From: an uncultured Eubacteriales bacterium
GTDB taxonomy: Bacteria; Bacillota; Clostridia; Christensenellales; UBA1242
Reading direction: 5' to 3'
DNA length: 64,000 nt
Assembly (NCBI GenBank): GCA_900551855.1
Contig: URXM01000006.1
Span: 3,185 to 67,184 of the forward strand
Shown: piece by piece, positions 1 to 64,000 of the stretch
How the letters are laid out: every line of letters begins with the position of its first letter
How positions within the stretch are numbered: position 1 is the first letter of the stretch
Notes under the pieces: generated by a model
Database searches by the model: none
What the model was told of the DNA's origin: nothing
What the model saw: the letters and a program-made list of their open reading frames with translations, nothing else
Translations under genes and position numbers: made by a program

Positions 1-412
1 TTGATATTGAAGTTTCAAGTTCAATCTTCATAATAGCCTTATCCAGTTTAACCATGTCTGGATGAGTATTTGAATGAGTTCCTATTTCCAACCCCGCCTC
101 ATCAATCGCTTTAACCATATCTGGATAATCGTCCACCCAAAATCCCACAAGGAAGAATGTCGCCGAACAATCAAACTCGTTTAAAATGTCAATAATTCCT
201 TGAGTTTTATCCGCGCCCCAAGCGGCATCAAAAGAAATAGCGACTTGTTTTTCTTCCGTTTCCACATTATAGATAGGCACCTTGCGAGTAGAATACCCAA
301 AATATACTTGTGCTGATGTTGTCCCGTTTACAGAAATAGATAAAAGCACGACAACCAAAACCATAGCAACAAAAATTTTCAATGTTCTCGATTTGATAAC
401 ATAGAAATGCAT
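1..412 (-). CDS. polysaccharide deacetylase (NodB-homology, PdaA/PdaB-like); 3' part runs off the left edge
   Basis: Not in the ORF track because it is edge-truncated. My translation from the ATG at 412 reads MHFYVIKSRTLKIFVAMVLVVVLLSISVNG...VAISFDAAWGADKTQGIIDILNEFDCSATFFLVGFWVDDYPDMVKAIDEAGLEIGTHSNTHPDM. It has an N-terminal hydrophobic anchor plus the FDAAWG and H-S-x-x-H NodB-type motifs. Confidence 0.75.
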   Translation of the reverse strand, partial: MHFYVIKSRTLKIFVAMVLVVVLLSISVNGTTSAQVYFGYSTRKVPIYNVETEEKQVAISFDAAWGADKTQGIIDILNEFDCSATFFLVGFWVDDYPDMVKAIDEAGLEIGTHSNTHPDMVKLDKAIMKIELETSIS

Positions 413-615
413 TATACAAACCTCGCTTTTATTTTATAACTAATCAACATATTCAACAATGCTTATTTTGTGAGATATAAACAAATATTGTCCTGAAATG
501 TCGAATTTACTAAGTACAATATATCTATATCCCTATTCTCAAAATATTAGAACAAAAATATTGAAAACAACAAAAAAAAGACTGGATAATTTCCAGTCCT
601 TTTTATAAACATTTT

Positions 616-3600
616 TTAAGCCCAATAGAAAATTTTAAGCGCCAAATGGTTATTAACCGTTATCCAAATAGAGCTATCCAAATTTGTTGAGTTGGAATTG
701 TAATTGCCGTTAAATTTGCTTGTTGTACCAGTTTGTGTACCATTTACCACAACATATAACCCATTGATATAATAGCAATCACTAATTGAAGTTGTGCCAT
801 TTACCAATCCATTTATATTCTGCCCTTCATTTGAAGAAATAATTCCAGAATTAAAACTTTGATCAATTGTTGTATTAGAATCTGCAAAACCAATCAAGCC
901 TCCAACATATTCACAATAATTTGTGTTTGTTATATTTCCTTGATTTGCACATGCAACAAAATCACAATTTTCAGATTTTCCTACAATTCCTCCAATATAT
1001 TGTTGATAAACAAAAGGTGACAAACTCGCTCCATCAGGATTCAAATAAACTTCAACTTCCTTTCCGTAAATTGAATAAAATTTGATGCTATTTATCTGTA
1101 TATTGCTCAAATTGTTTACATTCTCAATTGTAGAATTCTTAGCACTTCCAATCAAACCACCCACATAAGAATAACCTGAAATGTTGGCACTTGAATTTTT
1201 AAGGCTTACATTTTTTATTGTTGCATTTTCAACATAACCAAAAAGTCCACGATAGCTTATATTATAATTGCCCAAATTGAGATTCTCTATCAAATGGTTG
1301 TTTCCATTGTATACTCCTTTGAATGGAGTTTCAATAGAACCAATAGGATTAAACAAAATTCCAGACATATCAATATTTGCAGTTTGATTTATAGTTATGC
1401 CTTCAAATGTGTTTCCTTGTGCAACCTGTCCACTAAGCCATACCAAATCTTGCGCAGAACTAATTGAATATACACTCTTATTTGGATTTATTGTATAAGA
1501 ACTATCTGTCGTGTTGTAAGTTATAAATTTTGCAACAATAGAAACATCTCCTATATTTCCAACAATTAAATTGTTTATAAATGTATATTCTTCATCCAAA
1601 GATAACAATTTGTTGTTATAATACCAACCAATAAACTTATAACCATATGGAACAGAATTTATAGAAACAGTCACTGGAGCATAATAACTAACCATATATC
1701 CAACATCGTTATAAAAATCTAAGACTCTGCCACCATCTTCTTTTGTGGTCATTGAAATGCTTACATTTTTGCTGCCAACATCTTGATTGTTAACATTTAT
1801 TTTCCCTGTCAATTTATAAGTGTTTAATGTACTATACACATAAATATTTAACTCGTAAGATTGCATTGGTCCAGATGAATTAGGATAATGATATTTAATA
1901 TATTGTTCCAATAAATTAGAAAATTTATCATTTGCATTTAATGCCGAACTAGTTGGAAGGCTAGAAGAGTTTGCAAAAACAATTTTAGCATTGGAATAAC
2001 TTGAAGATAAACTATTGTAAAGTATATTATAAGAATTGCTTACAGTATATGAATTTGTTCCATTGATATAAGCAAAATACTGATCACTGAATGTCAACAT
2101 ATCTGTTCCAAACAAACTCTTATATGCGTCTGCAGATATATCACCAAACATCAAACTCCTAAAATTGTTTGAATCAACCTTTGTATATTGACTTGTAGAT
2201 TTGTATGTGTTTAACATATTGTTGATTTTGATTGTGTAATTTATTTCTTGTCTGGTCACATAAATCACAAACGAAGTCATTTTTAATGCATCATTTCCAA
2301 AGGTTGACAAACCATTTATTAAGTCATCAGATGAAAGCAAAATCTTCGTGCTCTGATAATCACATTCAATATTTTCTTTTATTTCATGTTCTTGACTAGT
2401 CTCACCATTCTTGTTAATGAAAACGGAATACTTGTAGCCATAATTTATATCAATCTTATTATCCTCTCCCAAATTCAAATAATCTTTTGTAACCATTTGA
2501 GTGCCATTATAACTTGTGCCTTTCATACTTACTAATTCTGTAAAATCGCTATTTGGATTCCATTCTGAAACAATGGTTATTTCATAAATTATTGGTACAA
2601 AATATACATCAAAATTCTCAAATCTATAATCAAAATCATATTCAACCTTGCCTAAAACGACATCTTCAGCCGCTTCAGAAGAAAGTTCATGATTTGATGA
2701 ATCAACTAATTTTCCAACATTATTCTGTTGAAAGTTATGATATTTTGTTATCTCTTCTTTTGTAAATACAATTTTATTGACAGCATAGCCTAAATTTGGA
2801 GTCGCTGTAATAGTAATTGGATCTAAATAATACACATTAGTATAATTTTGAGCTGTTCCACCTTTACTTCCATTACTTTCAAGGTTTGCTAAAGAAAAGT
2901 TTTTATAAGTATGGACACCCACATTTACAGTCTGAGCTATACTTGCAAAACTGAATTTAAAATAAATTGGGTTTTCATCAATATAGGCATTATTTTCAAA
3001 TCTTACATAAATTTTACGACTTCCTGAATTTACTGTCTCTGAATAATATGCTTGTGACTGCTCATAAGTACCATCATTTCGTATAGAAAGTTTTGAAAAA
3101 GTAAAGTGTAAAGGATTGTATTCTACCCAGAACAGATTAGTATATCTTCGCATAAGAGTATAATCTGCACCATTTAAATATGGGATTCTGTCTGATGTGG
3201 AAGTAACCTTCTTTTCCACTAATTTTGAAGTGCCACTATCCCATGCATAATAACTTATTGTTGAAATATCATCAGAATAACTTAAATAATAACTTTCTCC
3301 TCGTTTATTCCATTCAATTTGAATTCTTGCAGTTGAAACACTGCTCATAGGCACAATAACATTTTGATATGCACTACCCATTCCCCTTGTACTTCTTTCA
3401 CTATCAGAATAGTAATTGTATACCAATGGAGACATAAGCCAATCATATGAAGTACCATAACTTGTTCTTACTTCATTGTTAAATGAAATTGAATCATATC
3501 CTGCATATTTATTAGTTGTCCAATTATAGCTTGCATTATAAAATGAATACTTTGTTAAAAAACTATAAGTTTTTAAAGATCCACTTGAATAACCACCGGC

Positions 3601-5406
3601 AGAACCAGATGGTGCATACCCTGAGGTGTAATTGTTATTTCCATAACATTTTACAACTTTTCCAGTACCATTCATAAAACCTACGATTTGTCCATAATTT
3701 GAACTTCCTGAAACTTTGCTATAGTTTATACAATTAGAAATATAAACATTTGTTTTTGCATCTTCATGCCCCAAATTAAAGAACCAGCTACCAGCTTTTT
3801 CTTCTTTCCCAATTTGTCCAGCGATTCCACCAATAGAATTGCTATTAGATCCACCAGTTACAACCCCATGATTTATACATGAAGTAATAAGCCCAGCGTC
3901 CATAATCCATCCAGCAATGCCACCAATATTTCTAATACTTTTTGAAGAAGTTACAGTAATATTCCCATAATTTGCAGAAGAATAAATGTATGTTCCACTT
4001 GTATTGCTTACTCCCAAAATTCCGCCATATCCACTATCGGTACAATTGTCAGAGTTTAATGTAAGTTTTAAATCACCAAAATTAGCACATTCATAAATTT
4101 TTATACTGTTGTTTTGATTTACTGCCAAAATACCTCCAACGAAAGTATTATAAACATTAGATACAGTAATCTTTCCGTAATTTATGCATTCATATATTTT
4201 ATATTCAGAGCCTGACAAGTTCAAAAGATTGGCTATTATACCTCCAACACAATTGATTAAAGAACCAGGCCCCACATAGTAGTAAATATTACCACTAAAA
4301 ATATTTCTATAGCACCACATATTCCCTCTTGTAGATCTCAAAAGGCCTATAATTCCTCCAAAAGCAGTGCCATAACTTGTTATATTTCCAGAACCTTGAG
4401 CATTCAAGTAAATGTCACTAGAACATTCGCATTCCTTAACATCATAAGTTGTTGTAGCTACAATGCCACCTACGACAAGTTCTCTAAATTGTGCCAATTC
4501 ATAAAAATATATATCTATCAAAGCAGAACATGAACAATCAGAAATTGTAGACATATCTATTGAAGTACCTACTACTCCTCCAATATTCATGCTCCCTGAA
4601 ATAGTATAATAATTATCTCTATTTTGCTCATAAATCATACTTACACTATCATTAGAAACATTTGAAATGTTCCCGCCAGACAACATCCCAACAGCCCCAC
4701 CAACATGTAGCCATAAAGATGAATTGCCAGTGACATCGCTTTCAATATTAATTTTGCCATTTTTTAATGTAAAGTCTTTTATTGTTGCATTATAGGCAAA
4801 TCCAAACAATCCTATACCAGCAGAATTAGAATATGTAAAATTAACTGATTCATCTCCATAATCAAATGTATTTTCACATAAATATTTACTTGCAACTCCT
4901 TGGGGACCTTTTACAGATATAGTTAATCCTGAAATTGTATGCCCATTACCATCGAAATTTCCAGAAAAATAGTATGGATGCCAAGTAGTTGTTGCAAAAA
5001 TCCACCAACCATCGGTTGTTGAATATGCACTTGTACCTATTGGTGTCCAATAATGTGCAGATATATCAATATCCGCAGTCAATTTAACATAAGCATCTTT
5101 ATATAACAATCCAGTATTAGAATTTTTATAATTGTTGTTCACCATAAATGCAAAATTTGCAAGCGTTTGAGCAGAACCAATCAAATATGGATCATTGACT
5201 GTACCACTCCCAGAAGGTCTGTTTGATGTTGCCTTATCTGCCCAATAACCACTTGCTGTTGCACTTATTTCTTGGTCTTCTTCTTGAGATTCTGTCTGTT
5301 CTTGAGATGTAGTTGCAGTAAGTGATTTATCAATGATAAAAACACTGCCACATGCCAGTCCCAAAGACATAAACACAGCAATCAGCAAAATAAGAATTCT
5401 CTTCAT
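616..5406 (-). CDS. giant secreted/surface protein with GLUG-type (parallel beta-helix-like) repeats and an InlB-B-repeat-like module
   Basis: 1596-aa ORF with signal or lipoprotein-like N-terminus MKRILILLIAVFMSLGLACG. It contains many degenerate repeats of the form GG[IL][IVA]G...N.G.I, for example IGGIAGWIMDAGLITSCINHGVVTGG and VGGLIGSAKNSTIENVNN. It has one YGYKFIGWYYNNKLL module of Listeria-Bacteroides repeat type and a strongly N/S/Y/T-rich composition. Confidence 0.8.
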   Translation of the reverse strand: MKRILILLIAVFMSLGLACGSVFIIDKSLTATTSQEQTESQEEDQEISATASGYWADKATSNRPSGSGTVNDPYLIGSAQTLANFAFMVNNNYKNSNTGLLYKDAYVKLTADIDISAHYWTPIGTSAYSTTDGWWIFATTTWHPYYFSGNFDGNGHTISGLTISVKGPQGVASKYLCENTFDYGDESVNFTYSNSAGIGLFGFAYNATIKDFTLKNGKINIESDVTGNSSLWLHVGGAVGMLSGGNISNVSNDSVSMIYEQNRDNYYTISGSMNIGGVVGTSIDMSTISDCSCSALIDIYFYELAQFRELVVGGIVATTTYDVKECECSSDIYLNAQGSGNITSYGTAFGGIIGLLRSTRGNMWCYRNIFSGNIYYYVGPGSLINCVGGIIANLLNLSGSEYKIYECINYGKITVSNVYNTFVGGILAVNQNNSIKIYECANFGDLKLTLNSDNCTDSGYGGILGVSNTSGTYIYSSANYGNITVTSSKSIRNIGGIAGWIMDAGLITSCINHGVVTGGSNSNSIGGIAGQIGKEEKAGSWFFNLGHEDAKTNVYISNCINYSKVSGSSNYGQIVGFMNGTGKVVKCYGNNNYTSGYAPSGSAGGYSSGSLKTYSFLTKYSFYNASYNWTTNKYAGYDSISFNNEVRTSYGTSYDWLMSPLVYNYYSDSERSTRGMGSAYQNVIVPMSSVSTARIQIEWNKRGESYYLSYSDDISTISYYAWDSGTSKLVEKKVTSTSDRIPYLNGADYTLMRRYTNLFWVEYNPLHFTFSKLSIRNDGTYEQSQAYYSETVNSGSRKIYVRFENNAYIDENPIYFKFSFASIAQTVNVGVHTYKNFSLANLESNGSKGGTAQNYTNVYYLDPITITATPNLGYAVNKIVFTKEEITKYHNFQQNNVGKLVDSSNHELSSEAAEDVVLGKVEYDFDYRFENFDVYFVPIIYEITIVSEWNPNSDFTELVSMKGTSYNGTQMVTKDYLNLGEDNKIDINYGYKYSVFINKNGETSQEHEIKENIECDYQSTKILLSSDDLINGLSTFGNDALKMTSFVIYVTRQEINYTIKINNMLNTYKSTSQYTKVDSNNFRSLMFGDISADAYKSLFGTDMLTFSDQYFAYINGTNSYTVSNSYNILYNSLSSSYSNAKIVFANSSSLPTSSALNANDKFSNLLEQYIKYHYPNSSGPMQSYELNIYVYSTLNTYKLTGKINVNNQDVGSKNVSISMTTKEDGGRVLDFYNDVGYMVSYYAPVTVSINSVPYGYKFIGWYYNNKLLSLDEEYTFINNLIVGNIGDVSIVAKFITYNTTDSSYTINPNKSVYSISSAQDLVWLSGQVAQGNTFEGITINQTANIDMSGILFNPIGSIETPFKGVYNGNNHLIENLNLGNYNISYRGLFGYVENATIKNVSLKNSSANISGYSYVGGLIGSAKNSTIENVNNLSNIQINSIKFYSIYGKEVEVYLNPDGASLSPFVYQQYIGGIVGKSENCDFVACANQGNITNTNYCEYVGGLIGFADSNTTIDQSFNSGIISSNEGQNINGLVNGTTSISDCYYINGLYVVVNGTQTGTTSKFNGNYNSNSTNLDSSIWITVNNHLALKIFYWA

Positions 5407-5501
5407 ATATCTATATTATAAACAAAATCTGACATTTCACAAAATAATTTGACAAAATTTTTACAATATTGACACAAAATATTGTAGCAATATAGCAAAA
5501 T

Positions 5502-5533
5502 AAAAAAATTGGATTTCTTCAATCCAATTTTTT
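5502..5533 (-). terminator. rho-independent terminator downstream of the topoisomerase A-subunit gene
   Basis: Hairpin aaaattggatt-tcttc-aatccaatttt with an 11-bp perfect stem. A T-run follows on the minus strand, and the hairpin overlaps the stop codon at 5532-5534. Confidence 0.65.
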
Positions 5534-8282
5534 AATCAACAAAATCATAAACTCCCAAGAATTTCTTTTTGATTTCTTCTTGTCCAACATTCAATCTATC
5601 ATTAGAAATTTTAAATTTTTTGCTTTCTAAAAGTGTAAATTTCAAACCATGATCCACAACAACTTTATCGTTTGTTCCAGCATAAGCAACACTCTTTCCA
5701 TTTCCAGCGAAATTGATATATTTTACACCTTTTCTGTATCTTGCACAGATAGGGATTTGAAGAGCATTCAAGCGTTTTACATAACCATTGTTTGTGACAA
5801 TCATATAATCATCACTGACATTTTGTCCGGCATAGATAACACAATCTTTTTCTTCCAAGTTGATTCCCTTTACCCCGCCAGAAACTCTGCCTTGCAATGG
5901 GACTTCATTCTTTTCAAAGTTTACACAATAGCCATTTTTGCTTAACATAACAAAAGTTTTGCCTTTGATTTCGTGTTCAACATTTATAAGTTTGTCATCA
6001 TCAGCTACTTTCATAACTTGATAATAATTTTTAGCGACAATCAAATCTTTTTCAGAACTGCGTTTAACAATTCCTTTTTGAGTAAAGAATGCCACTTCGC
6101 CATCGCCCTCAACCTTCAAAACAGCGACAGGAGTTTCCATAATATCAATAGTTTTGTCAATTTGTTTTAAAGTTACGCCTTTTTCTCTCCACTTACATTC
6201 TGGCAATTTGTCAACGACCATCTTGACACAATTCCCTCTGTCAGTAAAGATCAAAACTGTATCAGTTGCCTTAACAGGCAAAACGCTTGTGTGAATATCA
6301 AACAAAGTGGAAGTATCAGAAAGATTTTTTGAAGATTTAGAATAATTTTTCATATTAACTTTCTTCAAAGTTTTCCCAGCAGAAAGAGCAATCAAATAGT
6401 CTTTTGTGTCTTCCATTTCTTCGATTTTTGTCAACTTGATTTCTTCATTTTTAATTTCGTGAGAGCGTCTAGGATTATTAAATTTTCTCTTAATTTCCAA
6501 AATTTCTTTCTTAACAACATCAAGTTGCATCTTTTTAGAATTTAAGATAGCCTCAAGTTCTTTGATTTTAGCTTTAAGTTCTGCAAGTTCTGCTTGAAGT
6601 TTGTTTACTTCCAAATTAACCAAACGAGCAAGCCTCATATCCAAAATTGCTTGAGCTTGCTTTTCTGAAAGAGCAAATTTTTCACGCAATCTTTGTTTTG
6701 CTTCGCTCACATTTGCAGAAGTTTTAATAATTTTTATAACAGCATCAATATTTTTTATAGCGATCAAAAGACCTTCAACAATATGGGCTCTGTCTTTTGC
6801 AACATTAAGATCAAATTTTGTTCTTCTTACAATAACATCTCTTTGGAAAGCAGTATAATAAGAGATGATATCCATAAGCCCCATAAGTTTCGGCTTCCCA
6901 CCAGCAATAGCAACCATATTGATTCCATAAGATACTTGCATGTTTGTTGATTGGAAAAGATATCCCAAAATCTTCTTGGCATTTGCATCTTTTTTAAGTT
7001 TAATCACAGCGCGCATACCATTACGGTCGCTTTCATCTCTGATTTCACTTATGACAGACAATTTGTCTTTATTTTTCTCTTTAAGCTCGGCAATTTTTTG
7101 CAATAACAACGCTTTGTTTACTTGATAAGGAAGTTCTGTAATTACCAAACTTTGCTTGTCGCCATTTTGTTCAATGCCGACCTTTGCACGAATGGTAATC
7201 TTTCCTTTACCAGTCTCATAAGCACTTCTTAATCCATCGCCAAAGATTAGTTCTCCGCCTGTAGGGAAGTCTGGTCCTTTAATGATTTTCATCATTTGAT
7301 CAAGTGTTATGTTTGGATTTTCAATATAAGCCACAACACCATCTATCACTTCACCCAAATTGTGTGGAGGGATGTTTGTAGCAACGCCAACAGCAATACC
7401 ACTCGCCCCATTAACAAGCAAGTTAGGAAATCTTCCAGGCAAAACATCTGGCTCTTTCAAAGTATCATCAAAGTTAAGTCCCCAACGAACTGTATCTTTT
7501 TCCAAATCTCTCAAAAGTTCCATAGCAAGAGGAGTCATTCTTGCTTCTGTATAACGCATAGCAGCAGCACTGTCCCCATCGACAGAACCAAAGTTTCCGT
7601 GACCATCAACAAGAGGAGCTCTAAGGATAAAGTCTTGTGACATACGAACCATTGCGTCATAAACAGAGCTATCTCCGTGTGGGTGATATTTACCCATACA
7701 ATCACCGACAATTCTTGCAGATTTTCTGTAAGGTTTGTCAGGAGTCAACCCAAGTTCGAGCATAGAATACAAAATTCTTCTTTGAACAGGTTTCAATCCA
7801 TCTTCAACTCTTGGCAAGGCTCTGTCCATAACAACATGCTCAGTGTAAGGGATCATAGAATCATGCAAAACTTCTTCCAAAGGTTTAAACAAAATTCCAT
7901 CTCCGCCATAAATTCCACCGCCACCATTGGAACCTCCATTGTTTCCATCTCCAGCGTTTTCATCTGCTTCATCAACACTCTCTACAACTTCTGTTTCAGA
8001 AATTTCAGAGTTTAAACTTATATCTTTTGACACTTCAGTTTTTGTTTTGTTCTCTTTTACAGCAACTTTTTCTTTCACTCCAGCACCCTTCTCTGTTGGT
8101 TGAGTTTTTGCAGAGTTAGACATCGACCAAAAATCCAACTGCCCCTCAAGAGTGACAGGAGTCTCTTCTTGTTTTTTCTCTTCTTTTTGAGCAGTCAAAA
8201 GTTCGTCATAACAAATTTGCCCTTCAATAGGTTCAATAACTACTGGTTTAAATTCTTCATCAGTTTTATTTTTATTGCTCAC
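5532..8282 (-). CDS. type IIA DNA topoisomerase subunit A (GyrA/ParC family; ParC-like because no GyrA box is seen)
   Basis: Contains [36 protein letters not shown] and [10 protein letters not shown] (catalytic Tyr region). I could not find a QRRGGKG GyrA box in the C-terminal domain. It lies directly downstream of the B-subunit gene and carries a ~135-aa acidic/Gly-rich N-terminal extension. Confidence 0.9.
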
Positions 8283-8334
8283 TTCAAAACCTCAACTTTA
8301 AAATTTTTAATAAATACACTAAATTTCAAAACAA

Positions 8335-10287
8335 TTAAATGTTTTTATAATTTTTCATAAATGTGTCTTCTCTATCAAAATTTGCGTGCTCACTTATATA
8401 TTGTTTTCTTTCTTCAATGTTATCTCCCATTAAAGTGGTAATCATTTTTTCTGCTTGAGCCGCATCTTCAATAGTGACTTGAATCAAAGTTCTGTGTGCA
8501 GGATCCATAGTTGTTTCCCAAAGTTGTTCTGGATTCATTTCACCAAGACCTTTGTATCTTTGAATCATATAACCTTTTCCAGCACTTGCGACAGCATCAG
8601 CAAGTTCGGCATCGGAATAAACATATTTTTCATAATCTTTTTTATAAACCTTATAAAGTGGTGGAAGACCAATAAAGACATGTCCATCAGTAATCAAAGG
8701 TTTCATATAACGATAGAAGAAAGTAAGCAAGATTGCTCTAATATGAGCACCATCTTGGTCAGCATCTGACAAAATAATCACTTTGTTGTATCTAAGCGTT
8801 GACAAATCAAAGTCTTCGCCAAAACCAGTATCCAAAGCAGAAATAATTGTTCTTATTTCCTCATTTGCAAGCACTTGGTCAACCCTTTTCTTTTCAGCAT
8901 TCAAAGGTTTACCACGAAGAGGCAAAATAGCTTGAAATCTTCTGTCACGCCCTTGTTTCGCAGAACCACCCGCAGAATCACCTTCGACAATAAACAATTC
9001 ACTTTTTGTTCTGTCCCTAGAAGTTGAAGAAGCAAGTTTTCCAACAAGATTAAAGTTTTCTGCATTGTTTTTTGCACGAGTAAGTTCTTTTGCTTTCTTT
9101 GCGGCAAGTCTAACCTTTGCTGCCTGCTTTGCTTTGTTTATGATTATTTCAGCATAAGTAAAGTTCTTTTTGTCAGCCAACAATTTTCCAAGTTCTTGCA
9201 AAGACAAATTCTCAACTTCTGTTCTCGCTTCAGGGTTTCCAAGTTTTGTCTTTGTCTGTCCTTCAAATTGAACATTGTTCATCTTCACATTGATGACAGT
9301 GACAAGACCTTCCCTAAAATCTTCACCAAGAAGATTTGGCTCTTTATCTTTAAGCATATTGTTTGCTCTGGCAAAATCATTAAATGCTTTGGTAAACGCA
9401 CTCTTAAAACCAATTTCATGCATACCGCCTTCAGTTGTAGGAATGTTGTTTACATAAGAGAAAGTGTTTTCAGTGTAAGAATCTGTTGAAATAAAACTTA
9501 TTTCCAAATCAACAATTTTGCTTTCAGCATAGAAATATAAAGGCTCTTTAAATAGAGAATTTTTTCCTTCAACCAAATAAGAAACAAAATCTTTAATTCC
9601 ACCCTCAAAATGGAATTCACATTTTTCATTTGTCTCTTCATCATCAACCAAAATTTTAAGTCCCTTGTTTAAAAAAGCCAATTCACGAGCTCTTCTTGCA
9701 ATCAACTCAAAATTAAATTCCTGTTTACCAAAGACTCTGTCATCTGGCAAGAAAGTGACTTTTGTTCCTGTGGTATTACTTGTCCCAATTTCTCTCAATG
9801 GAGCAACAGGCACACCACTATGTATTTTCCCTTTTTCATCTTCATAAGAATGGAATTCAACAAAATATTTCTTTCCATCTTTGTTTACAGTCACTTGGCA
9901 CCAACGAGAAAGAGCATTGGTTACAGAAGCACCAACGCCATGAAGACCGCCAGAAAATTTGTAATTATCATTGTTAAACTTTCCACCAGCGTGCAAAGTT
10001 GTATAAACGACTTCAACACCACTTTTATGAAGAGTAGGATGCATATCAACAGGGATACCACGACCATTATCTTCAACTGTGGCACTGCCATCTTTGTTTA
10101 TAGTGATTCTAATTGTGTCGCCATAACCATTTGAAATTTCATCAATAGCATTATCAACAATTTCCCACAAAATATGATGGAATCCTCTAGAACTAGTCGT
10201 TCCGATATACATACCTGGACGAAGTCTAACAGCATCAAGTCCGTCAAGGACAACTATATCTTTTGATTCGTATTTCTTCTCAGCCAT
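8335..10287 (-). CDS. type IIA DNA topoisomerase subunit B (GyrB/ParE family)
   Basis: Contains LDGLDAVRLRPGMYIG, EIVDNAIDE (GHKL ATPase), and the Toprim motifs EGDSAGGSAKQGRDR and PLRGK. The ORF-track start at 10302 is a TTG. The ATG at 10287 (MAEKKYES) is preceded by GGGGTG and is more plausible. Confidence 0.9.
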   Translation of the reverse strand: MAEKKYESKDIVVLDGLDAVRLRPGMYIGTTSSRGFHHILWEIVDNAIDEISNGYGDTIRITINKDGSATVEDNGRGIPVDMHPTLHKSGVEVVYTTLHAGGKFNNDNYKFSGGLHGVGASVTNALSRWCQVTVNKDGKKYFVEFHSYEDEKGKIHSGVPVAPLREIGTSNTTGTKVTFLPDDRVFGKQEFNFELIARRARELAFLNKGLKILVDDEETNEKCEFHFEGGIKDFVSYLVEGKNSLFKEPLYFYAESKIVDLEISFISTDSYTENTFSYVNNIPTTEGGMHEIGFKSAFTKAFNDFARANNMLKDKEPNLLGEDFREGLVTVINVKMNNVQFEGQTKTKLGNPEARTEVENLSLQELGKLLADKKNFTYAEIIINKAKQAAKVRLAAKKAKELTRAKNNAENFNLVGKLASSTSRDRTKSELFIVEGDSAGGSAKQGRDRRFQAILPLRGKPLNAEKKRVDQVLANEEIRTIISALDTGFGEDFDLSTLRYNKVIILSDADQDGAHIRAILLTFFYRYMKPLITDGHVFIGLPPLYKVYKKDYEKYVYSDAELADAVASAGKGYMIQRYKGLGEMNPEQLWETTMDPAHRTLIQVTIEDAAQAEKMITTLMGDNIEERKQYISEHANFDREDTFMKNYKNI

Positions 10288-10525
10288 AAACACCCCAAAC
10301 AATTATGTTTTTTCTTTAATATTTTACCACAAAAATAAAAATTATTAAAACAAAAACCGGCATTTGCATAATATTTTCCACAAAAATTGATTACCATATG
10401 TATTTTTAAAAGCATTGCTGCATATTTATTCATTTTTGCAAATATTTATTCAAACATAATTTTCTTTTTAAAACGAATATAATGTTTTATTAAATCAAAC
10501 AATAAAACAAAGAAAAGGAGAAAAT

Positions 10526-11560
10526 ATGAAAAAAATCGTCCTTACAGGTGGAGGCACAGCAGGACATATATATCCCGCCTTAGCAATAGCAGAAAGTTTA
10601 AAAAATTTTGAAATACATTACATTGGAAGTAATGGAATGGAAAAAGAAATTTTAAAGAAATATCCCAACATATCATATCACGAAATCCCAGCAGTAAAAC
10701 TGGAAAGGAAGATAACTTTTAAAAATTTATTGATTCCTTTTAAACTTATAAACTCAATAAAGAAAACAAAAAAAATATTAAAAACAATCTCCCCCGATAT
10801 TATTTTTTCAAAAGGAGGTTTTGTTGCCGTTCCTGTCGTTATTGCTGGCAAAAAATTAAACATTCCAATCATAAGTCACGAAAGCGATTTGTCTTTTGGA
10901 CTTGCAAACAAAATTATTTTGCATTATTGCGATGTTATGTGCACAACCTTTGAAAAAACAGGAAAAGGAAACAAAAAGTGTTGTCATACTGGTCAACCAA
11001 TAAGAAAAGAAATTTTCAATGGCGAAAAATTAAATTTCAATTTTGATAATTCAAAACCAACAATATTGGTCATTGGTGGAAGCCTTGGAGCACAATTTTT
11101 AAATGAGATTATTTACAAAAATTTGGATACGCTAACCGAAAAATATAACATTATTCATATAACAGGCAAAAACAATTTCAAAAATATCTCTCACAAAAAT
11201 TATAAATCTTTTGCCTATGCAGAACACATCGAGGATTTATATAAAAGTGCAGATTTTGTCATTTCAAGAGCAGGAAGTGGAGTAATAAACGAACTCTTAG
11301 CCTTAGAAAAACCAATGCTTTTGATCCCTTTGTCTAAAAAATGCTCAAGAGGAGATCAAATAGAAAATGCAAAATTATTTAATCAATTAGGATATTGTGA
11401 AATTATTGAAGAAGAAAATTATAACACAAATATTTTAATGGAAAAATTAGAAAAAATAATAAAAAATAAAGAAAAAATACAAAAAAATATGAAAAAAACT
11501 GCAAAAAATAATCCAGTTGAAGAAATAATTAAATTAATTGATAAATATATTAAAAAATAA
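10526..11560 (+). CDS. murG: undecaprenyldiphospho-muramoylpentapeptide beta-N-acetylglucosaminyltransferase
   Basis: N-terminus MKKIVLTGGGTAGHIYPALAIAE, plus GGSLGA and SRAGSGVINELLAL motifs. AAGGAG lies upstream of the ATG. Confidence 0.9.
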   Translation: MKKIVLTGGGTAGHIYPALAIAESLKNFEIHYIGSNGMEKEILKKYPNISYHEIPAVKLERKITFKNLLIPFKLINSIKKTKKILKTISPDIIFSKGGFVAVPVVIAGKKLNIPIISHESDLSFGLANKIILHYCDVMCTTFEKTGKGNKKCCHTGQPIRKEIFNGEKLNFNFDNSKPTILVIGGSLGAQFLNEIIYKNLDTLTEKYNIIHITGKNNFKNISHKNYKSFAYAEHIEDLYKSADFVISRAGSGVINELLALEKPMLLIPLSKKCSRGDQIENAKLFNQLGYCEIIEEENYNTNILMEKLEKIIKNKEKIQKNMKKTAKNNPVEEIIKLIDKYIKK

Positions 11561-11586
11561 TTTATTTATTTTTTTCTATTAAATAA

Positions 11587-12744
11587 TCAATAATTTTTAT
11601 TTATTTTTAATTTTTCTAAATTAGGGAGTCCATAACCTTCCAAATACATTTCAAAACCGAGAGGCTGACAAATTTTTAAAAGAATATTTTTTATTTGATC
11701 AGGTTTTAATGTTGGATCTTTTTCAAAAAACAAACAACAAAGCCCCGCAATCATTGGTGTAGCAACAGAAGTTCCACTCAAAAGAGTGTAAGGATTTTTT
11801 ATACCACAAGAAATTATATCAACACTTGGAGCAACAACATCTGGCTTAATGTTTCGAAAAGCAGGTCCCCGTGACGAAAAATCTGCAATTTCAAAATATT
11901 TTCTGTTAAAATTTGCATCATCATATCTATTGTCATCGATTCCACCAACAGTAATAATTTTAGAACTTATTCCTGGAGATTTAATTGTTTGGTATTCTGG
12001 TCCACTGTTTCCAGCAGCAGCGACAACAACGACTCCATCTTTCCAAAGAGCGTCTGCCCCCAACATAATGGGATCATTGTGTCCAAGAGGTTCACTGCCA
12101 AAACTCATACAAACAACCTTTATGTTATATTTCTTGTGATTGTCATAAACCCATTCCATAGCATCAAGAATTTTGTTTGCACTCGCCTCACCTTTTTCAT
12201 TTAATGCTTTAAGAGAAAATATCTTTGATTTTGGTGCTATGCCAGAATATTTGAATTTTGATAAAACTCCATTCCCAGAGCACACACCACAAACAAAAGT
12301 TCCGTGACCATTGTCGTCATACATATTTTTCTTGTTTGCAATAAAGTCTTTAAACAGTTCGACCCTATTTCTTCCAATCATAAAATCACAATGTGGTGAA
12401 AGCCCTGTATCAATAAAAGCCACCCCAACACCATCTCCATAATATGGAAAAGCTTCCGATCTTAAAATTTGCTTGGAAACATACATCATACAATTTGCGA
12501 CAGCATTTGAAGATATAAATTTGATAGAATCAAAATTTGACAAAGAATAAATTTCTTTTTGAGAAGCTTTACAATAGAAAGAATTTATGAATAAATATTC
12601 ATCTAAAATATGTATATTTCTATCTTTCAAAGTCTGCCTAGTTTTGTTTAAATTTTTAGAATACACAAAACAAGGCAATTTTTTGTCTCTGCTTAAAATA
12701 GCAATTTCGTTTAATAATCTTCTGTCAATTTTGTTTACATTCAT
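11587..12744 (-). CDS. subtilisin-like serine peptidase (S8 family)
   Basis: The catalytic triad contexts are present: VAFIDTGL (Asp), DNGHGTFVCG (His) and LSGTSVATPMIAG (Ser). Confidence 0.85.
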   Translation of the reverse strand: MNVNKIDRRLLNEIAILSRDKKLPCFVYSKNLNKTRQTLKDRNIHILDEYLFINSFYCKASQKEIYSLSNFDSIKFISSNAVANCMMYVSKQILRSEAFPYYGDGVGVAFIDTGLSPHCDFMIGRNRVELFKDFIANKKNMYDDNGHGTFVCGVCSGNGVLSKFKYSGIAPKSKIFSLKALNEKGEASANKILDAMEWVYDNHKKYNIKVVCMSFGSEPLGHNDPIMLGADALWKDGVVVVAAAGNSGPEYQTIKSPGISSKIITVGGIDDNRYDDANFNRKYFEIADFSSRGPAFRNIKPDVVAPSVDIISCGIKNPYTLLSGTSVATPMIAGLCCLFFEKDPTLKPDQIKNILLKICQPLGFEMYLEGYGLPNLEKLKINKNY

Positions 12745-13004
12745 TTCAAACTGTCAATTATCCTTATCATATTTTCATAGGTTTGTGTTGGCAAATAAGT
12801 TTTAATTTTCTCCAAAGAAGCCATCAAAGCATCATAGTCAAAAGTTCCGTTAAGTTTTTGATTTTCTATCTCTTTTGTCAACATAGAAAACAATTCATCA
12901 GATGAACGATCCTTTAAATCATCATATGCTTTGTTTATGTTTTGTTGTTTTGAAGATGAAATCTTTTCAGAATTTTTCTTTTTTGACATTTCACTCAGTT
13001 TCAT
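12741..13004 (-). CDS. hypothetical small protein, start-stop overlapped with the S8 peptidase gene
   Basis: The ORF-track ORF runs 12741..13118. The internal start MKLSEMSKKK at 13004 avoids overlap with the divergent gene. Its stop overlaps the peptidase ATG by 4 nt. Confidence 0.5.
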   Translation of the reverse strand: MKLSEMSKKKNSEKISSSKQQNINKAYDDLKDRSSDELFSMLTKEIENQKLNGTFDYDALMASLEKIKTYLPTQTYENMIRIIDSLK

Positions 13005-13080
13005 ATTTACCCCTAAAAACAATATATGATTTAGTTTGCAAAATTTACACAAAAACAAAATTTGGTGCATATAAATAAGT

Positions 13081-13491
13081 ATGAATAATTTTTTTAACAA
13101 TCCTTTTTCACAAAACAACCGAGCAAAGCCCTACTATCCAGAAGCATTAAACATAAACGCCCAGTCTCAATCTTTTGATACAAATCAACAGAATGATCAA
13201 CAACAAAACTTTTCACAACAAAATCAAAATTTTCAGCAGAATATTTTTTCAAATCTATTTAATGGACAAAGTGGAAACAATATGTTTTCAAATCTATTCA
13301 ACAGCAACGAACTTTTGACTTCACTTTTGGCTGGCAACTTGTTTGGAAACAACAATAATCCAGACGCAAAAAACAATATGATAATGCAAGCATTGTCAAA
13401 TATGATGACTTCATCAAACAAAAGTCAAAAACAAAGTGAAGAGAATGTAGAAAAAGTTGTTGATGTTTCATCAACATACGAAGAATTATAA
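13081..13491 (+). CDS. hypothetical Q/N-rich low-complexity protein
   Basis: 136-aa ORF with runs such as QQNDQQQNFSQQNQNFQQNIFSNLFNGQSGNNMFSNLFNSN. A strong terminator follows it. Confidence 0.55.
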   Translation: MNNFFNNPFSQNNRAKPYYPEALNINAQSQSFDTNQQNDQQQNFSQQNQNFQQNIFSNLFNGQSGNNMFSNLFNSNELLTSLLAGNLFGNNNNPDAKNNMIMQALSNMMTSSNKSQKQSEENVEKVVDVSSTYEEL

Positions 13492-13496
13492 AAATA

Positions 13497-13530
13497 AAAA
13501 ACCAACCTTTTCAGTTGGTTTTTGTTTTAT
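13497..13530. terminator. bidirectional rho-independent terminator between convergent genes
   Basis: Hairpin aaaaaccaac-cttttca-gttggttttt with a 10-bp perfect stem, flanked by an A-run upstream and a T-run downstream. Confidence 0.75.
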
Positions 13531-14171
13531 TCATCTACAACTTTTCCGTGTTCAAAATAAATTTTTCTCTTACAAATTTTCTCTGCTATTTCTGGTCTTG
13601 TGCAAGCCAAAATCAATGTTGTGTCAGGACCTTTCAATTTTTTAATCAAACTTAAAATAGCATCAATATAAATATCGGAAATTTCATCAAAAATATTGTC
13701 AACAAGAAGCAAATCAAGTTTTCTGAAAGAAAGTCTTATCAAAGACAAAATGTATTTATCTTCCTTTCTTATGTTTTTAACCTTTTCATCTCTGATTTTT
13801 TCAAGAGAGAAGTCAATGATGGCATTGTTGATCATCTTTTCAGCTTCTGCTGGCTTATAACCTTTTTTGTTGAGAATGTATTTAAAGTTTTCATACACTG
13901 TTTTATTTTCCAAAAACACTGGACAATAAGGCACATAGCCGACACTCAAATCGGTTTTGAAATCAATCTTTTTGATAGGTATTTTGTTTATATAAATCTC
14001 TCCAGAATCAAAATCTTCCAATTTTGCTATAACTCTAAGCAAAGTGGTTTTTCCGCTGTTTTGTTCCCCAACAAAAGCAACGCTTTCACCTGGTGCCACA
14101 TCAAGATTGATGTCTTCAAGCGCATAAAACTCTTTTGTATATTTAAGATAAAGGTTTTTTATAGATAACAT
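13527..14171 (-). CDS. ABC-type ATPase-like protein with degenerate catalytic motifs
   Basis: Walker A GEQNSGKTTLL is present. The LSGGQ signature, Walker B DE and H-loop positions are not canonical (YILSLIRLS, LLLVDNIFDE, LILACTRPE). No permease gene lies adjacent. Confidence 0.7.
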   Translation of the reverse strand: MLSIKNLYLKYTKEFYALEDINLDVAPGESVAFVGEQNSGKTTLLRVIAKLEDFDSGEIYINKIPIKKIDFKTDLSVGYVPYCPVFLENKTVYENFKYILNKKGYKPAEAEKMINNAIIDFSLEKIRDEKVKNIRKEDKYILSLIRLSFRKLDLLLVDNIFDEISDIYIDAILSLIKKLKGPDTTLILACTRPEIAEKICKRKIYFEHGKVVDE

Positions 14172-14275
14172 ATTTGCTCCTATTTTTATAGATATATGAT
14201 ACTATATCTTGCAAAAAAATAAAAGTAAATTCACAGATTTTTGAAATTTACTTTTATCTTATATAAAAAACTTTT

Positions 14276-14791
14276 CTACTTTTCGTGTTTTTTGACAGAA
14301 ACTTTGACTTCGCTGGAGATATCTTCACTTAAAACCAAAATCTCTTCTTGACTGTCAGTATTTTCCTTTGTTTCTCCTGCAACCACCCTAAATGTCAAAT
14401 CAACATCATTGTCAGCAGAAAACAAAAACACTCTACTTCCAAAATCTTCGTAGGTTTTGTATCCAGCCTCTCCCTGCACGCCGTTTGTTTTGCTGATAAG
14501 ATATGTCAAATTATACCAATAATCACTTTTAGGAAAACATATAACATATTGTTCTCCCAATTCCTCACCAAAAGCGACCAACTGTTCTTCATTGCTGGAC
14601 TTTATTTGCAAATCAACATATTTATCTTTCACCCTTTCATCGTTGTCCAGACTGACTTTTATTGCATAATCCGTACTCAACGCTCCAGTTATCTCGCTTA
14701 TATGCGCACTTCTAATTTTTGTCTCATTTTCACAGCCAGACAATAAAAAACAAAAACAAACACACAAAATCACGGAAATAAATTTTCTCAT
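14276..14791 (-). CDS. hypothetical lipoprotein
   Basis: Signal peptide with lipobox: MRKFISVILCVCFCFLLSGC. Confidence 0.65.
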   Translation of the reverse strand: MRKFISVILCVCFCFLLSGCENETKIRSAHISEITGALSTDYAIKVSLDNDERVKDKYVDLQIKSSNEEQLVAFGEELGEQYVICFPKSDYWYNLTYLISKTNGVQGEAGYKTYEDFGSRVFLFSADNDVDLTFRVVAGETKENTDSQEEILVLSEDISSEVKVSVKKHEK

Positions 14792-14874
14792 AATCTTATA
14801 ATGTTCGTTTTTGTCTTTATTATGCCATAAATAAACATATCACTTATCAAAAATGATATTTTTTATAGCTTAAA

Positions 14875-15402
14875 TTAGAAATTTACTTCAATCAAACCAT
14901 ACTTATTGTCATTTCTCTTATAAATAACATTAACTTTTCCAGTTTCTGCATTAAGGAAAATGTAGAAAGTATGTCCCAATCTTTCAATGGCATCTTTTGC
15001 TTCTTCAACCATAATAGGATCAAGTTCGAATGTCTTTTTCTTGTAGATTTCTGGCAATTTTACATCTGGCATTTCGTCCAAATATTCAAATCCAACATTC
15101 TTTGGAGCAGTTCTTTTGCTTTGAGTAACTTTTTCTCTGTTTCTAACAATTTGTTTCTCAAGTTTTGGAAGTGCAAGGTCGATGTTTTCATACATATTAA
15201 GTCCAGAAACTTCTGATCTAAACAAAAGACCTTTGTTTGTGATTGTGATTTCCAATTTTTCAATTTTGTTTTGCTTTGAGCAAACAACTCTTGCTGTAGC
15301 TTCTTCGCCAAAATATTTGTTTAATCTTTCCAACTTTTCTGTAAGGACAGTTTTGAATCTTTTAGCAATTTTGTATTTTTTTTCAACAAATGTAATTTTC
15401 AT
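14875..15402 (-). CDS. hpf: ribosome hibernation promoting factor (long HPF)
   Basis: The MKITFVEKKYKIAKRF... start at 15402 is preceded by AAGGAGA, whereas the ORF-track start at 15453 is not. The C-terminal dimerisation-type domain ends ...TGKVNVIYKRNDNKYGLIE. Confidence 0.8.
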   Translation of the reverse strand: MKITFVEKKYKIAKRFKTVLTEKLERLNKYFGEEATARVVCSKQNKIEKLEITITNKGLLFRSEVSGLNMYENIDLALPKLEKQIVRNREKVTQSKRTAPKNVGFEYLDEMPDVKLPEIYKKKTFELDPIMVEEAKDAIERLGHTFYIFLNAETGKVNVIYKRNDNKYGLIEVNF

Positions 15403-15467
15403 ATCTATCTCCTTTTGTAGAAACATTTTACCAAATATTTCGTATTTTTCCAAATGTTTTTCAAGAA

Positions 15468-17900
15468 TTACTCAGCAGTGTTGAAAACAAGTTGATCTCC
15501 GTCCAATTCGACTTCGATTGTTCCGTGTTCTGGAAGTTCGCCAAGCAAAATTTTCTCGGCAATTTTATCTTCAATTTCTTGTTCAATAAATCTCTTCAAA
15601 GGTCTTGCACCATAAATCAAGTTAGATCCTTTTGCAACAATATAGTCAATAGCTTTCTTGTCAACTTTCAATTTCAAGTGTTTTGCTGCAAGACGCTTGT
15701 TGATGTTTGCAATAAGAATGTCAGATATTTTGATAAGATCTTGTTTAGACAAAGAATCAAAGATGCAAATTACATCAATTCTGTTGATAAGTTCTGGCTT
15801 AAATTTCTTCTTAAGAGCATCCATATAGATGTCTCTTTCATTGATTTTTTCGTTGTTGTCAGAGCCAAAGCCAAGTTGTCTTTGTTGACGAATTTCGTTT
15901 GCACCAATGTTGCTTGTCATAATAACTATAGTATTTTTAAAGCTTACTGTTCTGCCTTTTCCGTCTGTCAAACGACCATCATCAAGAATTTGAAGCAATG
16001 CATTCAAAACTTCTGGATGAGCCTTTTCAATTTCATCAAAAAGCACAACGCTGTAAGGTTTTCTTCTTACTTGTTCTGTAAGTTGTCCACCTTCATCAAA
16101 ACCTACATATCCTGGAGGAGCTCCAATAAGTTTTGAAACAGTATGACTTTCCATATACTCACTCATATCAATTCTTATGATATTGTTTTCATTGTCAAAC
16201 ATAGCTTCAGCAAGTGCTTTAGAAAGTTCTGTTTTACCAACACCAGTAGGTCCCATAAACAAGAAGGAACCGATTGGTCGTTTGCTGTCTTGAAGTCCAA
16301 CTCTTGCTCTTCTGATAGCTTTTGCAACGGCTTTGATGGCTTCGTCTTGACCAACAACCCTCTTGTGCAAAATTTCTTCCAAGTGAACAAGTTTTTCTTT
16401 TTCGCCTTCAGTAAGTTTTGTGACAGGAATGCCCGTCCATTTAGAAACCACTTCAGCGATTTCGTTTGCTCCAATTTGCTTGCTACCACTCTTCTTGATG
16501 ATTGTAGCATTTTGAGTTTTTAGTTCGTTCTCCAAATTGATAATTTCAGATTGAAGTTTTGCAGCCTTTTCATAATTTCTCTGCAAAGAAGCCTCGTCAC
16601 GACTTGCAGACAAAGTTTTGATTTTTTCTTCCAAATCTCTTACCTTTTGAGGTTTGATTGTGTAGTTAACTTTTGCACGAGAACAAGCCTCATCAATAAG
16701 GTCGATTGCTTTGTCAGGCAAACTTCTGTCTGTGATGTATCTGTCAGACAAGTTTGCAGCAGCTTCGATTGCTTCATTTGTGATGATAATCTTATGGAAT
16801 GCTTCATAAGTGTCTTTCAAACCTTTCAAAATCTCAATAGTTTGTTCAACTGATGGAGGGTTTACCATAACAGGTTGAAATCTTCTTTCCAAAGCCTTAT
16901 CTTTTTCAATATACTTTCTGTATTCATCTGTTGTTGTTGCACCAATAGTTTGAAGTTCTCCTCTTGCAAGGTATGGTTTCAACATATCAGAAGGACTTGT
17001 CTCCCCTTTTTCACTTCCAGCTTGTGCCAAAGTGTGAATTTCATCAATAAAGACAATGATGTTTCCGTTTTGAATAATAGTTTCAATAGCGTCCTTAAGT
17101 TTTTCTTCCATTTGACCACGATATTTAGTCCCCGCCATAAGTCCGCCAATTTCAAGAGCATAAATTGTTTTGTCTTTCAATTCTTCAGGAACATCACCAC
17201 TTGCAATCGCTTGAGCCAAGCCTTCAACGACTGCAGTCTTACCAACTCCCGCTTCACCAATCAAAACAGGGTTATTTTTTGTCTTTCTGCAAAGGATTTC
17301 AATAACTCTTTGTATTTCTTCTTCCCTGCCAATAACTGGGTCAAGTTTGTGCTGTCTTGCCTTTAATGTTATATCACTTCCCATATCAAGCAATTTTTCT
17401 GGCAAAGTGCTTCCTGCTTGACTGTTTTTAGCCTCTTCACTTCTTTTGTTTTCAGGATTTGAAACTTGCAAAGAGGCCATAAGTTTTGCTTTCATTTCTT
17501 CAGTGTTTACATTGAAGACATTTTCAAGCATTTTTGTTGCATAACAACTTTTGTTTGAAAGTATAGCCAAAAGCAAATGTTCAGTGCCTATAAAAGAGTG
17601 TCCCATATCCATTGCAATTTGTTGAGCCATTTGGAAGAGCTCTTTTGTCCTTGGTGTAAGTTCTACACTTCCAAACAAAGTGACTCCACTTGAAGATTCT
17701 TCAAAAAGTTCAAACAAAGAGTTTTCTGTGACACCATAAGAAGCCAAAATTTTTGAAGCAGTGCACTCAGAAACGCTAGAAAGTCCATAAAGTATATGTT
17801 CAGTGCCTACCAAATTACTGCCAAATCTGAGGGCGATTTTGCTGGCATTTTTTATAACCTTTTCAATACTATCTGAAAATAAACCATTATTTAAAGCCAT
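15468..17900 (-). CDS. clpC: ATP-dependent Clp protease ATP-binding subunit ClpC
   Basis: Two Clp_N repeats, two AAA+ modules (GEAGVGKTA and GPTGVGKTE) and a middle coiled coil. It lies downstream of mcsB. Confidence 0.92.
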
Positions 17901-17978
17901 AATAACCTCCTTTTTTGGTTTAATATCATTATTTATTTCCTGTTAATAAGAAATAAGTCAACTTTTACAAAAATAAAA

Positions 17979-18992
17979 TCACTTTGAAACAAGTTCTTTT
18001 ATTTTCCTATTAATATACTCACTTCGTAGCTGTTCTTCCTTTAAAATTTCTGAAAAATTTTCAATTTCTTTCAAATTTGCGCTTGCACCCTCAACATAAA
18101 GTTTTTCAAAGCCTTTATGATCAGAGATTTTTAAAAATCCCAGTGCATCTCCAAACTTTATAAGTGACAAGAGCTCTATCATTTCTTTCTCTTCAAGGGA
18201 GAAACACTCTTTCAAAACACCATAAGCACGATAAATTTCATCTATCAATTTGTCGTGATTGCTTGCTAAAATGTCTTCTCTTGCAGACAGTTCCATCTGA
18301 CATATGTTGTAAACATAATCAGAAACACCATCAATTATTTCTTCTTCTGAAAGTCCCAACGAGTTTTGATTGGAAATTTGGTAAAAACTTCCATAAGTTT
18401 CACTTCCTTCCCCATACAACCCACGAATTGTGTATCCCTGCTGTCTAACTTCTTTTTTCAACAACTCAATGTCTCCATTTCTTTCAAGTGCAGGCAAAAA
18501 GAGCATAACCGATGCCCTCATACCTGTTCCGAGATTTGAAGGAGAAGAAGTGATATATCCATAATCATTTGAATATGCCACATCAATTTCTGACAAAATC
18601 AAATCATCAAGCACTTTCAATTCTCTGTAAGGCTTATACAAATTGAATTCATTTACGATGCATTGTTCCCTGATGTGATCCTCTTCGTTTATCATAACAA
18701 TGATATGCTCATCATCACTCATAGCAACAGCAGAAATATCCTTGTTTTCAATAAGTTCTTTGCTTATCAAATGTCTTTCAAGCAAAGCATTACATTCGTT
18801 TAAAGAAAGGTTTTTAAGTCTAATAAAATCAAATCCACCATATTTCTCCAAAATTTTTTGAATGGAGTCAATGATAAAAACTGCGTCACTCTCATCACGC
18901 AGTTTCGTGAAAAAATTGAAGCCAGAGATATTTCTAGCAAGTCTAATTCTTGAAGATATAGCAATGTTTTCAAAATTTTCGTTCATATTCAT
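17979..18992 (-). CDS. mcsB: protein arginine kinase McsB (ATP:guanido phosphotransferase)
   Basis: Contains SSRIRLARNISGFNF and SNLGTGMRASVMLFLPAL motifs. It lies between the mcsA-like gene and clpC. Confidence 0.88.
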   Translation of the reverse strand: MNMNENFENIAISSRIRLARNISGFNFFTKLRDESDAVFIIDSIQKILEKYGGFDFIRLKNLSLNECNALLERHLISKELIENKDISAVAMSDDEHIIVMINEEDHIREQCIVNEFNLYKPYRELKVLDDLILSEIDVAYSNDYGYITSSPSNLGTGMRASVMLFLPALERNGDIELLKKEVRQQGYTIRGLYGEGSETYGSFYQISNQNSLGLSEEEIIDGVSDYVYNICQMELSAREDILASNHDKLIDEIYRAYGVLKECFSLEEKEMIELLSLIKFGDALGFLKISDHKGFEKLYVEGASANLKEIENFSEILKEEQLRSEYINRKIKELVSK

Positions 18993-19042
18993 AACAAATT
19001 ATAACAAACTATTCAAAGATAATCAAACAAATCGCAAGTAAA

Positions 19043-19198
19043 TTAAGCTTCGTTAGATTTGTGCTTTTTGCCTTTATACATTCTGTCAACAGCCTGTTTG
19101 ACAGCAGGAAGTTCATAGCATTTTTCACAACCAACGAAACCTGTTTCCAAAATTTCTTGCACACTTGTGTGGCATTTTGGACAAACATCATTGTTCAT
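19043..19198 (-). CDS. mcsA: minimal McsA-like zinc-finger protein (51 aa)
   Basis: Not in the ORF track because it is shorter than 60 aa. My translation is MNNDVCPKCHTSVQEILETGFVGCEKCYELPAVKQAVDRMYKGKKHKSNEA. It has a CxxC-X14-CxxC module and sits immediately upstream of mcsB. Its start overlaps the tex 3' end by 11 nt. The 60-aa track ORF at 19009..19191 is in a different frame and looks spurious. Confidence 0.6.
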   Translation of the reverse strand: MNNDVCPKCHTSVQEILETGFVGCEKCYELPAVKQAVDRMYKGKKHKSNEA

Positions 19199-21344
19199 CT
19201 TTGTCAATTCCTTTCATAGTAAGAGAAATTCTCTTTTTGTTGAGGTCAACAGACATAACTTTTACATCAACAACATCACCAACTTTAACGACATCTGAAG
19301 GATGTTTAACAAATCCGTCTGAGAGTTGAGAAATGTGAACAAGACCATCTTGGTGAACGCCAATATCAACAAAAGCACCAAAGTCAACAACATTTCTAAC
19401 CACGCCCTTAAAAGTCATACCTTCTTTAAGGTCTTCCATATGGATAACATCACTTCTAAGCACTGGTTTTGGCATAGATTCACGAATATCACGACCTGGT
19501 TTCAAAAGTTCGGAAGTGATATCTTCAAGAGTAGGCACACCAACGCCACATTCTTCGGCAACTTTCTTTTCACCTTCTTTTTCAATCAACTTAGGAAGAA
19601 GGACAAGATTGTTGTTTTTTACATCTTCTTCTGTCAAATTAAAGAGCTTCAAAAGCTTTCTAGCACCATCGTAGCTTTCTGGGTGAACAGCGGTGTTATC
19701 AAGCACATTTTCTCCCCCAACAACACGCAAGAAGCCTGCACATTGTTCGTAAGCTTTTGGTCCAAGCTTGTTGACAGACAAAAGTTCTTCTCTTCTCTTA
19801 AATCCTTTCATTTTTGTTCTGTAATCAACAATATTTTTTGCGATAGACATATTAAGTCCAGAAACATAAGAAAGAAGACTTGGAGAAGCAGTGTTCAAAT
19901 CAACTCCAACACTGTTAACGCAATCTTCAACAACACCAGACAAAACTTCTGTAAGTCTGTTTTGTGGCATATCGTGTTGATATTGTCCAACTCCAATTGA
20001 TTTAACATCAATCTTGATAAGTTCTGCCAATGGGTCTTGCAATCTTCTAGCAATAGAAACAGCACTACGAAGATTTACATCATAGTCAGGAAATTCTTCT
20101 GCAGCAAGTTTGGATGCAGAATAAACAGAAGCCCCTGCCTCACTTACAACTGCATAACTTACTGGACGATTTACATGTTTAATAAGTTCTGCAACAAAAA
20201 TTTCAGATTCTTTTGAAGCAGTTCCATTTCCAATAGCAATGATGTCAACTTTGTTCTTTTCAATCATTGCTTTAAGTTTTTCCATAGCTTCTTCTGTTTT
20301 AGAACGAGGAGGAGTTGGATAAACAACTGTTGTGTCCAAAACAGAACCATTTTTGTCAATAACTGCAATTTTACAGCCATTGTGATATCCTGGGTCAAAC
20401 CCCATAATAATATTATTTTTAAGAGGAGATTCCATAAGAAGAGGTCTCAAATTAACCTCAAACATTTTGATTGCCTGCTCATCAGCCATATCTGTCAAAT
20501 TGTTTCTGCATTCTCTTTCAAGAGAAGGGAACAACAAACGATCATAGGCATCGTGGATAACTTCATCCATAAGAGCATTTGTATCTTCGTTGTCTTTCTT
20601 ATAATATCTTTCAATAACAGGAATAGTAAGTTTTTCATCAATAGTGATGTCGACTTTCAAGCATTTTTCTTTTTCGCCACGATTGATAGCAAGGATTCTG
20701 TGACTAGGCAAAGTCTTAACTTCTTGTTTGAAGTTTGCATAAGTTTCATAAGTCAAATTGTTTTCATTTTCAAGAAGAACACAATTGATAAAAGCCTTGT
20801 TTGCAATGATTTCACGAAGTTCTTTTCTAAGTTCGGCATTGTCAGAAATTCTTTCTGCAACAATATCTTTTGCCCCTGCAATAGCATCTTCAACAGTAGG
20901 CACTTCTTCTGTGATAAACTTTTCTGCTTCTTTCAAAACAACATAATCTTTTGATTGTGCTTGCAAAATATCTGCAAGAGGTTCCAATCCCTTCGCAATA
21001 GCAACAGAAGCTCTTGTTTTTCTCTTTGGCTTGTAAGGTCTATAAATATCTTCAACTTCGGTAAGAGTCATAGCTTCTTCCAAAGCTTTTGCAAGTTCGT
21101 CAGTCCATTTACCTTGCTCGGTAATAACTTTTTGAACTTTTGCTTTTTCTTCATCAAGATTTCTCAAATATTTCAATCTGTCGGCGAAATTTCTCAAAAC
21201 TTGATCATCGCAAGAGCCGTGCATTTCCTTTCTGTAACGAGCGATAAATGGAATTGTATTCCCTTCATCAATAAGTTCAATAATGTTGTGAGTATAATCA
21301 CTTCTAAGTCCAAATTCGCTTGAAAGTCTTTCTTCAATAGTCAT
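19188..21344 (-). CDS. tex: transcription accessory protein Tex (YqgF/HhH/S1 domains)
   Basis: N-terminus ...IIELIDEGNTIPFIARYRKE, with a C-terminal S1 domain GVVRNVVDFGAFVDIGVHQDGLVHISQL. Confidence 0.9.
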   Translation of the reverse strand: MTIEERLSSEFGLRSDYTHNIIELIDEGNTIPFIARYRKEMHGSCDDQVLRNFADRLKYLRNLDEEKAKVQKVITEQGKWTDELAKALEEAMTLTEVEDIYRPYKPKRKTRASVAIAKGLEPLADILQAQSKDYVVLKEAEKFITEEVPTVEDAIAGAKDIVAERISDNAELRKELREIIANKAFINCVLLENENNLTYETYANFKQEVKTLPSHRILAINRGEKEKCLKVDITIDEKLTIPVIERYYKKDNEDTNALMDEVIHDAYDRLLFPSLERECRNNLTDMADEQAIKMFEVNLRPLLMESPLKNNIIMGFDPGYHNGCKIAVIDKNGSVLDTTVVYPTPPRSKTEEAMEKLKAMIEKNKVDIIAIGNGTASKESEIFVAELIKHVNRPVSYAVVSEAGASVYSASKLAAEEFPDYDVNLRSAVSIARRLQDPLAELIKIDVKSIGVGQYQHDMPQNRLTEVLSGVVEDCVNSVGVDLNTASPSLLSYVSGLNMSIAKNIVDYRTKMKGFKRREELLSVNKLGPKAYEQCAGFLRVVGGENVLDNTAVHPESYDGARKLLKLFNLTEEDVKNNNLVLLPKLIEKEGEKKVAEECGVGVPTLEDITSELLKPGRDIRESMPKPVLRSDVIHMEDLKEGMTFKGVVRNVVDFGAFVDIGVHQDGLVHISQLSDGFVKHPSDVVKVGDVVDVKVMSVDLNKKRISLTMKGIDKDEQ

Positions 21345-21345
21345 T

Positions 21346-22422
21346 TTATTTTCTCCTTAATATTTGTAATATTTCACTAATAATTGTATCATAATCAGGC
21401 ATATTTTTCATAAGGATTTTACCATTTTTCTGTAAAATCTCACCATTATGCACAGTCATAAAAACATCTTTCTTTGATTTTCCCCAAACAAGAGTTTTAA
21501 GCACATCGTCATACAATGATTTCCCACCGCTTACAACAATAAAGTTGGCAAAATTCCCTTTTTCAACACCATATTTTTCAAGTCCCAAAATCTTTGCCCC
21601 GTTGTAAGTTGCCACTTCAAACACTTCTTTTTCTTCAATGCAATCAGCATTTTCAAACAATCCTCTTTGAGTCATAATCAACTGCCTCATAAAAGCAAAA
21701 AAGTCAATTTCAAAACTCTTTCCACTTCCAAGTCCAACGCAAAAATCTTTGCTTTGAAGAGAAATGAAATTTGTTGGTCTAACCCCAGATTTTCCATCAT
21801 CTGATGGTGTCAAACAAAAAGAACAATCATATTGTGAAAACAACTCAAAATCATCTTTTTCAAAACAGTTTCCACCAACAATAATCGGTTCTCTATCCAA
21901 ATATCCAAAATCTTCCAAAACTTGTGGCAAAGATTTTTTATACAGCAAATCTACCGTTCCAAGTTCTTCCAATGTCTTGCCTGCTTCAATAAACAATTTG
22001 TTTTGATTTTTAGCAACAGTTGAAACAATTTCAGACAATTCTTGCTCACTTTTCTCTTCAAATTTATCAACAAAAACACAATTAAACTCATTTTTTGCTG
22101 CCACATCATTATAGATTGCACCTGCAAGAATGTTTTTGACAGTCATCAATTTTTGAACTAAATTTACAATATTGCAGTCAAATTGATTTATCTCTTCATA
22201 ATTCTTTTGAAAAGCATCAATGCTATGACAGAACACATTTACAAATGGTGGCAAAACATACCCACCTTGCAAATCAAAGGTTTCAATGTCCCCTTTTTGA
22301 TTTGACAATTCTCCTAAATTTTTTATATCCTTAATAGTGTTATTTTCAATCAAAATGTCAACGGCGTTTACTTGACCATTTTTTACATCAACCAAATTGG
22401 CATTTTTGAATAATTTTTGCAT
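21346..22422 (-). CDS. amidohydrolase-family protein (metal-binding motif not canonical)
   Basis: The start MQKLFKNANLVDVKNGQ at 22422 has AAGGTGG upstream. The longer track ORF would overlap dinB. The fold-typical N-terminus (ANLVD...ILIENNTI) is present, but the HxH position reads FCHS. Confidence 0.6.
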   Translation of the reverse strand: MQKLFKNANLVDVKNGQVNAVDILIENNTIKDIKNLGELSNQKGDIETFDLQGGYVLPPFVNVFCHSIDAFQKNYEEINQFDCNIVNLVQKLMTVKNILAGAIYNDVAAKNEFNCVFVDKFEEKSEQELSEIVSTVAKNQNKLFIEAGKTLEELGTVDLLYKKSLPQVLEDFGYLDREPIIVGGNCFEKDDFELFSQYDCSFCLTPSDDGKSGVRPTNFISLQSKDFCVGLGSGKSFEIDFFAFMRQLIMTQRGLFENADCIEEKEVFEVATYNGAKILGLEKYGVEKGNFANFIVVSGGKSLYDDVLKTLVWGKSKKDVFMTVHNGEILQKNGKILMKNMPDYDTIISEILQILRRK

Positions 22423-22489
22423 ACAAACCACCTTATTATAGATACTAAATGTATAAAAAGAGTATAAAACAAAAAGGTCAAAAAGGCAA

Positions 22490-23695
22490 ATGAAAGATAA
22501 AACAATTTTACATTCTGATGTCAACAATTTTTTCGCTTCTGTAGAATGCTCAACAAATCCGGACTTGTATGGAAAACCAGTTGCAGTGACTGGCAATCCA
22601 CAAAAAAGAACGGGTATTATTTTGGCAAAAAATGAAATTGCAAAAGCTCAAGGTGTCAAAACTGGAGAAGCAATTTGGCAAGCAAAAAAGAAATGCCCTG
22701 ACCTTGTTACTGTCGGCCCACATTATGCACTATACGAAAAGATATCAAAAAAACTTCACGAATTATATTTGCAATACACTGACCTTGTAGAACCTATGGG
22801 TATGGACGAATGTTGGCTTGATGTGACACATTCTTTGAAATATTTAGGAAAAGACGGCAAACAAATTGCAGATGAAATAAGACAAAGAGTCAAAGATGAG
22901 TTTGGCTTTACTGTTTCTGTTGGAGTTTCGTTTTCAAAAATTTTTGCCAAACTTGGCAGTGATATGAAAAAACCAGATGCAACAACAATCATTGACAGAG
23001 CTCATTTCAAAGAAATAGCTTACAAACTTAAGATAAATTCGATTGTAGGTTTTGGACGCAAATTGACTGACAAATTAGAGAAAATGAATATAAACACAAT
23101 TGGAGATTTTGTTTCTCTAAAAGAGTCATTTGTCAAAGAATTGTTAGGCAAAACTGGAATAGAACTTTATCAAAAATTGAAAGGCGAATTGATTGACGAT
23201 GTAAAATGTTATTATGACATCTTGCCCCCAAAAAGTGTTGGAAATGGAACAACAACAATTGAAGATATCATAGAGCGAGACGACATAAAAAAAGTAATAA
23301 CTTTTTTGAGTGAAAAAATAGGTCTAAGACTTACAAACAGCAAATTTCAAGGTTCAACAGTTTCTGTGACGCTAAAAACAAACGATTTCAAACGATTTAG
23401 ACATTCAAAAACAGTTTCTCCAATTCAATCAAGCGAAGAGATAACAAAAACTGCAATGGATATTATTGACGAATTTTGGGAATATGACAAATATATAAGA
23501 GCAATAAGAATTTGCGTTTCAAATTTGAATAAAATAGACAGAATGGAGCAACTTTCTTTTCTCAATAAAGATACAAACGACCTTGAAAGAACGATAAATG
23601 AAATCAACAATAAATATGGGAAAAACAAAATCTATGTAGCAAGCGATACTGTCTCTTTTATCAATAGAAAAAATGAAGATGAAAGTTCTTTCTAA
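22490..23695 (+). CDS. dinB: DNA polymerase IV (Y-family)
   Basis: Contains ILHSDVNNFFASVE, GMDECWLDVT and SVGVSFSKIFAKLGSDMKKP. Confidence 0.9.
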   Translation: MKDKTILHSDVNNFFASVECSTNPDLYGKPVAVTGNPQKRTGIILAKNEIAKAQGVKTGEAIWQAKKKCPDLVTVGPHYALYEKISKKLHELYLQYTDLVEPMGMDECWLDVTHSLKYLGKDGKQIADEIRQRVKDEFGFTVSVGVSFSKIFAKLGSDMKKPDATTIIDRAHFKEIAYKLKINSIVGFGRKLTDKLEKMNINTIGDFVSLKESFVKELLGKTGIELYQKLKGELIDDVKCYYDILPPKSVGNGTTTIEDIIERDDIKKVITFLSEKIGLRLTNSKFQGSTVSVTLKTNDFKRFRHSKTVSPIQSSEEITKTAMDIIDEFWEYDKYIRAIRICVSNLNKIDRMEQLSFLNKDTNDLERTINEINNKYGKNKIYVASDTVSFINRKNEDESSF

Positions 23696-23747
23696 TTTTG
23701 GTTAAGCAAAAACAAATCTCAACAAAACAGCCAGAAAAACATAACAA

Positions 23748-23776
23748 AAAAAACGCCAAACGGCGTTTTCTTTTTA
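23748..23776. terminator. bidirectional terminator between dinB and secF
   Basis: Hairpin aaaacgcc-aaac-ggcgtttt with A/T runs on both sides. Confidence 0.6.
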
Positions 23777-24901
23777 ACCTACAACTTCAACAGTGTCATC
23801 TTTCTTTTGACTGGTTGTGTTGTTTGAAATTTTCTTTCTTTTTCTTGGTCTATAAGCAATTGCCCAAAGTCCAGGAATGATGAAGATTGAAGAATAGAAA
23901 CCTGAAAGGATTCCGACTATAATTGGGAATGTAAATGTTCTAATATCAGTCACACCAATTACAGTAATCATAAATACCATAATAAATGTTGTGAATGTAG
24001 TCAATACAGAACGCATCAACATATTTTTTACAGCATTGTTTGCAACTTGCTTGTTGCTTACTTTTTGATTTGATTGTCTTGCAACTTTCAAATCATCTCT
24101 CATTCTGTCAAATATGATGATTGCATTGTTTACTGAATAACCCAAAATGGTTATAAGTGCAGCAATAAATGAAACATTTATTTGAATACGGCAAATCAAC
24201 ATAACAGAAGAAGTGATCAAAATGTCGTGCATAAGTCCCAAAATTGCAGCCATACCACTTGTGAATTCAAAACGGAATGCAACATAGATCAAAATCAAAA
24301 CCACTGCAACAATCAAAGCAATAAATGATTTCATAACAAGTTCGGCACTTGCACTGGCAGTAGTAACCCCACCATTTGTCACAAATCCTGCTTGATCAAG
24401 ATTTTCAAGTTCTTCAAAAGTTGTGTCAGAATCAACATATCCAAATGCTTTCAACAAAGCAAGTTGAATATCATCATTTATTTGTTCAATTTCACTTTCT
24501 TCTTTTGAATTGTCGTTTTGATATTTGATGATAACAGCACTTTCTTCATTCAATCCCAAATCAGTGTTTGAAATAGTAGTTTTTTGAATTGTATTGATAG
24601 AAAGTCCATATTCTTTCAAAACTGTATTGATTTTTGATTCAAGTTTACCCATATCAGTGTCAAGGTCGTATGAAGTATATTCTTCATAAGTGCCTTCTGA
24701 GTTTGTGTAAATGGTCATATTTGAGCCACCTGTGAAGTCAATACCAAGATTGAAACCAAGTGTGCACAACATAACAGCCCCTACTACAATGATAAGAATT
24801 GGAGCAATCAAAAACCATTTCATATTTTTGCAGAAGTCGAATTTAGAATTTTCGATTCTTTCATCAACAGATAATCTAGTTTTTTTCTTAAATTTATTCA
24901 T
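23774..24901 (-). CDS. secF: protein translocase subunit SecF
   Basis: A periplasmic-type insert followed by six C-terminal TM helices. Overlaps secD by 8 nt. Confidence 0.85.
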   Translation of the reverse strand: MNKFKKKTRLSVDERIENSKFDFCKNMKWFLIAPILIIVVGAVMLCTLGFNLGIDFTGGSNMTIYTNSEGTYEEYTSYDLDTDMGKLESKINTVLKEYGLSINTIQKTTISNTDLGLNEESAVIIKYQNDNSKEESEIEQINDDIQLALLKAFGYVDSDTTFEELENLDQAGFVTNGGVTTASASAELVMKSFIALIVAVVLILIYVAFRFEFTSGMAAILGLMHDILITSSVMLICRIQINVSFIAALITILGYSVNNAIIIFDRMRDDLKVARQSNQKVSNKQVANNAVKNMLMRSVLTTFTTFIMVFMITVIGVTDIRTFTFPIIVGILSGFYSSIFIIPGLWAIAYRPRKRKKISNNTTSQKKDDTVEVVG

Positions 24902-26252
24902 TTGCCTGCCCTCCTACGATTGCCTCTTCATTTTCTTTGAAATGTCTAACTTGTTTAGGCAAATGAAGTTTTTTAGCTTTAACGCTGTTGAGTGGAAGAT
25001 ACCATTTTACGAGATATCTCAAGATAACCAAGTTCATAAACATTGAAAGAACAATACCAATCAAAAGAGTTATAGCAAAACCTTGAATTGATGCAGTTCC
25101 CAAAATGTAAAGAACAATAGCAGTCAAAATTGTTGTAATATTACTATCAAAAATTGGCCAGAATGCACGTTTAAATCCAGTCTTTACAGAAAGAGGTATT
25201 TTCTTTCCAGAACGATATTCTTCTCTTGTTCTTTCAAAAATGATAACTGTTCCGTCAACTGCCATACCGATACTCAAAATGATACCAGCGATACCAGGCA
25301 AAGTAAGTTGAACAAATGGAATAGCTTGCAAGAAGAACAACATCAAAACAACATACATTACCAAAGCGAAAGATGCAAGAAGACCGAAATCTCCATATCT
25401 CCACCAGAGCAAGACCATAATCAAAATCATACCAATGGCCCCACCGATGATGGCATATTTAAGAGCTTCACTTCCAAGCGTTGCAGAGATAACATTGCTT
25501 TCAATAAGATCCAATTGAACATTGAAAGTTCCACTCATAATTTGAAGAGCATAACTTTCTGCATCATCATAAGATTTAAAACTTCCAGAAATGAAAGTAG
25601 ACCCCCCAGTGATTTTGCTTTCACAAGTTAATTGTTGGAACAAATTGTCAGAACTGATGTCTCCCAAATAAACATAGATTTTTTGAGAACCATTTGCAGC
25701 ACTTTCAGTCAAATTTGCAAACTTGTCAGCACCCTCAGATGTAAACTTCAATGAAACACCGTATTCATAATTTCCTTCACTGTTTTTTTGATAAGAAACT
25801 TGAACATCTTCAATGTCTGTCCCAGTGATTTGAGCTTCGCCATTTTCTTCCAAAGTCATATAGAGAGGTTGAGGTTCTCCAATCAAATTGAAAATTTCGT
25901 TTGAATCAGTAACAGAAGGAACTTCAATTCTTATTTTAGTTCCACCCTGTCTTTGGATTGTAGCTTCTGAATATTCAGCTGTAATAACAGATTCCAATCT
26001 TGTAACAGTGGCATCTATTGCAGTGTCCAAATTTTGAGTGTTGCTGTCTTTTGAAAGAGAACAATCATAGACAACAGAAATACCACCTGCAATGTCCAAC
26101 CCAAGAGAAATTGAATTGGCAAAACCATTGTAGGTGAAAGATGTAAATGGAACATTAAAACTGCAAACAGATAAAACAATTCCAAGAATGGTAATAACAA
26201 CCATAGCAACAAAATTGATTATGGAATTCTTTTTAACTCTACTTCTAGCCAT
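24894..26252 (-). CDS. secD: protein translocase subunit SecD
   Basis: C-terminal region LTLPGIAGIILSIGMAVDGTVIIFERTREE. Operonic with secF. Confidence 0.85.
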   Translation of the reverse strand: MARSRVKKNSIINFVAMVVITILGIVLSVCSFNVPFTSFTYNGFANSISLGLDIAGGISVVYDCSLSKDSNTQNLDTAIDATVTRLESVITAEYSEATIQRQGGTKIRIEVPSVTDSNEIFNLIGEPQPLYMTLEENGEAQITGTDIEDVQVSYQKNSEGNYEYGVSLKFTSEGADKFANLTESAANGSQKIYVYLGDISSDNLFQQLTCESKITGGSTFISGSFKSYDDAESYALQIMSGTFNVQLDLIESNVISATLGSEALKYAIIGGAIGMILIMVLLWWRYGDFGLLASFALVMYVVLMLFFLQAIPFVQLTLPGIAGIILSIGMAVDGTVIIFERTREEYRSGKKIPLSVKTGFKRAFWPIFDSNITTILTAIVLYILGTASIQGFAITLLIGIVLSMFMNLVILRYLVKWYLPLNSVKAKKLHLPKQVRHFKENEEAIVGGQANE

Positions 26253-26351
26253 TACTTCCCCTTAATTTCTACATATAAATTTGATAAATAATTTTAGATA
26301 AATTACCTTGTTTAGTATAATACATTAAGGGACTTATGTCAATTAAAAAGA

Positions 26352-26759
26352 CTACTTTTTTTTCAAATTAACACAAATGATACCACATATAGCACCAATG
26401 ACGCTTCCAAAGACAATATCGTTTAAAAAAGTGCGATCAAAACAGAAAGTCCCATCTAAAATTGAAAACACCAAAAATGCCAAAATAGTGAAAAACAGAC
26501 CAATCAAAAAGCCATTTAAAAGACCCATTTCTTTGTGTTTTTTAAGTCCAATAAACACCCCAAAAAAGATGCTTACACCTTTGATAACTTGATTGACTGG
26601 TGCGATTATTTTGTCGGAAATGTTTGTAAATCTAAGAATAAAAGCAAAAAGCAAAATTCCCACCAAAGCAACACCAAGCCCCACCAACACGCCTTTCAAA
26701 ACACTCAAAAAAAGACCACTTGAAAAGCTTTTTTCACTTTTAGATGTTTTCAATTTCAT
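26352..26759 (-). CDS. small integral membrane protein (about 4 TM helices)
   Basis: 135-aa ORF with four long hydrophobic stretches. It lies between yajC and secD. Confidence 0.6.
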   Translation of the reverse strand: MKLKTSKSEKSFSSGLFLSVLKGVLVGLGVALVGILLFAFILRFTNISDKIIAPVNQVIKGVSIFFGVFIGLKKHKEMGLLNGFLIGLFFTILAFLVFSILDGTFCFDRTFLNDIVFGSVIGAICGIICVNLKKK

Positions 26760-26891
26760 TATTGCCTCCCTGCCATTTTTTAAACATTGGACATACTGTT
26801 TTAAGATAGAATATCTTATGCAGTCTGTTTAGCAATAATGACAAAGAAAATAGACAATAAAAAAAACACAAATGTGTTTTGCATTTGTGTT

Positions 26892-27422
26892 TTATTTTTT
26901 GCTTTTAGCCTTAGGTTTTTCCTCTTTTGTTTCTGCTGTTTTTTCTTCAGCTTTTGCTTCAACAACTGGAGCTGATTCTTCTTGAGGCTCAACCTTTTCT
27001 TTTTTATCTTTCTTGTTCTTCTTTGCTTCTTTTTTTGCTTGTTCTTCTTCCAAAGCCTTACGCTCAGCTTCTGCCTTTGCTTCAGCTTCTTTTTTGAGTT
27101 CTGCTTCGCTCTTAAACACTGTGTAAATTGCATAAGCATCAACACTCAAATAACTCTTGTTTTTTCCACCAGTTTCAAGCACGACAACTTTTTGTGAGTC
27201 GTCAAATTTAAGTTCGACAATAGTTCCATAAACACCACTTGTTGTCAAAACCTTGTCTCCAACCTTCAAAGAATTGGTTTGTTCTTGAACTTTTTGAGTC
27301 TCTCTCTTGTTTCTAGCATTCATCATAATAGGAAGAGCAATCAAAAGCAAAACAACGATAGCAATCAAAACATAATTCCAGATTCCAGTTGTAGCACTGC
27401 CTTCAAGCAACATACTGCTCAT
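26892..27422 (-). CDS. yajC: preprotein translocase subunit YajC with a long K/E/A-rich C-terminal tail
   Basis: One TM helix followed by LKVGDKVLTTSGVYGTIVEL, then ~80 aa of a charged repeat-like tail (KKEAEAKAEAERKALEEEQAKKEAKK...). Confidence 0.8.
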   Translation of the reverse strand: MSSMLLEGSATTGIWNYVLIAIVVLLLIALPIMMNARNKRETQKVQEQTNSLKVGDKVLTTSGVYGTIVELKFDDSQKVVVLETGGKNKSYLSVDAYAIYTVFKSEAELKKEAEAKAEAERKALEEEQAKKEAKKNKKDKKEKVEPQEESAPVVEAKAEEKTAETKEEKPKAKSKK

Positions 27423-27437
27423 AACAAAATCTCCTTT

Positions 27438-27512
27438 TTATTTGAAATAAAAGCCCAACATTAAGGCCATGAATATTACCCCCAAAGGTAGTATCAATTC
27501 ATTTATTCCCAT
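27438..27512 (-). CDS. candidate 24-aa hydrophobic peptide upstream of yajC
   Basis: My translation is MGINELILPLGVIFMALMLGFYFK. AAAGGAG lies 8 nt upstream of its ATG. Its stop codon lies within the yajC ribosome-binding region. Confidence 0.3.
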   Translation of the reverse strand: MGINELILPLGVIFMALMLGFYFK

Positions 27513-27605
27513 TTAAGTGAACTCCTTTTAAGATATTACCATAACATAGTAGCATATTCCAAACAAAAATTCAATATTGTTTACGAAAAATATGTTATTT
27601 TGTCA

Positions 27606-29342
27606 TTAAAATTTTTTAGATTTAACTTCATCTTTAAGTCTGGCAATAAAGTCATCAAGTTTAAGACCTGATGCATTTTCAAAACCACGACCACGAATAG
27701 AAATTGTGTTGTTCTTTTCTTCTTCATCTCCAACAATGATAAGATAAGGTATTTTCATAGAAAGAGCTTCACGGATCTTATATCCAATCTTTTCGTTTCT
27801 GTCATCAAGTTCAACTCTTATGCCTTCATCAAAAAGAGTATCTTTGATTTTCTTAGCATAATCATTGTTTCTGTCTGTCAAAGTTAAAACCTTAACTTGA
27901 ACAGGAGCGAGCCAAAGTGGGAAAGCACCTGCAAAGTGTTCAATCAAAATACCCAAAAATCTTTCCAAAGATCCATAAATAACTCTGTGGATCATAATTG
28001 GGCGATGTTTTTCACCATCTTCGCCAACATATTCAAGTTCAAAGCGTTGTGGAAGTTGGAAGTCAAGTTGAATAGTTCCGCATTGCCAAGTTCTTCCGAT
28101 AGCATCTGTCAAATGGAAGTCAATCTTTGGTCCATAGAAAGCACCATCGCCTTCATTGATCACATAATCAAGTCCAAGTTCGTCAAGAGCGTCTTTCAAA
28201 GCGTTTGTTGCCATTTCCCAATCTTCATCACTTCCCATACTGTTGTCAGGACGAGTAGAAAGTTCTACATGATACTTAAATTTGAATGTCTTGTAAACTT
28301 CATCAATAAGTGAAACAACATTTTTGATTTCGCCTTTGATTTGACTTGGAGTCATAAAGATGTGAGCATCATCTTGTGTGAAGCAACGAACTCTCATAAG
28401 TCCACCAAGTTCGCCTGATTTTTCGTGTCTGTGAACAAGACCAAGTTCGCCAAGTCTTAAAGGCAAATCACGATAAGAATGTGGAGAGTTTTTGTAAACC
28501 AAAATTCCACCTGGGCAGTTCATAGGTTTGATAGCAAAATCAACATCATCGATTTTTGTTGTATACATATTGTCTTTATAGTGATCCCAGTGCCCTGAAG
28601 TTTCCCAAAGATGACGAGAAAGCATTATAGGTGTTGAAATTTCATCATAACCTGCTTTTCTGTGAATTTCGTGCCAATAATCAATCAAAAGATTTCTAAC
28701 AATCATTCCGTTTGGAAGATAGAATGGAAATCCTGGACCTTCTGGAGAAATCATGAAAAGTTTAAGTTCCTTTCCAAGTTTTCTGTGATCTCTCTTCTTT
28801 GCTTCTTCAAGCATAGTGATATGTTCGTTTAATTGCTTTTTGTCAGGATAAGCATAAACATAAACTCTTTGAAGCATTTTGTTCTTTTCGTTTCCTCTCC
28901 AATATGCTCCATTTACAGAGTGAATCTTAAAAGCATAGTTTTGCAAATTCTTACTGCTTTCAACATGAGGTCCACTGCAAAGGTCAAAGAAGTCATCGCC
29001 TGTATAATACAAAGATATAACAGCTTCTTTTGGAAGTTCGTTGATGATTTCTGTTTTATATTCGTTTCCTTTAAAAAGTTTCAAAGCTTCTTCTCTTGAA
29101 ACTTCTTTTCTTACAAAAGGTTCTCCCTTGTTGATGATTTCCTTCATCTTCTTTTCAATGGCAGGAAAATGATCTGGTGTCAATTGTTCGTCCAAATCAA
29201 CATCATAATAAAAACCATCTTCAATCGCTGGTCCTATTGTAAGTTTTGTGCTTGGGTAAAGCTGCATCAAAGCTTTTGCCAAAATGTGCGCAAGAGAATG
29301 TCTTGCTCTGTGTAATTTTTCATCTTTTTCAATAATTTCCAT
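27606..29342 (-). CDS. thrS: threonine--tRNA ligase (lacks the N-terminal TGS domain)
   Basis: MEIIEKDEKLHRARHSLAHILAKAL... begins at the editing-domain HxxxH motif and is preceded by AAGGAGA. Class II motifs are present. The 19 extra codons in the ORF track overlap the T-box terminator. Confidence 0.92.
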   Translation of the reverse strand: MEIIEKDEKLHRARHSLAHILAKALMQLYPSTKLTIGPAIEDGFYYDVDLDEQLTPDHFPAIEKKMKEIINKGEPFVRKEVSREEALKLFKGNEYKTEIINELPKEAVISLYYTGDDFFDLCSGPHVESSKNLQNYAFKIHSVNGAYWRGNEKNKMLQRVYVYAYPDKKQLNEHITMLEEAKKRDHRKLGKELKLFMISPEGPGFPFYLPNGMIVRNLLIDYWHEIHRKAGYDEISTPIMLSRHLWETSGHWDHYKDNMYTTKIDDVDFAIKPMNCPGGILVYKNSPHSYRDLPLRLGELGLVHRHEKSGELGGLMRVRCFTQDDAHIFMTPSQIKGEIKNVVSLIDEVYKTFKFKYHVELSTRPDNSMGSDEDWEMATNALKDALDELGLDYVINEGDGAFYGPKIDFHLTDAIGRTWQCGTIQLDFQLPQRFELEYVGEDGEKHRPIMIHRVIYGSLERFLGILIEHFAGAFPLWLAPVQVKVLTLTDRNNDYAKKIKDTLFDEGIRVELDDRNEKIGYKIREALSMKIPYLIIVGDEEEKNNTISIRGRGFENASGLKLDDFIARLKDEVKSKKF

Positions 29343-29351
29343 TTCAAATTC

Positions 29352-29590
29352 TCCTTTTGTTCTTGCATTTGAAAACAAAAAAATCGTTCTCAAAAACAAG
29401 ATTAACTTGAATTTAAGGACGATTTAACAACCGTGGTTCCACCTTAATTGCACACAAATGTGTGCCACTCTTTTTAAGTGTGTATCTTCAAACATAAAAG
29501 TGGTTTCATTTTTGATATGCTAAGATTTTTCACCAACCAATCTTTCTCTGAGCGCAAGTTTTCAAAAACTACTTGTCTTTTACTAAATAC
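29352..29590 (-). promoter_or_regulatory. T-box riboswitch leader of thrS (candidate ACC Thr specifier)
   Basis: The minus strand reads AATTAAGGTGGAACCACGGTTG (29428..29449), matching the T-box consensus AAnnnGGGTGGtACCgCG. It is preceded by the stem III hairpin GCACACA-TTT-GTGTGC. A long terminator helix (AAATCGTCC...GAACGATTT) with a T-run follows. The stem I region has AGAGA and GGTGAAA, and GAA-ACC-A sits in the expected specifier position (ggt at 29502..29504 on the plus strand). Confidence 0.85.
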
Positions 29591-29596
29591 GCAAAC

Positions 29597-29626
29597 ATTA
29601 TACACCACATCAATTTTAAATGTCAA
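29597..29626 (-). promoter_or_regulatory. sigma-A type promoter of the thrS leader
   Basis: The minus strand has TTGACA (29626..29621), an 18-nt spacer and TATAAT (29602..29597). Confidence 0.7.
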
Positions 29627-29758
29627 GAAATTTGCAAAAATTTTCATTCGACAAAAACGGACAAAATAGGAAAAATTCTCACCGAAAACAATCTTGACAC
29701 AGAAACAGCAGATGCTATAATAGACTTCGCTTTTATCACAACAAAAAGGAGAAAAAAT

Positions 29759-30061
29759 ATGATAAACAAAAACAGCACAGCAAAAGTAGAATTGGAAGAT
29801 TATGTTTTGCCAGAAGAAAAACCAACAATCGTAAAGAATAAAGAAGAAAACAAGCAAACCGACAATGATTTGTCTATGACAATCAGTTCTTTAAAAATTC
29901 TTGCCACACAAAACAACACCGACCTTTTGAGTTTGATTTTAAATCAAAATTCTGAAAGAATCATTTCTCATCTTGAAGAAAAAGGAAACACACAATTTGC
30001 AAACTTCCTTAAAAACTTCATAAAGATAGATCAAAAAACAACTCCAATTCGAGAATTATAA
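29759..30061 (+). CDS. hypothetical protein (100 aa)
   Basis: The ATG at 29759 is preceded by AAAGGAGA. The longer track ORF from 29573 would overlap the thrS promoter and leader. Confidence 0.5.
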   Translation: MINKNSTAKVELEDYVLPEEKPTIVKNKEENKQTDNDLSMTISSLKILATQNNTDLLSLILNQNSERIISHLEEKGNTQFANFLKNFIKIDQKTTPIREL

Positions 30062-30140
30062 AAATTTGCTAAAAAATAAAAGATAATGAATTTAATTTCA
30101 CTATCTTTTTTTATTGTATATAATATTTTTTACTTATTTT

Positions 30141-30917
30141 CTATTTCAAAACTGAAAATTTGTCAATTTTTTGCATATTTTTGTTGTAGCAAACATTTAC
30201 TCTCTCTTCAAAAATTCTGCTCAAAAATCCAGCAGTGTTGTCATCACTTCGACAAAACAAATTTATTTTTTTAGGGCAAAGTTCTATCAAAGATGAAACA
30301 AGCCCCTCCTTCGACAAACTTTCATAAGCACAATCATCTTGAGAATTTTGTGGAGTAATGAAATAACCATTGTCATCTTCAAAAACATTGATTTCTTCTT
30401 CACAAACTTCCAAATTGTCTATCAAAAATTTCAACAAATCAAAAAACGCTTCATTGCTGACAAGATAATCGCTATTTTCATTTGCAAGCGAAATAAGTTC
30501 TGCCCATTTTTCTCTCAATGCTTTAAGTTTGAAAAAATAAAACGAGTCCAAATGCAAATTCTTGTCCAAAACCAAGTTTTTGCTAATAATATAAAAATCG
30601 GTTTCTTTGTCAAAATTTATCAACGCTTTCTTAAAAGCCATCAAACTCATCTTTTCGTGCAACGGCAATCTCAAATTTTCCGTCAAAAATCTGTCTTTAT
30701 AAAAATTGCTTACAACTTTTATCACACATCTTTCGATGATGGCTCTTATTCTTGTTTTTTCATTTTCTGGACAACCTATCAAAATGTAAAAGTTGTCAAA
30801 CTCTTCATAACAAGTCACAACAGCACCAAATTCTGCTGTTTGTGCTTTTAATGTTTGATAGATAAATTTTGCTATTTCAACATTTTTAGAGCTGACAGAA
30901 ATAGAAAGTTCCCACAT
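30141..30917 (-). CDS. ytxC: YtxC-like putative sporulation protein
   Basis: 258 aa. The position next to thrS mirrors the ytxC-thrS neighbourhood of Bacillus subtilis. The N-terminus MWELSISVSSKNVEIAKFIY...FYILIGCPE resembles the family. This is recognition from memory, not a search. Confidence 0.5.
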   Translation of the reverse strand: MWELSISVSSKNVEIAKFIYQTLKAQTAEFGAVVTCYEEFDNFYILIGCPENEKTRIRAIIERCVIKVVSNFYKDRFLTENLRLPLHEKMSLMAFKKALINFDKETDFYIISKNLVLDKNLHLDSFYFFKLKALREKWAELISLANENSDYLVSNEAFFDLLKFLIDNLEVCEEEINVFEDDNGYFITPQNSQDDCAYESLSKEGLVSSLIELCPKKINLFCRSDDNTAGFLSRIFEERVNVCYNKNMQKIDKFSVLK

Positions 30918-31058
30918 AAAAACTCCTTACAAAAGATATTTTATGCAAGGACTTTAAAAATACTCAAAATTTTGTTTTTATTTTGTAAATATTCTTTTTT
31001 ATTTGACTTTTAAATAAAATTTTAAGATAATTGAATTACAAAAGGAATAAGATAAAGT

Positions 31059-31880
31059 ATGAAGAAAAAATTGCCACTTTTATTGCTAATAATATTTGTG
31101 ATACCAATTTTTGCATTGTTTGGATGCAAAGATGTTTCTTCTTATGGAGTGGTTGTTTATTCAAGTGCTGGTATGTATGGTGCAGTTACTGGAAACGGAA
31201 CTTACAAAGAAGGCTCAACCGTAACTCTTACAGCCACAACAAAACAAGGAAGCAGTTTTATATGCTGGGTATATCAAAATTCCACCCAACTTGAAAATGG
31301 TAGTGTATATAAAATTGACAACACAACAAACAGCGCCGAAAAGATTGAAAAAAGCACATTGACATTTGCAGCAAGTTCAACAACACAAGGTGCTTACACT
31401 GCAGTTTTCAGTGACAATAAAATGATGTACACAAAACTTTCATCTTTGCGTATAACATCTACCCCTGATGCTGATGGCGAAGAAGACAATTTGGAAAAAG
31501 ATCCAATAATGACCGCGACAATTTCAATTTTGCAAGGCAATTCTTCAACAAACCTTTCAAGTGTTTACCAAATTGAAAACGCAGAAATAAAAGATAATGT
31601 AAACATTGTTCCAGAAAACATAACAGAAGTTTTAAAACTCGAAACAAATCAAACAAAACATATAAGAGCAAACGCACAATTTGTTTATAATGAAAGAACA
31701 ATCAGCATAACATTTAGAGCAGACATAAATTTCCAAACCAGCACAGATTGGATAAGCGGAAACAATTACAAATACAAAATTCAATATGCTGACGGAAATT
31801 ACAAAATCATCTTCCAATTCCAAGTTGCCACAGATCTAGCATACAATTTGGTTTTAAATTACGCAGCATTGGTTGCTTAA
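31059..31880 (+). CDS. hypothetical lipoprotein with an N-terminal InlB-B-repeat-like module
   Basis: Signal peptide plus lipobox MKKKLPLLLLIIFVIPIFALFGC, followed by GTYKEGSTVTLTATTKQGSSFICWVY. Confidence 0.7.
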   Translation: MKKKLPLLLLIIFVIPIFALFGCKDVSSYGVVVYSSAGMYGAVTGNGTYKEGSTVTLTATTKQGSSFICWVYQNSTQLENGSVYKIDNTTNSAEKIEKSTLTFAASSTTQGAYTAVFSDNKMMYTKLSSLRITSTPDADGEEDNLEKDPIMTATISILQGNSSTNLSSVYQIENAEIKDNVNIVPENITEVLKLETNQTKHIRANAQFVYNERTISITFRADINFQTSTDWISGNNYKYKIQYADGNYKIIFQFQVATDLAYNLVLNYAALVA

Positions 31881-31895
31881 ATTAAAAGACAATAA

Positions 31896-31931
31896 AAAAG
31901 TTCTATAGCAATTATAGAACTTTTATTTTTT
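31896..31931. terminator. bidirectional rho-independent terminator
   Basis: Hairpin aaaagttctata-gcaat-tatagaactttt with a 12-bp perfect stem and a T-run. Confidence 0.75.
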
Positions 31932-31938
31932 ATCAATC

Positions 31939-32343
31939 TTATTTTGATTTTGTTTTGGAAACATTTTTCACAAACTCAACAATAAGGTCAGCAGTCTTTT
32001 CTTCTCCAATAGAACTGTCAACACACAAATCATAGTTGTTTGCATCACCAAATTCTTTTGAAGTTATGCTCTTATAATAATTTGCTCTTGATTTGTCAGA
32101 TCTTTGAATGTTTTGCAAAGCTGTTTGCTCATCATCACCATACATTTCTTGAACCTTTTTGATTCTGTAATCCATTGGAGCATAAACAAACACGCTTACC
32201 AAATTTTTGTTGTCTCTCAAAACATAGTCAGACGCTCTTCCCACAATGACACAACTTCCCTTTGAAGCGATGTCTTTAATGACCTTTTCTTGTGCGTTTA
32301 TAGCAATTTGAGCAACATCTGTAGAAAGATATAAATCATACAA
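31939..32343 (-). pseudogene. N-terminally truncated cytidylate-kinase-like family gene (P-loop part missing)
   Basis: The C-terminal two thirds of the family are present (GSCVIVGRASDYVLRD...SDKSRANYY...FGDANNYDLCVDSS). The frame opens at a TGA only 54 nt upstream of the TTG start, and that stretch holds no ATG. truA ends 38 nt upstream, leaving no room for the ~70-aa P-loop N-terminus. Confidence 0.55.
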
Positions 32344-32381
32344 AGCAGATTCTGATTTTTTTGAAAATTTTTTATTTTTTT

Positions 32382-33119
32382 CTAAACATATTCAACATTT
32401 TTTAGGTATAAACCACATGCCGGCATAGTCTGTCCAGAGTTGTTTCTGTTGCCAGTTTCCAAGGCATTTTTCACCCTTTCAACAGACAATTTTCCGCGTC
32501 CCACATCAAGCAAAGTCCCTACAATAATTCTTACCATATTGTATAAAAAACCGTTTCCGCACACCAAAAAAGTGTACATTCTGTTTTTTTTGTTGATTTT
32601 TAAATCATAAATTTCTCTTTCAAAATTTGTCACACTTGCATCAGAATTGCAAAAGCCTTTGAAGTTGTGTTTGCCAATCAAAAGTTTTGCCACTTCTCTC
32701 ATTTTTTCAATGTCAACTTTATATGGATAGTAAGCAATCAAAGAATTGTTTATAGCACCTCGTTCGCCTCCCACACAAACAATATATTTGTAAGTTTTTC
32801 TCTTTGCAGAGAACCTTGCCTGAAAGTTTTGATCAACTTCCTCAACCTTTTTTATGAAGATATCTTTTGGTAGCAAATCGTTCAACGCAATCTTAAAATT
32901 TTTAGTTGGCATAATGTTTGAAGTTTGAACACTTGCAACTTGTCCAAGAGCATGAACCCCTTTGTCAGTCCTTCCACTTCCTTCAACAGAAACATTCTCC
33001 CCTGTAAGTGTCAAAAACGCTTTTTCAATTTCCTCTTGCACCGTCCTGCAATTTTTCTGTTTTTGCCAGCCAAAGAATTCGGCACCATTATATTCAATTG
33101 TAAGTTTCAAATTTCTCAT
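32382..33119 (-). CDS. truA: tRNA pseudouridine(38-40) synthase TruA
   Basis: N-terminus MRNLKLTIEYNGAEFFGWQKQ, with the catalytic Asp in GSGRTDKGVHALGQVAS. Confidence 0.9.
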   Translation of the reverse strand: MRNLKLTIEYNGAEFFGWQKQKNCRTVQEEIEKAFLTLTGENVSVEGSGRTDKGVHALGQVASVQTSNIMPTKNFKIALNDLLPKDIFIKKVEEVDQNFQARFSAKRKTYKYIVCVGGERGAINNSLIAYYPYKVDIEKMREVAKLLIGKHNFKGFCNSDASVTNFEREIYDLKINKKNRMYTFLVCGNGFLYNMVRIIVGTLLDVGRGKLSVERVKNALETGNRNNSGQTMPACGLYLKNVEYV

Positions 33120-33261
33120 ATTTATATTTTACTAAAAATATATTTAATAATCAAATAAATAAGCAAAATAAATTTGACTAAAAATCTTAAAAGATTTAAA
33201 CTAAAATTGTCTTAAGAATATTTTTCTTGAATCAACAAAATTAAATACAAAGGAGTTATAT

Positions 33262-36200
33262 ATGAAAAAAGTTGTAGATGGAAACACCGCCACAGCGATG
33301 GTGGCATACAAACTGTCAGAGGTAATTCCAATTTATCCTATCACCCCATCATCTCCAATGGCAGAATACTGTGATGGACAAGTTTCAAGCGGTAAGAAAA
33401 ACATTTTTGGAGAACTTCCTACACTTATCGAAATGCAGGCAGAAAGTGGTGTTGCTGGGACTTTGCACGGAAGCCTTTGCGCTGGTGCAATGACAACAAC
33501 TTTTACATCAAGTCAAGGACTTCTTTTGATGATACCAAATCTTTATAAACTTGCCGGAGAACACTTGCCTTGTGTAATCCATGTTGCAGCAAGAGCATTG
33601 GCTACTCATGCTCTCTCAATCTTTGGTGATCACAGCGATGTTATGGCAACAAGACAAACTGGTTGCATTCTCTTGTCTTCTGCATCTGTTCAACAAGCAC
33701 ACGACTTTGCACTCATTGCACATGTGCTTGCATATAAAACTTCTTTGCCAGTTATACACTTCTTTGATGGATTTAGAACATCTCACGAAATTCAAAAAAT
33801 AGACGCAGTAAGTGATGATGTCATAAATGCAATGCTCCCAGAAGAAGAAATCAAAAAATTTAGAGCAGGTAGAATGACTCCTGATGCTCCTTATCAAAAA
33901 GGAACAGCACAAAACCCTGATGTATTCTTCCAAAACAGAGAGGCATCTTCCCCTGCCTATGTAAATGTTTACAAAACTTTGAAAGAAATTTTAAAACAAT
34001 TTGCTTCACTCACAGGACGCAAATATTCTCCTTTTGACCTTATCGGAACAAAGAAGCCTAAAAATGTCATCGTAAGCATGGGCTCTTCTTGTGAAACGAT
34101 TGAAGAAGTACTTGAAAGCGACAAAAAACTTTCCAAAGATGTCGCACTTATAAATTTGCATTTGTATCGTCCTTTTGACTATAAAGAGTTCTCAAAATTC
34201 TTGCCTGACACAGTTGAAAAGATAATCGTTCTTGACAGAACAAAAGAATGTGGAGCAAGAGAACCTCTTTATCTTGATGTAGTCACAGCATTAAAAGACA
34301 GACCAAACATCAAAATTGTTGGTGGAAGATACGGACTTGGCGGAAAAGAATTTACTCCTGCAATGGTCAAAGCAGTGATCGAAAATTTTGAAACAATGAA
34401 AGACAACTTTACAGTTGGCATCACAGATGATGTTTCAAATTCTTCTTTGCCACTTGAAACATATCATTCAAATATCAAAACTTTCCAAATGAAATTCTTT
34501 GGCTTAGGCTCTGACGGAACAGTGTCTGCAAGCAAGAGCACAATCAAAATTTTGGGAGACGAACTTGACAAATATGTTCAAGGCTATTTTGAATATGACA
34601 GCAAGAAGAGTGGAAGTTTGACTCGCTCCCATGTCAGAGTAAGCGACAAGCCAATCAAAAGCACTTACCTTGTTCAAAATGCCGACATCATAACAATAAG
34701 CAACTTCTCATTTGTTCATAAATACAACTGTCTTGAAGGATTGAAGGAAAAAGGAAAGGTACTTATCAACACAGTTTTCAAAGCAGATGAAGTTGACAAA
34801 GTCTTGCCTGATATCTACAAAAAGATTTTGCAAGATAAAAGAGCAACTTTGTATGTTATCGACGCTCAAAAAATTGCTGAAAGTGTTGGTCTTGGAAACA
34901 AAATCAATATGGTAATGCAAACAGCACTTTTCAAGACTTCTCAAATTATACCTTTTGCAGATGCCAAAGAACAAATTCAAAAATATATCAAAAAGACATT
35001 CTCTAAAAAAGGTCAAAAAGTTGTTAACAAAAACTTGAAAGCCGTTGAACTTTCAGAAAACGGAATTGAGAAAGTTGATATAAGCAAGTTTACATTTAAA
35101 GGTATAAATTTGGAAGAGAAGAACCTTTCAGACAAATTCTACCAAACAATAATGAAACCAATTGAAAAACTTGAAGGAGACAACCTCCCTGTTTCTGTTT
35201 TTGACAAAGCAGGAGTCATTCCATCAGGGACAGCAGAGTTTGAAAAAAGAGGTATTGCTGCTCATTTGCCTTTGTGGATACCTAAAAATTGTATTCAATG
35301 CGGTCAATGCATAATCTCATGTCCACACAATGCTATTCGCCCAGTTTTGGTTAAAGGCGAAACACCAGAAGAAATTGAATTTGCAAATGCTTATGGTATG
35401 AATGGATACTATTATCGCATTCAAGTAAGTCCAGAAGATTGCACTGGCTGTGGTGTTTGTGCAAATGTTTGCCCTGCAAAAGACAAAGCGCTTGTTATGA
35501 AAATGGCAAACGAAAATTTGGAAAAAGAAAAGAAAAATTACGAAATTTTGAAGACTGTAAAAACAGAAAAAGAAACACCTTTCTCAACAGACTTGCCAAA
35601 AGGTTTGCAGTTTAAAGATTGTTATTTCGGTTTCTCTGGTGCATGTGGTGGTTGTGGTGAAACTCCATACATCAAACTTGCAACAACCCTCTTTGGAAAA
35701 GAAATGGTCATTGCAAACGCAACAGGATGCTCAAGCATTTATGGTGGTTCTTATCCATCTTGCCCTTATCTTAAAGATGAAGAAGGCAAAGGTCCAGCGT
35801 GGGCAAATTCCCTTTTTGAAGACAACGCAGAATTTGGTCTTGGAATAAAACTTGGAAGCAAATACGGTGCAAAAGAAAAACAAAGTGTTTGGATTATTGG
35901 TGGAGATGGCTGGGCTTATGACATCGGCTATGGCGGTCTTGATCATGTTTTGAACGGAAAAGAAAATGTCAACATTTTAGTTCTTGACACAGAAGTTTAC
36001 TCAAACACAGGTGGACAAGCATCAAAAGCCACCCCAAGAGGTGCAATGGTTAAGTTTGCAAACTCTGGAAAACAGACCAAGAAGAAAGACTTGGTTGCAC
36101 TTGCTATCGCTTCAAAAAATTGCTATGTTGCACAGGTGAGCCTTGGAGCAAACATGAATCAATGTATCAAAGCTTTCAAAGAAGCAGAGCAATTTGACGG

Positions 36201-36519
36201 CCCAAGTTTGATAGTCGCCTACGCCCCATGTATCAATCACGGATTTGATATGTCTCAATCAAGTGCAGAAATGAAAAAAGCTGTTGAATGTGGTTATTGG
36301 TCACTTTTGAGATACAACCCAAAGACAAACAACTTGTCAATCGACAGCACAAGCGACTTTGATAAGTATGAAGATTATCTCAACGGTGAAACTCGTTTCA
36401 GCGCAATCAAAGAACTCAAAGGTGAAGAGGCTGAAAAGCTTTTAAATGAGAGCAAACAAGACGCAGAAGAGAGATTGGAAACAATCAAGAAATTCATAAA
36501 AGACGATCAAAATGCGTAA
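33262..36519 (+). CDS. nifJ: pyruvate:ferredoxin (flavodoxin) oxidoreductase
   Basis: N-terminus VDGNTATAMVAYKLSEVIPIYPITPSSPMAE. It has two ferredoxin motifs (CIQCGQCIISCP and CTGCGVCANVCP) and the TPP motif GGDGWAYDIGYGGLDH. Confidence 0.92.
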   Translation: MKKVVDGNTATAMVAYKLSEVIPIYPITPSSPMAEYCDGQVSSGKKNIFGELPTLIEMQAESGVAGTLHGSLCAGAMTTTFTSSQGLLLMIPNLYKLAGEHLPCVIHVAARALATHALSIFGDHSDVMATRQTGCILLSSASVQQAHDFALIAHVLAYKTSLPVIHFFDGFRTSHEIQKIDAVSDDVINAMLPEEEIKKFRAGRMTPDAPYQKGTAQNPDVFFQNREASSPAYVNVYKTLKEILKQFASLTGRKYSPFDLIGTKKPKNVIVSMGSSCETIEEVLESDKKLSKDVALINLHLYRPFDYKEFSKFLPDTVEKIIVLDRTKECGAREPLYLDVVTALKDRPNIKIVGGRYGLGGKEFTPAMVKAVIENFETMKDNFTVGITDDVSNSSLPLETYHSNIKTFQMKFFGLGSDGTVSASKSTIKILGDELDKYVQGYFEYDSKKSGSLTRSHVRVSDKPIKSTYLVQNADIITISNFSFVHKYNCLEGLKEKGKVLINTVFKADEVDKVLPDIYKKILQDKRATLYVIDAQKIAESVGLGNKINMVMQTALFKTSQIIPFADAKEQIQKYIKKTFSKKGQKVVNKNLKAVELSENGIEKVDISKFTFKGINLEEKNLSDKFYQTIMKPIEKLEGDNLPVSVFDKAGVIPSGTAEFEKRGIAAHLPLWIPKNCIQCGQCIISCPHNAIRPVLVKGETPEEIEFANAYGMNGYYYRIQVSPEDCTGCGVCANVCPAKDKALVMKMANENLEKEKKNYEILKTVKTEKETPFSTDLPKGLQFKDCYFGFSGACGGCGETPYIKLATTLFGKEMVIANATGCSSIYGGSYPSCPYLKDEEGKGPAWANSLFEDNAEFGLGIKLGSKYGAKEKQSVWIIGGDGWAYDIGYGGLDHVLNGKENVNILVLDTEVYSNTGGQASKATPRGAMVKFANSGKQTKKKDLVALAIASKNCYVAQVSLGANMNQCIKAFKEAEQFDGPSLIVAYAPCINHGFDMSQSSAEMKKAVECGYWSLLRYNPKTNNLSIDSTSDFDKYEDYLNGETRFSAIKELKGEEAEKLLNESKQDAEERLETIKKFIKDDQNA

Positions 36520-36594
36520 AATAAATTTGACAAAAGAAGATAAATATTTTAAAATAACTAAATAAAATAAATTTTTTCGTAAAGGTTAAAAAAT

Positions 36595-37323
36595 ATGGAT
36601 TTATTCAAAACTTGGCTGGTGGAAACACCTATAGCCCATAGAGGTTATCACGACAAAAATATACCAGAAAATTCTTTGGCTGCTTTTTCTAAAGCAATAG
36701 AAAAAGGCTATGCAATAGAACTTGATGTTCAACTTTTAGCAGACGGAACTGTTGTAGTTTTTCACGATGATTCTTTGTCAAGAATGACAGGAAATGATGG
36801 ATACATCAAATACTTAAACAAAGAAGATTTAAAAGTTTTGAAGCTTAAAGGCACAAAAGAGTATATCCCAACTTTTGAAGAAGTTTTAAAACTTGTAGAT
36901 GGAAAAGTACCAATTTTGATTGAAATAAAAAATCAATACAAGGTCGGAAGTTTAGAGCAAAAAGTGATTGATATGTTGAAAGATTATGAAGGAGAATATG
37001 CCGTTCAATCTTTCAATCCTTTCACACTTGGATATCTCAAAAAACATGCTCCAAACATTTTGAGAGGTCAACTTTCTGGAAGTTTCAAAAAAAGCAATTT
37101 GTCTTGGATAAAAAGAGTTTTGCTTAAAAAGATGAGATTCAACAAAAAAGTAAGTCAACCTGATTTCATCTCTTATGAAGCATCTGCTCTTCCAAACAGA
37201 TTTGTCAAAAAGTATAAAAACCTTCCTCTCCTTGCTTGGACAGTAAGAAGCAAAGAAGAATATCTCAAAGTTATCAAATATTGTGATAACATAATCTTCG
37301 AAAAATTTGATCCGGAAATTTAA
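36595..37323 (+). CDS. glycerophosphodiester phosphodiesterase family protein
   Basis: Contains IAHRGYHDKNIPENSLAAF and IELDVQLLADGTVVVFHDDSL. Confidence 0.85.
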   Translation: MDLFKTWLVETPIAHRGYHDKNIPENSLAAFSKAIEKGYAIELDVQLLADGTVVVFHDDSLSRMTGNDGYIKYLNKEDLKVLKLKGTKEYIPTFEEVLKLVDGKVPILIEIKNQYKVGSLEQKVIDMLKDYEGEYAVQSFNPFTLGYLKKHAPNILRGQLSGSFKKSNLSWIKRVLLKKMRFNKKVSQPDFISYEASALPNRFVKKYKNLPLLAWTVRSKEEYLKVIKYCDNIIFEKFDPEI

Positions 37324-37338
37324 CAAAAAAATTTAAAA

Positions 37339-37368
37339 CAAAAAACACCAATTAAGGTGTTTTTTTGT
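37339..37368. terminator. bidirectional terminator between the GDPD gene and glmS
   Basis: Hairpin aaaaacacc-aattaa-ggtgttttt followed by a T-run. Confidence 0.65.
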
Positions 37369-37394
37369 TGCAAAACTTAAAAGTCACATTTTTG

Positions 37395-39146
37395 TTATTC
37401 CACAGTGACAGACTTTGCAAGATTTCTTGGTTTGTCTGGATTATATCCCAATTTAACGGCATAATGAAAAGCCATAAGTTGCAGAGCAACAATGCTGACA
37501 ATTGGCATAAAAAATTCTTCAAAACTTGGCACTTGCAAAAACATATCAACCTCAACGGAATGTTGAAAATTGGAAATAAGCAAAATTTTCCCTCCCCTTG
37601 CCTTGACTTCTTGAATGTTGCTTTCTATTTTTTCTTTTAAACTTTTTTGCGTTGAAACGACAATGACAAGCGAATTTTCATCAATCAGTGCCAAAGTCCC
37701 GTGTTTAAGTTCTCCACCAGCCAAACCTATGCAATTTATATAAGCAATTTCTTTCATCTTAAGTGCACCCTCAAGACTTGCAACATAGTCTTGCTCTCTG
37801 CCAATATAGAAGATGTTTTTAAACTTATAAACAAAATTTAAAACTTCTTCATTTAACTCTTGAATATCAAACGATAAAACAAATTTTTTTAGATTCTCCT
37901 GTAAGCTCAAATTCCCTGACATCTTTATTGCAAAAATCAACAGCGTAAAAACTTGTGCCACATAAGCCTTGGTTGAAGCGACTGCCACTTCTTTCCCTGC
38001 AAAAGTCGGCAAAACCACATCTGCCAATTTATTTAAAGAGCAGTAAGGGACATTTGTGACGCACATTGTATCCAATCCCTTTTCTTTTACCAAATTTGCA
38101 CACGCAATAGTGTCTGCAGTTTCTCCACTTTGACTGACAAAAACATAAAGACAATTTTTACTTAAAATGTTGTTGTCATAACGAAACTCACTTGCAATGG
38201 AAACTTTGCAATCTTTATGGCAAAATTGTTGTATATATCTTGCCCCCATAAGACCACTGTGATAAGCCGTTCCACAAGCAATAAAATGAAAACTTTTATA
38301 TTTCTTCAATTTTTCGAAATCAATATTGGAACAAACATCTTCTGACATATACTTAAAATAAGTTTTTTTCAAAACAACAGACTGCTCTTTTATCTCTTTC
38401 AACATAAAAAATTTTTCATTAAGGTTCTCTTCACAAAATTCAAAATCATTTATAAAAATAGGTTCTTTCTTAATTTTTTCGCCGTTTTTATTGTAAAAAA
38501 CAATATTCTTCCCAGTCATTACAGCAAATTCATCATCTTCCAGAATAAAACATTTTTCAAACTTATTGACAAAAACAGACAAATCACTTGATGCCATACA
38601 AGATTTGCCATCACACGCCACCATAAGAGGACTTTTTCTCTTGGCTACAAAAATCTTGTTGCTGTTTTTGTTTATTAGCGCAACCGCATAGCTTCCTTTA
38701 ACCAATTTGCAAGCATCAATAAGTTTTTTGATAACTGTTCCTTTTTGTTTTGCTATCAAATTGACAAAAACTTCTGTGTCGGTCTGAGAATAAAATTTAA
38801 CTTCTTCCAAATATTTCTTTGCCAAATCTTCATAGTTTTCAATTATTCCATTATGCACCAAAGCAAACTCTTTATTCTCTGAAATGTGTGGATGAGCATT
38901 CGCTTCACTGACCACACCGTGAGTCGCCCATCTTGTATGTCCAATCACGATGTTTGAACTGTTTTTTTTATTTATTTTTTTCTCTAAATTTGCAATTTGC
39001 CCTACACTTTTTATCAGCTTGATTTGTTTATTTTCCAAAAAAGCGATTCCACTTGAATCATAACCTCTATATTCCAATTTTTTGAGTCCGTCAACAACAT
39101 TTGATATCTCGTTAACATTTCCTATTGCACTACAAATACCGCACAT
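37395..39146 (-). CDS. glmS: glutamine--fructose-6-phosphate aminotransferase
   Basis: The MCGI start at 39146 places the catalytic Cys at position 2 and has AGGAG upstream. The track start at 39164 adds 6 codons. SIS domains follow and the C-terminus is KSVTVE. Confidence 0.92.
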   Translation of the reverse strand: MCGICSAIGNVNEISNVVDGLKKLEYRGYDSSGIAFLENKQIKLIKSVGQIANLEKKINKKNSSNIVIGHTRWATHGVVSEANAHPHISENKEFALVHNGIIENYEDLAKKYLEEVKFYSQTDTEVFVNLIAKQKGTVIKKLIDACKLVKGSYAVALINKNSNKIFVAKRKSPLMVACDGKSCMASSDLSVFVNKFEKCFILEDDEFAVMTGKNIVFYNKNGEKIKKEPIFINDFEFCEENLNEKFFMLKEIKEQSVVLKKTYFKYMSEDVCSNIDFEKLKKYKSFHFIACGTAYHSGLMGARYIQQFCHKDCKVSIASEFRYDNNILSKNCLYVFVSQSGETADTIACANLVKEKGLDTMCVTNVPYCSLNKLADVVLPTFAGKEVAVASTKAYVAQVFTLLIFAIKMSGNLSLQENLKKFVLSFDIQELNEEVLNFVYKFKNIFYIGREQDYVASLEGALKMKEIAYINCIGLAGGELKHGTLALIDENSLVIVVSTQKSLKEKIESNIQEVKARGGKILLISNFQHSVEVDMFLQVPSFEEFFMPIVSIVALQLMAFHYAVKLGYNPDKPRNLAKSVTVE

Positions 39147-39204
39147 AAATTCTCCTAAACGCACAAGACAGTGCCTTTATCTTATATGCTCTGTTTGAAG
39201 CAAC

Positions 39205-39238
39205 AGTGAAAAAAAGATAGACATTTCGTCTATCTTTT
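39205..39238 (-). terminator. terminator after rsmD
   Basis: On the minus strand, AAAAGATAGAC-GAAAT-GTCTATCTTTT followed by TTT. It overlaps the rsmD stop codon. Confidence 0.65.
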
Positions 39239-39761
39239 ATCTCAAATAAGTCAATGTAATATTCCCATATTTTTTCTCATCAAAAACTTCAAAATTTTGA
39301 TAATCAAATGTGTCTTTGCTGTCGTGTTCACAAACGATTATTCCTTCATCAGCTAAAAGATCTTTTTCATAAATCTTGGCCAAGACTTTTTCATAAAGTC
39401 CGCTTTTGTATGGTGGATCAAGAATAATCAAGTCAAATTTTTCTTCGCACTTGTCCAAAAAAATAAGTGCATCACATTTGAAAACTTTGGTATCTATCCC
39501 CATATTTTTCAAATTGGCTTTTGTCATTTCAACGCTTCTGATATCTTTATCAACAAACACAACTTTCTCAGCGCCACGACTCAACGCTTCAATCCCCATT
39601 GCACCTGTTCCGCAAAACAGATCCAAAACATTTTTACCAGGCAAGAAAAATTGTAGTTTAACAAAAAGAGCCTGCCTAACTTTGTCCATTGTAGGTCTTA
39701 TATGGTCATATTTATTTTCAAGCAGTTTCCTGCCTTTAAATTTTCCAGAATCAATTCTCAT
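39237..39761 (-). CDS. rsmD: 16S rRNA (guanine966-N2)-methyltransferase RsmD
   Basis: MRIDSGKFKGRKL..., the SAM motif DLFCGTGAMGIEALSRGA, and DPPY. The start is ambiguous: ATG at 39761 or 39767, versus the TTG at 39803 used in the track. Confidence 0.8.
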   Translation of the reverse strand: MRIDSGKFKGRKLLENKYDHIRPTMDKVRQALFVKLQFFLPGKNVLDLFCGTGAMGIEALSRGAEKVVFVDKDIRSVEMTKANLKNMGIDTKVFKCDALIFLDKCEEKFDLIILDPPYKSGLYEKVLAKIYEKDLLADEGIIVCEHDSKDTFDYQNFEVFDEKKYGNITLTYLR

Positions 39762-39820
39762 ACTCATAAAAATATGATAACATTTTTGCTCATAAAATGG
39801 CAAAGATTTAACGAAAAATG

Positions 39821-40819
39821 CTACAAAATCACCGTCTTACCACGAAAATTCGAAAAGCCAGTCAAAATTTCATACGGAATTGTTTCTATTTTATCCGCCA
39901 AATAATCAGCGTCAAACATGCACAACACTTTATCTCCAACTTTGACATTTCCATCAACCTTAACAAAAAAAGCGTCCATACAAATATTCCCAAAACTTTG
40001 AAAATACTGACCGTTTATTTGTACTTTAAATTTCCCACTCAAATTTCTTCTAAGCCCGTCTCCATATCCAACAGGGACTATCGCAAAATACCCGCCTCTC
40101 TTGACCTTGTATTTTTCTCCATAACCAATATACTCGCCCGATTTTGCATAAAAAACTTTGCTTACATAAGATTTTATTTTCATAACAGGTTTAAGCCCAT
40201 TTTGCCCATATCCATAAAGCCCAATTCCCAATCTTATCATATCAAACTCAAAAGGATAACTAGAAATTCCACTTCCACCAAAACAAATCATAGCGTTTTG
40301 ATTTATTTCGGATCTTAGCAACTGAAACCTCATATAGTTGCGAACAGTCTGTTTTTTATCTTCCAAACAATGAAAATGCGTGTAAATAGATTTCAATGTA
40401 ATGTTTTTCTCTTCAAGCAAATCATTAACAATCCTTGCATTTAAAACATTCCCAGCGCCAAATCTATTCATTCCACAATTTATTTTCAAATGCATGTTTT
40501 CCTTTAGTCCATTGTTTAAACATTTTTTGATGTCAACTTCATCTTCAATCATAACTTCCAAATTGTGTTTCCTGCATTTTTTGAAGTCGAAAACCTTAGA
40601 ACATACCAAGATCGGTTTTTGGCTTATCTTCCTTACCTCTACCCCTTCATCTACATTTGACACACCAAAATAATCTACTTTGTCATCAATCAATCTGACA
40701 ACATCTTTCAATCCATGTCCATAAGCGTTTGCCTTGACCATTGCACAAATTTTTTTTGAGTTGAAACAAGAAAGATTGAAAAATAAATTTTCTTTGCATA
40801 TCAATTTCAAATTTTTCAT
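39821..40819 (-). CDS. alr: alanine racemase (short form)
   Basis: PLP-lysine motif AMVKANAYGHG, plus the C-terminal GYGDG and ICMD motifs. Confidence 0.85.
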   Translation of the reverse strand: MKNLKLICKENLFFNLSCFNSKKICAMVKANAYGHGLKDVVRLIDDKVDYFGVSNVDEGVEVRKISQKPILVCSKVFDFKKCRKHNLEVMIEDEVDIKKCLNNGLKENMHLKINCGMNRFGAGNVLNARIVNDLLEEKNITLKSIYTHFHCLEDKKQTVRNYMRFQLLRSEINQNAMICFGGSGISSYPFEFDMIRLGIGLYGYGQNGLKPVMKIKSYVSKVFYAKSGEYIGYGEKYKVKRGGYFAIVPVGYGDGLRRNLSGKFKVQINGQYFQSFGNICMDAFFVKVDGNVKVGDKVLCMFDADYLADKIETIPYEILTGFSNFRGKTVIL

Positions 40820-40974
40820 AATATTTTATACATAAAATTTTTAAAAACTGTGAATAAATGTTTTAAAATAGTTGTGTGTTTTGTGTCGAAAAATAACACT
40901 ATTTGACGAAGAAGTGACGTCATTTTTAAGTAATTTTGCTTAAATTCTTGTAAAATTCCTTTAAGGAGGTAAAT

Positions 40975-41157
40975 ATGAGTAATTTGCCAAGATACACATT
41001 GAGAATTCCTAATTCTTTACAACAAAAAATCAAATACACAGCAAATTTTAATGGTAGAAGCAAAAATAAAGAAATTGAAACAGCAATAAAAAGATATATA
41101 AATGATTTTGAAAGATTGCATGGAAATATAGAAATCGACAACGAAGTAGAAGATTAA
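40975..41157 (+). CDS. Arc/MetJ-type ribbon-helix-helix DNA-binding protein (orphan)
   Basis: PRYTLRIPNSLQQKIKYTANFNGRSKNKEIETAIKRYINDF follows the beta-strand/helix/helix pattern of the phage P22 Arc family (...NGRS.N.EI...). AAGGAGG lies 5 nt upstream of the ATG. Confidence 0.7.
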   Translation: MSNLPRYTLRIPNSLQQKIKYTANFNGRSKNKEIETAIKRYINDFERLHGNIEIDNEVED

Positions 41158-41183
41158 AAATTTAAGTAAAATCAAATTTTTGA

Positions 41184-41212
41184 TTGACAAGAACGATAAT
41201 GTGTTGTATAAT
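41184..41212 (+). promoter_or_regulatory. consensus sigma-A promoter of tRNA-Lys
   Basis: TTGACA (41184..41189), a 17-nt spacer and TATAAT (41207..41212), about 40 nt upstream of the tRNA. Confidence 0.75.
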
Positions 41213-41251
41213 ACACATAGTTTTTTATTGGAGCAACAATAAAAAAGATAT

Positions 41252-41327
41252 GGGTTGCTAGCTCAGTTGGTAGAGCATTCGACTCTTAATCGAAGGGTCC
41301 GGGGTTCGAGCCCCCGGCAACCCACCA
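41252..41327 (+). tRNA. tRNA-Lys (anticodon CTT), CCA encoded
   Basis: The cloverleaf folds by hand. Acceptor GGGTTGC/GCAACCC, D arm GCTC-AGTTGGTA-GAGC, anticodon arm TTCGA-CTCTTAA-TCGAA, T arm CGGGG-TTCGAGC-CCCCG, discriminator A plus CCA. Confidence 0.95.
41317..41327 (+). repeat. left copy of the 11-bp direct repeat GCAACCCACCA (tRNA-Lys 3' end; attL-like)
   Basis: An identical 11-mer recurs at 49565..49575. The match extends to 15/16 if the next 5 nt are included (tacaa vs aacaa). Confidence 0.6.
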
Positions 41328-41404
41328 TACAATATCTTGTTTAAAGGAATTTTTTATAACTAATTTTTGATTAAAATAGTCTAATTAAAAATAAAAAATG
41401 TACA

Positions 41405-41449
41405 AAAAATAACTGGGGATTATTTATCATATATTTCCAGTTATTTTTT
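41405..41449 (-). terminator. terminator downstream of the helicase operon
   Basis: aaaaataactgg ... ccagttattttt with a 12-bp stem and a 21-nt loop. A T-run follows on the minus strand. Confidence 0.5.
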
Positions 41450-41532
41450 TTCATTTCAAAATCTTTCTTTATCACTTTTCTTTATTTATCATAAGATTTC
41501 AGCATAATTAAACTTTTCTCTAAAAATATATT

Positions 41533-44500
41533 TTATGACAATAACCATGTTAAATATTCCTTTGCCCAGCCTCTTGACATAGTATCATGATATGCTTGAT
41601 TATCATAATTTCTTAAACAACCATAACAACAAGTTTCTTCACCACAACCACATCTTCCATCTACTTTTCTTAATGCTTCAACTAAAATTTCTTTTATATG
41701 TCCTAACATTCTTTTTACATGTCCCGCTCCATTTGGAACAGTATCAAATAATGTAATACTAAAACCATTAGTATCTCCATTTTCCCATATGGCACCACCA
41801 ATTTCTCTTCTATCTATTTCCATAAACTTTGATGCTCCTTCAATTATAGCATAAAGTATAGACTCAAATTCTGCCATAGGATTTTTATATTGGGGCAAAT
41901 GCAAGACCAAAGCATCAGACATAAAATGATGCCCTAAATAACAACTCACTAACTTTCCTGCGCAAGGGAAATTGTTCGCAGTTCTATGCTCATGTGATAT
42001 TGTCCCATTTTTTGTCAAACTAAGTTGAACATAACCACATTTTTCACAAATATTAAATGCTAATCCTATATTTCTATTTTTAGAAGCATATTTCCCTCTG
42101 TTAATAACAAACATTTCTCCATGTGGAGAATAAATAGAATGTATAACTTTACCTTTTAAGACTATATCATTTTCTTCAATTTTAGCATTTTTTTCAAATC
42201 CATTAAAAAATGTCTCTGAAAAATATTTAACTTCATCTTTTAATTTTACAGATTCTTTATCAGAATCCTTTGTGATAAAACCAAATTGTGGAATAACCAT
42301 TTGCTTATATTTTAGTGTTCTATGACAGCAAGTTTGCTCTCTATTAAGACTTTCTACTCCTAGTGCTGTTTTATAAAAATATATTTTCCCACAACTTTCA
42401 CATATAGCAAAATCATAAGTAGGCCATTCTCTATTAGGTTGTTTCTTTAAAGCATAAGGTTTCCAAAATTTTCCATTTGCAACAACTTGACTCCCTGGAG
42501 CATATTCAGTAATCGCCATCCTCAAATCTCTGTTTAAATCTATTGAACTTTTAACAATATCACTTGTGTTCAAATCTAATGGAACAACATATACAGGGAA
42601 ACCATATCTTGGAAGAACATTATTTTCTGCTAAAAATGAAATATAATCTTTTGAATTATATGTTCCAATCAATTTTTTTAATTTTCCTGCTTCAGAATAT
42701 TTCTTTTCTGCAGAGTATTTTTCTTCTGCATTTGATAATTCATTCATGGAAGCTTCAAAATTATTGATTGCATTATCTAAACAAGCATCTTCATTATTAG
42801 GATTATTGTTATCAACCAATTTCTTAACAAATGACCAATCATTATCAACACCAAGTTCTTTCTTTATCTTTTCTGGAACAATAATATTGATTGATTTAAA
42901 AAGATCTTGTGGTTTTTTGCTCAAAATATTATATAATTCGATGTTCAAATTAGGATGGTTATCATGTGCCAATAAGTCTTTCACAGATTTAAAATTGTAT
43001 CCTATATAACTTAAATAACTAAAAATAACTGAATGAATGTGTCTTCTAACAAGATAGGCATTATTTAACTCTATATAAGGAGCCTGTATAATGCCATTAA
43101 TCATCTTGACAGGATCATTATAATAAGTTAAATCGTGTGATCTTCTCTTTGCAAAAGTTAATATAAAAGCAGCTGATGAACCTCTTCTTCCTGCACGCCC
43201 AGCCCTCTGGATATAATTAGATGTTTCTGGAGGAACATTTCTCAAAACGACAGACTCAAGAGAACCAATATCAACCCCCATTTCAAATGTTGTTGAACAA
43301 CTTAATATATTAACTTCATTTTCTTTGAAATGTTTTTGTAAATCAGTTGCTGTTTGACTTGAAATTTGTGCTGTATGCTCTTTTGCATTCATAGGAATTA
43401 GTTGAATATTTGAAAAACTTTGACGATAATAATCACCTCTATCTTCATTCTCGCTTATTTCAATTAAATTTCCATCGCAATTTGTCTTTGTACAAATCCC
43501 AAAAAGGTTGATTTTTACAGTTTCTCCACATTTATTGCATACATAAAGTTTACCCTTTTGTTTTTCAAAAGATATATTATCCAACCTTAACTGATAATAC
43601 CCATTTACTTTATCTTGAATTAAAATTGGTAACTTTACAACAAAATAATTTTCTTTAAATGATGTTGAAAGTTCATCAAGAAATTTTAGAGATTTTTCAT
43701 TGCTTTCTTCTTGATTAAGGCCTTTATGTTCAAAGAAATGTTGTAAATAGTTTAAACGACTATTTGTTCTTTTGTCAGAAGGCTTAAATCCAAAAACTTG
43801 ATAATCTTTTCCTCTCTCTCCTCCTTGAGTTTTAAAATATGCATTTCTATTTTTCGGTTCAAAAGCATCATCTGTTGGACTAACACCTTCTGGAAATTGC
43901 ACACAACCTTGTCTTCTTAAACTGTCAAACAACACATAAATTATATTAAGGAGCTCATCTTTTGAAATTTCATATTTGTTACAAAAATGATTAATAATTT
44001 GACTATCAATTTTATCCAAGGAATTTATTTTAATATTTATCATACCCAGTCTATTTAAAGACATTCTTGGATCCAATTCAATAATCTCTTGCATGATGTG
44101 TTGCTTAGCAATACTTTTTTTATCATCGTCATTATTTATATCATAGAATAATTTATGTTCATTTGCTATTCTGAAACATCTTTCTGATAACAAATTAAAA
44201 CTTATAGACTCTTCAGTCATATCTTTAATAACATTATAAATAATATTTTTCCACAACCAATCGTTATATCTGTTTTGTATAAAAATTGCAAATTTGGCAG
44301 CATCTTGCCTATTGTCTGAAAACACTAATAATTTTCTGCCATTTATAATTTCATCTTCTGAATTACATACACTTCCCCAAATGCTATCCGTTTTTGTTTC
44401 TTCCTTTTTAGTTTTTTCTTCAGGCAATAATTGGTAAAGTTTTCGTGTTAACATTTCTGTTGCAGAATCTTCACTAGTAGTAAGTTTTCTTATAGTTCCT

Positions 44501-46269
44501 TTATTAAACTTCCCACATTTATAGCAGTTATTTTTTCTTGCTTTTTTAGGAATTTTTGTCATTTTTATAAAGTTAGCAGCCTCTATTCCACAACAAGAAA
44601 TAGTATCTGGAATTTTTGCAGCAAAAAGTTTTCCACACTTAGGGCACATAACATATTCTTGCTTATCTTCTTTTGAATAAGAAAATTCATCTAATGAATC
44701 ATCTTCATCAATTGAAATCTCTCCATCTGATAAAGAAAGCATAAATAAATACTCATCATTATCTTCGGTTGGTATAAGATATTCTTCGCCATTTATCACA
44801 TCAACAGAACCAACTATATATTCTTGTCCACATTTCATACAATTTAATAATTCATAAACTTTATATCCATTATACTCTTTTTTCCTATTAGTAAAGATTT
44901 TTATATCATCAGCAAATGTAATAAATCCTCCTTCCAATGTCCTTGCAAAAACATGATATTTAGCATTTATTAAAGGATTCCCATCAGTTGGCGAAATCGC
45001 TTCTCCACATAGTTCAATAATTTTTGCTATTGTATCTTCTAAACCTGTATCTGTAATTTTTAAATCATTTTTTAATTCATCTGACAATTCTTGAATAGTT
45101 ATTGTTTTTTCCAAAATTCTTTTTCTTATTTCATAAACGAGTTTGTCTTTTGACAAAATATTATATAATTTTGAAGCCTTATCATCTTTGTTATAATTTT
45201 GATATTCAGAAAAAAGTTGTTGGTAATAAGACAAATCTTTAATCTGTCCAGAGACTTCCAATAATGGCAATCTATCAGATTGAATAATTGAATTTTTATC
45301 AAAATATTCATTAAATAAATCTTTTGCAAAATCTACAACTTTTTCAATTTCACCTTCTTCTCCACCAAGTGTAGCACTTGTCCCGATACAAGTTAAACAA
45401 TTATCAATTTTTCCAAAAACTGTTTCTTTCAATCGTCTTATCAACATCGCGACTTCTGTTCCATGTGCACCTTTGTATGTATGTGCTTCGTCTAAAACAA
45501 GAAATTTAAATTTGTTACTATACTTTCCTTTAAAAATTTTTTGGCTTGTTGCTCTTAAAAGCATATATTCTAACATTGCATAGTTTGTAATAAGAATATG
45601 TGGTGGTCGAGCTTCCATTTCAGCACGGGTTAACAATTCATTTTCTAAAGCATCGCTACCATTCACTCTTTTATATTCTTCATTCGCTTCTTTTCTTCCT
45701 TTTTTGATATTATCTCTATTGCCTTCTGGAGTCTCTCCAATATATCTGCCAAAGGTTATTTGTGACAAATTTTTTAAAGATTTCCTTAACCTCCCAATTT
45801 GGTCATTTGCTAATGCATTCATCGGATATATTAAAAGAGCTCTAACACCTGGTGATAAGGTATTATTATCAAATTCATTAAGCAATTCATTTATTATTGG
45901 TATAAAGAAGCATTCTGTTTTACCAGAACCAGTTCCAGATGCAACAATTATACTTCTGTTATTATTTACCAATTTTATAGCTTTTTCTTGATGATTATAT
46001 CTTTTATAAACGGCATATTCGTCATAAGTGAAAGCATTTTTAATATTTTTGTTTAACACACCTTCTTCAACCAATTCTTGTAATGTATGAGTCCCTTTAT
46101 ATGGCATTGTTGCCTGTATAAATGGTCCTTTTAGCAATTGACATTCTTTAGACAAAGCATCTTTTGCAGCTTTGTTTATTTTGTCATTTCTAAAGGTAAA
46201 CTGTGCGTCAAGAAAGTCTTTATATGCTTCGTTTAATTGGTTAAATGTTTTTATTGGGTCTAGTGCCAT
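41533..46269 (-). CDS. large DEAH-box SF2 helicase with zinc-ribbon insertions and a C-terminal DUF1998/MZB domain (DruE/MrfA-like)
   Basis: Helicase motifs are I ASGTGSGKTE, Ia LLIYPMNALANDQ, II LVLDEAHTYKG, III GTSATL, V TTFEMGVDIG and VI QRAGRAGRRG. CxxC pairs are CMKC, CPKC, CYKC, CNKC..C..C, CESC and CEKC. The C-terminus reads GRCGCGEETCCYGCLRNYDNQAYHD. AAGGAGA lies 7 nt upstream of the ATG. Confidence 0.9.
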   Translation of the reverse strand: MALDPIKTFNQLNEAYKDFLDAQFTFRNDKINKAAKDALSKECQLLKGPFIQATMPYKGTHTLQELVEEGVLNKNIKNAFTYDEYAVYKRYNHQEKAIKLVNNNRSIIVASGTGSGKTECFFIPIINELLNEFDNNTLSPGVRALLIYPMNALANDQIGRLRKSLKNLSQITFGRYIGETPEGNRDNIKKGRKEANEEYKRVNGSDALENELLTRAEMEARPPHILITNYAMLEYMLLRATSQKIFKGKYSNKFKFLVLDEAHTYKGAHGTEVAMLIRRLKETVFGKIDNCLTCIGTSATLGGEEGEIEKVVDFAKDLFNEYFDKNSIIQSDRLPLLEVSGQIKDLSYYQQLFSEYQNYNKDDKASKLYNILSKDKLVYEIRKRILEKTITIQELSDELKNDLKITDTGLEDTIAKIIELCGEAISPTDGNPLINAKYHVFARTLEGGFITFADDIKIFTNRKKEYNGYKVYELLNCMKCGQEYIVGSVDVINGEEYLIPTEDNDEYLFMLSLSDGEISIDEDDSLDEFSYSKEDKQEYVMCPKCGKLFAAKIPDTISCCGIEAANFIKMTKIPKKARKNNCYKCGKFNKGTIRKLTTSEDSATEMLTRKLYQLLPEEKTKKEETKTDSIWGSVCNSEDEIINGRKLLVFSDNRQDAAKFAIFIQNRYNDWLWKNIIYNVIKDMTEESISFNLLSERCFRIANEHKLFYDINNDDDKKSIAKQHIMQEIIELDPRMSLNRLGMINIKINSLDKIDSQIINHFCNKYEISKDELLNIIYVLFDSLRRQGCVQFPEGVSPTDDAFEPKNRNAYFKTQGGERGKDYQVFGFKPSDKRTNSRLNYLQHFFEHKGLNQEESNEKSLKFLDELSTSFKENYFVVKLPILIQDKVNGYYQLRLDNISFEKQKGKLYVCNKCGETVKINLFGICTKTNCDGNLIEISENEDRGDYYRQSFSNIQLIPMNAKEHTAQISSQTATDLQKHFKENEVNILSCSTTFEMGVDIGSLESVVLRNVPPETSNYIQRAGRAGRRGSSAAFILTFAKRRSHDLTYYNDPVKMINGIIQAPYIELNNAYLVRRHIHSVIFSYLSYIGYNFKSVKDLLAHDNHPNLNIELYNILSKKPQDLFKSINIIVPEKIKKELGVDNDWSFVKKLVDNNNPNNEDACLDNAINNFEASMNELSNAEEKYSAEKKYSEAGKLKKLIGTYNSKDYISFLAENNVLPRYGFPVYVVPLDLNTSDIVKSSIDLNRDLRMAITEYAPGSQVVANGKFWKPYALKKQPNREWPTYDFAICESCGKIYFYKTALGVESLNREQTCCHRTLKYKQMVIPQFGFITKDSDKESVKLKDEVKYFSETFFNGFEKNAKIEENDIVLKGKVIHSIYSPHGEMFVINRGKYASKNRNIGLAFNICEKCGYVQLSLTKNGTISHEHRTANNFPCAGKLVSCYLGHHFMSDALVLHLPQYKNPMAEFESILYAIIEGASKFMEIDRREIGGAIWENGDTNGFSITLFDTVPNGAGHVKRMLGHIKEILVEALRKVDGRCGCGEETCCYGCLRNYDNQAYHDTMSRGWAKEYLTWLLS

Positions 46270-46271
46270 TT

Positions 46272-49200
46272 TTATATCTCCTTTTTATATGATGATTGAT
46301 TTAACATTTCAGAAAGCAAAGCTTTTGAAAAATCTTTCAACAAATTTTTTATATATTTTGATACTTTTACAAATAAAGAAATATTGTTTTGTATATCGTG
46401 TTGATTTAATATCAAATCAACTATAATCATCAAAATTTGTTTTTCTTCTTTGAATTTTGAAAACTCAGGAATCGCTTTAATCTTCTTCATTTTTTGTTTA
46501 ATATAGTCAACATTATCTACATCTGGGAATAGATAATATTTTTTTGCCCACATAAAATTTTCTTTATCTGTAAAGGTGTCTAAAATTTTCAAATTGTTAT
46601 TTGTTATTTCTTCTAAAAGTTCAACATTATTTTTTAAACAAATATATACGATGTAAAGGTATTTATTATAGTCCAACAATTCTATAAAAACTCTTCTATC
46701 CATTAAATTTTCTTTTTTAGTTATTGGAACATATAGAAATAATTCATTCGTTATTTTATCAAATTGTTCTTTACTTAAATCATATTGAAACAATAGTTTT
46801 AATATAATCTCATCTCCAAAGTGAAATCTATTTTTAAAAATATATTTTAGTAAATATTTTATAACCTTCAAATATTCTTCGTTCGACTGAAAAAAGTTAG
46901 TATTAAATCTATAAAATAAATAACAATAAACAGCATTATTTAAATCATCTATGTTGTCGTCTTGAAATGCTAATTGTGAAAAATCATTATCTTTAACCCA
47001 CAAAATAGTAGTATTTTTGCTATCAATTAGATCTTTTTTCTCATTTGTCGAAAAAATACTATTTTCTTTATTACTTACTATTTCAACAACACAATTATCT
47101 ACAAGTCTTTCATCATTATCATCTATATAAGCCATTAAATTATCATCTTTAATTGGTATAGAAAAGAATTTATATGGCTTTGACAAATATCTAAAAACCA
47201 TTTGTCTATTTTTGCAAGAGCCATCTTCATCCCATTGAAATATATATGTATTGCCTAATTTATTTAAAAAAAAGTTTCTTATAGATATATTAATTCTAAT
47301 CTCGCAAATTTCACAAATCTTATCAAAATTTTCTTCAATTGAAATCAAACACGAATTCTCTCCTGAACATATAAATTCGATATATTCCACAAGATTAATA
47401 ACTGTTTTTGAAGATTTTCTTATTCTTAAGGATTTTTGATTAACATTGTTGTTAAACCTTACATATATGTCGGAATTTGTATTATTAGTAATAGTTAGAA
47501 GGCAATCTCCATCAATTTTTAAATCTTTAACTGATAAAAATGCTTTTTTATTTGGTTGTCCAAATAATTTGTTATTTGATTCAATTATCCATTTATATGG
47601 CTTAATAATAAATTTGAATTTATACTCCTTCTCATTATAAACATAATATCCGTTAAAAATATCACAAGAACTTGGTATATTTACTCTGTTTATTATTTCA
47701 TGATTGCTATCTAATATTTTACATTTATCACGTGATTTAAAAATTATATATGAATTTTTGTATCCACTAACTCCTGGATAATATTGACTAAAATCAATAT
47801 TAACTGCAGGTAAATATAAAAATTTAAATGTCTTATATCCAATCTCTGGAAAGTAAAATCTTAATCCTATTTTCCCAAAACTTAATCTTCCAATATAATT
47901 TGACATGTCAAAAACAAAATTTTCAATAACAACTTCTTCATCTATAATTTTATTTTCATCTACACTGATTTTTACTTGCCATTGACCGTTAAAAGGGACC
48001 TCTATTTTCGGCAACAAACTAAATGCTTCCAACCCTTCAAAATAGCAGTTATCGCTTATTAATTTGTTATCACTTATTAATTCAAAAGGTCTTTTAATCT
48101 TTATGTTAAAAGTATCTAGATTTGATTTAAATATAACTTCTCTTTTGTCAGTTGTTGGTGCTTGATAGTAAACATTGTAGCCATTATAAACGCCTATTAG
48201 TTCTATAGTATTGTCATCTGTTTTGTAATTTCCATCAAGTAAAATATATGCTCCATTGTTTAAAATAAATTTTGATTTGTTAAGTTGTCCAAAATTGTTA
48301 AAAGTTAAATACTTATCGTTTTTATCCTTTAAAGTATATTCGCATAATAGAGTGTTAATATCATTTAATAATCTTAATTTAATTTCATCAAATTGATTAA
48401 GAATTATGGTTGAAGTTCTAAAGAAATATTCATCGTTTAACTTCTCACCATAAATTTTTCTATAACCTACTTTATCACCACTATAAACTTCCCAAATACA
48501 AAAAGCAGTATCCTTCATTGTCATTTCAGGTGTATCTATAACAACTTTATTGCTATTTATATCAAATCTCAATGTTAGTTTTTTATATCTTGAAGATATA
48601 TATCTATTATCATTATCTTTTCTATTATTACACCAATTTATGATTCCTTTTTGAAAAGGTATTGGCAGGATTGAAGTTTCATTTATAATCTCAATTTTAT
48701 CTTTAATTGCACTAATAATTTCAAAAACAAAATCACTCAATAATCCATTTTTGTTTAATAAGTCAATATATCTTTTTACATTTTTAGTGGAATATCTAAA
48801 TACATATAATGTTTCATCAGCTAAATTATTATACGAAATTTCTTGTAACATTAATGGTTCTAAATTGTCCAAAAAATTATTAATAAGGTTATTTGGTAAC
48901 CCAGAATGAGCAATTATTGGAGCAAGATTTTTATAGCTATCTTCTTTTAAATTTTGAAAACTACTCAAATTATAAATGGAAATTGTTCTATCAAATGCTT
49001 TTATCAACAATTCTCTTTTGTTTGGTTGTGAGATATTTGTCAGTCTTTCTACAGCCTGCCAAAATCCACCTTCTCTATCATTATAAAAATATTTTGCAAT
49101 GCCAACAAGAAAGATTGTTATTGTTTCTTTTATATCATAGACTTGTTCCCATGACATATAATTTGCAATCTGAGATAATTTTTTACCAATCTCAATTGTC

Positions 49201-49295
49201 TCTTCTTGTGAAAAAAGCACCTTTTCAATCAACTCATAATTTTCAAGTCTTGAAAGTCTATCTTTGCAAATCTGGTTTATTTCTGCTAAATCCAT
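46272..49295 (-). CDS. 1007-aa protein of unknown function, first gene of the helicase operon (possible DruH-like partner)
   Basis: Long uninterrupted ORF. I could see no Walker, nuclease, HNH, PLD or TM motif. The ends look helical and the middle looks beta-rich. Its stop codon lies 2 nt before the helicase ATG. Confidence 0.85.
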   Translation of the reverse strand: MDLAEINQICKDRLSRLENYELIEKVLFSQEETIEIGKKLSQIANYMSWEQVYDIKETITIFLVGIAKYFYNDREGGFWQAVERLTNISQPNKRELLIKAFDRTISIYNLSSFQNLKEDSYKNLAPIIAHSGLPNNLINNFLDNLEPLMLQEISYNNLADETLYVFRYSTKNVKRYIDLLNKNGLLSDFVFEIISAIKDKIEIINETSILPIPFQKGIINWCNNRKDNDNRYISSRYKKLTLRFDINSNKVVIDTPEMTMKDTAFCIWEVYSGDKVGYRKIYGEKLNDEYFFRTSTIILNQFDEIKLRLLNDINTLLCEYTLKDKNDKYLTFNNFGQLNKSKFILNNGAYILLDGNYKTDDNTIELIGVYNGYNVYYQAPTTDKREVIFKSNLDTFNIKIKRPFELISDNKLISDNCYFEGLEAFSLLPKIEVPFNGQWQVKISVDENKIIDEEVVIENFVFDMSNYIGRLSFGKIGLRFYFPEIGYKTFKFLYLPAVNIDFSQYYPGVSGYKNSYIIFKSRDKCKILDSNHEIINRVNIPSSCDIFNGYYVYNEKEYKFKFIIKPYKWIIESNNKLFGQPNKKAFLSVKDLKIDGDCLLTITNNTNSDIYVRFNNNVNQKSLRIRKSSKTVINLVEYIEFICSGENSCLISIEENFDKICEICEIRINISIRNFFLNKLGNTYIFQWDEDGSCKNRQMVFRYLSKPYKFFSIPIKDDNLMAYIDDNDERLVDNCVVEIVSNKENSIFSTNEKKDLIDSKNTTILWVKDNDFSQLAFQDDNIDDLNNAVYCYLFYRFNTNFFQSNEEYLKVIKYLLKYIFKNRFHFGDEIILKLLFQYDLSKEQFDKITNELFLYVPITKKENLMDRRVFIELLDYNKYLYIVYICLKNNVELLEEITNNNLKILDTFTDKENFMWAKKYYLFPDVDNVDYIKQKMKKIKAIPEFSKFKEEKQILMIIVDLILNQHDIQNNISLFVKVSKYIKNLLKDFSKALLSEMLNQSSYKKEI

Positions 49296-49386
49296 ATCAA
49301 AATTTCCCTTTGCTTTTGTATTAACTTAATTATGATAATAATACTATTAACATTATCAAAATTCATTTCTATATTGTATATAGTAT

Positions 49387-49395
49387 ATTATAGCA
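49387..49395 (-). promoter_or_regulatory. candidate extended -10 (TGcTATAAT) for the island operon
   Basis: The minus strand reads tgcTATAAT about 92 nt upstream of the ATG at 49295. The -35 is weak (TATAAC). Confidence 0.35.
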
Positions 49396-49455
49396 TACTT
49401 TTCCTTAATGTTATAAAATATTTTACAAAATTTACTTGTTTATTTTTTCTTTTTT

Positions 49456-49464
49456 CCCCCCCCC
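49456..49464. repeat. C9 (G9 on the operon strand) homopolymer tract
   Basis: tattttttcttttttCCCCCCCCCagtg. It is the only long G:C homopolymer I noticed in the window. Confidence 0.9.
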
Positions 49465-49564
49465 AGTGTAGAAAATAATAGATTTAAAAAAGTACAGATA
49501 TAAAATGACACTAAAAAGTTCCAAAGTCACCTCTTACTAGAGCTATTCTGGAGTCAGAATACAT

Positions 49565-49575
49565 GCAACCCACCA
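49565..49575 (+). repeat. right copy of the 11-bp direct repeat GCAACCCACCA (attR-like)
   Basis: Identical to 41317..41327. The terminator hairpin at 49582..49610 follows immediately. Confidence 0.6.
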
Positions 49576-49579
49576 AACA

Positions 49580-49616
49580 AAAAGGAAGTTGTTTTTTTTG
49601 CAACTTCCTTTTTTAT
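49580..49616. terminator. bidirectional terminator (HD gene; ancestral tRNA-Lys terminator?)
   Basis: Hairpin aaggaagttg-ttttttttg-caacttcctt with a 10-bp perfect stem, an A-run upstream and a T-run downstream. Confidence 0.7.
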
Positions 49617-49622
49617 TTTGTC

Positions 49623-50330
49623 TTAATCAAATTTTAATAAATATACATACATCTCAAAAGCAAATAAAACAATTCTTTTGGCAGTATTAGTTCTTAACAT
49701 ATCAATTTGAATCTTAGGATAAGGCAACCTTACTCTATCTAGTCCATCAGCATCTTTTAAAAGATTAAATAACTTTTTGCACTTATTTTTATCTTTAACT
49801 TTATAAATTTCAATATACTTATCTATCTCACTATCATTCATACAATGACAGGCAACAATAGTTTTCATTAAATTCAATTCTTCTTCATTATAATCAATTA
49901 AAAAATCAAATTTACTCGCACTTTTAAGCCCATGTTTATAATCCACACAGTCATCTGTTCTTCCAATATCGTGATATTTAGCACAATCTATCAACATTTC
50001 AAATTCTCTCATTGATATATCTTCAAAATTTGCTAAAATATACGCAAAAATAGAAACTCTTATATTATGATTTATTCCATGCATATTGCTCTTATATAAT
50101 TTTTCTGGTTGTATATTTTTTATTTTTTGTATAAATTGTTCTTTAAATTTAGAGCTTTCAAAAATGTGTGATATTTGTTCTTTAGTTATAGGGATTATTC
50201 CCATCTTTTTTAAATCTTGTTTTGTCTCAACATAATAATTGTAAAGATAATCGTTTGTTGTAATTTTAAATAATTTATTACAATTAACTAAATCATCTAT
50301 AATTTCATCTATATTTGATAACAAATCCAT
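49623..50330 (-). CDS. HD-domain phosphohydrolase-family protein
   Basis: Contains HGINHNIRV, AKYHDIGR and LKDADGLDR, giving the H...HD...D metal-ligand pattern. Confidence 0.75.
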   Translation of the reverse strand: MDLLSNIDEIIDDLVNCNKLFKITTNDYLYNYYVETKQDLKKMGIIPITKEQISHIFESSKFKEQFIQKIKNIQPEKLYKSNMHGINHNIRVSIFAYILANFEDISMREFEMLIDCAKYHDIGRTDDCVDYKHGLKSASKFDFLIDYNEEELNLMKTIVACHCMNDSEIDKYIEIYKVKDKNKCKKLFNLLKDADGLDRVRLPYPKIQIDMLRTNTAKRIVLFAFEMYVYLLKFD

Positions 50331-50428
50331 TCTATAACCCCTAATATGAGCATGATTTCATTGTATGTAATAATAATTTACAAATAATTCTTTAAACCTT
50401 TGAGCTATATCAAATTACAAGCATGTTT

Positions 50429-51607
50429 TTAGTAATTTTCTGCTAAAATTTGGAAATAACTCTTTGCATGTCCACAAACTGGGCAAACTTCTGGAGCTTT
50501 TGTTCCAACAACAATATGTCCACAAACTCTGCATTCCCAAATCTTAACTTCGCTCTTCTCAAACACTTCTTTGAGTTCTACATTTTTCAAGAGTGCTCTA
50601 TATCTTTCTTCGTGTCTCTTTTCAATTGCAGCTACCATTCTAAATTTGATAGCAAGTTCTTTAAAGCCTTCTTCTTCTGCAGTCTTTGCAAAACCTTCAT
50701 ACATATCTGTCCATTCGTAGTTTTCTCCTTCTGCAGCCGCTTCCAAGTTTTGAGCAGTATCACCAATTCCATTCAATTCTTTAAACCACATTTTTGCGTG
50801 TTCTTTTTCATTGTCAGCTGTTCTCAAGAACAATTCAGCAATTTGTTCGAGTCCTTCTTTTTTTGCTACTGATGAAAAATATGTATATTTGTTTCTTGCT
50901 TGGCTTTCACCAGCAAATGCAGCTTGAAGATTTTTCTCTGTCTGTGTTCCTGCATACTTGTTTGTTTTCTTATCTTCTATAAGTTCAAGGTTTTCTCCTT
51001 TTGCTTTGCATACTGGACAAACTGGTTCTTGTCCATCTTCAACTTCAAATTCAACTCCGCAAACTTTGCATCTATATTTTTTCATAATTTTCTCCTTTTT
51101 ATCTTCTAAATTTTCATTACATGGTATTTTTTCTAATAATTTTTTGATTGTCTCTTTTGGCATTTCATTGTCTTTTTCATATAACAAATCTTCCAAAAGT
51201 TTGTGTGCATTTGCACTTTGTGGCAACATATATCCTGCTTCTCTTATCAAGTCTTCTGCCATATATCTATTTGACTTCTTTACAGCCGTCATAAGCTTAT
51301 AAAGATTGTCATCTTTAGTGCTATCTGCCAAACTTTTTGCAATGTTTTCAGCTTTACACTTGTTTTTGACAACTTTGTTTAATGCCTTTACAACCTTTTC
51401 GTCCTTCACTTGTTGTGGAGGAATATCAATTGGCATCATAGAGATTGCTTTACTTGGGCAAGCTTTTGCACATACACCACATCCAACACACTTCTCAACA
51501 TCAATAATGCTGTTTTCTGTATCGGTTGCACCATAAGGGCAAACATACAAACAAAGACAATCTTTTGTACATAATCTTAAATTACGAACAGCTACAAACT
51601 TTTTCAT
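50429..51607 (-). CDS. multidomain rubrerythrin: 4Fe-4S ferredoxin-like N-terminus + rubredoxin-like module + rubrerythrin core + C-terminal rubredoxin-like module
   Basis: Contains [12 protein letters not shown] and [12 protein letters not shown], then YRCKVCG...CPVCKA. The ferritin-like core reads [19 protein letters not shown], with EKEHAKMW and EKRHEERY. The C-terminus has WECRVCGH...CPVCGH. Confidence 0.85.
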
Positions 51608-52264
51608 TTATTTCCTCCCTTTAATTAGTTCAAATTTAAAGTTTGGAACTTTGCAAACTGGGCAAATTTCTGGAAGTTCTTTCCCTATGTAAACAAACCC
51701 ACAAATAGTGCAAACCCAAATATTCATGCCATCAAGCATTTTGTCTCCCTCTTTTTTGTATCTTTCAAGCAAACTATCAAGCATAACAGTCACTTTTTCG
51801 CTCCAAGTCTTAGCTCTCAAAGCTCCTCTGTCATTCACACTTTTTGCCAAATTGTCGGCATTTTTAAACCCATCATTTAAGTCTTCTTTGCATAAATCAA
51901 TGAGTTCATCTAAACTAGCCTTTTTGTCTTCAGCAACTTTACTTTCAAAATAATTGGCAAGTTGTTGATATAATTCCATCTCCTCAAACTTATATTGCTT
52001 TTCACAACCTCTCGCCAAGTTTGAGCACAAAGCTGACAACATACCGTTTGAAAGTTTTTTCATATCATCTTTTTCAACATTCTCAACTTTAGATTTTGTT
52101 GTTTTTGTTGTAGATTTCACATCTTTTTTCTCTTCCAATGGCTCAAACATAGACTTAGGAGCTCCACAAAGTGGGCAAGTCCAATTTTCTGGCAAGTCCT
52201 TGAAAGGGACTTTTTCTTTTGAGTCATCATAGATATATCCACATACTTTACAAATATATTTCAT
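51608..52264 (-). CDS. rubredoxin-domain protein (N-terminal rubredoxin, helical middle, C-terminal rubredoxin-like module)
   Basis: The start [14 protein letters not shown]...[10 protein letters not shown] at 52264 has GGTGGAGG upstream. The C-terminus has [10 protein letters not shown]...CPVCKV. It abuts the next gene with no gap. Confidence 0.8.
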
Positions 52265-52283
52265 ATAACCTCCACCTATAAGT

Positions 52284-52313
52284 AAATTATAATAATTTTC
52301 AATCAAAAGTCAA
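52284..52313 (-). promoter_or_regulatory. promoter of the rubredoxin/rubrerythrin operon with an overlapping 7-1-7 palindrome (PerR/Fur-family-like operator)
   Basis: The minus strand has TTGACT (52313..52308), a 16-nt spacer and TATAAT (52291..52286). The perfect palindrome AAATTAT-A-ATAATTT (52284..52298) covers the -10. One register (TTATAAT-A-ATTTTCA) matches the PerR-box consensus TTATAAT-N-ATTATAA at 12 of 14 positions. Confidence 0.5.
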
Positions 52314-52397
52314 ACCAAAAAATTATTATTACAATCAAAATTTTATTGTTTTTCAATTTTAAATTACATTCCTTTAAACTTATCAAAGCCATAATAA

Positions 52398-52432
52398 AAC
52401 AAAAAGGTCTTGAATTTATCAAGACCTTTTTG
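52398..52432 (-). terminator. terminator downstream of hsp20
   Basis: Hairpin aaaaggtcttga-attta-tcaagacctttt with a 12-bp perfect stem. Confidence 0.7.
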
Positions 52433-52449
52433 CTAAAAGTTAAACAAAA

Positions 52450-52914
52450 CTATTTGATTTCAATATGATTTGATTTAACTTCTTTCTTTTCTTCTTTTGG
52501 AAGTTTAATTGTCAAAATACCATTTTCAAGTTTTGCATCAATATCTTCTTCTTTTATGTCTCCAACATAAAAGCTTCTGCTAAATTGACCAAAACTTCTT
52601 TCTCTTCTGATAAAGTTTCCTTTCTTTTCATTGTTTTCTTCAACTTTATGTTCTCTCTTAGCTGAAATTGAAAGGTAACCATTATCAAGTTCAAGAGTTA
52701 TGTCTTTCTTGTCAAATCCTGGCAAATCAACCTCCAAAACATAGTTGTTTTCAGTTTCCTTAATATCTGTTTTCATAATAGAATTGAATTGCTTCATTTC
52801 TTTTCTTGAAAACATTGGCATAAAATCGTCAAACCAATCATCAAAGAAGCCAACTGGTTCTCTTTCGTTATCTCCTCTAGAAATCAAATTATAATTATTG
52901 TTATTGTGTTTCAT
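52450..52914 (-). CDS. Hsp20/alpha-crystallin small heat-shock protein
   Basis: Contains TDIKETENNYVLEVDLPGFDKKDITLELDNGYLSISAKRE and the C-terminal LENGILTIKLPK. Confidence 0.9.
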   Translation of the reverse strand: MKHNNNNYNLISRGDNEREPVGFFDDWFDDFMPMFSRKEMKQFNSIMKTDIKETENNYVLEVDLPGFDKKDITLELDNGYLSISAKREHKVEENNEKKGNFIRRERSFGQFSRSFYVGDIKEEDIDAKLENGILTIKLPKEEKKEVKSNHIEIK

Positions 52915-52954
52915 ATCAATACCTCCTGTATTAGTTTTTCCTAATACATTGACA

Positions 52955-52984
52955 ATTATACATCTTGTTTGCTAGCAATGTCAA
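52955..52984 (-). promoter_or_regulatory. sigma-A promoter of hsp20
   Basis: The minus strand has TTGACA (52984..52979), an 18-nt spacer and TATAAT (52960..52955). Confidence 0.65.
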
Positions 52985-53028
52985 CAAAAGAGCGCTAATT
53001 TTTTAAAAATTTTTTAATTTTTTTATTT

Positions 53029-53559
53029 CTATAAAACATTTTTGTCAAACCAAACGGCAAGTTTTTCATAACCTTTCGTGTGTGGCAAGAATTTGGAGGT
53101 AAAACATTGTGCAAAGAAATCGTTTAAACTTATCCATTTTGCGTCAGAGACCTCTTCCTTTTGAAGTTTAAGTTTTGATAAGTCTATATCTTTTTCCACC
53201 AGAAACACATCTGCAATTTCATTTACCAATACTCCATTGTATTCAATCTGATCGGCAAAAGAAAACAAAAACTCCAAATCTTTTGCAGAAAGACTTACTC
53301 CAATCTCCTCAAAAACCTCTCTCAACGAAGCATCAACGGCATTTTCACCCGCCCCAACATGACCCCCAACAGATACATCCCATACATTTGGGTAAAAAGA
53401 TTTTTGTTTACTTCTTTTTTGAATAAGCAGTTGTCTATTTGAATTTAAAATCCAAATATGTACTACTCTGTGCCATAGTCCCCTTTTGTGTGCTTCGCTT
53501 TTTTCAACTACACCAATTTTTTCACCATTTTCATTTAATATATCAACTAATTCTTCCAT
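53029..53559 (-). CDS. Nudix hydrolase
   Basis: Nudix box GGHVGAGENAVDASLREVFEEIGV. Confidence 0.85.
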   Translation of the reverse strand: MEELVDILNENGEKIGVVEKSEAHKRGLWHRVVHIWILNSNRQLLIQKRSKQKSFYPNVWDVSVGGHVGAGENAVDASLREVFEEIGVSLSAKDLEFLFSFADQIEYNGVLVNEIADVFLVEKDIDLSKLKLQKEEVSDAKWISLNDFFAQCFTSKFLPHTKGYEKLAVWFDKNVL

Positions 53560-53751
53560 ATTTATATATTAACAAAAATTGCTGATAAAATCAATTTATT
53601 ATTAAATTGGCGCAAATAATTTTAGTTAAAATTTTTTTAATTTGTTTGTAATATATACTAAAATATGTTAGAATAAATTTAGAACGATCTTAAGGTGACA
53701 AAAGCCTTAATAAATATAAGTTTCCCTTTAACGACAGATAAGGAGTTTGAT

Positions 53752-54948
53752 ATGATTATCACATTGGTTACTGACCAATTTTATAAAAACAACCATGGGA
53801 CAAGTGTCTCAGCTCAACAAATATACAATGGCCTAGTAAAAAGAGGTCATACTGTAAGAGTGCTTGCTATTGATGAAACAAACAACACTGCTTATGCTTT
53901 AAAAGAGAGATACTTTGGCAAACCAATAACAAAGCTTATCAATTCACAAGGGTTTCAATTTGCCAAACCTGACAAAGAGATTATCAAAAAGTCTATTGAA
54001 GGTGCAAATGTTGTGCACGTATATATGCCATTCAAATTGGGTTGTGAAACAATCAAAATGTGCAGAGAAATGAACATTCCTTGCACTGCTGGATTTCATA
54101 TAATACCTGAAAATATTACATCTACAATTTATATGAACAAGGTTGCAGTTGTAAATGCTTCTTTATGGGAAAAATTTAAAAATTGCACTTATAGGTATGT
54201 AAAACACATTCATTGTCCTTCTTTGATGGTGGCAAAACTCCTTGAAAAACATCATTTCAATTCTTATTTGCATGTTATTTCAAACGGCTACAATCCTGTT
54301 TTTAAAGTTTTGGGAAACGAACAGAAGCCAACAATTTTTCAAGATAAATTTGTTATCACATTTATTGGTCGTTTTTCTCGTGAAAAACGCCACGATTTGA
54401 TAATCAAAGCTGTCAATGAAAGCAAATATCGAGACAAAATTCAACTTGTTTTTGGTGGAAAAGGCCCAACAAAGAAAAATATAATGAAGATGGCACAAAA
54501 ATTGCCAAACTATCCTTTGTTTAGTTTCTTCTCTAAAGAACAAATTGTTTCTTTGTTAAACTTCTCTGATCTTTATATCCACCCTGCAGACATAGAAGTG
54601 GAAGGTATGAGTTGCATTGAGGCAATCGCTTGTGGTTGTGTACCTATCGTTTCAGATAGCGTCAAAAGTGCCACACCTCAATTTACTGTTCACGAACAAA
54701 GTCTTTTCAAACGCGGAGATTATAAAGATCTTGCATCAAAAATTGATTGGTGGATAGAACATCCAGAAGAATTGAAAGCACAAAAAGCCATTGTTGCAGA
54801 ACACGCTTTAAAGTTTACAGTTGAAAGAAGTATGGATTATTACATTGAGATGTTTGAACAAGCAATAAAAGACTGGGACAAAGATTATGATAGCAAAAAC
54901 AAAAAGAAAGCAATGAAACCAGTCATTATCAACAATTATAAAAAATAA
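53752..54948 (+). CDS. GT-B glycosyltransferase (family 4-like)
   Basis: The ATG at 53752 (MIITLVTDQF) is preceded by AAGGAG. The C-terminal motif is EGMSCIEAIACGCVPIV. Confidence 0.8.
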   Translation: MIITLVTDQFYKNNHGTSVSAQQIYNGLVKRGHTVRVLAIDETNNTAYALKERYFGKPITKLINSQGFQFAKPDKEIIKKSIEGANVVHVYMPFKLGCETIKMCREMNIPCTAGFHIIPENITSTIYMNKVAVVNASLWEKFKNCTYRYVKHIHCPSLMVAKLLEKHHFNSYLHVISNGYNPVFKVLGNEQKPTIFQDKFVITFIGRFSREKRHDLIIKAVNESKYRDKIQLVFGGKGPTKKNIMKMAQKLPNYPLFSFFSKEQIVSLLNFSDLYIHPADIEVEGMSCIEAIACGCVPIVSDSVKSATPQFTVHEQSLFKRGDYKDLASKIDWWIEHPEELKAQKAIVAEHALKFTVERSMDYYIEMFEQAIKDWDKDYDSKNKKKAMKPVIINNYKK

Positions 54949-54977
54949 AATCGCAAAATAATTTGCGATTTTTTTTA
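54947..54977. terminator. bidirectional terminator
   Basis: Hairpin aaaatcgcaaa-ataa-tttgcgatttt with an 11-bp perfect stem and a T-run. Confidence 0.75.
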
Positions 54978-56426
54978 ATTAAACACGACTTCTCCACTGA
55001 TCCACGCATTGAAATAGTTTTCAAGATTGGAGTTTGCACTTTTGCAAAAACTTTCTATCAATTTTTCTGAAGAAGAATTTTTAAACTTATAATTTTTGTA
55101 ATAGCCCTTTAGACAAGCAAAAAACTTTTTCTCACTCATGCTATGCCTAAGATTGTCAAAAAGCAACATTCCTTTTGTATAAATGCAATTCACATACTCA
55201 GGCTCTGTGTTGAATTGATTTAAATTTCGGTTCATGCTTTCATCAACATCACCATTGATTTTGGTAAAAATAGAAACAAAATTTTTATAAGTGTTCAAAG
55301 CATTTTCCATAATAATGTCATACTTTAAACCATACTCTTCATTTCTTTCAAAAAATAATGCAGTAGAAAACTCTGTCAAGCCTTCATCAACCCAAGAATC
55401 TTCATATTCATTATTCCCTACCACGCCATACCACCATTGGTGAGCAATTTCGTGCACAATAACATAATCTATCGCCTCAACATCGACAGCGTCTGAAATC
55501 ATAACCAAATTTGGATATTCCATTCCCCCAAAGCAGAAATTTGTTTGAACAATACTAAGTTGCTGATATGGGTATTCTCCAAACAAATCTTGAAAAGTCT
55601 CAACCGCTTTGACTGCTGTTTGCAAGTGGTCTTGAGCATTGGCATCATCATAAAAATAATATTTTATATCAATTTCTCCAACTTTATCTTGTATCACTTG
55701 AAAATTTTTTGATAACACAAAACAAAAATCTCTAATGTTGTCTCCAACACAAGATGCCTCTTTTCCCCCACTTTCTAAGTCTTTAATTTCACAATTCCCA
55801 GAAGAAGCAAAGACATAATCATCTGGATATGTTATATTCACATCAAAATTTGCAACATCACTGTAAAACGGATCACCACTTGCTGAAAACTGATTTTCTA
55901 CAAAGCCTATTCCGTCTTCATACACACAAGCTATCGGGAAAAAGTTTCCAAAATTTACAGCATTATCGCCATACCCGAGACGATGGTTTATGTTCGCCAA
56001 AGCAATGGTGTAATCCATTTCAATAGATATCTTTTCTTCTGGAAAAAGTTGAGAATTCAAACTGACAGTCAAAATATTCTTGTTTTCATTTATCTCATAT
56101 TCTGCTTCTTCATTCTCAATTTTTACATCTTCAAAACTTATATTCCCAAAACTTTCTCCATTTGGGTAAGCTTTGTCAAGATATGATTTAGGCACAGCAG
56201 TTTGTCCCTCATCAAAAGCATTCGCATATAAAAAGAAACATATCTTATCCAACGCATTGTCACTATTATTAACATAAACCACTTCTTGAGTGCAATCAAG
56301 AGTCTGTGATTTGTCATCATATAAAGCATTTATTTTATAAAAATTTATTTCATTTTCATCGCTACACCCCACCAAAAAAAATGGCAGGCAAAACACAACA
56401 ACAAAAATCAATGCAAACTTTTTCAT
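54975..56426 (-). CDS. M1-family zinc metallopeptidase, lipoprotein
   Basis: Lipobox FFLVGC. The zinc motif is VHEIAHQWWYGVVGNNEYEDSWVDEGLTEF (HExxH-X18-E). Confidence 0.85.
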   Translation of the reverse strand: MKKFALIFVVVFCLPFFLVGCSDENEINFYKINALYDDKSQTLDCTQEVVYVNNSDNALDKICFFLYANAFDEGQTAVPKSYLDKAYPNGESFGNISFEDVKIENEEAEYEINENKNILTVSLNSQLFPEEKISIEMDYTIALANINHRLGYGDNAVNFGNFFPIACVYEDGIGFVENQFSASGDPFYSDVANFDVNITYPDDYVFASSGNCEIKDLESGGKEASCVGDNIRDFCFVLSKNFQVIQDKVGEIDIKYYFYDDANAQDHLQTAVKAVETFQDLFGEYPYQQLSIVQTNFCFGGMEYPNLVMISDAVDVEAIDYVIVHEIAHQWWYGVVGNNEYEDSWVDEGLTEFSTALFFERNEEYGLKYDIIMENALNTYKNFVSIFTKINGDVDESMNRNLNQFNTEPEYVNCIYTKGMLLFDNLRHSMSEKKFFACLKGYYKNYKFKNSSSEKLIESFCKSANSNLENYFNAWISGEVVFN

Positions 56427-56529
56427 ATCGTATTGTATTCATCAGCATGATAAAACATTCTTTTAAAAAGTTGTAAAAAGACTTTTTTTGTGCTATTATA
56501 AACAATGAACTATTTGCTTAGGAGGAACT

Positions 56530-57972
56530 ATGGCTTTTTGTAAATATTCTATTGATATGTTGGCAAACAACAGTACCGCAGTTGATAACATTTTTATCAA
56601 CAACTATCTTCCTTATGCAGATTCAAATTATGTAAAAGTTTATTTGTATGGATTGTATAAATGCCAAGACAGCAACAGCAGAGACAACACATTAGAAAAT
56701 TTTTCAAACGAACTTAATTTATCTCAAGAAGAAATTGAAAAAGCATTTTATTATTGGCAAGAACAAGGACTTGTCCAAATTTTGAATGTTATACCATTTG
56801 AAGTGAGATATTTGCCTATAAGTGATGTTTTGAACAACACAAAAAAATATAATGCCAAAAAATACGAATCATTCAATGCACAAGCTCAAGAAATTTTGTG
56901 CGGAAGAATGATTACACCAAACGAATATAGAGAATATTACGACATAATAGAACGCTTGCATATGGAAAAAGAAGCGCTTCTTATGATAATAAATTATTGC
57001 GTAAATGTAAAAGGAAACAATGTCGGCTACGCATACATCACAACAATTGCAAAAGATTGGGCAAATCAAAAAATAACAACAGCAAAACAAGTTGAAGAAC
57101 GCTTAATAGAATTTGAAAACTTGCAAACAGGCATAGAATATCTGTTTAAACTTATGGGGTTGAAGCGTTTGCCTAACATCGAAGAAAGAACTTTATATCA
57201 AAAATGGACACAACAAGGATTTGATGATGAAGTTTTGAATTATGTTGCAAAGAAAATCAAATCAAAAAATAAAGCAAGTTTTCAATATATGGACAATGTT
57301 TTGGATAAATATTATGCAAACAAGCTTTTCTCTGTTAATGAAATAGAACTTTTTGAAGAAGAAAAAGCAAAATCAATGCAAATCGCTAGAAGTCTTACAA
57401 AAAATCTTGGGCTTTACTATGAAAATCTTGAACCAGTTGTTGACAATTATATCTTTAACTGGATAAATTTGGGTTTCTCCGAAAAAATGTTGGAAGAAAT
57501 TTCAAATTATTGTTTCAAAACAAATGTTAGAACACTTGAAGGTATGAACAAAGTCCTTGAAAAATTCCATAAACTAGGCATTTTGACAGAAAAATCACTG
57601 GCAGAATACTTCAATGAAGTTTTGTCTGTTGACAAAAAAATCAAAGAACTTTTGGAAAACATCGGGCTTTCAAGAAATGTCAACCAGTTTGACAGAGACA
57701 AATACAAAATTTGGAAAGAAGTTTGGAAATTGCCAGAAGATGTAATTTATTACGCCTGCACCCTTGCTGTTGGGAAAGAACAACCTATGCAATATCTTTC
57801 AAGCGTACTGTCAACTTTCCATGATAAAAACATCAAAACTGTTGAAGATGCAAAAAATTCATTTAATATTTTAAGCAAAACGGAAAATAAATCAAATTTT
57901 TCAACTGGAAGGACATATTCCAAAGAAGAAATGAATGCTCTGTTTCAATCAATTGAAGAAATTGAAATTTAA
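56530..57972 (+). CDS. DnaD-domain replication initiation/membrane attachment protein (Bacillus DnaB-type)
   Basis: 480 aa with repeated DnaD/DnaB_2-like segments (YITTIAKDWANQKITT, YLSSVLSTFHDKNIKT). It lies immediately upstream of dnaI, as in B. subtilis. Confidence 0.7.
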   Translation: MAFCKYSIDMLANNSTAVDNIFINNYLPYADSNYVKVYLYGLYKCQDSNSRDNTLENFSNELNLSQEEIEKAFYYWQEQGLVQILNVIPFEVRYLPISDVLNNTKKYNAKKYESFNAQAQEILCGRMITPNEYREYYDIIERLHMEKEALLMIINYCVNVKGNNVGYAYITTIAKDWANQKITTAKQVEERLIEFENLQTGIEYLFKLMGLKRLPNIEERTLYQKWTQQGFDDEVLNYVAKKIKSKNKASFQYMDNVLDKYYANKLFSVNEIELFEEEKAKSMQIARSLTKNLGLYYENLEPVVDNYIFNWINLGFSEKMLEEISNYCFKTNVRTLEGMNKVLEKFHKLGILTEKSLAEYFNEVLSVDKKIKELLENIGLSRNVNQFDRDKYKIWKEVWKLPEDVIYYACTLAVGKEQPMQYLSSVLSTFHDKNIKTVEDAKNSFNILSKTENKSNFSTGRTYSKEEMNALFQSIEEIEI

Positions 57973-57981
57973 GGAGAAAAT

Positions 57982-58875
57982 ATGAAGCAAGAAATTGTTC
58001 GAGATGCTTTGGCTGTAATACAACAAAAAAAGAGAGATGCAGAGGCAGAATATAATGCCAAAATTTCTCCTATGCTCAATGACAAAAATTACAACGAAGC
58101 ATTCAAAACATACACAAAAATTCAAATAGAAAATGCCAGGAAAAGTGCCTATGGTGAGAAACAAGATTTGCAAAGCGAAAAACTAGCTTTAGAAAATCTT
58201 AATAAGATAAAAACAAAATATGGCTTGCAAAACGAAAAAATAAACTATTCTTGCAAAAAGTGTAATGATGAAGGCTATGTAAATGGTCAAATGTGCACTT
58301 GTTTAAAACAAGAAATCTCAAAAATCATACTTAAAAACAGTGGATTTGAAGAACTTAAAGACTTTGACACAGAAATCAAAACAGCTGAAGAACTTCAACC
58401 TGTTTATAAACTTATGAAACAATGGTGCCACAGCAATTTCAAAAAAAATTTGATTTACATTGCCGGACCTACTGGCGTTGGAAAAACATATCTTATCAGT
58501 TGTATGGCAAACGAACTTATAAATCAAGGTAAAATTGTGAAAATTGTTTCTGCTCCAAACATGAGCATAGAACTCAAAGAATTTACAAAATACCAAGATA
58601 CAGAATTGATCAAAAAATATCTTTCTTGTGAAGTTTTGTTTATTGATGACCTTGGCACAGAAACATTGTTTAAAAATTCAACATTAGAAAACATTTATCT
58701 TATTATAAATGAAAGAAAGATCAGAAAACTTCCAACAGTCATAACAAGCAACCTAGCTTTAAATGATTTAGGTGCTGTTTATGGTGAAAGAATTTATTCA
58801 AGAATTGTTGATAGAGAAACTTCAATTACTATCTATTTGGACGGAGAAGATAAAAGATTAAAAAATAATTTTTAA
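57982..58875 (+). CDS. dnaI: primosomal helicase loader DnaI/DnaC-like AAA+ ATPase
   Basis: N-terminal zinc motif CKKCNDEGY...CTC, Walker [11 protein letters not shown] and Walker B LFIDDLGTE. Confidence 0.8.
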   Translation: MKQEIVRDALAVIQQKKRDAEAEYNAKISPMLNDKNYNEAFKTYTKIQIENARKSAYGEKQDLQSEKLALENLNKIKTKYGLQNEKINYSCKKCNDEGYVNGQMCTCLKQEISKIILKNSGFEELKDFDTEIKTAEELQPVYKLMKQWCHSNFKKNLIYIAGPTGVGKTYLISCMANELINQGKIVKIVSAPNMSIELKEFTKYQDTELIKKYLSCEVLFIDDLGTETLFKNSTLENIYLIINERKIRKLPTVITSNLALNDLGAVYGERIYSRIVDRETSITIYLDGEDKRLKNNF

Positions 58876-58943
58876 TTATTAAATATTATAATAAATAATT
58901 AAATAATAAATAAAATTAAAATTTTTAATAATAAAAACAAAAA

Positions 58944-58975
58944 AAAATCGCAAAAAATGCGATTTTTCTTTATTT
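58944..58975 (+). terminator. terminator after dnaI
   Basis: Hairpin aaaatcgca-aaaaa-tgcgatttt followed by a T-rich run. Confidence 0.6.
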
Positions 58976-59079
58976 TACGAGCAAATAAATATCTAAATAT
59001 TATTTTTTATTATTATTTTTAATATTTTTTATAAATAAATATTATTAAAATAATTATTAAATAAAATAATAAATAATTT

Positions 59080-59691
59080 TTATCTGCTTAAAAATTTTAT
59101 CCATAATTTAGCAACTTTATCTTGTGCTATTTTTTCGTTGTCTGCTCCGTGTCCAGAGTGCATAACTGTGTAATTTTTATTCAAAAGATATTCAAGGCTT
59201 TCTACCATCTTCAATTTGCTTCCGCCATATAAATCAATCCTGCCCATATCTCTGCCTATCAAAACATCCCCAACAAAAATTTCATCATCAACAATATAAC
59301 ACATGTCGCTTTTGCTGTGCCCACCAAGATGTTGATATTCGATTTCAAAATCGCCCAATTTTATCTTTCCATTTTGTTTTAAGAACACAAAACCGGAAAA
59401 GTCATCTATCTTAAATTGCCCTTCGCTGTAATTATATTCTGGATTCTGTAAATATTCTTTTGCTTCTTTAGAGCAATAGATTTCACAACCAAAAAGATTT
59501 TTATAACTCTCAACATAATAACAATGATCATAATGTCCATGAGTTAAAAAAATTCCAACCACCTTTTTATTGCCAACAACTTTTTCAATTATTTCTGGTT
59601 CTACCCCTGCATCTATAATGATGCAACTATCTTTATGAGAAACAACAAAAACATTGCTTGAAATAAGTTTACTTTCAAATCTTTCTATCAT
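59080..59691 (-). CDS. MBL-fold metallo-hydrolase
   Basis: THGHYDHC (HxHxDH) motif. The likely start is MIERFESK at 59691. Confidence 0.8.
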   Translation of the reverse strand: MIERFESKLISSNVFVVSHKDSCIIIDAGVEPEIIEKVVGNKKVVGIFLTHGHYDHCYYVESYKNLFGCEIYCSKEAKEYLQNPEYNYSEGQFKIDDFSGFVFLKQNGKIKLGDFEIEYQHLGGHSKSDMCYIVDDEIFVGDVLIGRDMGRIDLYGGSKLKMVESLEYLLNKNYTVMHSGHGADNEKIAQDKVAKLWIKFLSR

Positions 59692-59782
59692 TTTACATCT
59701 CCAAAAACACATTTAGTATAGCAAGAAATTGAATTTTAAGCAAATTAAATTTGTAAAATATTTGCTATTTTAAGTTTTTTTA

Positions 59783-59812
59783 TTGACAGTTTGCACAGAT
59801 TTATAGTAAAAT
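59783..59812 (+). promoter_or_regulatory. promoter of tRNA-Trp
   Basis: TTGACA (59783..59788), an 18-nt spacer and TAAAAT (59807..59812). Confidence 0.6.
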
Positions 59813-59836
59813 AAGAAAGCATTGAAAAGAACATTT

Positions 59837-59910
59837 AGGGGTGTAGTTCATCGGTAGAATGAGAGTCTCCAAAACTCCAGAGGAGGGTTCGATTCCTTCC
59901 ACCCCTGCCA
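59837..59910 (+). tRNA. tRNA-Trp (anticodon CCA), CCA encoded
   Basis: Acceptor AGGGGTG/CACCCCT, anticodon loop CTCCAAA, T loop TTCGATT, discriminator G plus CCA. Confidence 0.92.
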
Positions 59911-59917
59911 AAAATAA

Positions 59918-59953
59918 AAAAAACCTTAAATTTCTATTTAAGGTTTTTATTTT
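59918..59953. terminator. bidirectional terminator after tRNA-Trp and the DUF378 gene
   Basis: Hairpin aaaaaccttaaat-ttct-atttaaggttttt with a 13-bp perfect stem. Confidence 0.75.
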
Positions 59954-60173
59954 TATTGCTATATCCCAAATCTAACATTCCTTTTGAAATAATTGGAGAA
60001 ATAATCAACCAAATGGCAGCAAGCGCAATAAGAACATAAATTGCAATTCCCCAACCATTTCTATAGCCCATACACATCCAAGTGACAAGGTCAAAGTTGA
60101 AAATTCCTACAAGCCCCCAATTCAACGCACCAATCAATGTCAAAACATAGGCAATGTAATTTACAATAATCAT
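59934..60173 (-). CDS. DUF378-family small membrane protein
   Basis: LTLIGALNWGLVGIFNFDLV motif and two TM helices. Confidence 0.75.
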   Translation of the reverse strand: MIIVNYIAYVLTLIGALNWGLVGIFNFDLVTWMCMGYRNGWGIAIYVLIALAAIWLIISPIISKGMLDLGYSNKNKNLK

Positions 60174-60246
60174 ATTCCCTCCTCACTGTTAAGATTTGCA
60201 AAGAGAAAATAATTATTCGTAAAACAGAAAACAAACATTCAAAACA

Positions 60247-61074
60247 TTATTGATAATATTTATTGATGTTTTTATTTCTCCAATCTTTATCCACTTTGAC
60301 AAACAACTTCAAAAAACATTGTTTTTGAAGCAAATTTTCAACATATTTTCTAGTCTCTTGCCCCAATTTTTTCAACACAGAACCATTTTTGCCGATAATG
60401 ATACCCTTATGTTGTTCTCTCTCACAGATTATTTCTGCTTCAATTTTGACTAAATCAGTCATTTCTTCAAAATTTGTTATTTCAACAGCAATTCCGTGAG
60501 GTATTTCTTTATCGATATTGTTCAACAAAAAACCACGAATCTTTTCACAGATCAAAAATGAAATGCTTTTATCTGTATAAAGATCATCTTCATAAATTTG
60601 TTGATTTTCTGGCAACAATTCAACAATTTTATCTAACAATTTCCCAGTATTCTCACCGCTTGTCACAGAAATATGCATTGCATCAATGTTGTTTTTTATT
60701 TGCTTTTTATCAGCCTTGGTTTGAACCAAAATCAGTTTATCTATTTTCTGCTTTAACATATCGATATACTGCATTTCTTCTTCATCTACATTTTTTGAAC
60801 CATCAAAAAGATAAAGAACAACGTCAGCCCCAGCCAAAGCACTTCTCACATTTTTCATCATAAATTTGTCCAAATTGTTTTGACTGTGATGAATCCCTGG
60901 AGTGTCTATAAAGATTATTTGATAATCTTCTCCATTTTTAATGCCCAAAATGGAATTTCTTGTTGTTTGTCTTCTGTGAGAAACAATAGACACTTCTTCT
61001 CCCACATAAAAATTTACCAAACTGCTTTTCCCTGCATTAGGTTGACCTAAAACGGCAACATAACCACATTTCAT
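60247..61074 (-). CDS. era: GTPase Era
   Basis: G1 GQPNAGKSS, G3 DTPG, G4 TKADK and a C-terminal KH domain (GIIIGKNGSVLKKLG). Confidence 0.9.
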   Translation of the reverse strand: MKCGYVAVLGQPNAGKSSLVNFYVGEEVSIVSHRRQTTRNSILGIKNGEDYQIIFIDTPGIHHSQNNLDKFMMKNVRSALAGADVVLYLFDGSKNVDEEEMQYIDMLKQKIDKLILVQTKADKKQIKNNIDAMHISVTSGENTGKLLDKIVELLPENQQIYEDDLYTDKSISFLICEKIRGFLLNNIDKEIPHGIAVEITNFEEMTDLVKIEAEIICEREQHKGIIIGKNGSVLKKLGQETRKYVENLLQKQCFLKLFVKVDKDWRNKNINKYYQ

Positions 61075-61529
61075 CTTTCAACTCCAAATTTGTTTAATAT
61101 AGAATTCGCTGTTTTCATCATCAATTTTTCATCTTCTGGTTCTATATGATCATAGCCAAGCAAATGCAAAAGTCCGTGAAGTGCCAAAAAGCAAACTTCT
61201 CTTTTTTTGCTATGCCCATATTCTTTTGCTTGATTGTATGCCACCTTCTTGCAAATGACTATATCCCCCAAGAATAAAACCCCATCTTCATCCAAATCAA
61301 ATTCTTTAAGACTTTGAGTTGGTTTTTTGTCAAGGTTTGGAAACGACAAAACATCTGTCACTCTGTCAACATTACGGAATTTTTTGTTAAGGGATTTTAT
61401 TTCTTCTTCATCAATAAAATTGATTGAAACATTCACTTTGCTAAAATCTTCTTTCAAAACTTCCTGTGCAACATTAAACAATTTTGATATTTTGTTTTTA
61501 TAAGGAAATATTTTTCCATCAATAATCAT
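61071..61529 (-). CDS. ybeY: rRNA maturation endoribonuclease YbeY
   Basis: HGLLHLLGYDH zinc motif. The ATG at 61529 overlaps the yqfD stop codon (ATGA). Confidence 0.88.
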   Translation of the reverse strand: MIIDGKIFPYKNKISKLFNVAQEVLKEDFSKVNVSINFIDEEEIKSLNKKFRNVDRVTDVLSFPNLDKKPTQSLKEFDLDEDGVLFLGDIVICKKVAYNQAKEYGHSKKREVCFLALHGLLHLLGYDHIEPEDEKLMMKTANSILNKFGVER

Positions 61530-62656
61530 ACTGCTCCTCCAATCTGTTCTGCTGTGACAATGCAATAATTGACAATAGTCACCCCAGACAAATATCTCAA
61601 TGTATAAAACTCATCTATTATTTTATCACAATTATCACAATTTTCCAACGCTTTTTCTTTTGCTTTTGCAATATATTCTTCTCTTACATCTTCAAACTTG
61701 CTTTCAATCACCTTTTCTTCAAGTTCATAATATATTGTTTTTTTCATTTTAAATGGCAAAAATAGATTGCTCGTCAAGTCAACATCTTCATATTCAACTT
61801 CATACATATCAAAATTTACATCTTCCACAAAATTGTAAATTGCAAGTCCAAACAAAGTCACAACATTTTGCTCAACTTTTCTTCCTGTCCTTTCAACTTG
61901 AATATATTTTTCATAATGGTCGCAACTCCCTTCATTGTAAACCTCTGCAAAAACTTCCCCTTTTGCCTCTACCTTTTGAATCTCTCCAGACGCATCAACA
62001 ACATAAGGTTCTATCAAAACATCACCTTTTTTTACGATGTCACCGACCTTTACTTTGGCAGTGCCAGAAATTAAGTTTATTTCAGTAATTTTCCCATCTT
62101 TTTGCGAAACAACAGGAGAAAACTCTCCATAAATTTCATCAGGCCACAACTTTTCTTTGATATTGATAACCAAAGTTTGTCCCTTAATAATGCATGAGAC
62201 AAAGCTTATCTCATCAAATTCTTGCATAAGTCCAAGTTCTATATCTTCCGCAGAAATTTTGTTTTTATTGTTTGAATAATTATTTTTTACATAAGCCATT
62301 ATCTCTGTGTTATCAAGTTTTTCCAAACCATTTATTTCATATTGCCAAACAAATTGATTTTGAACAAAATAAACGGCAAAAAAAAGAACAATTGCACAAA
62401 TAAGGCCATAAGAAGTGATTATTTTTTTTAAATTATAGGCTGGTCCAAAATGTTCGATTGAAACAATTTCCACATTTTTTTCTTTTAAAAATTTCTCTAC
62501 TTTCTTTTGGTCAAAATAAGAGCACACAAAAGTTGTCTCATTTTTATTTTTTCTTTCAATATCACTTAATGAAACTTGTTTGCATAATGTGTTTAACAAT
62601 TTTTCTTGATTCAAACTGTTTATAAAAAATTTTGTTTGATTTTTGAATTTCATCAA
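61526..62656 (-). CDS. yqfD: sporulation protein YqfD
   Basis: 376 aa with a single central TM helix. It lies directly downstream of yqfC and upstream of ybeY/era, as in Bacillus and Clostridium. Confidence 0.7.
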   Translation of the reverse strand: MMKFKNQTKFFINSLNQEKLLNTLCKQVSLSDIERKNKNETTFVCSYFDQKKVEKFLKEKNVEIVSIEHFGPAYNLKKIITSYGLICAIVLFFAVYFVQNQFVWQYEINGLEKLDNTEIMAYVKNNYSNNKNKISAEDIELGLMQEFDEISFVSCIIKGQTLVINIKEKLWPDEIYGEFSPVVSQKDGKITEINLISGTAKVKVGDIVKKGDVLIEPYVVDASGEIQKVEAKGEVFAEVYNEGSCDHYEKYIQVERTGRKVEQNVVTLFGLAIYNFVEDVNFDMYEVEYEDVDLTSNLFLPFKMKKTIYYELEEKVIESKFEDVREEYIAKAKEKALENCDNCDKIIDEFYTLRYLSGVTIVNYCIVTAEQIGGAV

Positions 62657-62916
62657 ATTTGCTCCACCTTCTTGATAATCCCAGATATTTTGATAGTATT
62701 TTCGCTCAGTTCTGCCAAAATCATATCTTGTCCTTCAACAATAATAGCTCCTTTTTTAACCTTAAAAGAAATCAATTCTTTGGACAAACTAACCAATCCA
62801 GTGTGCCCCTCAACATAAAGCAACCGCCCAGAAACATTGATAATATTGAAACTGTCAAAATCAAAATCATTAGAATTTTTTATATTTTCTTTTATCTCAC
62901 CCAAAAAATTGAACAT
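62653..62916 (-). CDS. yqfC: sporulation protein YqfC
   Basis: 87 aa, with ...NVSGRLLYVEGHTGLVSLSKELISFKVKKGAIIVEGQDMILAELSENTIKISGIIKKVE, typical of YqfC. It overlaps yqfD by 4 nt. Confidence 0.7.
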   Translation of the reverse strand: MFNFLGEIKENIKNSNDFDFDSFNIINVSGRLLYVEGHTGLVSLSKELISFKVKKGAIIVEGQDMILAELSENTIKISGIIKKVEQI

Positions 62917-62993
62917 AACTCACCTATAATATTTTTCAAGATATTATATGATTGTGTGATTGTTAAAAGAAGATAAAATAAAAAAAGAAGATA

Positions 62994-63626
62994 TCAATCT
63001 TCTTTATCATCATATTTTTTTTTGCCCAAAATATCAGTCATCAAAATTTCTTGTGCCTTTGGAGGTAGTGTTTTAATAAGTTCTGCAATTTCTTCATCGC
63101 TTTTACCTTTCAAAGAATTATAATCAAAATTCATCAATGCATCAAGTTCGTCATTATTTTCTTCTTCATCATAAGAGTTTTCGTCGTAAGAATCTTCATC
63201 ATCATCTTCAGAATCCAAATTCTCTTTTAAGAATTTTTCATACTCTGCAAACTTTTTGTCAAAAAATTCTTCATCACTTTCTTCAAAATCATTGTTTTCA
63301 TCTTGAGAATTAAATGGAATGAAATTGTCATCAAGATCTCCGTTTTGTGATGTTTTATTGTCTGTATTTTTATTTGTTGGTTTGCTATCTAATGAAAAAT
63401 CTTCCAATACAACATTCATTTTCTTTTTTTCTTCTGGAGTTTTCTCAATTTCTTGAGACAAACTCAAAGCAGTTTCATCATTTTTAATTATTTTCTCCGC
63501 CTGCTCTGCCCTTGTCTTTTTGAAATTGTCTAATTGTTTTTTATCTTTTTTCTTTCTTAAAACAAAAAACAAAACAATGCCTAAAATGACCAAAACAATA
63601 GCACATACATAAATAATTGTATACAT
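62994..63626 (-). CDS. hypothetical membrane-anchored acidic protein
   Basis: N-terminal TM helix MYTIIYVCAIVLVILGIVLFFVL followed by a D/E-rich tail. It occupies the slot between floA and yqfC. Confidence 0.6.
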   Translation of the reverse strand: MYTIIYVCAIVLVILGIVLFFVLRKKKDKKQLDNFKKTRAEQAEKIIKNDETALSLSQEIEKTPEEKKKMNVVLEDFSLDSKPTNKNTDNKTSQNGDLDDNFIPFNSQDENNDFEESDEEFFDKKFAEYEKFLKENLDSEDDDEDSYDENSYDEEENNDELDALMNFDYNSLKGKSDEEIAELIKTLPPKAQEILMTDILGKKKYDDKED

Positions 63627-63650
63627 AATAAACCTCCCAAATTTGAAGTA

Positions 63651-64000
63651 TTATTTGCTATTTTTGCCTATCAAATGCCTTCTCATTTCAGTGTCTGCTT
63701 GCAAATTTTGTAGTTTATAATAATCAACTACATCTTTCATCTTACCTTCTTTAATTGCCTCAACAACAGCCTTTGGAACTTCAGCTTCTTTTTCGATAAC
63801 CTTTGCACGCATCTCTTCTGCTTTTGCTTTCATCTCTTGCTCAACTGCAAGAGCAATAAGTCTTCTGTGTTCAAGTTGATTAGCTTTAAGGATTCTATCC
63901 TTTTCAATTTGTTCTTTCTCTGCAGATAAGCCCCTATTATTGCCCAAATCTACATGAATAACATCAGCAGAAACCAAATCATATTTAGAATCATCATCTA
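63651..64000 (-). CDS. floA: flotillin-like protein FloA (YqfA), C-terminal part; 5' part runs off the right edge
   Basis: EQEMKAKAEEMRAKVIEKEAEVPKAVVEAIKEGKMKDVVDYYKLQNLQADTEMR matches the FloA C-terminus as I remember it. The frame stays open to the window edge. Confidence 0.8.
   Translation of the reverse strand, partial: DDDSKYDLVSADVIHVDLGNNRGLSAEKEQIEKDRILKANQLEHRRLIALAVEQEMKAKAEEMRAKVIEKEAEVPKAVVEAIKEGKMKDVVDYYKLQNLQADTEMRRHLIGKNSK

What the first reader, a model, noticed from the sequence alone, without database searches (positions are those of the whole stretch)
41317..49616. Integrase-less ~8.2 kb island inserted at the 3' end of tRNA-Lys(CTT), bounded by an 11-bp direct repeat
GCAACCCACCA is the last 7 nt of the acceptor stem, the discriminator base and the CCA of tRNA-Lys. 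It occurs at 41317-41327 and again at 49565-49575, and the match is 15/16 if extended by 5 nt. The second copy is followed at once by a strong terminator hairpin (49582-49610). Before an insertion, that hairpin would have sat directly behind the tRNA.

The intervening DNA holds only the helicase operon. It looks clearly more AT-rich in my hand counts of a few 60-nt lines: 18-25% GC inside versus 37-47% in alr and PFOR.

tRNA 3' ends are classical attB sites for integrative elements. No integrase, excisionase or transposase ORF is visible, so this is either a decayed element or one mobilised in trans.
Basis: partly seen in the sequence, partly recalled or inferred. Interest (0 to 1): 0.7.

Follow-up and report, generated by a model that had tools for sequence, protein, structure and literature searches.

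The report
Integrase-less Druantia island at tRNA-Lys
An 8.2-kb piece of foreign DNA carrying a two-gene anti-phage system (Druantia type III-like) sits at the 3' end of a lysine tRNA gene that is a busy docking site for mobile elements; it has lost (or never had) its own integrase, which is a common fate for such islands.

Summary
tRNA-Lys(CTT) lies at 41252-41327. GCAACCCACCA occurs only at 41317 and 49565. Three conspecific contigs show the predicted empty site, with the tRNA followed directly by the terminator and the next gene. The insertion is 8,248 bp, 94% coding and 26.8% GC against 32.3% elsewhere, and it has no recombinase.

The cargo is a druH-like/druE operon. DruE scores E 1e-187 in PADLOC and lacks PLD nuclease domains, so it resembles Druantia III-B. 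The 1007-aa partner has the DruH layout (helical, Ig-like array, helical), but no DruH model detects it.

Three findings are new:
- The 11-mer is the intact tail of a 45-nt degenerate copy of the tRNA 3' half, starting exactly at the anticodon loop.
- A 90%-identical cassette elsewhere loses homology at that same loop.
- In five other samples the same tRNA carries a 12.25-kb integrase-bearing, inovirus-like element with a perfect 46-bp repeat starting at that point.

The island is therefore a non-autonomous descendant of a tRNA-Lys-integrating element in an attachment hotspot. How the present junction formed is unresolved. Candidates are a trans-acting integrase at the T/acceptor junction, homology-facilitated illegitimate recombination, or old insertion with a refreshed flank. 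This is a known kind of island with a moderately unusual cargo.

The parts
41184..41212 (+). Consensus sigma-70-type promoter (TTGACA-17-TATAAT) in front of tRNA-Lys
   Evidence: 12/12 match. It is present unchanged in empty-site strains.
41252..41327 (+). tRNA-Lys(CTT), the intact target gene (attL side)
   Evidence: Found by ARAGORN and by Rfam at 69 bits. It is identical in empty-site contigs.
41317..41327 (+). Direct repeat copy 1. It covers tRNA positions 66-76: the 3' acceptor strand, the discriminator base and CCA.
   Evidence: It starts exactly at the T-stem/acceptor junction.
41328..41532 (.). Left non-coding end of the island. It includes a bidirectional terminator hairpin at about 41404-41449.
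   Evidence: The hairpin folds at -18.3 kcal/mol (z -6.9) on the + strand and -16.3 kcal/mol (z -4.8) on the - strand, each followed by a T run. Positions 41328-41500 have no counterpart in the related cassette L010.
41533..46269 (-). druE-like gene, 1578 aa. It encodes a YprA-family SF2 helicase with a C-terminal MZB zinc domain and no PLD nuclease domains.
   Evidence: PADLOC DruE1 1.3e-187 and DruE3 1.2e-168. Pfam DEAD, Helicase_C and MZB at 1473-1552. The DEAH and QRAGRAGR motifs are intact, and dN/dS is 0.07 against the L010 copy.
46272..49295 (-). druH-like partner gene, 1007 aa. It lies upstream of druE with a 2-nt gap.
   Evidence: No Pfam, PADLOC, NCBIfam or PDB sequence hit. Only 8 homologues were found, and wherever the downstream gene was readable it was a DruE-like helicase (about 1578 aa where complete). 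The AF2 model (pLDDT 76) shows helical, Ig-like array and helical regions. dN/dS is 0.16.
49296..49498 (-). Operon promoter region. Candidate -35/-10 elements lie at 49414-49387, and a C9/G9 homopolymer lies at 49457-49465.
   Evidence: One search gives a consensus match only. The proximal ~155 nt are conserved with L010, but the homopolymer is not.
49499..49530 (+). Conserved element-side arm next to the attachment core (TATAAAATGACACTAAAAAGTTCCAAAGTCAC)
   Evidence: It is nearly identical to L010/L011 (one mismatch and one 4-nt indel), while the adjoining spacer does not align. The homology stops at the anticodon-loop sequence.
49531..49575 (+). Degenerate displaced tRNA-Lys 3' half (positions 32-76, anticodon loop to CCA), interpreted as an attR relic
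   Evidence: It aligns without gaps at 27/45, with the first 6 and last 11 nt exact. The upstream 34 nt match at 16/34 in register, p about 7e-4. The mismatches are 13 S>W against 4 W>S.
49565..49575 (+). Direct repeat copy 2 (GCAACCCACCA)
49579..49613 (+). Displaced terminator of tRNA-Lys. It directly follows the tRNA in empty-site strains.
49623..50330 (-). It is not part of the island.
   Evidence: It is present next to the tRNA in empty-site contigs. It has only a sub-threshold HDIG hit.

Best explanation
Positions 41328-49575 are an accessory island of 8,248 bp. In this strain it interrupts the normal arrangement of tRNA-Lys(CTT), terminator and next gene.

**Cargo.** The island carries one operon with its own promoter and terminator. 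It encodes a compact Druantia type III-like anti-phage system. One gene is a 1578-aa DruE helicase (SF2 core plus MZB zinc domain, no PLD nuclease, as in subtype III-B). The other is a 1007-aa DruH-like partner built from a helical domain, an array of Ig-like domains and a second helical domain. By analogy with studied Druantia III, the partner would sense phage DNA with exposed single strands, and DruE would unwind or clear replication intermediates. This function is inferred, not shown.

**Origin.** The island encodes no recombinase. Its right end still has the anatomy of an attR made by a tyrosine integrase that crosses over in the anticodon loop: a conserved element arm, then CTCTTA, then a tRNA 3' half in exact register. 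That half is heavily decayed towards A/T except for its last 11 nt. The island therefore descends from an integrase-borne element that targeted tRNA-Lys and has lost its integration module. This makes it CIME-like.

**Arrival (inferred).** The 34 decayed nucleotides must have arrived with the cassette, because the flank immediately after the 11-mer is identical to that of empty-site strains. The last joining event therefore happened inside the 11-bp identity, which begins exactly at the T-stem/acceptor junction. I consider a trans-acting integrase using that junction subsite the most likely agent (about 0.4). Homology-facilitated illegitimate recombination is the next most likely.

**Present state.** The island is non-autonomous. 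Excision through the loop sites would fuse the decayed half to the tRNA and destroy it.
For: **Insertion polymorphism**
- Empty sites in L001, L003 and L004 match the filled site base for base up to the repeat.
- The flanks are 98.9-99.6% identical to empty-site strains, and the first 766 bp to the right show no differences.

**Foreign composition**

**Cargo**
- DruE.
- The two-gene pairing recurs in unrelated neighbourhoods.
- Both genes are under purifying selection, with dN/dS 0.07 and 0.16.
- The partner's fold layout matches the cryo-EM description of DruH: a globular N-terminal domain, six Ig-like subdomains and a C-terminal domain (10.64898/2026.05.12.722862).
- III-B is described as DruH plus a compact DruE lacking PLDs (10.64898/2026.05.13.724758; PMC12458937).

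**Attachment relic**
- The 45-nt in-register pseudo-copy is shown.
- The L010/L011 cassette, 90% identical, has a 20/21 match to tRNA-Lys positions 32-52 at the same boundary. Homology to the window ends at CTCTTA.

**Hotspot with anticodon-loop crossover**
- A 12,254-bp integrase element with a perfect 46-bp repeat (tRNA positions 31-76) occupies the same site in five samples.

**No recombinase in the island**
-.

**Known crossover subsites**
- Islander lists three: the anticodon loop, the T loop and the T/acceptor junction (PMC4383910).
Against: - No integrase acting on the 11-mer was found. The only integrase seen at this site has different arm sequences (TTGACGACCATTTT repeats), which are absent from the island.
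- No arm-type repeats are shared between the island's two ends.
- No circular junction and no second copy of either end was found in the public collections searched.
- An 11-bp identity is short for a tRNA att repeat.
- The partner protein has no detectable sequence similarity to DruH models. It also shows none to the partner of the nearest plasmid-borne DruE. Its DruH status therefore rests on gene order, size and predicted fold only.
- Defence activity is untested.
Confidence: 0.7

Rival explanations
1. Homology-facilitated illegitimate recombination. Linear DNA came from another lineage in which an old, integrase-less Druantia element already sat at tRNA-Lys. It recombined through the conserved tRNA or left flank on one side. 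On the other side it used only the 11-bp identity between the donor's decayed attR and the recipient's tRNA 3' end. No site-specific recombinase was involved in the last step.
For: - The decayed 34 nt must have arrived with the cassette, and the join lies inside the only short identity available.
- The register of the pseudo-copy is kept, as expected if it aligned with the real tRNA end.
- The left flank carries about 1% differences, including alleles private to this strain, while the right flank has none over 766 bp.
- No integrase and no arm sites are present.
- The island's GC content resembles the lower-GC flanks of the related copy L010.
Against: - The left edge of the identity coincides exactly with the T-stem/acceptor junction, a known integrase crossover subsite (PMC4383910). 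This mechanism does not predict that.
- No donor configuration (tRNA, island, relic, then a different flank) was found.
- The SNP evidence rests on very few sites.
Confidence: 0.25
2. Old in-situ insertion. The Druantia element integrated long ago by an anticodon-loop crossover in an ancestor of this strain. It then lost its integrase and its displaced tRNA half decayed in place. Later, homologous recombination with empty-type strains refreshed the right flank up to the first point where homology resumed, which is the 11-mer.
For: - The attR has the anticodon-loop type of anatomy, and the decay is AT-biased, 13 S>W against 4 W>S.
- The species shows mosaic divergence along the flanks, consistent with frequent recombination.
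- Tandem and decayed elements are common at tRNA sites (PMC5704250, PMC12458937).
Against: - 18 of 34 positions decayed, yet the next 11 nt and 766 bp of flank show no change. This requires a conversion tract that ends precisely at the relic.
- The island is present in only 1 of 9 typed samples. The integrase-element strains have a pristine 46-bp attR with no Druantia relic.
- The pseudo-half is more decayed than the cassette's own synonymous divergence from L010 (dS 0.42) would predict.
Confidence: 0.15
3. The repeat is a target-site duplication made by a transposase, or a chance match next to DNA acquired some other way.
For: Short direct repeats flank many transposons, and no integrase is present.
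Against: - There are no terminal inverted repeats, no transposase and no DDE or HUH ORF.
- 11 bp is atypical for a target-site duplication.
- The repeat is the exact functional 3' end of the tRNA and lies in a 45-nt tRNA-like register.
- The chance expectation is 0.005 copies.
- The same tRNA is a proven integrase target.
Confidence: 0.03

Closest known systems
tRNA-integrated genomic islands as mapped by Islander (a regenerated tDNA plus a displaced 3' fragment)
   Same: There is an intact tRNA at one end and a direct-repeat 3' fragment at the other. The empty site is precise and the composition is foreign. Crossover subsites at the anticodon loop and at the T/acceptor junction are recognised (PMC4383910).
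   Different: There is no integrase gene. The displaced fragment is only 11 nt exact, within a 45-nt degenerate copy.
CIMEs (cis-mobilizable elements), meaning decayed ICEs or IMEs that keep attL and attR but have lost their integration and transfer genes (PMC5704250)
   Same: The island is flanked by att-derived repeats at a tRNA-Lys 3' end and has no recombination or transfer genes. The same site is used by an autonomous integrase-bearing element.
   Different: The resident autonomous element has unrelated arms and a different crossover point. The island's attR core is degenerate. Accretion or co-mobilisation has not been observed.
'Immobilised' defence islands at tRNA genes that carry Druantia III, described by Bell et al. 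(PMC12458937)
   Same: Druantia III-type cargo lies at a tRNA with direct repeats. Sequential use of the site by other elements and loss of the delivering recombinase are both seen.
   Different: Those are large multi-system E. coli islands with 16-20-nt repeats, often retaining integrase pseudogene vestiges. This island holds a single system in 8.2 kb, has no integrase vestige, and sits in an uncultured Clostridia-like host.
Druantia type III, subtype III-B (DruH plus a compact DruE)
   Same: The operon has two genes in druH-druE order. DruE has the SF2 core and the MZB domain and ends right after MZB, so it has no PLD domains. The partner is about 1000 aa and has an Ig-like array between two other domains.
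   Different: The partner is not recognised by PADLOC, Pfam or NCBIfam models. It belongs to a very small family: 8 homologues in 5.8 billion proteins, and 17 representatives below 1e-30.
Homology-facilitated illegitimate recombination, as described for naturally transformable bacteria (from my own knowledge, not checked here)
   Same: There is one long homologous anchor, and a microhomology join lies at the other end of the foreign DNA.
   Different: The microhomology here is itself an att relic and coincides with an integrase subsite. The host's competence is unknown.

Membership tests
tRNA-integrated genomic island (integrase-mediated) | Intact tRNA gene at one boundary | tested here: met
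   tRNA-Lys(CTT) lies at 41252-41327.
tRNA-integrated genomic island (integrase-mediated) | Displaced 3' tDNA fragment in direct orientation at the other boundary | tested here: met
   The fragment is 11 nt exact and unique in the window. It matches at 27/45 in register from the anticodon loop, with p about 7e-4 for the upstream 34 nt.
tRNA-integrated genomic island (integrase-mediated) | Precise empty site in close relatives | tested here: met
   L001, L003 and L004 show the tRNA followed directly by aacaaaaagg and the terminator.
tRNA-integrated genomic island (integrase-mediated) | Integrase (tyrosine or serine recombinase) gene inside the island | tested here: not met
   Two ORFs fill 94% of the island and neither is a recombinase. 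No catalytic motif lies in or near the island; the one box-II-like match in the 64 kb is in an unrelated 605-aa ORF at about 29.3 kb.
CIME (cis-mobilizable element) | Lacks integration and transfer genes | tested here: met
CIME (cis-mobilizable element) | Retains usable attL and attR | tested here: inconclusive
   The 11-bp core is identical (15/16 when extended), and a conserved arm block lies at 49499-49530. However, the loop-type core matches at only 6/7 and is followed by a decayed half. No arm repeats are shared between the two ends.
CIME (cis-mobilizable element) | A cognate autonomous element with matching att sites can mobilise it | tested here: not met
   The only autonomous element found at this tRNA has unrelated arms and a 46-bp repeat. 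The rest of the strain's genome could not be searched.
Druantia type III | DruE: a YprA-like SF2 helicase with an MZB/DUF1998 domain | tested here: met
   PADLOC DruE1 1.3e-187 and DruE3 1.2e-168. Pfam DEAD, Helicase_C and MZB.
Druantia type III | DruH encoded next to DruE in one operon | tested here: inconclusive
   Gene order, the 2-nt spacing, the size and the obligate pairing all fit. The AF2 layout matches the published description of DruH (10.64898/2026.05.12.722862). No DruH model or PDB sequence matches.
Druantia type III-A | C-terminal PLD nuclease domains in DruE | tested here: not met
   MZB ends at residue 1552 of 1578 and there is no PLD hit. This fits the compact III-B description (10.64898/2026.05.13.724758).
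Druantia type III | Protects against phage | not testable with these tools
   This needs cloning and phage challenge.
Transposon / insertion sequence | Transposase and terminal inverted repeats with a target-site duplication | tested here: not met
   There is no transposase ORF and no terminal inverted repeats.

The most novel reading that the evidence does not exclude
The island may be a still-mobile, minimal defence cassette consisting of a promoter, two genes, a terminator and att ends. It would carry no recombinase and would be moved in trans by an integrase that crosses over at the T-stem/acceptor junction of tRNA-Lys. The fossil anticodon-loop attR would then record a switch of integration subsite during the element's history. 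The selectively conserved 32-nt arm at 49499-49530 would be the binding site that keeps it recognisable.
Probability: 0.15. Interest if true: 0.6.

Novelty: new member of a known kind. Interest (0 to 1): 0.35.

Why it matters
The locus is a clean natural example of how a single anti-phage system is gained at a tRNA hotspot. Empty, island-bearing and prophage-bearing alleles all occur in one uncultured gut-type Clostridia-like species.

It shows that a short terminal repeat can be the last intact piece of a longer attachment site. That is useful when mapping decayed islands.

It also flags a small, divergent DruH-like family that current defence-finder models miss. Loci like this would be scored as an orphan DruE helicase rather than as a Druantia III system.

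Tried and rejected
**Searches that found nothing useful**
- The attL junction (GCAACCCACCATACAATATC) in 185,579 species genomes gave only a chance hit, inside a Methanoregula coding region.
- The conserved right-arm-plus-loop pattern had no match in JGI metagenomes.
- The flanking 235-aa protein in JGI metagenomes gave only two short contigs from an 82%-identical relative. These showed a different neighbour and were uninformative.
- Relatives of the DruH-like protein were absent from IMG/VR viral contigs, from plasmids and from PDB sequences.
- Foldseek against PDB returned only generic Ig-array proteins.

**Tests for recombination features**
- No arm-type or terminal repeats are shared by the two ends. 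Only AT-rich noise appeared.
- The arm motif of the 12.25-kb integrase element is absent from the window.
- The 314-aa and 152-aa ORFs downstream of druE in L010/L011 were checked as possible recombinases. They gave only a weak HTH hit and no integrase fragment at the contig ends.

**Other checks**
- The ~100-nt GC-rich stretch after the tRNA fragment in L010 has no credible Rfam match.
- A profile comparison with the partner of the Clostridium butyricum plasmid DruE was not significant.
- Distant profile hits (1160-1350 aa) were scanned for DruH. None matched, and one has a MzaA-like C-terminus.

**Rejected ideas**
- I rejected the idea that the last event was an anticodon-loop crossover. That would leave a perfect host 3' half at attR, as seen in L020.
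Full report
**Observation**

ARAGORN and Rfam place tRNA-Lys(CTT) at 41252-41327 on the + strand. The 11-mer GCAACCCACCA covers tRNA positions 66-76: the acceptor 3' strand, the discriminator base and CCA. It occurs at 41317-41327 and 49565-49575 and nowhere else in the 64 kb, even with one mismatch allowed. Base composition predicts 0.005 exact copies by chance.

The second copy is followed by a strong hairpin with a T run at 49579-49613 (-18.2 kcal/mol, z -6.1). Between the repeats lie two minus-strand ORFs, 41533-46269 (1578 aa) and 46272-49295 (1007 aa). They fill 94% of the 8,248 bp.

The island is 26.8% GC and the rest of the window 32.3%. No non-overlapping 8.2-kb window falls below 29.8%, and the two genes have among the lowest GC3 values in the window.

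**Empty site and hotspot**

I looked up contigs that encode exactly the same flanking 235-aa protein. A second assembly of the filled state (L002) is identical to the window. Flanks are 98.9-99.6% identical between filled and empty alleles. The first 766 bp to the right of the repeat show no differences at all, while the left flank differs by about 1%.

Five further samples carry a different occupant of the same site (L020+L023, L028, L021, L029, L005). It is a 12,254-bp element bounded by a perfect 46-bp repeat of tRNA positions 31-76, running from the anticodon loop to CCA. It encodes:
- a tyrosine integrase (Pfam 9e-16, PHROG_1 1e-49);
- a cI-like HTH protein;
- a replication initiator;
- a Zot-like protein.

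It is therefore probably an inovirus-like prophage. This tRNA is a true attachment hotspot, and integrases native to this species cross over in its anticodon loop.

**Anatomy of the island's ends**

The 45 nt ending at 49575 align without gaps to tRNA positions 32-76, with 27/45 identical. The first six nucleotides (CTCTTA, the anticodon loop) and the last eleven are exact. The 34 nt upstream of the 11-mer match at 16/34 in that fixed register, a level reached at only 7e-4 of window positions. The mismatches are 13 strong-to-weak against 4 weak-to-strong, as expected for a non-functional copy decaying in an AT-rich genome. Nothing upstream of the loop resembles the tRNA 5' half.

A related cassette in two other metagenome contigs (L010, L011) is 90.2% identical over window 41501-49452 and lies in an unrelated neighbourhood. 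At the same boundary it has a 20/21 match to tRNA-Lys positions 32-52. Between the two cassettes, the spacer upstream of the promoter does not align. By contrast, a 32-nt block (49499-49530) plus CTCTTA is nearly identical, and homology ends at the loop.

This is the signature of an attR: element arm, then crossover in the anticodon loop, then the displaced host tRNA half. The two cassettes carry different displaced halves, so they record different integration events by one element family.

The left end (41328-41532) holds only a bidirectional terminator hairpin. It has no counterpart in L010, where druE is followed by other small ORFs that are not recombinases. I found no arm-type repeats shared by the two ends and no terminal inverted repeats. 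A catalytic-motif scan of the 64 kb gave one box-II-like match, which I read as chance: it lies in a 605-aa ORF at about 29.3 kb, far from the island.

**How the present junction formed**

The flank immediately after the 11-mer is identical to that of empty-site strains. The 34 nt before it are half decayed. So the decayed part must have arrived with the cassette, and the last join lies within the 11-mer. The T/A difference one base beyond it fixes the right limit.

An anticodon-loop crossover is excluded for this last event, because it would leave a perfect host half, as in L020. Three routes remain:
- **(a) A trans-acting integrase.** Its crossover would lie at the T-stem/acceptor junction. 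The identity block starts exactly there, and Islander recognises that junction as one of three tRNA crossover subsites (PMC4383910).
- **(b) Homology-facilitated illegitimate recombination.** DNA from a lineage with an old, decayed element would have been anchored in the tRNA or left flank and joined through the 11-bp identity.
- **(c) Old in-situ insertion.** Later homologous recombination would have refreshed the right flank up to the relic.

I rate these at about 0.4, 0.25 and 0.15. None is shown.

Whichever applies, the island is non-autonomous. [quoted passage not shown] Excision through the loop sites would attach the decayed half to the tRNA and inactivate it.

**Cargo**

The 1578-aa protein matches PADLOC DruE models (DruE1 1.3e-187, DruE3 1.2e-168). 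It has DEAD, Helicase_C and a C-terminal MZB domain ending 26 residues before the stop, with no PLD nuclease. Its DEAH and motif VI sequences are intact.

The 1007-aa protein has no Pfam, PADLOC, NCBIfam or PDB sequence match. It has only eight homologues among 5.8 billion clustered proteins. Wherever the downstream gene was readable, it was a DruE-like helicase (about 1578 aa where complete), and the neighbourhoods around the pair differ. A profile search of 1.84 billion representatives found 112 hits, 17 of them below 1e-30.

Its AlphaFold model (pLDDT 76) has a helical N-terminal region (1-236), a run of beta-sandwich domains (240-770) and a helical C-terminal region (780-1007). Foldseek matches only Ig/FN3-array proteins. 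This is the layout reported for DruH by cryo-EM: a globular N-terminal domain, six Ig-like subdomains and a C-terminal domain (10.64898/2026.05.12.722862). Subtype III-B is described as DruH plus a compact DruE lacking PLDs (10.64898/2026.05.13.724758; PMC12458937).

Both genes are under purifying selection relative to the L010 copy (dN/dS 0.16 and 0.07, dS about 0.42). A Clostridium butyricum megaplasmid has the same two-gene arrangement with a 30%-identical DruE. Its partner is not detectably similar, so the partner evolves fast.

I file the cargo as Druantia III-B-like. DruE membership is met, and DruH membership is supported by context and fold but not by sequence. The mechanism is taken from the cited work on III-A systems and is inferred here: the partner senses exposed ssDNA, and DruE unwinds 3'-to-5'.

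**Host**

The host is an uncultured, low-GC, Clostridia-like bacterium. GlmS is 98% identical to unnamed metagenome proteins, and the nearest named relatives are Candidatus Caccovivens at 63%.

**Verdict**

It is an ordinary kind of object, a decayed defence island in a tRNA attachment hotspot. Three features are worth recording:
- the 11-bp repeat is the surviving tail of a 45-nt attachment site;
- three allelic states of the site coexist in one species;
- the DruH-like partner escapes current defence-system models.

Interest is moderate to low at 0.35. I class it as a new member of a known kind.

Noticed in passing
L020 10754-20708 plus L023 1-9569 (the same 87.7-kb contig); also L028, L021, L029 and L005: A 12,254-bp element is integrated in the same tRNA-Lys with a perfect 46-bp repeat. 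It encodes a tyrosine integrase, a cI-like HTH protein, a replication initiator and a Zot-like protein. TTGACGACCATTTT repeats lie at both ends. It is probably an inovirus-like prophage of an uncultured Clostridia-like host, and it was seen in five samples.
   Followed up: partly
window 49457-49465: A C9 homopolymer (G9 on the coding strand) lies about 45 bp upstream of the best candidate -35 element of the druH-like operon. It is absent from the 90%-identical L010 copy. It could be a phase-variable tract, but no length variation was examined.
   Followed up: no
window 37324-37394, compared with L023 13700-18776 and L001 14675-16195: There is a second variable spot between glmS and the GDPD gene. 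It is 71 bp in the window. In L023 it holds an AAA/M41-peptidase-like gene, a WYL regulator and a GmrSD type IV restriction enzyme. In L001 it holds a 506-aa Flg_new-domain ORF.
   Followed up: no
window 52322-52397, compared with L001 6520-7798: Other strains carry a 345-359-aa ORF of unknown function between the HSP20 and rubredoxin-like genes. It is missing from the window, so this is another small presence/absence polymorphism.
   Followed up: no
L010 9540-9640 (also L011): A stretch of about 100 nt at roughly 60% GC follows the tRNA-Lys fragment in otherwise 25% GC DNA. It has no credible Rfam match and its nature is unknown.
   Followed up: partly
window 29412-29588 (- strand): A T-box leader (Rfam RF00230, 100.6 bits) lies upstream of a 578-aa ORF at 27606-29342.
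   Followed up: no
P0103 (a distant profile hit of the DruH-like family): A 1345-aa protein shares the N-terminal region with the DruH-like family, and its C-terminus matches PADLOC MzaA (2e-46). This hints that the N-terminal module is reused in other defence systems.
   Followed up: no
Its only domain evidence is a sub-threshold HDIG hit (E 0.007).
   Followed up: partly
L012 8848-21693 (Clostridia MAG GCA_017467625.1): The most distant full-length homologue pair (36% identity) sits between a WYL regulator and several FtsK/SpoIIIE-domain genes. This may place it on a conjugative or mobilisable element.
   Followed up: no

What the first reader, a model, noticed from the sequence alone, without database searches (positions are those of the whole stretch)
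41533..49295. Two-gene operon: a 1007-aa unknown protein plus a 1578-aa DEAH helicase with DUF1998/MZB. Candidate anti-phage defence system, Druantia-III-like or new
Seen in sequence: the two long genes are co-directional and translationally coupled. The upstream TAA is at 46272-46274, the AAGGAGA for the helicase lies inside the last codons of the upstream gene, and the ATG is at 46269. They are the only genes inside a tRNA-flanked insertion.

The helicase has a complete SF2 motif set (GSGKT, DEAH, SAT, QRAGRAGR). It ends in the Cys4 signature ...CGCGEETCCYGCLRNYDNQAYHD, which is typical of the DUF1998/MrfA zinc-binding domain.

Established knowledge: helicase plus DUF1998 proteins are the signature components of Druantia (DruE) and DISARM (DrmA/DrmB), and of the repair helicase MrfA/YprA. 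Druantia type III (Doron et al. 2018) is a two-gene druH-druE cassette with a large uncharacterised DruH upstream.

Inference: this cassette is a defence system. I cannot tell from the sequence alone whether the partner is a DruH homologue or an unrelated new partner. It sits in a very AT-rich Clostridia-type genome where such systems are essentially unstudied.
Basis: partly seen in the sequence, partly recalled or inferred. Interest (0 to 1): 0.9.

Follow-up and report, generated by a model that had tools for sequence, protein, structure and literature searches.

The report
Compact Druantia-III-like defence cassette, divergent DruH
Two tightly linked genes carried on a decayed tRNA-Lys island in a gut Clostridia genome are a compact, nuclease-free version of the known Druantia type III anti-phage system, and its DruH-like partner has diverged so far that current detection models all miss it.

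Summary
Two intact minus-strand genes of 1007 aa and 1578 aa sit 2 nt apart, with an AAGGAGA inside the end of the first. They are the only genes between an intact tRNA-Lys and a decayed copy of its 3' half.

The 1578-aa protein is clearly a DruE helicase (PADLOC DruE models E 1e-187; DEAD, Helicase_C and MZB domains). It ends right after MZB, so it lacks the PLD nuclease domains of E. coli and Pseudomonas DruE. This resembles the nuclease-less "type III-B / III-like" branch.

The 1007-aa partner hits no DruH model (PADLOC DruH3, NCBIfam YjiT_fam, precomputed Pfam PF27205/PF27201). Three things still point to DruH:
- Its N-domain profile aligns to the DruH N-domain (hhalign 87%, E 4e-6, shuffles far lower).
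- A 112-cluster superfamily sits directly upstream of a compact DruE in all 6 other distinct contexts inspected.

The cassette is about 90% identical in other gut Clostridia MAGs with different flanks. In two of them it sits beside a tyrosine integrase gene, in one next to an intact tRNA-Lys.

Verdict: a Druantia III-like defence cassette and a new variant of a known kind. Function is untested. Interest is moderate, not 0.9.

The parts
41252..41327 (+). Intact tRNA-Lys(CTT). Its 3' half (about 41280-41327) is the island boundary repeat (att-like).
   Evidence: ARAGORN. Alignment with the remnant and with the L006 tRNA and remnant. A perfect TTGACA-17-TATAAT promoter lies at 41184-41212.
41501..49452 (-). 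The mobile cassette block. It is about 90% nt identical in five other loci from gut Clostridia MAGs and metagenome contigs (L004, L006, L010, L011, L012), which have at least two different upstream flanks.
   Evidence: blastn of the window against the fetched loci. Flank gene content differs between loci.
41533..46269 (-). druE-like gene: a 1578-aa YprA/MrfA-family SF2 helicase that ends just after the MZB domain and has no PLD or Vsr nuclease domain.
   Evidence: ORF. PADLOC DruE1 1.3e-187 and DruE3 1.2e-168. Pfam. PDB 9tu7 DruE E 1e-72. BLASTP against E. coli DruE covers its residues 12-685 and 1073-1713 of 2104.
45364..45996 (-). DruE RecA1 (DEAD/DEAH) domain, aa 92-302, with GSGKT at aa 114, DEAH at 260 and SAT at 298.
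   Evidence: Pfam PF00270 9.3e-26. Motif positions.
43180..43395 (-). DruE RecA2 (Helicase_C) core, aa 959-1030, with QRAGRAGR at aa 1021.
   Evidence: Pfam PF00271 6.2e-12. Motif position.
41614..41853 (-). DruE MZB/DUF1998 zinc-binding domain, aa 1473-1552, containing CGCGEETCCYGC at aa 1540.
   Evidence: Pfam PF09369 4.9e-12. Motif position.
46277..46283 (-). Shine-Dalgarno AAGGAGA for druE. It lies inside the last codons of the partner gene, 7 nt before the ATG. The stop (46274-46272) and the start (46269) are 2 nt apart.
   Evidence: Sequence read. Equally tight or overlapping junctions occur in the homologous pairs L001, L013 and L016.
46272..49295 (-). druH-like partner gene, 1007 aa. 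It has no hit to any DruH model.
   Evidence: ORF. Zero hits in Pfam, PADLOC and NCBIfam. 8 close clusters and 112 profile hits. AF2 model with pLDDT 78.
48588..49295 (-). Partner N-terminal all-alpha domain, aa 1-236. This is the only part with detectable homology to DruH. Conserved polar residues are E32, R94, H130, D160/E161 and R175. The motif C-H-A-G-I-P corresponds to C-E-G-G-L-P in DruH.
   Evidence: hhalign N-domain against the DruH N-domain: 87.3%, E 3.8e-6, with controls at or below 22.7 score. Conservation table. AF2. No PDB fold neighbour.
47001..48575 (-). Partner central region, aa 241-765: about six beta-sandwich (Ig/Fn3-like) domains.
   Evidence: AF2 secondary structure. Foldseek hits are to Ig/Fn3 arrays such as the OSM and leptin receptors, CD109 and C3, and to phage Ig-repeat proteins.
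46281..46952 (-). Partner C-terminal all-alpha domain, aa 782-1005. In DruH the equivalent domain contacts DruE. No sequence similarity to the DruH C-domain was detected.
   Evidence: AF2. hhalign C-domain against C-domain gives no signal. The role in DruH comes from 10.64898/2026.05.13.724313.
49296..49452 (-). Conserved upstream region, likely holding the cassette promoter. Candidates are ATAACA-16-TG-TATAAT at 49414-49387 and TTGATA-16-TATCAT at 49359-49332.
   Evidence: Lies inside the 90%-identical block. Consensus scan, which is not above chance for the region as a whole.
49528..49575 (+). Decayed copy of the tRNA-Lys 3' half, the second island boundary. GCAACCCACCA is exact at 49565-49575.
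   Evidence: Sequence. Alignment A4 with the tRNA and with the well-preserved L006 copy.
49579..49613 (+). Terminator-like hairpin immediately after the remnant. It is probably the original tRNA-Lys terminator, displaced by the insertion.
Evidence: Terminator scan: 14-bp stem followed by a T run.

Best explanation
**What it is.** This is a compact Druantia type III-like anti-phage cassette. It is carried as the only surviving cargo of an integrative island that inserted into tRNA-Lys(CTT) and later lost its integrase module.

**The helicase.** The downstream gene encodes a DruE helicase of the YprA/MrfA family: an SF2 core plus a zinc-binding MZB domain. By analogy with characterised DruE, it should load on exposed single-stranded DNA at duplex junctions of phage replication or recombination intermediates and unwind 3'-to-5' using ATP.

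[quoted passage not shown] By analogy with DruH, it should bind or trim single-stranded 3' DNA ends. Its C-terminal domain should dock onto DruE to license the helicase on phage DNA.

**The unresolved step.** This DruE has no PLD nuclease, so the killing step cannot be DruE-catalysed cleavage. It must come from one of three sources:
- the partner's own exonuclease activity, if it has any
- host nucleases acting on the unwound DNA
- helicase-driven disruption of replication

**Shown versus inferred.**
- Shown: gene structure, DruE identity, absence of PLD domains, partner architecture (predicted), remote N-domain homology, conserved pairing, mobility, and purifying selection.
- Inferred: anti-phage function and every biochemical step.
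For: **DruE identity.**
- PADLOC DruE1 1.3e-187 and DruE3 1.2e-168.
- Pfam DEAD, Helicase_C and MZB.
- The best PDB sequence matches are the DruE cryo-EM entries 9tu7 (1e-72) and 9wae.

**No nuclease domain.**
- The alignment to E. coli DruE stops at its residue 1713 of 2104, just after MZB.
- No nuclease family appears in Pfam.
- Bell et al. 2025 describe a 'type III-like' branch that most often has no nuclease. Himpich et al. 2026 describe III-B as a compact DruE lacking PLDs.

**Partner looks like DruH.**
- The AF2 model (pLDDT 78) has helices at 1-236, about six beta-sandwich domains at 241-765, and helices at 782-1005. This is the plan seen in DruH cryo-EM structures.
- Full-length hhalign of the partner superfamily against a DruH profile scores 50.6 over 612 collinear columns, both starting at about residue 33. 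The reversed control scores 17.5 and 30 shuffles score 12.9-18.5.
- N-domain against N-domain gives 87.3%, E 3.8e-6. All cross-domain controls score 17 or less.
- Shared motifs: S..E..L, FLVxxAxY against FCLyaAEw, an invariant Trp, and C(H/E)(A/G)G(I/L)P.

**Conserved pairing.**
- In all 6 other distinct contexts inspected, a relative of the partner sits directly upstream of a 1554-1772-aa DEAD/YjiV_N/Helicase_C/MZB helicase.
- Partner identity falls together with helicase identity. The partner goes 86, 36, 23 % and then not significant. The helicase goes 94, 66, 38, 31, 24 %.

**Accessory and mobile.**
- The block is 90% identical with different flanks.
- L006 carries tRNA-Lys, a tyrosine integrase (Pfam 1.4e-25) and a tRNA half repeat.
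- L001 has a WYL regulator and FtsK/SpoIIIE neighbours.
- Only 7 loci were found among 185,579 species genomes.
- GC is low across the cassette.

**Constraint.** dN/dS is 0.15 for the partner and 0.07 for the helicase.

**Two genes suffice in relatives.** The downstream 314-aa and 315-aa genes found in two lineages are unrelated to each other.
Against: **No functional data.** Nothing has been tested for this cassette or for any member of its partner superfamily.

**The partner fails every profile-to-sequence test for DruH.**
- PADLOC's ten-plus DruH3 models give no hit.
- NCBIfam YjiT_fam gives no hit, while the E. coli DruH control scores 977 bits.
- The precomputed Pfam PF27205/PF27201 hits are absent.
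- Reciprocal HMMER searches give zero hits at E of 10 or below.

**Homology is limited.**
- The evidence rests on hhalign of the N-domain only. The full-length probability is 41%.
- The Ig region is marginal (E 0.09) and the C-domain shows nothing.
- The ssDNA/ATP pocket residues of E. coli DruH lie in regions that could not be aligned.
- The DruH Glu in the 'AEW' motif aligns to Lys68 here.

**No direct structural comparison.** DruH structures are not in the Foldseek PDB copy, which is cut off at 2026-04-08.

**The published work disagrees on key points.**
- PLD nuclease mutants abolish defence in the Pseudomonas system but are dispensable in the E. coli system. It is therefore unclear whether a PLD-less DruE can clear phage.
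- The papers also disagree on whether DruH is an exonuclease or an ATP-gated ssDNA binder.

**The island is degenerate.** The window copy has lost its integrase module, so this copy could be on its way to decay.
Confidence: 0.7

Rival explanations
1. This is a new Druantia type. The 1007-aa protein is not a DruH homologue but an analogous, independently recruited Ig-repeat partner. The system would then sense or act differently from DruH-DruE.
For: - All DruH HMMs fail, with positive controls working.
- The C-terminal domain, which contacts DruE in DruH, has no detectable similarity, and the Ig region is only marginal.
- The DruE scores about equally against the PADLOC DruE1 and DruE3 models, so it lies outside the III-A clade.
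- Ig-like arrays are common and could be convergent.
Against: - The N-domain profile-profile match is specific: 87%, E 3.8e-6, collinear from the same start residue, and far above the shuffled, reversed and cross-domain controls.
- The domain order, overall size and operon position are identical to DruH.
- Partner similarity decays smoothly with DruE divergence rather than breaking abruptly.
Confidence: 0.15
2. The cassette is a decaying, non-functional relic. The island lost its integrase and accessory genes, and the two large genes are no longer expressed or useful in this genome.
For: - In the window, the integrase, 152-aa and 314-aa module present in L004 and L006 is missing, and the tRNA half repeat is heavily mutated.
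- The promoter-like sites are not above chance for this AT-rich region.
Against: - Both ORFs are full length, with the same lengths as all homologues (1007 and 1578 aa), and all catalytic motifs are intact.
- dN/dS is 0.15 and 0.07.
- The upstream 157 bp is conserved together with the genes.
- Loss of the integrase typically fixes useful cargo in place rather than inactivating it.
Confidence: 0.08
3. The pair has a housekeeping DNA-repair role like MrfA/MrfB (YprA/YprB) and is not an immune system.
For: - The helicase shares the DEAD, Helicase_C and MZB core with MrfA/YprA (PDB 6znp, E 3e-19).
- DruH has been reported to be a 3'-5' exonuclease, as is MrfB.
Against: - The helicase scores 625 bits against DruE models, versus 71 bits against YprA.
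- There is no MrfB-like DnaQ exonuclease partner.
- The pair is rare, is carried on an island, has low GC, and is found in different contexts, including beside a tyrosine integrase gene (L004, L006) and in an ICE-like setting.
Confidence: 0.03

Closest known systems
Druantia type III-B / 'type III-like' branch (Bell et al. 2025, 10.1101/2025.09.15.676423; Himpich et al. 2026, 10.64898/2026.05.13.724758)
   Same: - Both are two-gene operons with a large domain-less partner directly upstream of a compact DruE.
- The DruE has DEAD, Helicase_C and MZB domains but no C-terminal PLD nuclease.
- Both are carried on mobile elements.
   Different: - The partner here is not recognised by any DruH model.
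- I could not obtain a III-B DruH or DruE (GIH50614.1) to compare directly, so membership of that exact branch is untested.
- The host is a low-GC gut Clostridia lineage.
Druantia type III-A, DruH-DruE of E. coli and P. aeruginosa (PDB 9tu7 and others; 10.64898/2026.05.12.722862, 10.64898/2026.05.13.724313, PMC13192584)
   Same: - The operon order and tight coupling match.
- The DruE helicase core and MZB domain align: 24% identity over 1414 aa.
- The partner has the same layout of N-helical domain, about six Ig-like domains and C-helical domain, and a remotely homologous N-domain.
   Different: - DruE is 1578 aa rather than about 2100 aa and lacks both PLD-like domains.
- The partner is 1007 aa rather than about 1120 aa, and BLAST or HMMER similarity to DruH is not significant.
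- The ssDNA/ATP pocket residues cannot be mapped.
- There are no Zorya II or ARMADA II neighbours.
MrfA/MrfB (YprA/YprB) mitomycin repair pair of Bacillus subtilis
   Same: Both have an SF2 helicase with an MZB/DUF1998 zinc domain working with a second protein that acts on DNA ends.
   Different: - The helicase here is twice as long and carries DruE-specific insertions.
- The partner is an Ig-repeat protein, not a DnaQ-type exonuclease.
- The pair is accessory and mobile, not core.
DISARM (DrmA/DrmB) and Dpd (DpdJ)
   Same: Both are built on YprA-family helicase and DUF1998 modules.
   Different: - Matches to DrmA and DpdJ models are weak (64 to 106 bits, against 625 bits for DruE).
- There is no split helicase/DUF1998, no methyltransferase and no PLD DrmC nearby.

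Membership tests
Druantia (any type): DruE signature helicase | A large YprA/MrfA-family SF2 helicase with DEAD/DEAH, Helicase_C and a C-terminal MZB/DUF1998 zinc domain, with intact motifs | tested here: met
   Pfam DEAD 9.3e-26, Helicase_C 6.2e-12, MZB 4.9e-12. GSGKT, DEAH, SAT, QRAGRAGR and the Cys cluster are present.
Druantia (any type): DruE signature helicase | Matches DruE-specific profiles far better than those of other YprA-family helicases | tested here: met
   PADLOC DruE1 625 bits, DruE3 562, DruE2 457 and DruE4 388, against DpdJ 106, DrmA 64 and BrxH 82. Homologues carry the precomputed Pfam YjiV_N hit.
Druantia type III | A two-gene operon with the partner gene immediately upstream of druE on the same strand, and no DruA-D or DruM/F/G genes | tested here: met
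   The two genes are 2 nt apart with the RBS inside the partner gene. The flanking genes are housekeeping. The same pairing occurs in all 6 other distinct contexts inspected.
Druantia type III | The partner is recognised by DruH models (PADLOC DruH3, NCBIfam NF038336 YjiT_fam, Pfam PF27205/PF27201) | tested here: not met
   There are zero hits for the partner and for 30 relatives. The precomputed Pfam field is '-' for P0001-P0008. The positive control, E. coli DruH, hits 10 DruH3 models at E=0 and YjiT_fam at 977 bits. The local Pfam copy has no DruH model, so its negative result is uninformative.
Druantia type III | [quoted passage not shown] | tested here: met
   The AF2 model (pLDDT 78, pTM 0.52) has helices at 1-236, about six beta-sandwich units at 241-765, and helices at 782-1005. 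This was compared with published descriptions. It is a prediction only, and no coordinates were superposed.
Druantia type III | The partner is homologous to DruH | tested here: inconclusive
   hhalign of the N-domains gives 87.3%, E 3.8e-6. The full-length comparison gives 41.5%, E 2.7e-4, score 50.6, against nulls of 18.5 or less. The Ig region gives E 0.09 and the C-domain gives nothing. HMMER cross-searches are negative.
Druantia type III-A | DruE carries two C-terminal PLD-like nuclease domains | tested here: not met
   The protein ends 26 aa after MZB. The BLASTP alignment stops at E. coli DruE residue 1713 of 2104. No nuclease family appears in Pfam.
Druantia type III-B / III-like branch | DruE falls in the phylogenetically distinct compact branch represented by GIH50614.1 | not testable with these tools
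   The reference sequence could not be fetched. The accessions of related helicases (MBQ8451829.1, WP_071981757.1) are not in the held supplements of Bell et al.. Only the PLD-less compact architecture matches.
Druantia (any type) | Confers resistance to phage when expressed, and both genes are required | not testable with these tools
   An experiment is required.
MrfA/MrfB repair module | A MrfB-type DnaQ-like exonuclease partner and conserved core-genome synteny | tested here: not met
   The partner has no exonuclease family hit. The cassette is island-borne and its flanks vary.
DISARM | DrmA, DrmB (DUF1998) and DrmC (PLD), with a methyltransferase, in one locus | tested here: not met
   The neighbours are PFOR, GDPD, GlmS, RsmD and Alr on one side, and rubrerythrins, Hsp20 and NUDIX on the other. 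DrmA matches are weak.

The most novel reading that the evidence does not exclude
The partner superfamily found here has 112 clusters at 50% identity, mostly 1000-1400 aa. It sat upstream of a compact DruE in every context inspected. It may define a separate, currently undetectable Druantia subtype in which DruE has no nuclease at all. In that case immunity would depend on the divergent DruH-like protein as the sole nuclease or sensor, or on helicase action without DNA cleavage. That mechanism would differ from the helicase-nuclease model now proposed for type III-A. Because the PLD is naturally absent, the variant could also help settle whether DruE's PLD nuclease is needed for defence, on which the 2026 papers disagree.
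Probability: 0.3. Interest if true: 0.6.

Novelty: new variant of a known kind. Interest (0 to 1): 0.42.

Why it matters
**Detection gap.** PADLOC, NCBIfam and Pfam DruH models would miss the partner and therefore the system. Such loci would at best be reported as an orphan DruE. The profile built here recovers 112 clusters paired with compact DruE helicases. Adding such a model would extend Druantia detection into gut and rumen Firmicutes, where these systems are hardly charted.

**Mechanism.** This is a natural PLD-less DruE paired with a DruH-like protein. Only the N-terminal domain of that protein, the proposed catalytic or sensing part, keeps recognisable similarity to DruH. That makes it a useful comparison for two open questions:
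- Is DruE's nuclease required for defence?
- What does the conserved DruH N-domain do?

**Limits.** The system is not categorically new. The helicase, the operon logic and the partner's architecture all fall within known Druantia III biology.

Tried and rejected
**Searches on the partner that found nothing.**
- Sequence search of the partner against PDB chains gave only noise (E 0.075 or worse). A profile search with 31 members also found nothing.
- Foldseek of the full partner model against PDB and BFVD returned only generic Ig/Fn3 arrays with TM below 0.15. The DruH structures are apparently not in that PDB copy, which is cut off in April 2026.
- Foldseek of the N-domain alone gave no hit better than E 0.76, so there is no functional lead.
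- Reciprocal HMMER searches between the partner and DruH sets gave zero hits.

**A conserved third gene.** This was rejected. The 314-aa gene after the helicase in L006/L011 and the 315-aa gene in L016 are unrelated. The window lacks both.

**Search for an 'empty' tRNA-Lys site in a relative.**
- An exact-pattern scan for the terminator hairpin found nothing.
- Homologues of the flanking 235-aa gene were found only on short contigs with a different, MGE-like context.
- No empty site was shown.

**Check whether Bell et al. had already classified related helicases.** The accessions are not in the supplements that are held.

**Type I, type II, DISARM and Dpd readings.** These were rejected because no accessory genes of those systems are nearby and their model scores are lower.

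Full report
**1. The observation**

The two ORFs exist exactly where stated, on the minus strand. The partner is 46272..49295 (1007 aa) and the helicase is 41533..46269 (1578 aa).

The junction reads AAAAAGGAGATATAAAAATGGCA:
- TAA stop at 46274-46272
- a 2-nt spacer
- ATG at 46269
- AAGGAGA at 46283-46277, inside the partner's last codons

The helicase carries GSGKT (aa 114), DEAH (260), SAT (298), QRAGRAGR (1021) and the C-terminal CGCGEETCCYGC (1540).

Only one tRNA gene is adjacent, tRNA-Lys(CTT) at 41252-41327. The other boundary is a decayed copy of that tRNA's 3' half at about 49528-49575. It runs from the anticodon loop to CCA, and GCAACCCACCA is exact at 49565-49575. A terminator-like hairpin follows it. 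GC falls to 0.24 over the partner gene, against about 0.31 nearby.

**2. The helicase is DruE, in a compact nuclease-free form**

- Pfam finds DEAD (92-302), Helicase_C (959-1030) and MZB (1473-1552).
- PADLOC gives DruE1 at 1.3e-187 and DruE3 at 1.2e-168. DpdJ, DrmA and BrxH score far lower.
- The best PDB sequence matches are the recent DruE cryo-EM entries, 9tu7 at 1e-72 and 9wae. YprA/MrfA scores 3e-19.
- BLASTP against a bona fide E. coli DruE aligns residues 9-692 to 12-685 and 963-1574 to 1073-1713. That DruE came from a Zorya II-DruH-DruE-ARMADA II plasmid locus, L019. It continues to residue 2104 with its PLD-like domains, whereas the window protein stops 26 residues after MZB.
- Bell et al. 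2025 describe a distinct 'type III-like' branch that most often has no nuclease. Himpich et al. 2026 call the PLD-less compact form III-B.

**3. The partner**

It has no hit in Pfam, PADLOC or NCBIfam and none among PDB sequences. The controls behave as follows:
- E. coli DruH hits ten PADLOC DruH3 models at E=0 and NCBIfam YjiT_fam at 977 bits.
- The local Pfam copy has no DruH model.
- The precomputed Pfam PF27205/PF27201 hits that mark DruH homologues are absent from the partner's homologues.

The close family is tiny: 8 clusters among 5.8 billion proteins, all about 1005-1021 aa. A profile search of 1.84 billion representatives finds 112 proteins. Most are 1000-1400 aa and match the N-terminal two-thirds.

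In all 6 other distinct contexts inspected, a relative of the partner lies directly upstream of a 1554-1772-aa DEAD/YjiV_N/Helicase_C/MZB helicase, 1 to 3 nt apart or overlapping by up to 20 nt. Partner and helicase identities to the window fall together:

| Locus | Partner identity | Helicase identity |
|---|---|---|
| L006 | 86% | 94% |
| L001 | 36% | 66% |
| L013 | 23% | 38% |
| L014 | about 29%, partial | 37% |
| L016 | about 25%, partial | 37% |
| L018 (C. butyricum) | not significant | 31% |
| L019 (E. coli) | not significant | 24% |

AlphaFold with 9 sequences (pLDDT 78, pTM 0.52) predicts helices at 1-236, about six beta-sandwich domains at 241-765, and helices at 782-1005. Two cryo-EM studies describe this same plan for DruH. 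Foldseek finds only generic Ig/Fn3 arrays. The N-domain alone has no PDB neighbour. That PDB copy predates the DruH depositions.

**4. Is the partner homologous to DruH?**

HMMER says no in both directions. Profile-profile comparison says probably, at least for the N-domain:
- Full-length hhalign of a 31-member partner alignment against a 26-member DruH alignment scores 50.6 (P 2.7e-4). It covers 612 collinear columns that start at residue 34 in the partner and 32 in DruH.
- The reversed DruH profile scores 17.5, and 30 column shuffles score 12.9-18.5.
- Domain by domain:

| Comparison | Result |
|---|---|
| N-domain vs N-domain | 87.3%, E 3.8e-6 |
| Ig region vs Ig region | E 0.09 |
| C-domain vs C-domain | no signal |
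| All cross-domain pairings | score 17 or less |

Shared motifs include a conserved Glu (E32 here, E40 in E. coli DruH), an invariant Trp, and C-H-A-G-I-P against C-E-G-G-L-P.

I conclude that the partner is a very divergent DruH-like protein. The evidence is good for the N-domain and rests on architecture alone for the rest.

**5. Mobility and selection**

- Window 41501-49452 is about 90% identical at the nucleotide level to five other loci from gut Clostridia MAGs and metagenome contigs, which have at least two different upstream flanks.
- In L006 the order is: intact tRNA-Lys, GNAT, tyrosine integrase (Pfam 1.4e-25), a 152-aa gene, a 314-aa gene, the helicase, the partner, then a well-preserved tRNA-Lys 3'-half repeat. 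L004 has the same module.
- The window has lost the integrase module, so it carries a degenerate island with only the two genes.
- A 36%-identical pair in a rumen MAG sits beside a divergent WYL regulator and FtsK/SpoIIIE genes.
- Only 7 loci were found among 185,579 species genomes.
- dN/dS against L006 is 0.15 for the partner and 0.07 for the helicase.
- The window's flanking genes are housekeeping.
- No conserved third gene exists.

**6. Mechanism**

This part is inferred from published type III-A work:
- DruE loads on ssDNA at duplex junctions and unwinds 3'-to-5'.
- DruH binds or trims 3' ssDNA and docks on DruE through its C-terminal domain.

Here the helicase and MZB parts are intact but there is no PLD. 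Clearance must therefore come from the partner, from host nucleases, or from unwinding itself. The literature disagrees on whether the PLD is essential.

**7. Verdict**

This is a real, intact, mobile, two-gene Druantia type III-like cassette. It is a new variant of a known kind, because it combines a nuclease-less DruE with a DruH-like partner that current models cannot see. Function is untested. Interest is moderate (0.42).

Noticed in passing
P0050 and P0060 (hits); L017: Two distant relatives of the partner's N-terminal domain are fused to transcription modules. P0050 (1345 aa) ends in sigma-70 regions 1.2 to 4. P0060 (1686 aa) starts with an RNA polymerase alpha-CTD and sigma region 4. 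A DruH-like N-domain tied to sigma factors is unexplained.
   Followed up: partly
L014 9455-11150 and L015: In one distant lineage, the stop of the 1772-aa DruE-like gene is overlapped by a UvrD-family helicase gene. This may be a three-gene variant of the system.
   Followed up: no
L001 8848-9831 and 18333-21693: The 36%-identical pair in a roe-deer rumen Clostridia MAG has a divergent WYL/WCX regulator immediately upstream and FtsK/SpoIIIE genes downstream. This is typical of regulated defence cargo on a conjugative element.
   Followed up: no
window 49456-49464: A run of nine C in 24% GC DNA lies exactly where the 90%-identical cassette block ends, at 49452. It could be a recombination junction or a slippage-prone tract upstream of the promoter.
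   Followed up: no
window 49623-50330 (-); L020: The 235-aa ORF just outside the island has an HD-like motif (YHDIGR). Its 82% homologue in L020 lies among an integrase fragment, Rep-like ORFs, an XRE regulator and another tRNA-Lys 3'-half copy. tRNA-Lys therefore looks like a recurrent integration site, and this ORF may be a relic of a second island.
   Followed up: partly
window 40975-41212: A 60-aa Arc/ribbon-helix-helix ORF (Pfam Arc 4e-6) is followed by a perfect TTGACA-17-TATAAT promoter at 41184-41212, directly upstream of tRNA-Lys.
   Followed up: no
L005 (CALUZF010000185.1): A 2.6-kb contig binned as Candidatus Gastranaerophilales carries an 87%-identical partner gene. This is either mis-binning or recent transfer outside Clostridia.
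   Followed up: no
L018 (Clostridium butyricum megaplasmid pNPD4_2, NZ_CP013238.1, 295546-303431): A cultured organism carries a related pair: a 1069-aa hypothetical protein plus a 1559-aa DruE-like helicase. The helicase is 31% identical to the window's. Its partner matches the superfamily profile at hhalign 93.8%. This gives an accessible strain for experiments.
   Followed up: partly

Follow-up and report, generated by a model that had tools for sequence, protein, structure and literature searches.

The window, a 64,000-nucleotide stretch of DNA from an uncultured Eubacteriales bacterium, raises the question of what the large protein encoded next to its Druantia-type helicase gene is. The gene in question (46272..49295, minus strand) is an open reading frame with an ATG start that encodes 1007 residues and a stop, according to the ORF listing of the window and its translation. 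We annotate it as druH-like on the basis of this reading frame, its homologues (P0001–P0008) and an assignment to the DruH superfamily. All five peptides quoted in the first-pass annotation were located in the translation, namely GGFWQAVERL at residues 76–85, IIAHSGLPNNLINNFLDNL at 127–145, FNIKIKRPFELI at 395–406, FKFIIKPYKWII at 559–570, and YKFFSIPIKDD at 708–718.

The DruE operon

Immediately downstream of the druH-like gene, in the same orientation and after a gap of 2 nt, lies druE (41533..46269, minus strand), which Pfam and PADLOC identify as a 1578-residue SF2 helicase of the YprA/MrfA type (PADLOC DruE1, E 1.3e-187; DruE3, E 1.2e-168). The druH-like gene is translationally coupled to druE, and the short gap together with a PADLOC E value of the order of 1e-187 bears out the earlier proposal that the 1007-residue protein is the operon partner of a defense helicase. 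DruE carries GSGKT at residue 114, DEAH at 260, Helicase_C, and an MZB Zn-ribbon at 1473–1552 of its 1578 residues. Pfam returned DEAD, Helicase_C, and MZB only, and the protein stops directly behind MZB and includes neither a PLD nor any other nuclease domain, whereas E. coli DruE runs about 380 residues (the PLD extension) beyond this end. By BLASTP, the window DruE is colinear with M. smegmatis DruE at 31 % identity across 1634 columns and aligns with E. coli DruE in two blocks only. Its PDB matches are 9tu7 and 9wae.

The neighboring genes are alr, an rsmD-like gene, glmS, tRNA-Lys, a 235-residue ORF, and rubrerythrins. No PADLOC match to DruA-D, DruM, DruF, or DruG was obtained among these window neighbors, nor were further flanking genes recognized by PADLOC. 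Druantia types I and II were rejected because the druABCD or druMFG accessory genes are missing beside druE. Upstream of the druH-like gene, a consensus scan located two candidate sigma-70-like promoters by pattern match (49414–49387, with an extended -10, and 49359–49332, both minus strand), in a region that is conserved by blastn in the related loci of three other Clostridia MAGs (L005, L006, and L007). A bidirectional hairpin terminator with a 14-bp stem (49579..49613) insulates the druHE operon from the upstream 235-residue ORF. This ORF was considered as a third component and rejected, as it lies beyond the terminator, falls outside the cassette shared with L005–L007, and is missing from the RGIG4786 locus.

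Architecture of the 1007-residue protein

The AlphaFold2 model of the protein (pLDDT 79) places helices at residues 3–236, strands at 241–765, and helices at 782–1006, in agreement with the helical, beta-rich, and helical organization that had been read from the sequence. The N-terminal all-alpha domain (residues 1–236; 48588..49295, minus strand) reached a pLDDT of 91.4 and a pTM of 0.87 when modeled as a domain, and its conservation is the widest in the protein, with W79, Y71, and H130-x-G132-[LI]-P134 standing out in the family alignment. Foldseek gave a best E of 0.68 and no fold neighbor among PDB releases to 8 April 2026, which do not include the DruH structures; because no match falls below this value, a known nuclease fold is not assignable to the domain. 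A rather unlikely reading of it as a new exonuclease or DNA-end-binding fold leans on the H130-x-G-[LI]-P motif, W79, and Y71, with His replacing the canonical Glu.

The middle region is an array of about six Ig/Fn3-like beta-sandwiches (residues 241–765; 47001..48575, minus strand), as judged from DSSP of the AlphaFold2 model, Foldseek, and invariant columns. Strand grouping suggests approximate borders at 241–335, 345–410, 415–497, 499–565, 567–668, and 672–766. The tandem beta-sandwich modules suspected at first pass are supported by Foldseek, which pairs this region with strings of Fn3, Ig, and MG domains in OSMR, RPTP-sigma, fibronectin, and complement MG arrays (E 7e-9 to 1e-5), and the whole model retrieved generic Ig/Fn3 strings only, with a TM-score of about 0.1. 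The array contains the invariant motifs C661-x-x-C664 and W688-x-E-D-G. The C-terminal helical domain of the AlphaFold2 model (residues 782–1007; 46275..46952, minus strand) is the least conserved part, with 26–30 % identity in distant family members and an invariant G827-D-E.

Regular-expression scans of the protein found none of the Walker A, DEAD/DExH, HxK/PLD, HNH, GIY-YIG, SIR2, or TIR-like motifs. In addition, the highest Kyte–Doolittle mean over 19 residues is 1.2 and the N terminus is polar, which indicates neither a transmembrane segment nor a signal peptide. The earlier statement that the protein has no recognizable catalytic, binding, transmembrane, or signal motif is therefore upheld by these scans. 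Loose matches to a PD-(D/E)xK nuclease motif at residues 273 and 924 sit on non-conserved residues and were rejected. Searches against Pfam, PADLOC, and NCBIfam returned no family at E<=0.1–1, and the isolated N- and C-terminal domains gave only noise against Pfam at E<=10 (PIN_2, 0.025; DUF7486, 0.0067). The local Pfam scan set lacks PF27205 and PF27201, and E. coli YjiT itself had no match in it; these two families were judged via precomputed annotations. Sequence searches of the PDB yielded noise with the single 1007-residue sequence (proteasome beta5 and Fab chains at E>0.07), no match with the profile of the query family, and TetR and carbonic anhydrase at E 0.3–0.4 with the N-domain profile, for which DruH 9tud_A was absent at E<=10. 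No relatives of the protein turned up in a scan of IMG/VR or, by tblastn, among PLSDB plasmids and INPHARED phages.

Relationship to DruH

The close family of the protein is tiny: of 5.8 billion proteins, eight clusters reach >=36 % identity. It belongs to a wider superfamily of 112 representatives at 50 % clustering, whose members, found in Firmicutes, Actinobacteria, and Chloroflexi, have 930–1540 residues and lie directly upstream of DruE relatives. At 54 of the 58 genomic loci of DruE relatives, the large ORF adjoining druE is a member of this superfamily.

A profile built from 132 non-actinobacterial relatives matches M. smegmatis DruH (MSMEG_1253) at E 1.2e-37 over ~500 residues, and a direct hhalign comparison of the nine-sequence query family with the actinobacterial family gave 84.5 %, E 6.9e-6, and 514 colinear columns. 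MSMEG_1253 and MSMEG_1254 are the DruH and DruE of an experimentally validated, functional type III Druantia (Cell Insight 2026, PMC13316683), and we identified P0319 as MSMEG_1253 by its context, since a 1667-residue DruE follows with a 17-bp overlap, as described there. DruH alone proved toxic in M. smegmatis. Like the mycobacterial system, the window locus is a two-gene operon in which the partner is directly upstream and coupled, and its DruE likewise has no PLD, stops at MZB, and aligns colinearly. The homology of the partners, detected via the intermediate profile, spans the N-domain and the first Ig-like domains. However, direct pairwise similarity between the two proteins is not detectable (the query-family HMM, A2, gives P0319 8.7 bits), MSMEG_1253 has 1132 residues rather than 1007, and the host here is a low-GC gut Clostridia MAG. 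A PLD-less DruE with a DruH defines the compact "III-B" subtype in a classification of the YprA family (bioRxiv 10.1101/2025.09.15.676423).

The connection to canonical DruH runs through the N-domain. Compared by hhalign with the YjiT family and E. coli DruH in PDB 9tud_A, this domain gave 90.7 %, E 1.2e-6, and 131 colinear columns at an equal N-terminal offset, and the reversed control gave 1 %. The W-x-x-[VI] and [HE]-x-G-[LI]-P motifs align between the query family and the canonical N-domain; H130 stands where the canonical "EGGLP" has a conserved Glu, and, by an alignment of low confidence, the conserved E75 of the YjiT/9tud N-domain (CSEW/AAEF motif) corresponds to a variable Gly/Ser. R22, K28, and E64 are essential residues of P. 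aeruginosa (Pa) DruH. Outside the N-domain, no similarity to canonical DruH was detected, and this is normal within DruH because the YjiT and 9tud subfamilies likewise have only the N-domain in common with each other. Narrower comparisons were negative: hhalign of the query family (A2) with the YjiT family was not significant (E 0.11), the actinobacterial family gave no signal against the YjiT family, and BLASTP of the protein against E. coli YjiT returned nothing. None of the 12 PADLOC DruH models matches the query or 26 tested relatives, M. smegmatis DruH included, whereas the same models score E. coli YjiT, the positive control, at up to 1828 bits. Precomputed annotation assigns the Pfam YjiT domains PF27205 and PF27201 to YjiT relatives but to neither P0001–P0008 nor the actinobacterial family, and the NCBIfam STY4851/ECs_5259 model leaves the query unmatched.

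By cryo-EM, P. aeruginosa DruH consists of an alpha N-domain, about six Ig-like domains, and an alpha C-domain that docks onto the DruE stalk (bioRxiv 10.64898/2026.05.13.724313). The window protein has the same order of parts, an agreement obtained by setting DSSP and Foldseek results for the AlphaFold2 model against the published description. The druH-druE gene order is also shared with canonical III-A systems, and neither DruH carries classical catalytic motifs, whereas the tandem PLD nuclease domains of III-A DruE are missing from the window DruE.

We consider it highly probable that the locus encodes the compact III-B version of a two-gene type III Druantia and, jointly with this, that the 1007-residue protein is its accessory subunit, a highly divergent DruH. 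It appears improbable that DruE instead recruited an unrelated Ig-array protein, a non-homologous analogue that would make a new Druantia-like type with, for example, a pure protein-sensing scaffold. Such an origin would account for the failure of every curated DruH model and for the PDB-wide HMM search having missed 9tud, Ig-like arrays converge easily, and the link to canonical DruH is one profile–profile match of about 130 residues. However, the strong link to the functional M. smegmatis DruH (PMC13316683), the fact that YjiT and 9tud are themselves joined by the N-domain alone, and the common domain order speak against it. The protein is a hard-to-detect member of the known DruH family rather than a new kind of protein, and it is missed by current defense-finder models. 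The first-pass annotation had treated it as unassigned and had named a confident match to a family such as DruH as the result that would overturn this view; the MSMEG_1253 profile match, the N-domain alignment, and the cryo-EM-like architecture now largely provide one. The expectation that new biology would most probably lie here accordingly falls as regards an unknown family, although the biochemical role of DruH itself is still disputed in the 2026 literature.

PADLOC 2.0, NCBIfam, and the Pfam YjiT models all miss the entire superfamily of DruE partners from Firmicutes, Actinobacteria, and Chloroflexi, the validated M. smegmatis DruH among them, so that Druantia III is undercounted in Gram-positive bacteria and in the gut microbiome. 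Moreover, the N-terminal helical domain is the only element common to all DruH-like proteins, which points to a functional core in this domain rather than in the Ig array.

Proposed role, gene integrity, and mobility

The 1007-residue DruH likely senses phage, processes DNA ends, and in this way recruits DruE and activates it, a role assigned by analogy, as is the whole of the mechanism proposed here. Judging from published III-A and mycobacterial work, the Ig-like array and the N-domain may sense infection, the candidate signals being structural proteins made late by the phage and/or ssDNA and forked replication intermediates whose 3' ends are free; DruH would possibly trim the 3' strand or keep hold of it. 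The helical domain at the C terminus of DruH may dock on the DruE stalk, as in Pa DruH, and this docking would free DruE from an autoinhibited state and load it for 3'-to-5' unwinding. Because the window DruE lacks PLD nuclease domains, the DruE-nuclease step reported for III-A cannot apply, and the outcome is probably a block of phage DNA circularization and replication through unwinding and sequestration, any cleavage presumably being due to DruH itself or to host nucleases. A similar pairing exists in DNA repair in B. subtilis, where MrfA, a YprA-type MZB helicase, has a separate accessory protein, MrfB, for which processing of 3' ends has been proposed. As a DnaQ-like 3'-5' exonuclease, MrfB is small, whereas the 1007-residue protein has no DnaQ motifs and carries a large Ig array.

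Literature and preprints of 2026 are split on whether DruH is a nuclease, and PLD-less systems are natural test cases for the disputed activity. It is possible, if rather unlikely, that the III-B DruH-like protein is the sole nuclease of its system, with an N-domain of an unclassified 3'-5' exonuclease or DNA-end-binding fold and an Ig array serving as a hyper-variable receptor for phage proteins.

We judge it very unlikely that the pair is a decaying, non-functional remnant on a degraded island, comparable to yjiT/yjiV of E. coli K-12, which sets a precedent for decay of a Druantia III locus. The islet has lost its integrase, but both ORFs are full length, and helicase motifs I and II and the MZB cysteines of DruE are intact. 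The homologues P0001–P0008 (86–36 % identity) all have about 1005–1021 residues except one on a truncated contig; thus, the frameshift or decay in relatives that had been raised as a possible objection is not seen. The alignment at 36–86 % identity retains 111 invariant columns, and the cluster of the 86 % homologue has 182 member sequences. Scarcely credible is a cell-surface or S-layer-type Ig-repeat adhesin that merely adjoins the helicase gene, since the top Foldseek matches to extracellular receptor, S-layer (SbsC), and adhesin Ig/Fn3 arrays reflect generic domain similarity at global TM-scores of about 0.1, and signal peptide, transmembrane segment, and anchor motif are all missing from a protein whose gene is coupled to druE across 2 nt and keeps its synteny in >50 loci across phyla.

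The islet that carries the two-gene cassette of the divergent DruH and its DruE is degraded, has no integrase, and sits at a tRNA-Lys gene. When L005, L006, and L007 were aligned to the window by blastn, the druHE cassette of 7.95 kb (41501..49452, minus strand) had about 90 % DNA identity with these three MAGs, whereas the flanks are unrelated, and the same pair, of 1007 and 1578 residues, was found in a distant Clostridia MAG, again with different flanks. ARAGORN places tRNA-Lys(CTT), the islet border and integration target, at 41252..41327 (plus strand). A repeat search detected an att-like direct repeat, of which copy 1, GCAACCCACCATACAA, covers the tRNA 3' end plus 5 nt (41317..41332, plus strand) and copy 2, GCAACCCACCAAACAA, abuts the hairpin terminator (49565..49580, plus strand); the window contains exactly two occurrences of the 11-mer of this repeat. 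At 8 kb, the cassette is a compact mobile unit targeting tRNA-Lys, and the L006 locus has an analogous partial tRNA copy upstream of druH together with an integrase.

The DruE-associated protein and its predicted architecture

ORF calling and translation confirmed a 1007-residue ORF with an ATG start at 46272..49295 on the minus strand, and all of the peptides quoted in the first-pass annotation were found in its translation. The description of the product as motif-free was borne out by regex, hydropathy, and family scans. Regex scans detected no Walker A, DEAD/DExH, HxK/PLD, HNH, GIY-YIG, SIR2-, or TIR-like motif, and because the highest 19-residue hydropathy mean is only 1.2, the protein has no membrane segment or signal peptide. 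Likewise, Pfam-A, PADLOC-DB, and NCBIfam yielded 0 families at E ≤ 0.1–1, and neither the protein nor its family profile retrieved anything but noise from the PDB sequences. The homologues form eight clusters of 86 to 36% identity that retain a length of about 1005 to 1021 aa, and the family alignment contains 111 invariant columns. Decay of the ORF was raised earlier as a possibility, but the gene is intact.

With nine homologues as input, AlphaFold2 (mean pLDDT 79) reproduced the three-part layout that had been proposed, with helices at residues 3 to 236, strands at 241 to 765, and helices at 782 to 1006. In Foldseek searches, the middle region resembles strings of Fn3, Ig, and macroglobulin domains; among the matches are complement C3, fibronectin, RPTP-sigma, and the OSM receptor (E = 7e-9). 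Their low global TM-scores point to generic tandem beta-sandwiches, of which about six are counted when the modeled strands are grouped. This architecture corresponds to the one reported from cryo-EM of Pseudomonas aeruginosa DruH (10.64898/2026.05.13.724313) and agrees with the multi-Ig/Fn3 description of Escherichia coli DruH. The N-terminal domain (residues 1–236) was modeled with high confidence (pLDDT 91, pTM 0.87) and has no fold neighbor in the PDB release searched (best Foldseek E = 0.68), so that no known catalytic fold can be assigned to it. Within this domain, Trp79, Gly132, and Pro134 are invariant, and Val64, Tyr71, Phe113, His130, Phe142, and Trp221 are at least 90% conserved.

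Relationship to characterized DruH proteins

The protein is probably a highly divergent DruH of a III-B Druantia system. The earlier interpretation holds in part: the protein is the partner of a defense helicase and lacks classical motifs, but it falls into the DruH family, which has been characterized since 2026. The closest link is to Mycobacterium smegmatis MSMEG_1253, a DruH shown experimentally to be essential for defense together with MSMEG_1254 (PMC13316683). Among the homologues, P0319 was identified as MSMEG_1253 by its context, a 1667-aa DruE lying downstream of it with a 17-bp overlap. An intermediate profile composed only of 132 nonactinobacterial relatives of the query matched P0319 with E = 1.2e-37 over 500 residues, and direct hhalign comparison of the nine-sequence query family with the actinobacterial family gave 84.5% (E = 6.9e-6) over 514 colinear columns. 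These profile comparisons firmly support membership in the M. smegmatis-type DruH family.

Canonical E. coli DruH and the query did not match by BLASTP or narrow profiles. For domain-level hhalign, an alignment was assembled from full-length YjiT (strain 23CRST013, PADLOC-confirmed at 1828 bits), its family, and the N terminus of PDB chain 9tud_A, annotated "DruH." Against it, the query N-domain gave 90.7% (E = 1.2e-6) over 131 colinear columns with the same N-terminal offset, whereas the reversed control gave 1%. The aligned motifs of the query and canonical DruH include Trp79/Trp89 and H130-x-G-L-P/E138-G-G-L-P. Beyond the N-domain, no similarity to canonical DruH was detectable. The solved 9tud_A (1119 aa) and YjiT (1096 aa, L074:4475-7762) themselves share only roughly their N-terminal 250 residues (E = 1.7e-21), which implies that N-domain-only similarity is the norm inside DruH. 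The relation to the YjiT family is remote and limited to the N-domain. This limitation counts against the DruH assignment, as do three further results. An N-domain HMM searched against the whole PDB did not retrieve 9tud, and the actinobacterial and YjiT families gave no direct hhalign signal. Curated DruH models matched neither the query, nor 26 relatives, nor the M. smegmatis DruH; the query exposes a detection gap for Gram-positive DruH.

E. coli has two DruH types, represented by 9tud_A and by YjiT, which belongs to the K-12 immigration-control locus. In K-12 MG1655, only 505 aa remain of the truncated yjiT, and the druE gene yjiV is a pseudogene. Some members of the DruH-like superfamily are fusions. 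In P0050 (1345 aa), a DruH-like N-domain is joined to a C-terminal part that matches PADLOC MzaA (E = 2e-46), and a 1527-aa DruE partner at another locus (L025:1406-5986) carries a PglW-like stretch (E = 9e-12). Such fusions suggest that the N-domain is a module common to other defense systems.

The DruE partner and a proposed mechanism

The query gene adjoins the downstream druE at a distance of two nucleotides, in keeping with the proposed helicase partnership. The 1578-aa DruE has DEAD, Helicase_C, and MZB domains (PADLOC DruE1, 625 bits; DruE3, 562 bits), with motif I (GSGKT) at 114, motif II (DEAH) at 260, and the MZB cysteines present, and stops directly after MZB. Along 1634 columns (31% identity), it aligns colinearly with M. 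smegmatis DruE, whereas E. coli DruE aligns in two blocks only and has ~380 further residues of PLD domains that the window DruE lacks. In the literature, a compact PLD-less DruE with DruH constitutes Druantia III-B (bioRxiv 10.1101/2025.09.15.676423). We retrieved 68 loci of DruE relatives, and in almost all of the 58 with a readable upstream side, an ORF of 930 to 1540 aa abuts druE. A roe-deer rumen Clostridia MAG carries the same 1007- and 1578-aa pair (partner 36% and DruE 66% identical) within unrelated flanks. Upstream of druHE in this MAG lies a divergently transcribed gene for a WYL-domain protein (L001:8848-9831, minus strand), which is absent from the window; WYL-domain regulators are common beside defense systems.

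The published roles of DruH conflict in part. In one account, DruH is a 3'-5' exonuclease that has its site in the N-terminal helical domain and recognizes forked DNA, and its C-terminal helical domain recruits and opens an autoinhibited DruE dimer (10.64898/2026.05.13.724313). In another, DruH binds ssDNA in competition with ATP and has no nuclease activity. The M. smegmatis DruH is toxic alone, binds DruE homologues, and has a minor tail protein as its activator; together with DruE, it blocks phage DNA circularization and replication (PMC13316683). By analogy, the Ig array and N-domain of the query may detect proteins specific to infection, the free 3' ends of replication intermediates, or both, after which the C-terminal domain would couple to DruE. 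That domain (residues 782–1007) is the least conserved part, with 26 to 30% identity in distant members of the close family, as expected if it coevolves with its own DruE. DruE would then unwind 3'-to-5', and as it lacks a nuclease domain, any cleavage would have to be performed by DruH or host enzymes. With no PLD domains in its DruE, the system is a test case for the nuclease activity that is disputed for DruH.

A defense islet at tRNA-Lys

In three other Clostridia MAGs, 90% DNA similarity is limited to 41501-49452, which comprises the two genes and the promoter region. The druHE islet of ~8.25 kb is situated at a tRNA-Lys(CTT) gene (41252-41327) and lies between two copies of a 16-nt direct repeat (41317-41332 and 49565-49580), which consists of the last 11 nt of tRNA-Lys at its 3' end and 5 more; the second copy is directly followed by a hairpin terminator extending to 49613. 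No integrase is present. In L006, from a related MAG (MGYG-HGUT-04512), the same cassette is followed by an HTH-protein gene, an ORF of 152 aa, and, adjoining tRNA-Lys(CTT), a gene for a tyrosine integrase; on the upstream side of druH, about 45 nt of the tRNA are repeated (islet features at L006:2597-2645, 12959-14305, and 15142-15217). Given the cassette limits, the tRNA repeat, and the L006 integrase locus, the window holds an integrase-less derivative of a tRNA-Lys-targeting defense islet. The GC content, which dips to 24 to 28% at the islet compared with 30 to 35% in the flanks, fits this reading. Searches of IMG/VR, PLSDB, and INPHARED revealed no relatives.

Upstream of the operon, a 235-aa ORF (49623-50330, minus strand) could be assigned to no family, its matches to HDIG (E = 0.007) and CSN8 being faint; it is separated from druH by a terminator and lies outside the shared cassette. 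At 49456-49464, within a region of 25% GC, the operon strand carries a G9 homopolymer (C9 on the plus strand). This tract coincides exactly with the boundary of the conserved cassette and lies about 40 nt upstream of the -35 hexamer of a promoter-like sequence. It may be slipped-strand or phase-variable, or it may have been left as a scar by recombination. On the other side, a 60-aa ORF (MSNLPRYTLRIPNSLQQKIKYTANFNGRSKNKEIETAIKRYINDF...; 40975-41157, plus strand) between alr and tRNA-Lys looks like a ribbon-helix-helix/Arc-type DNA-binding protein, and a perfect TTGACA-17-TATAAT promoter (41184-41212, plus strand) precedes tRNA-Lys.
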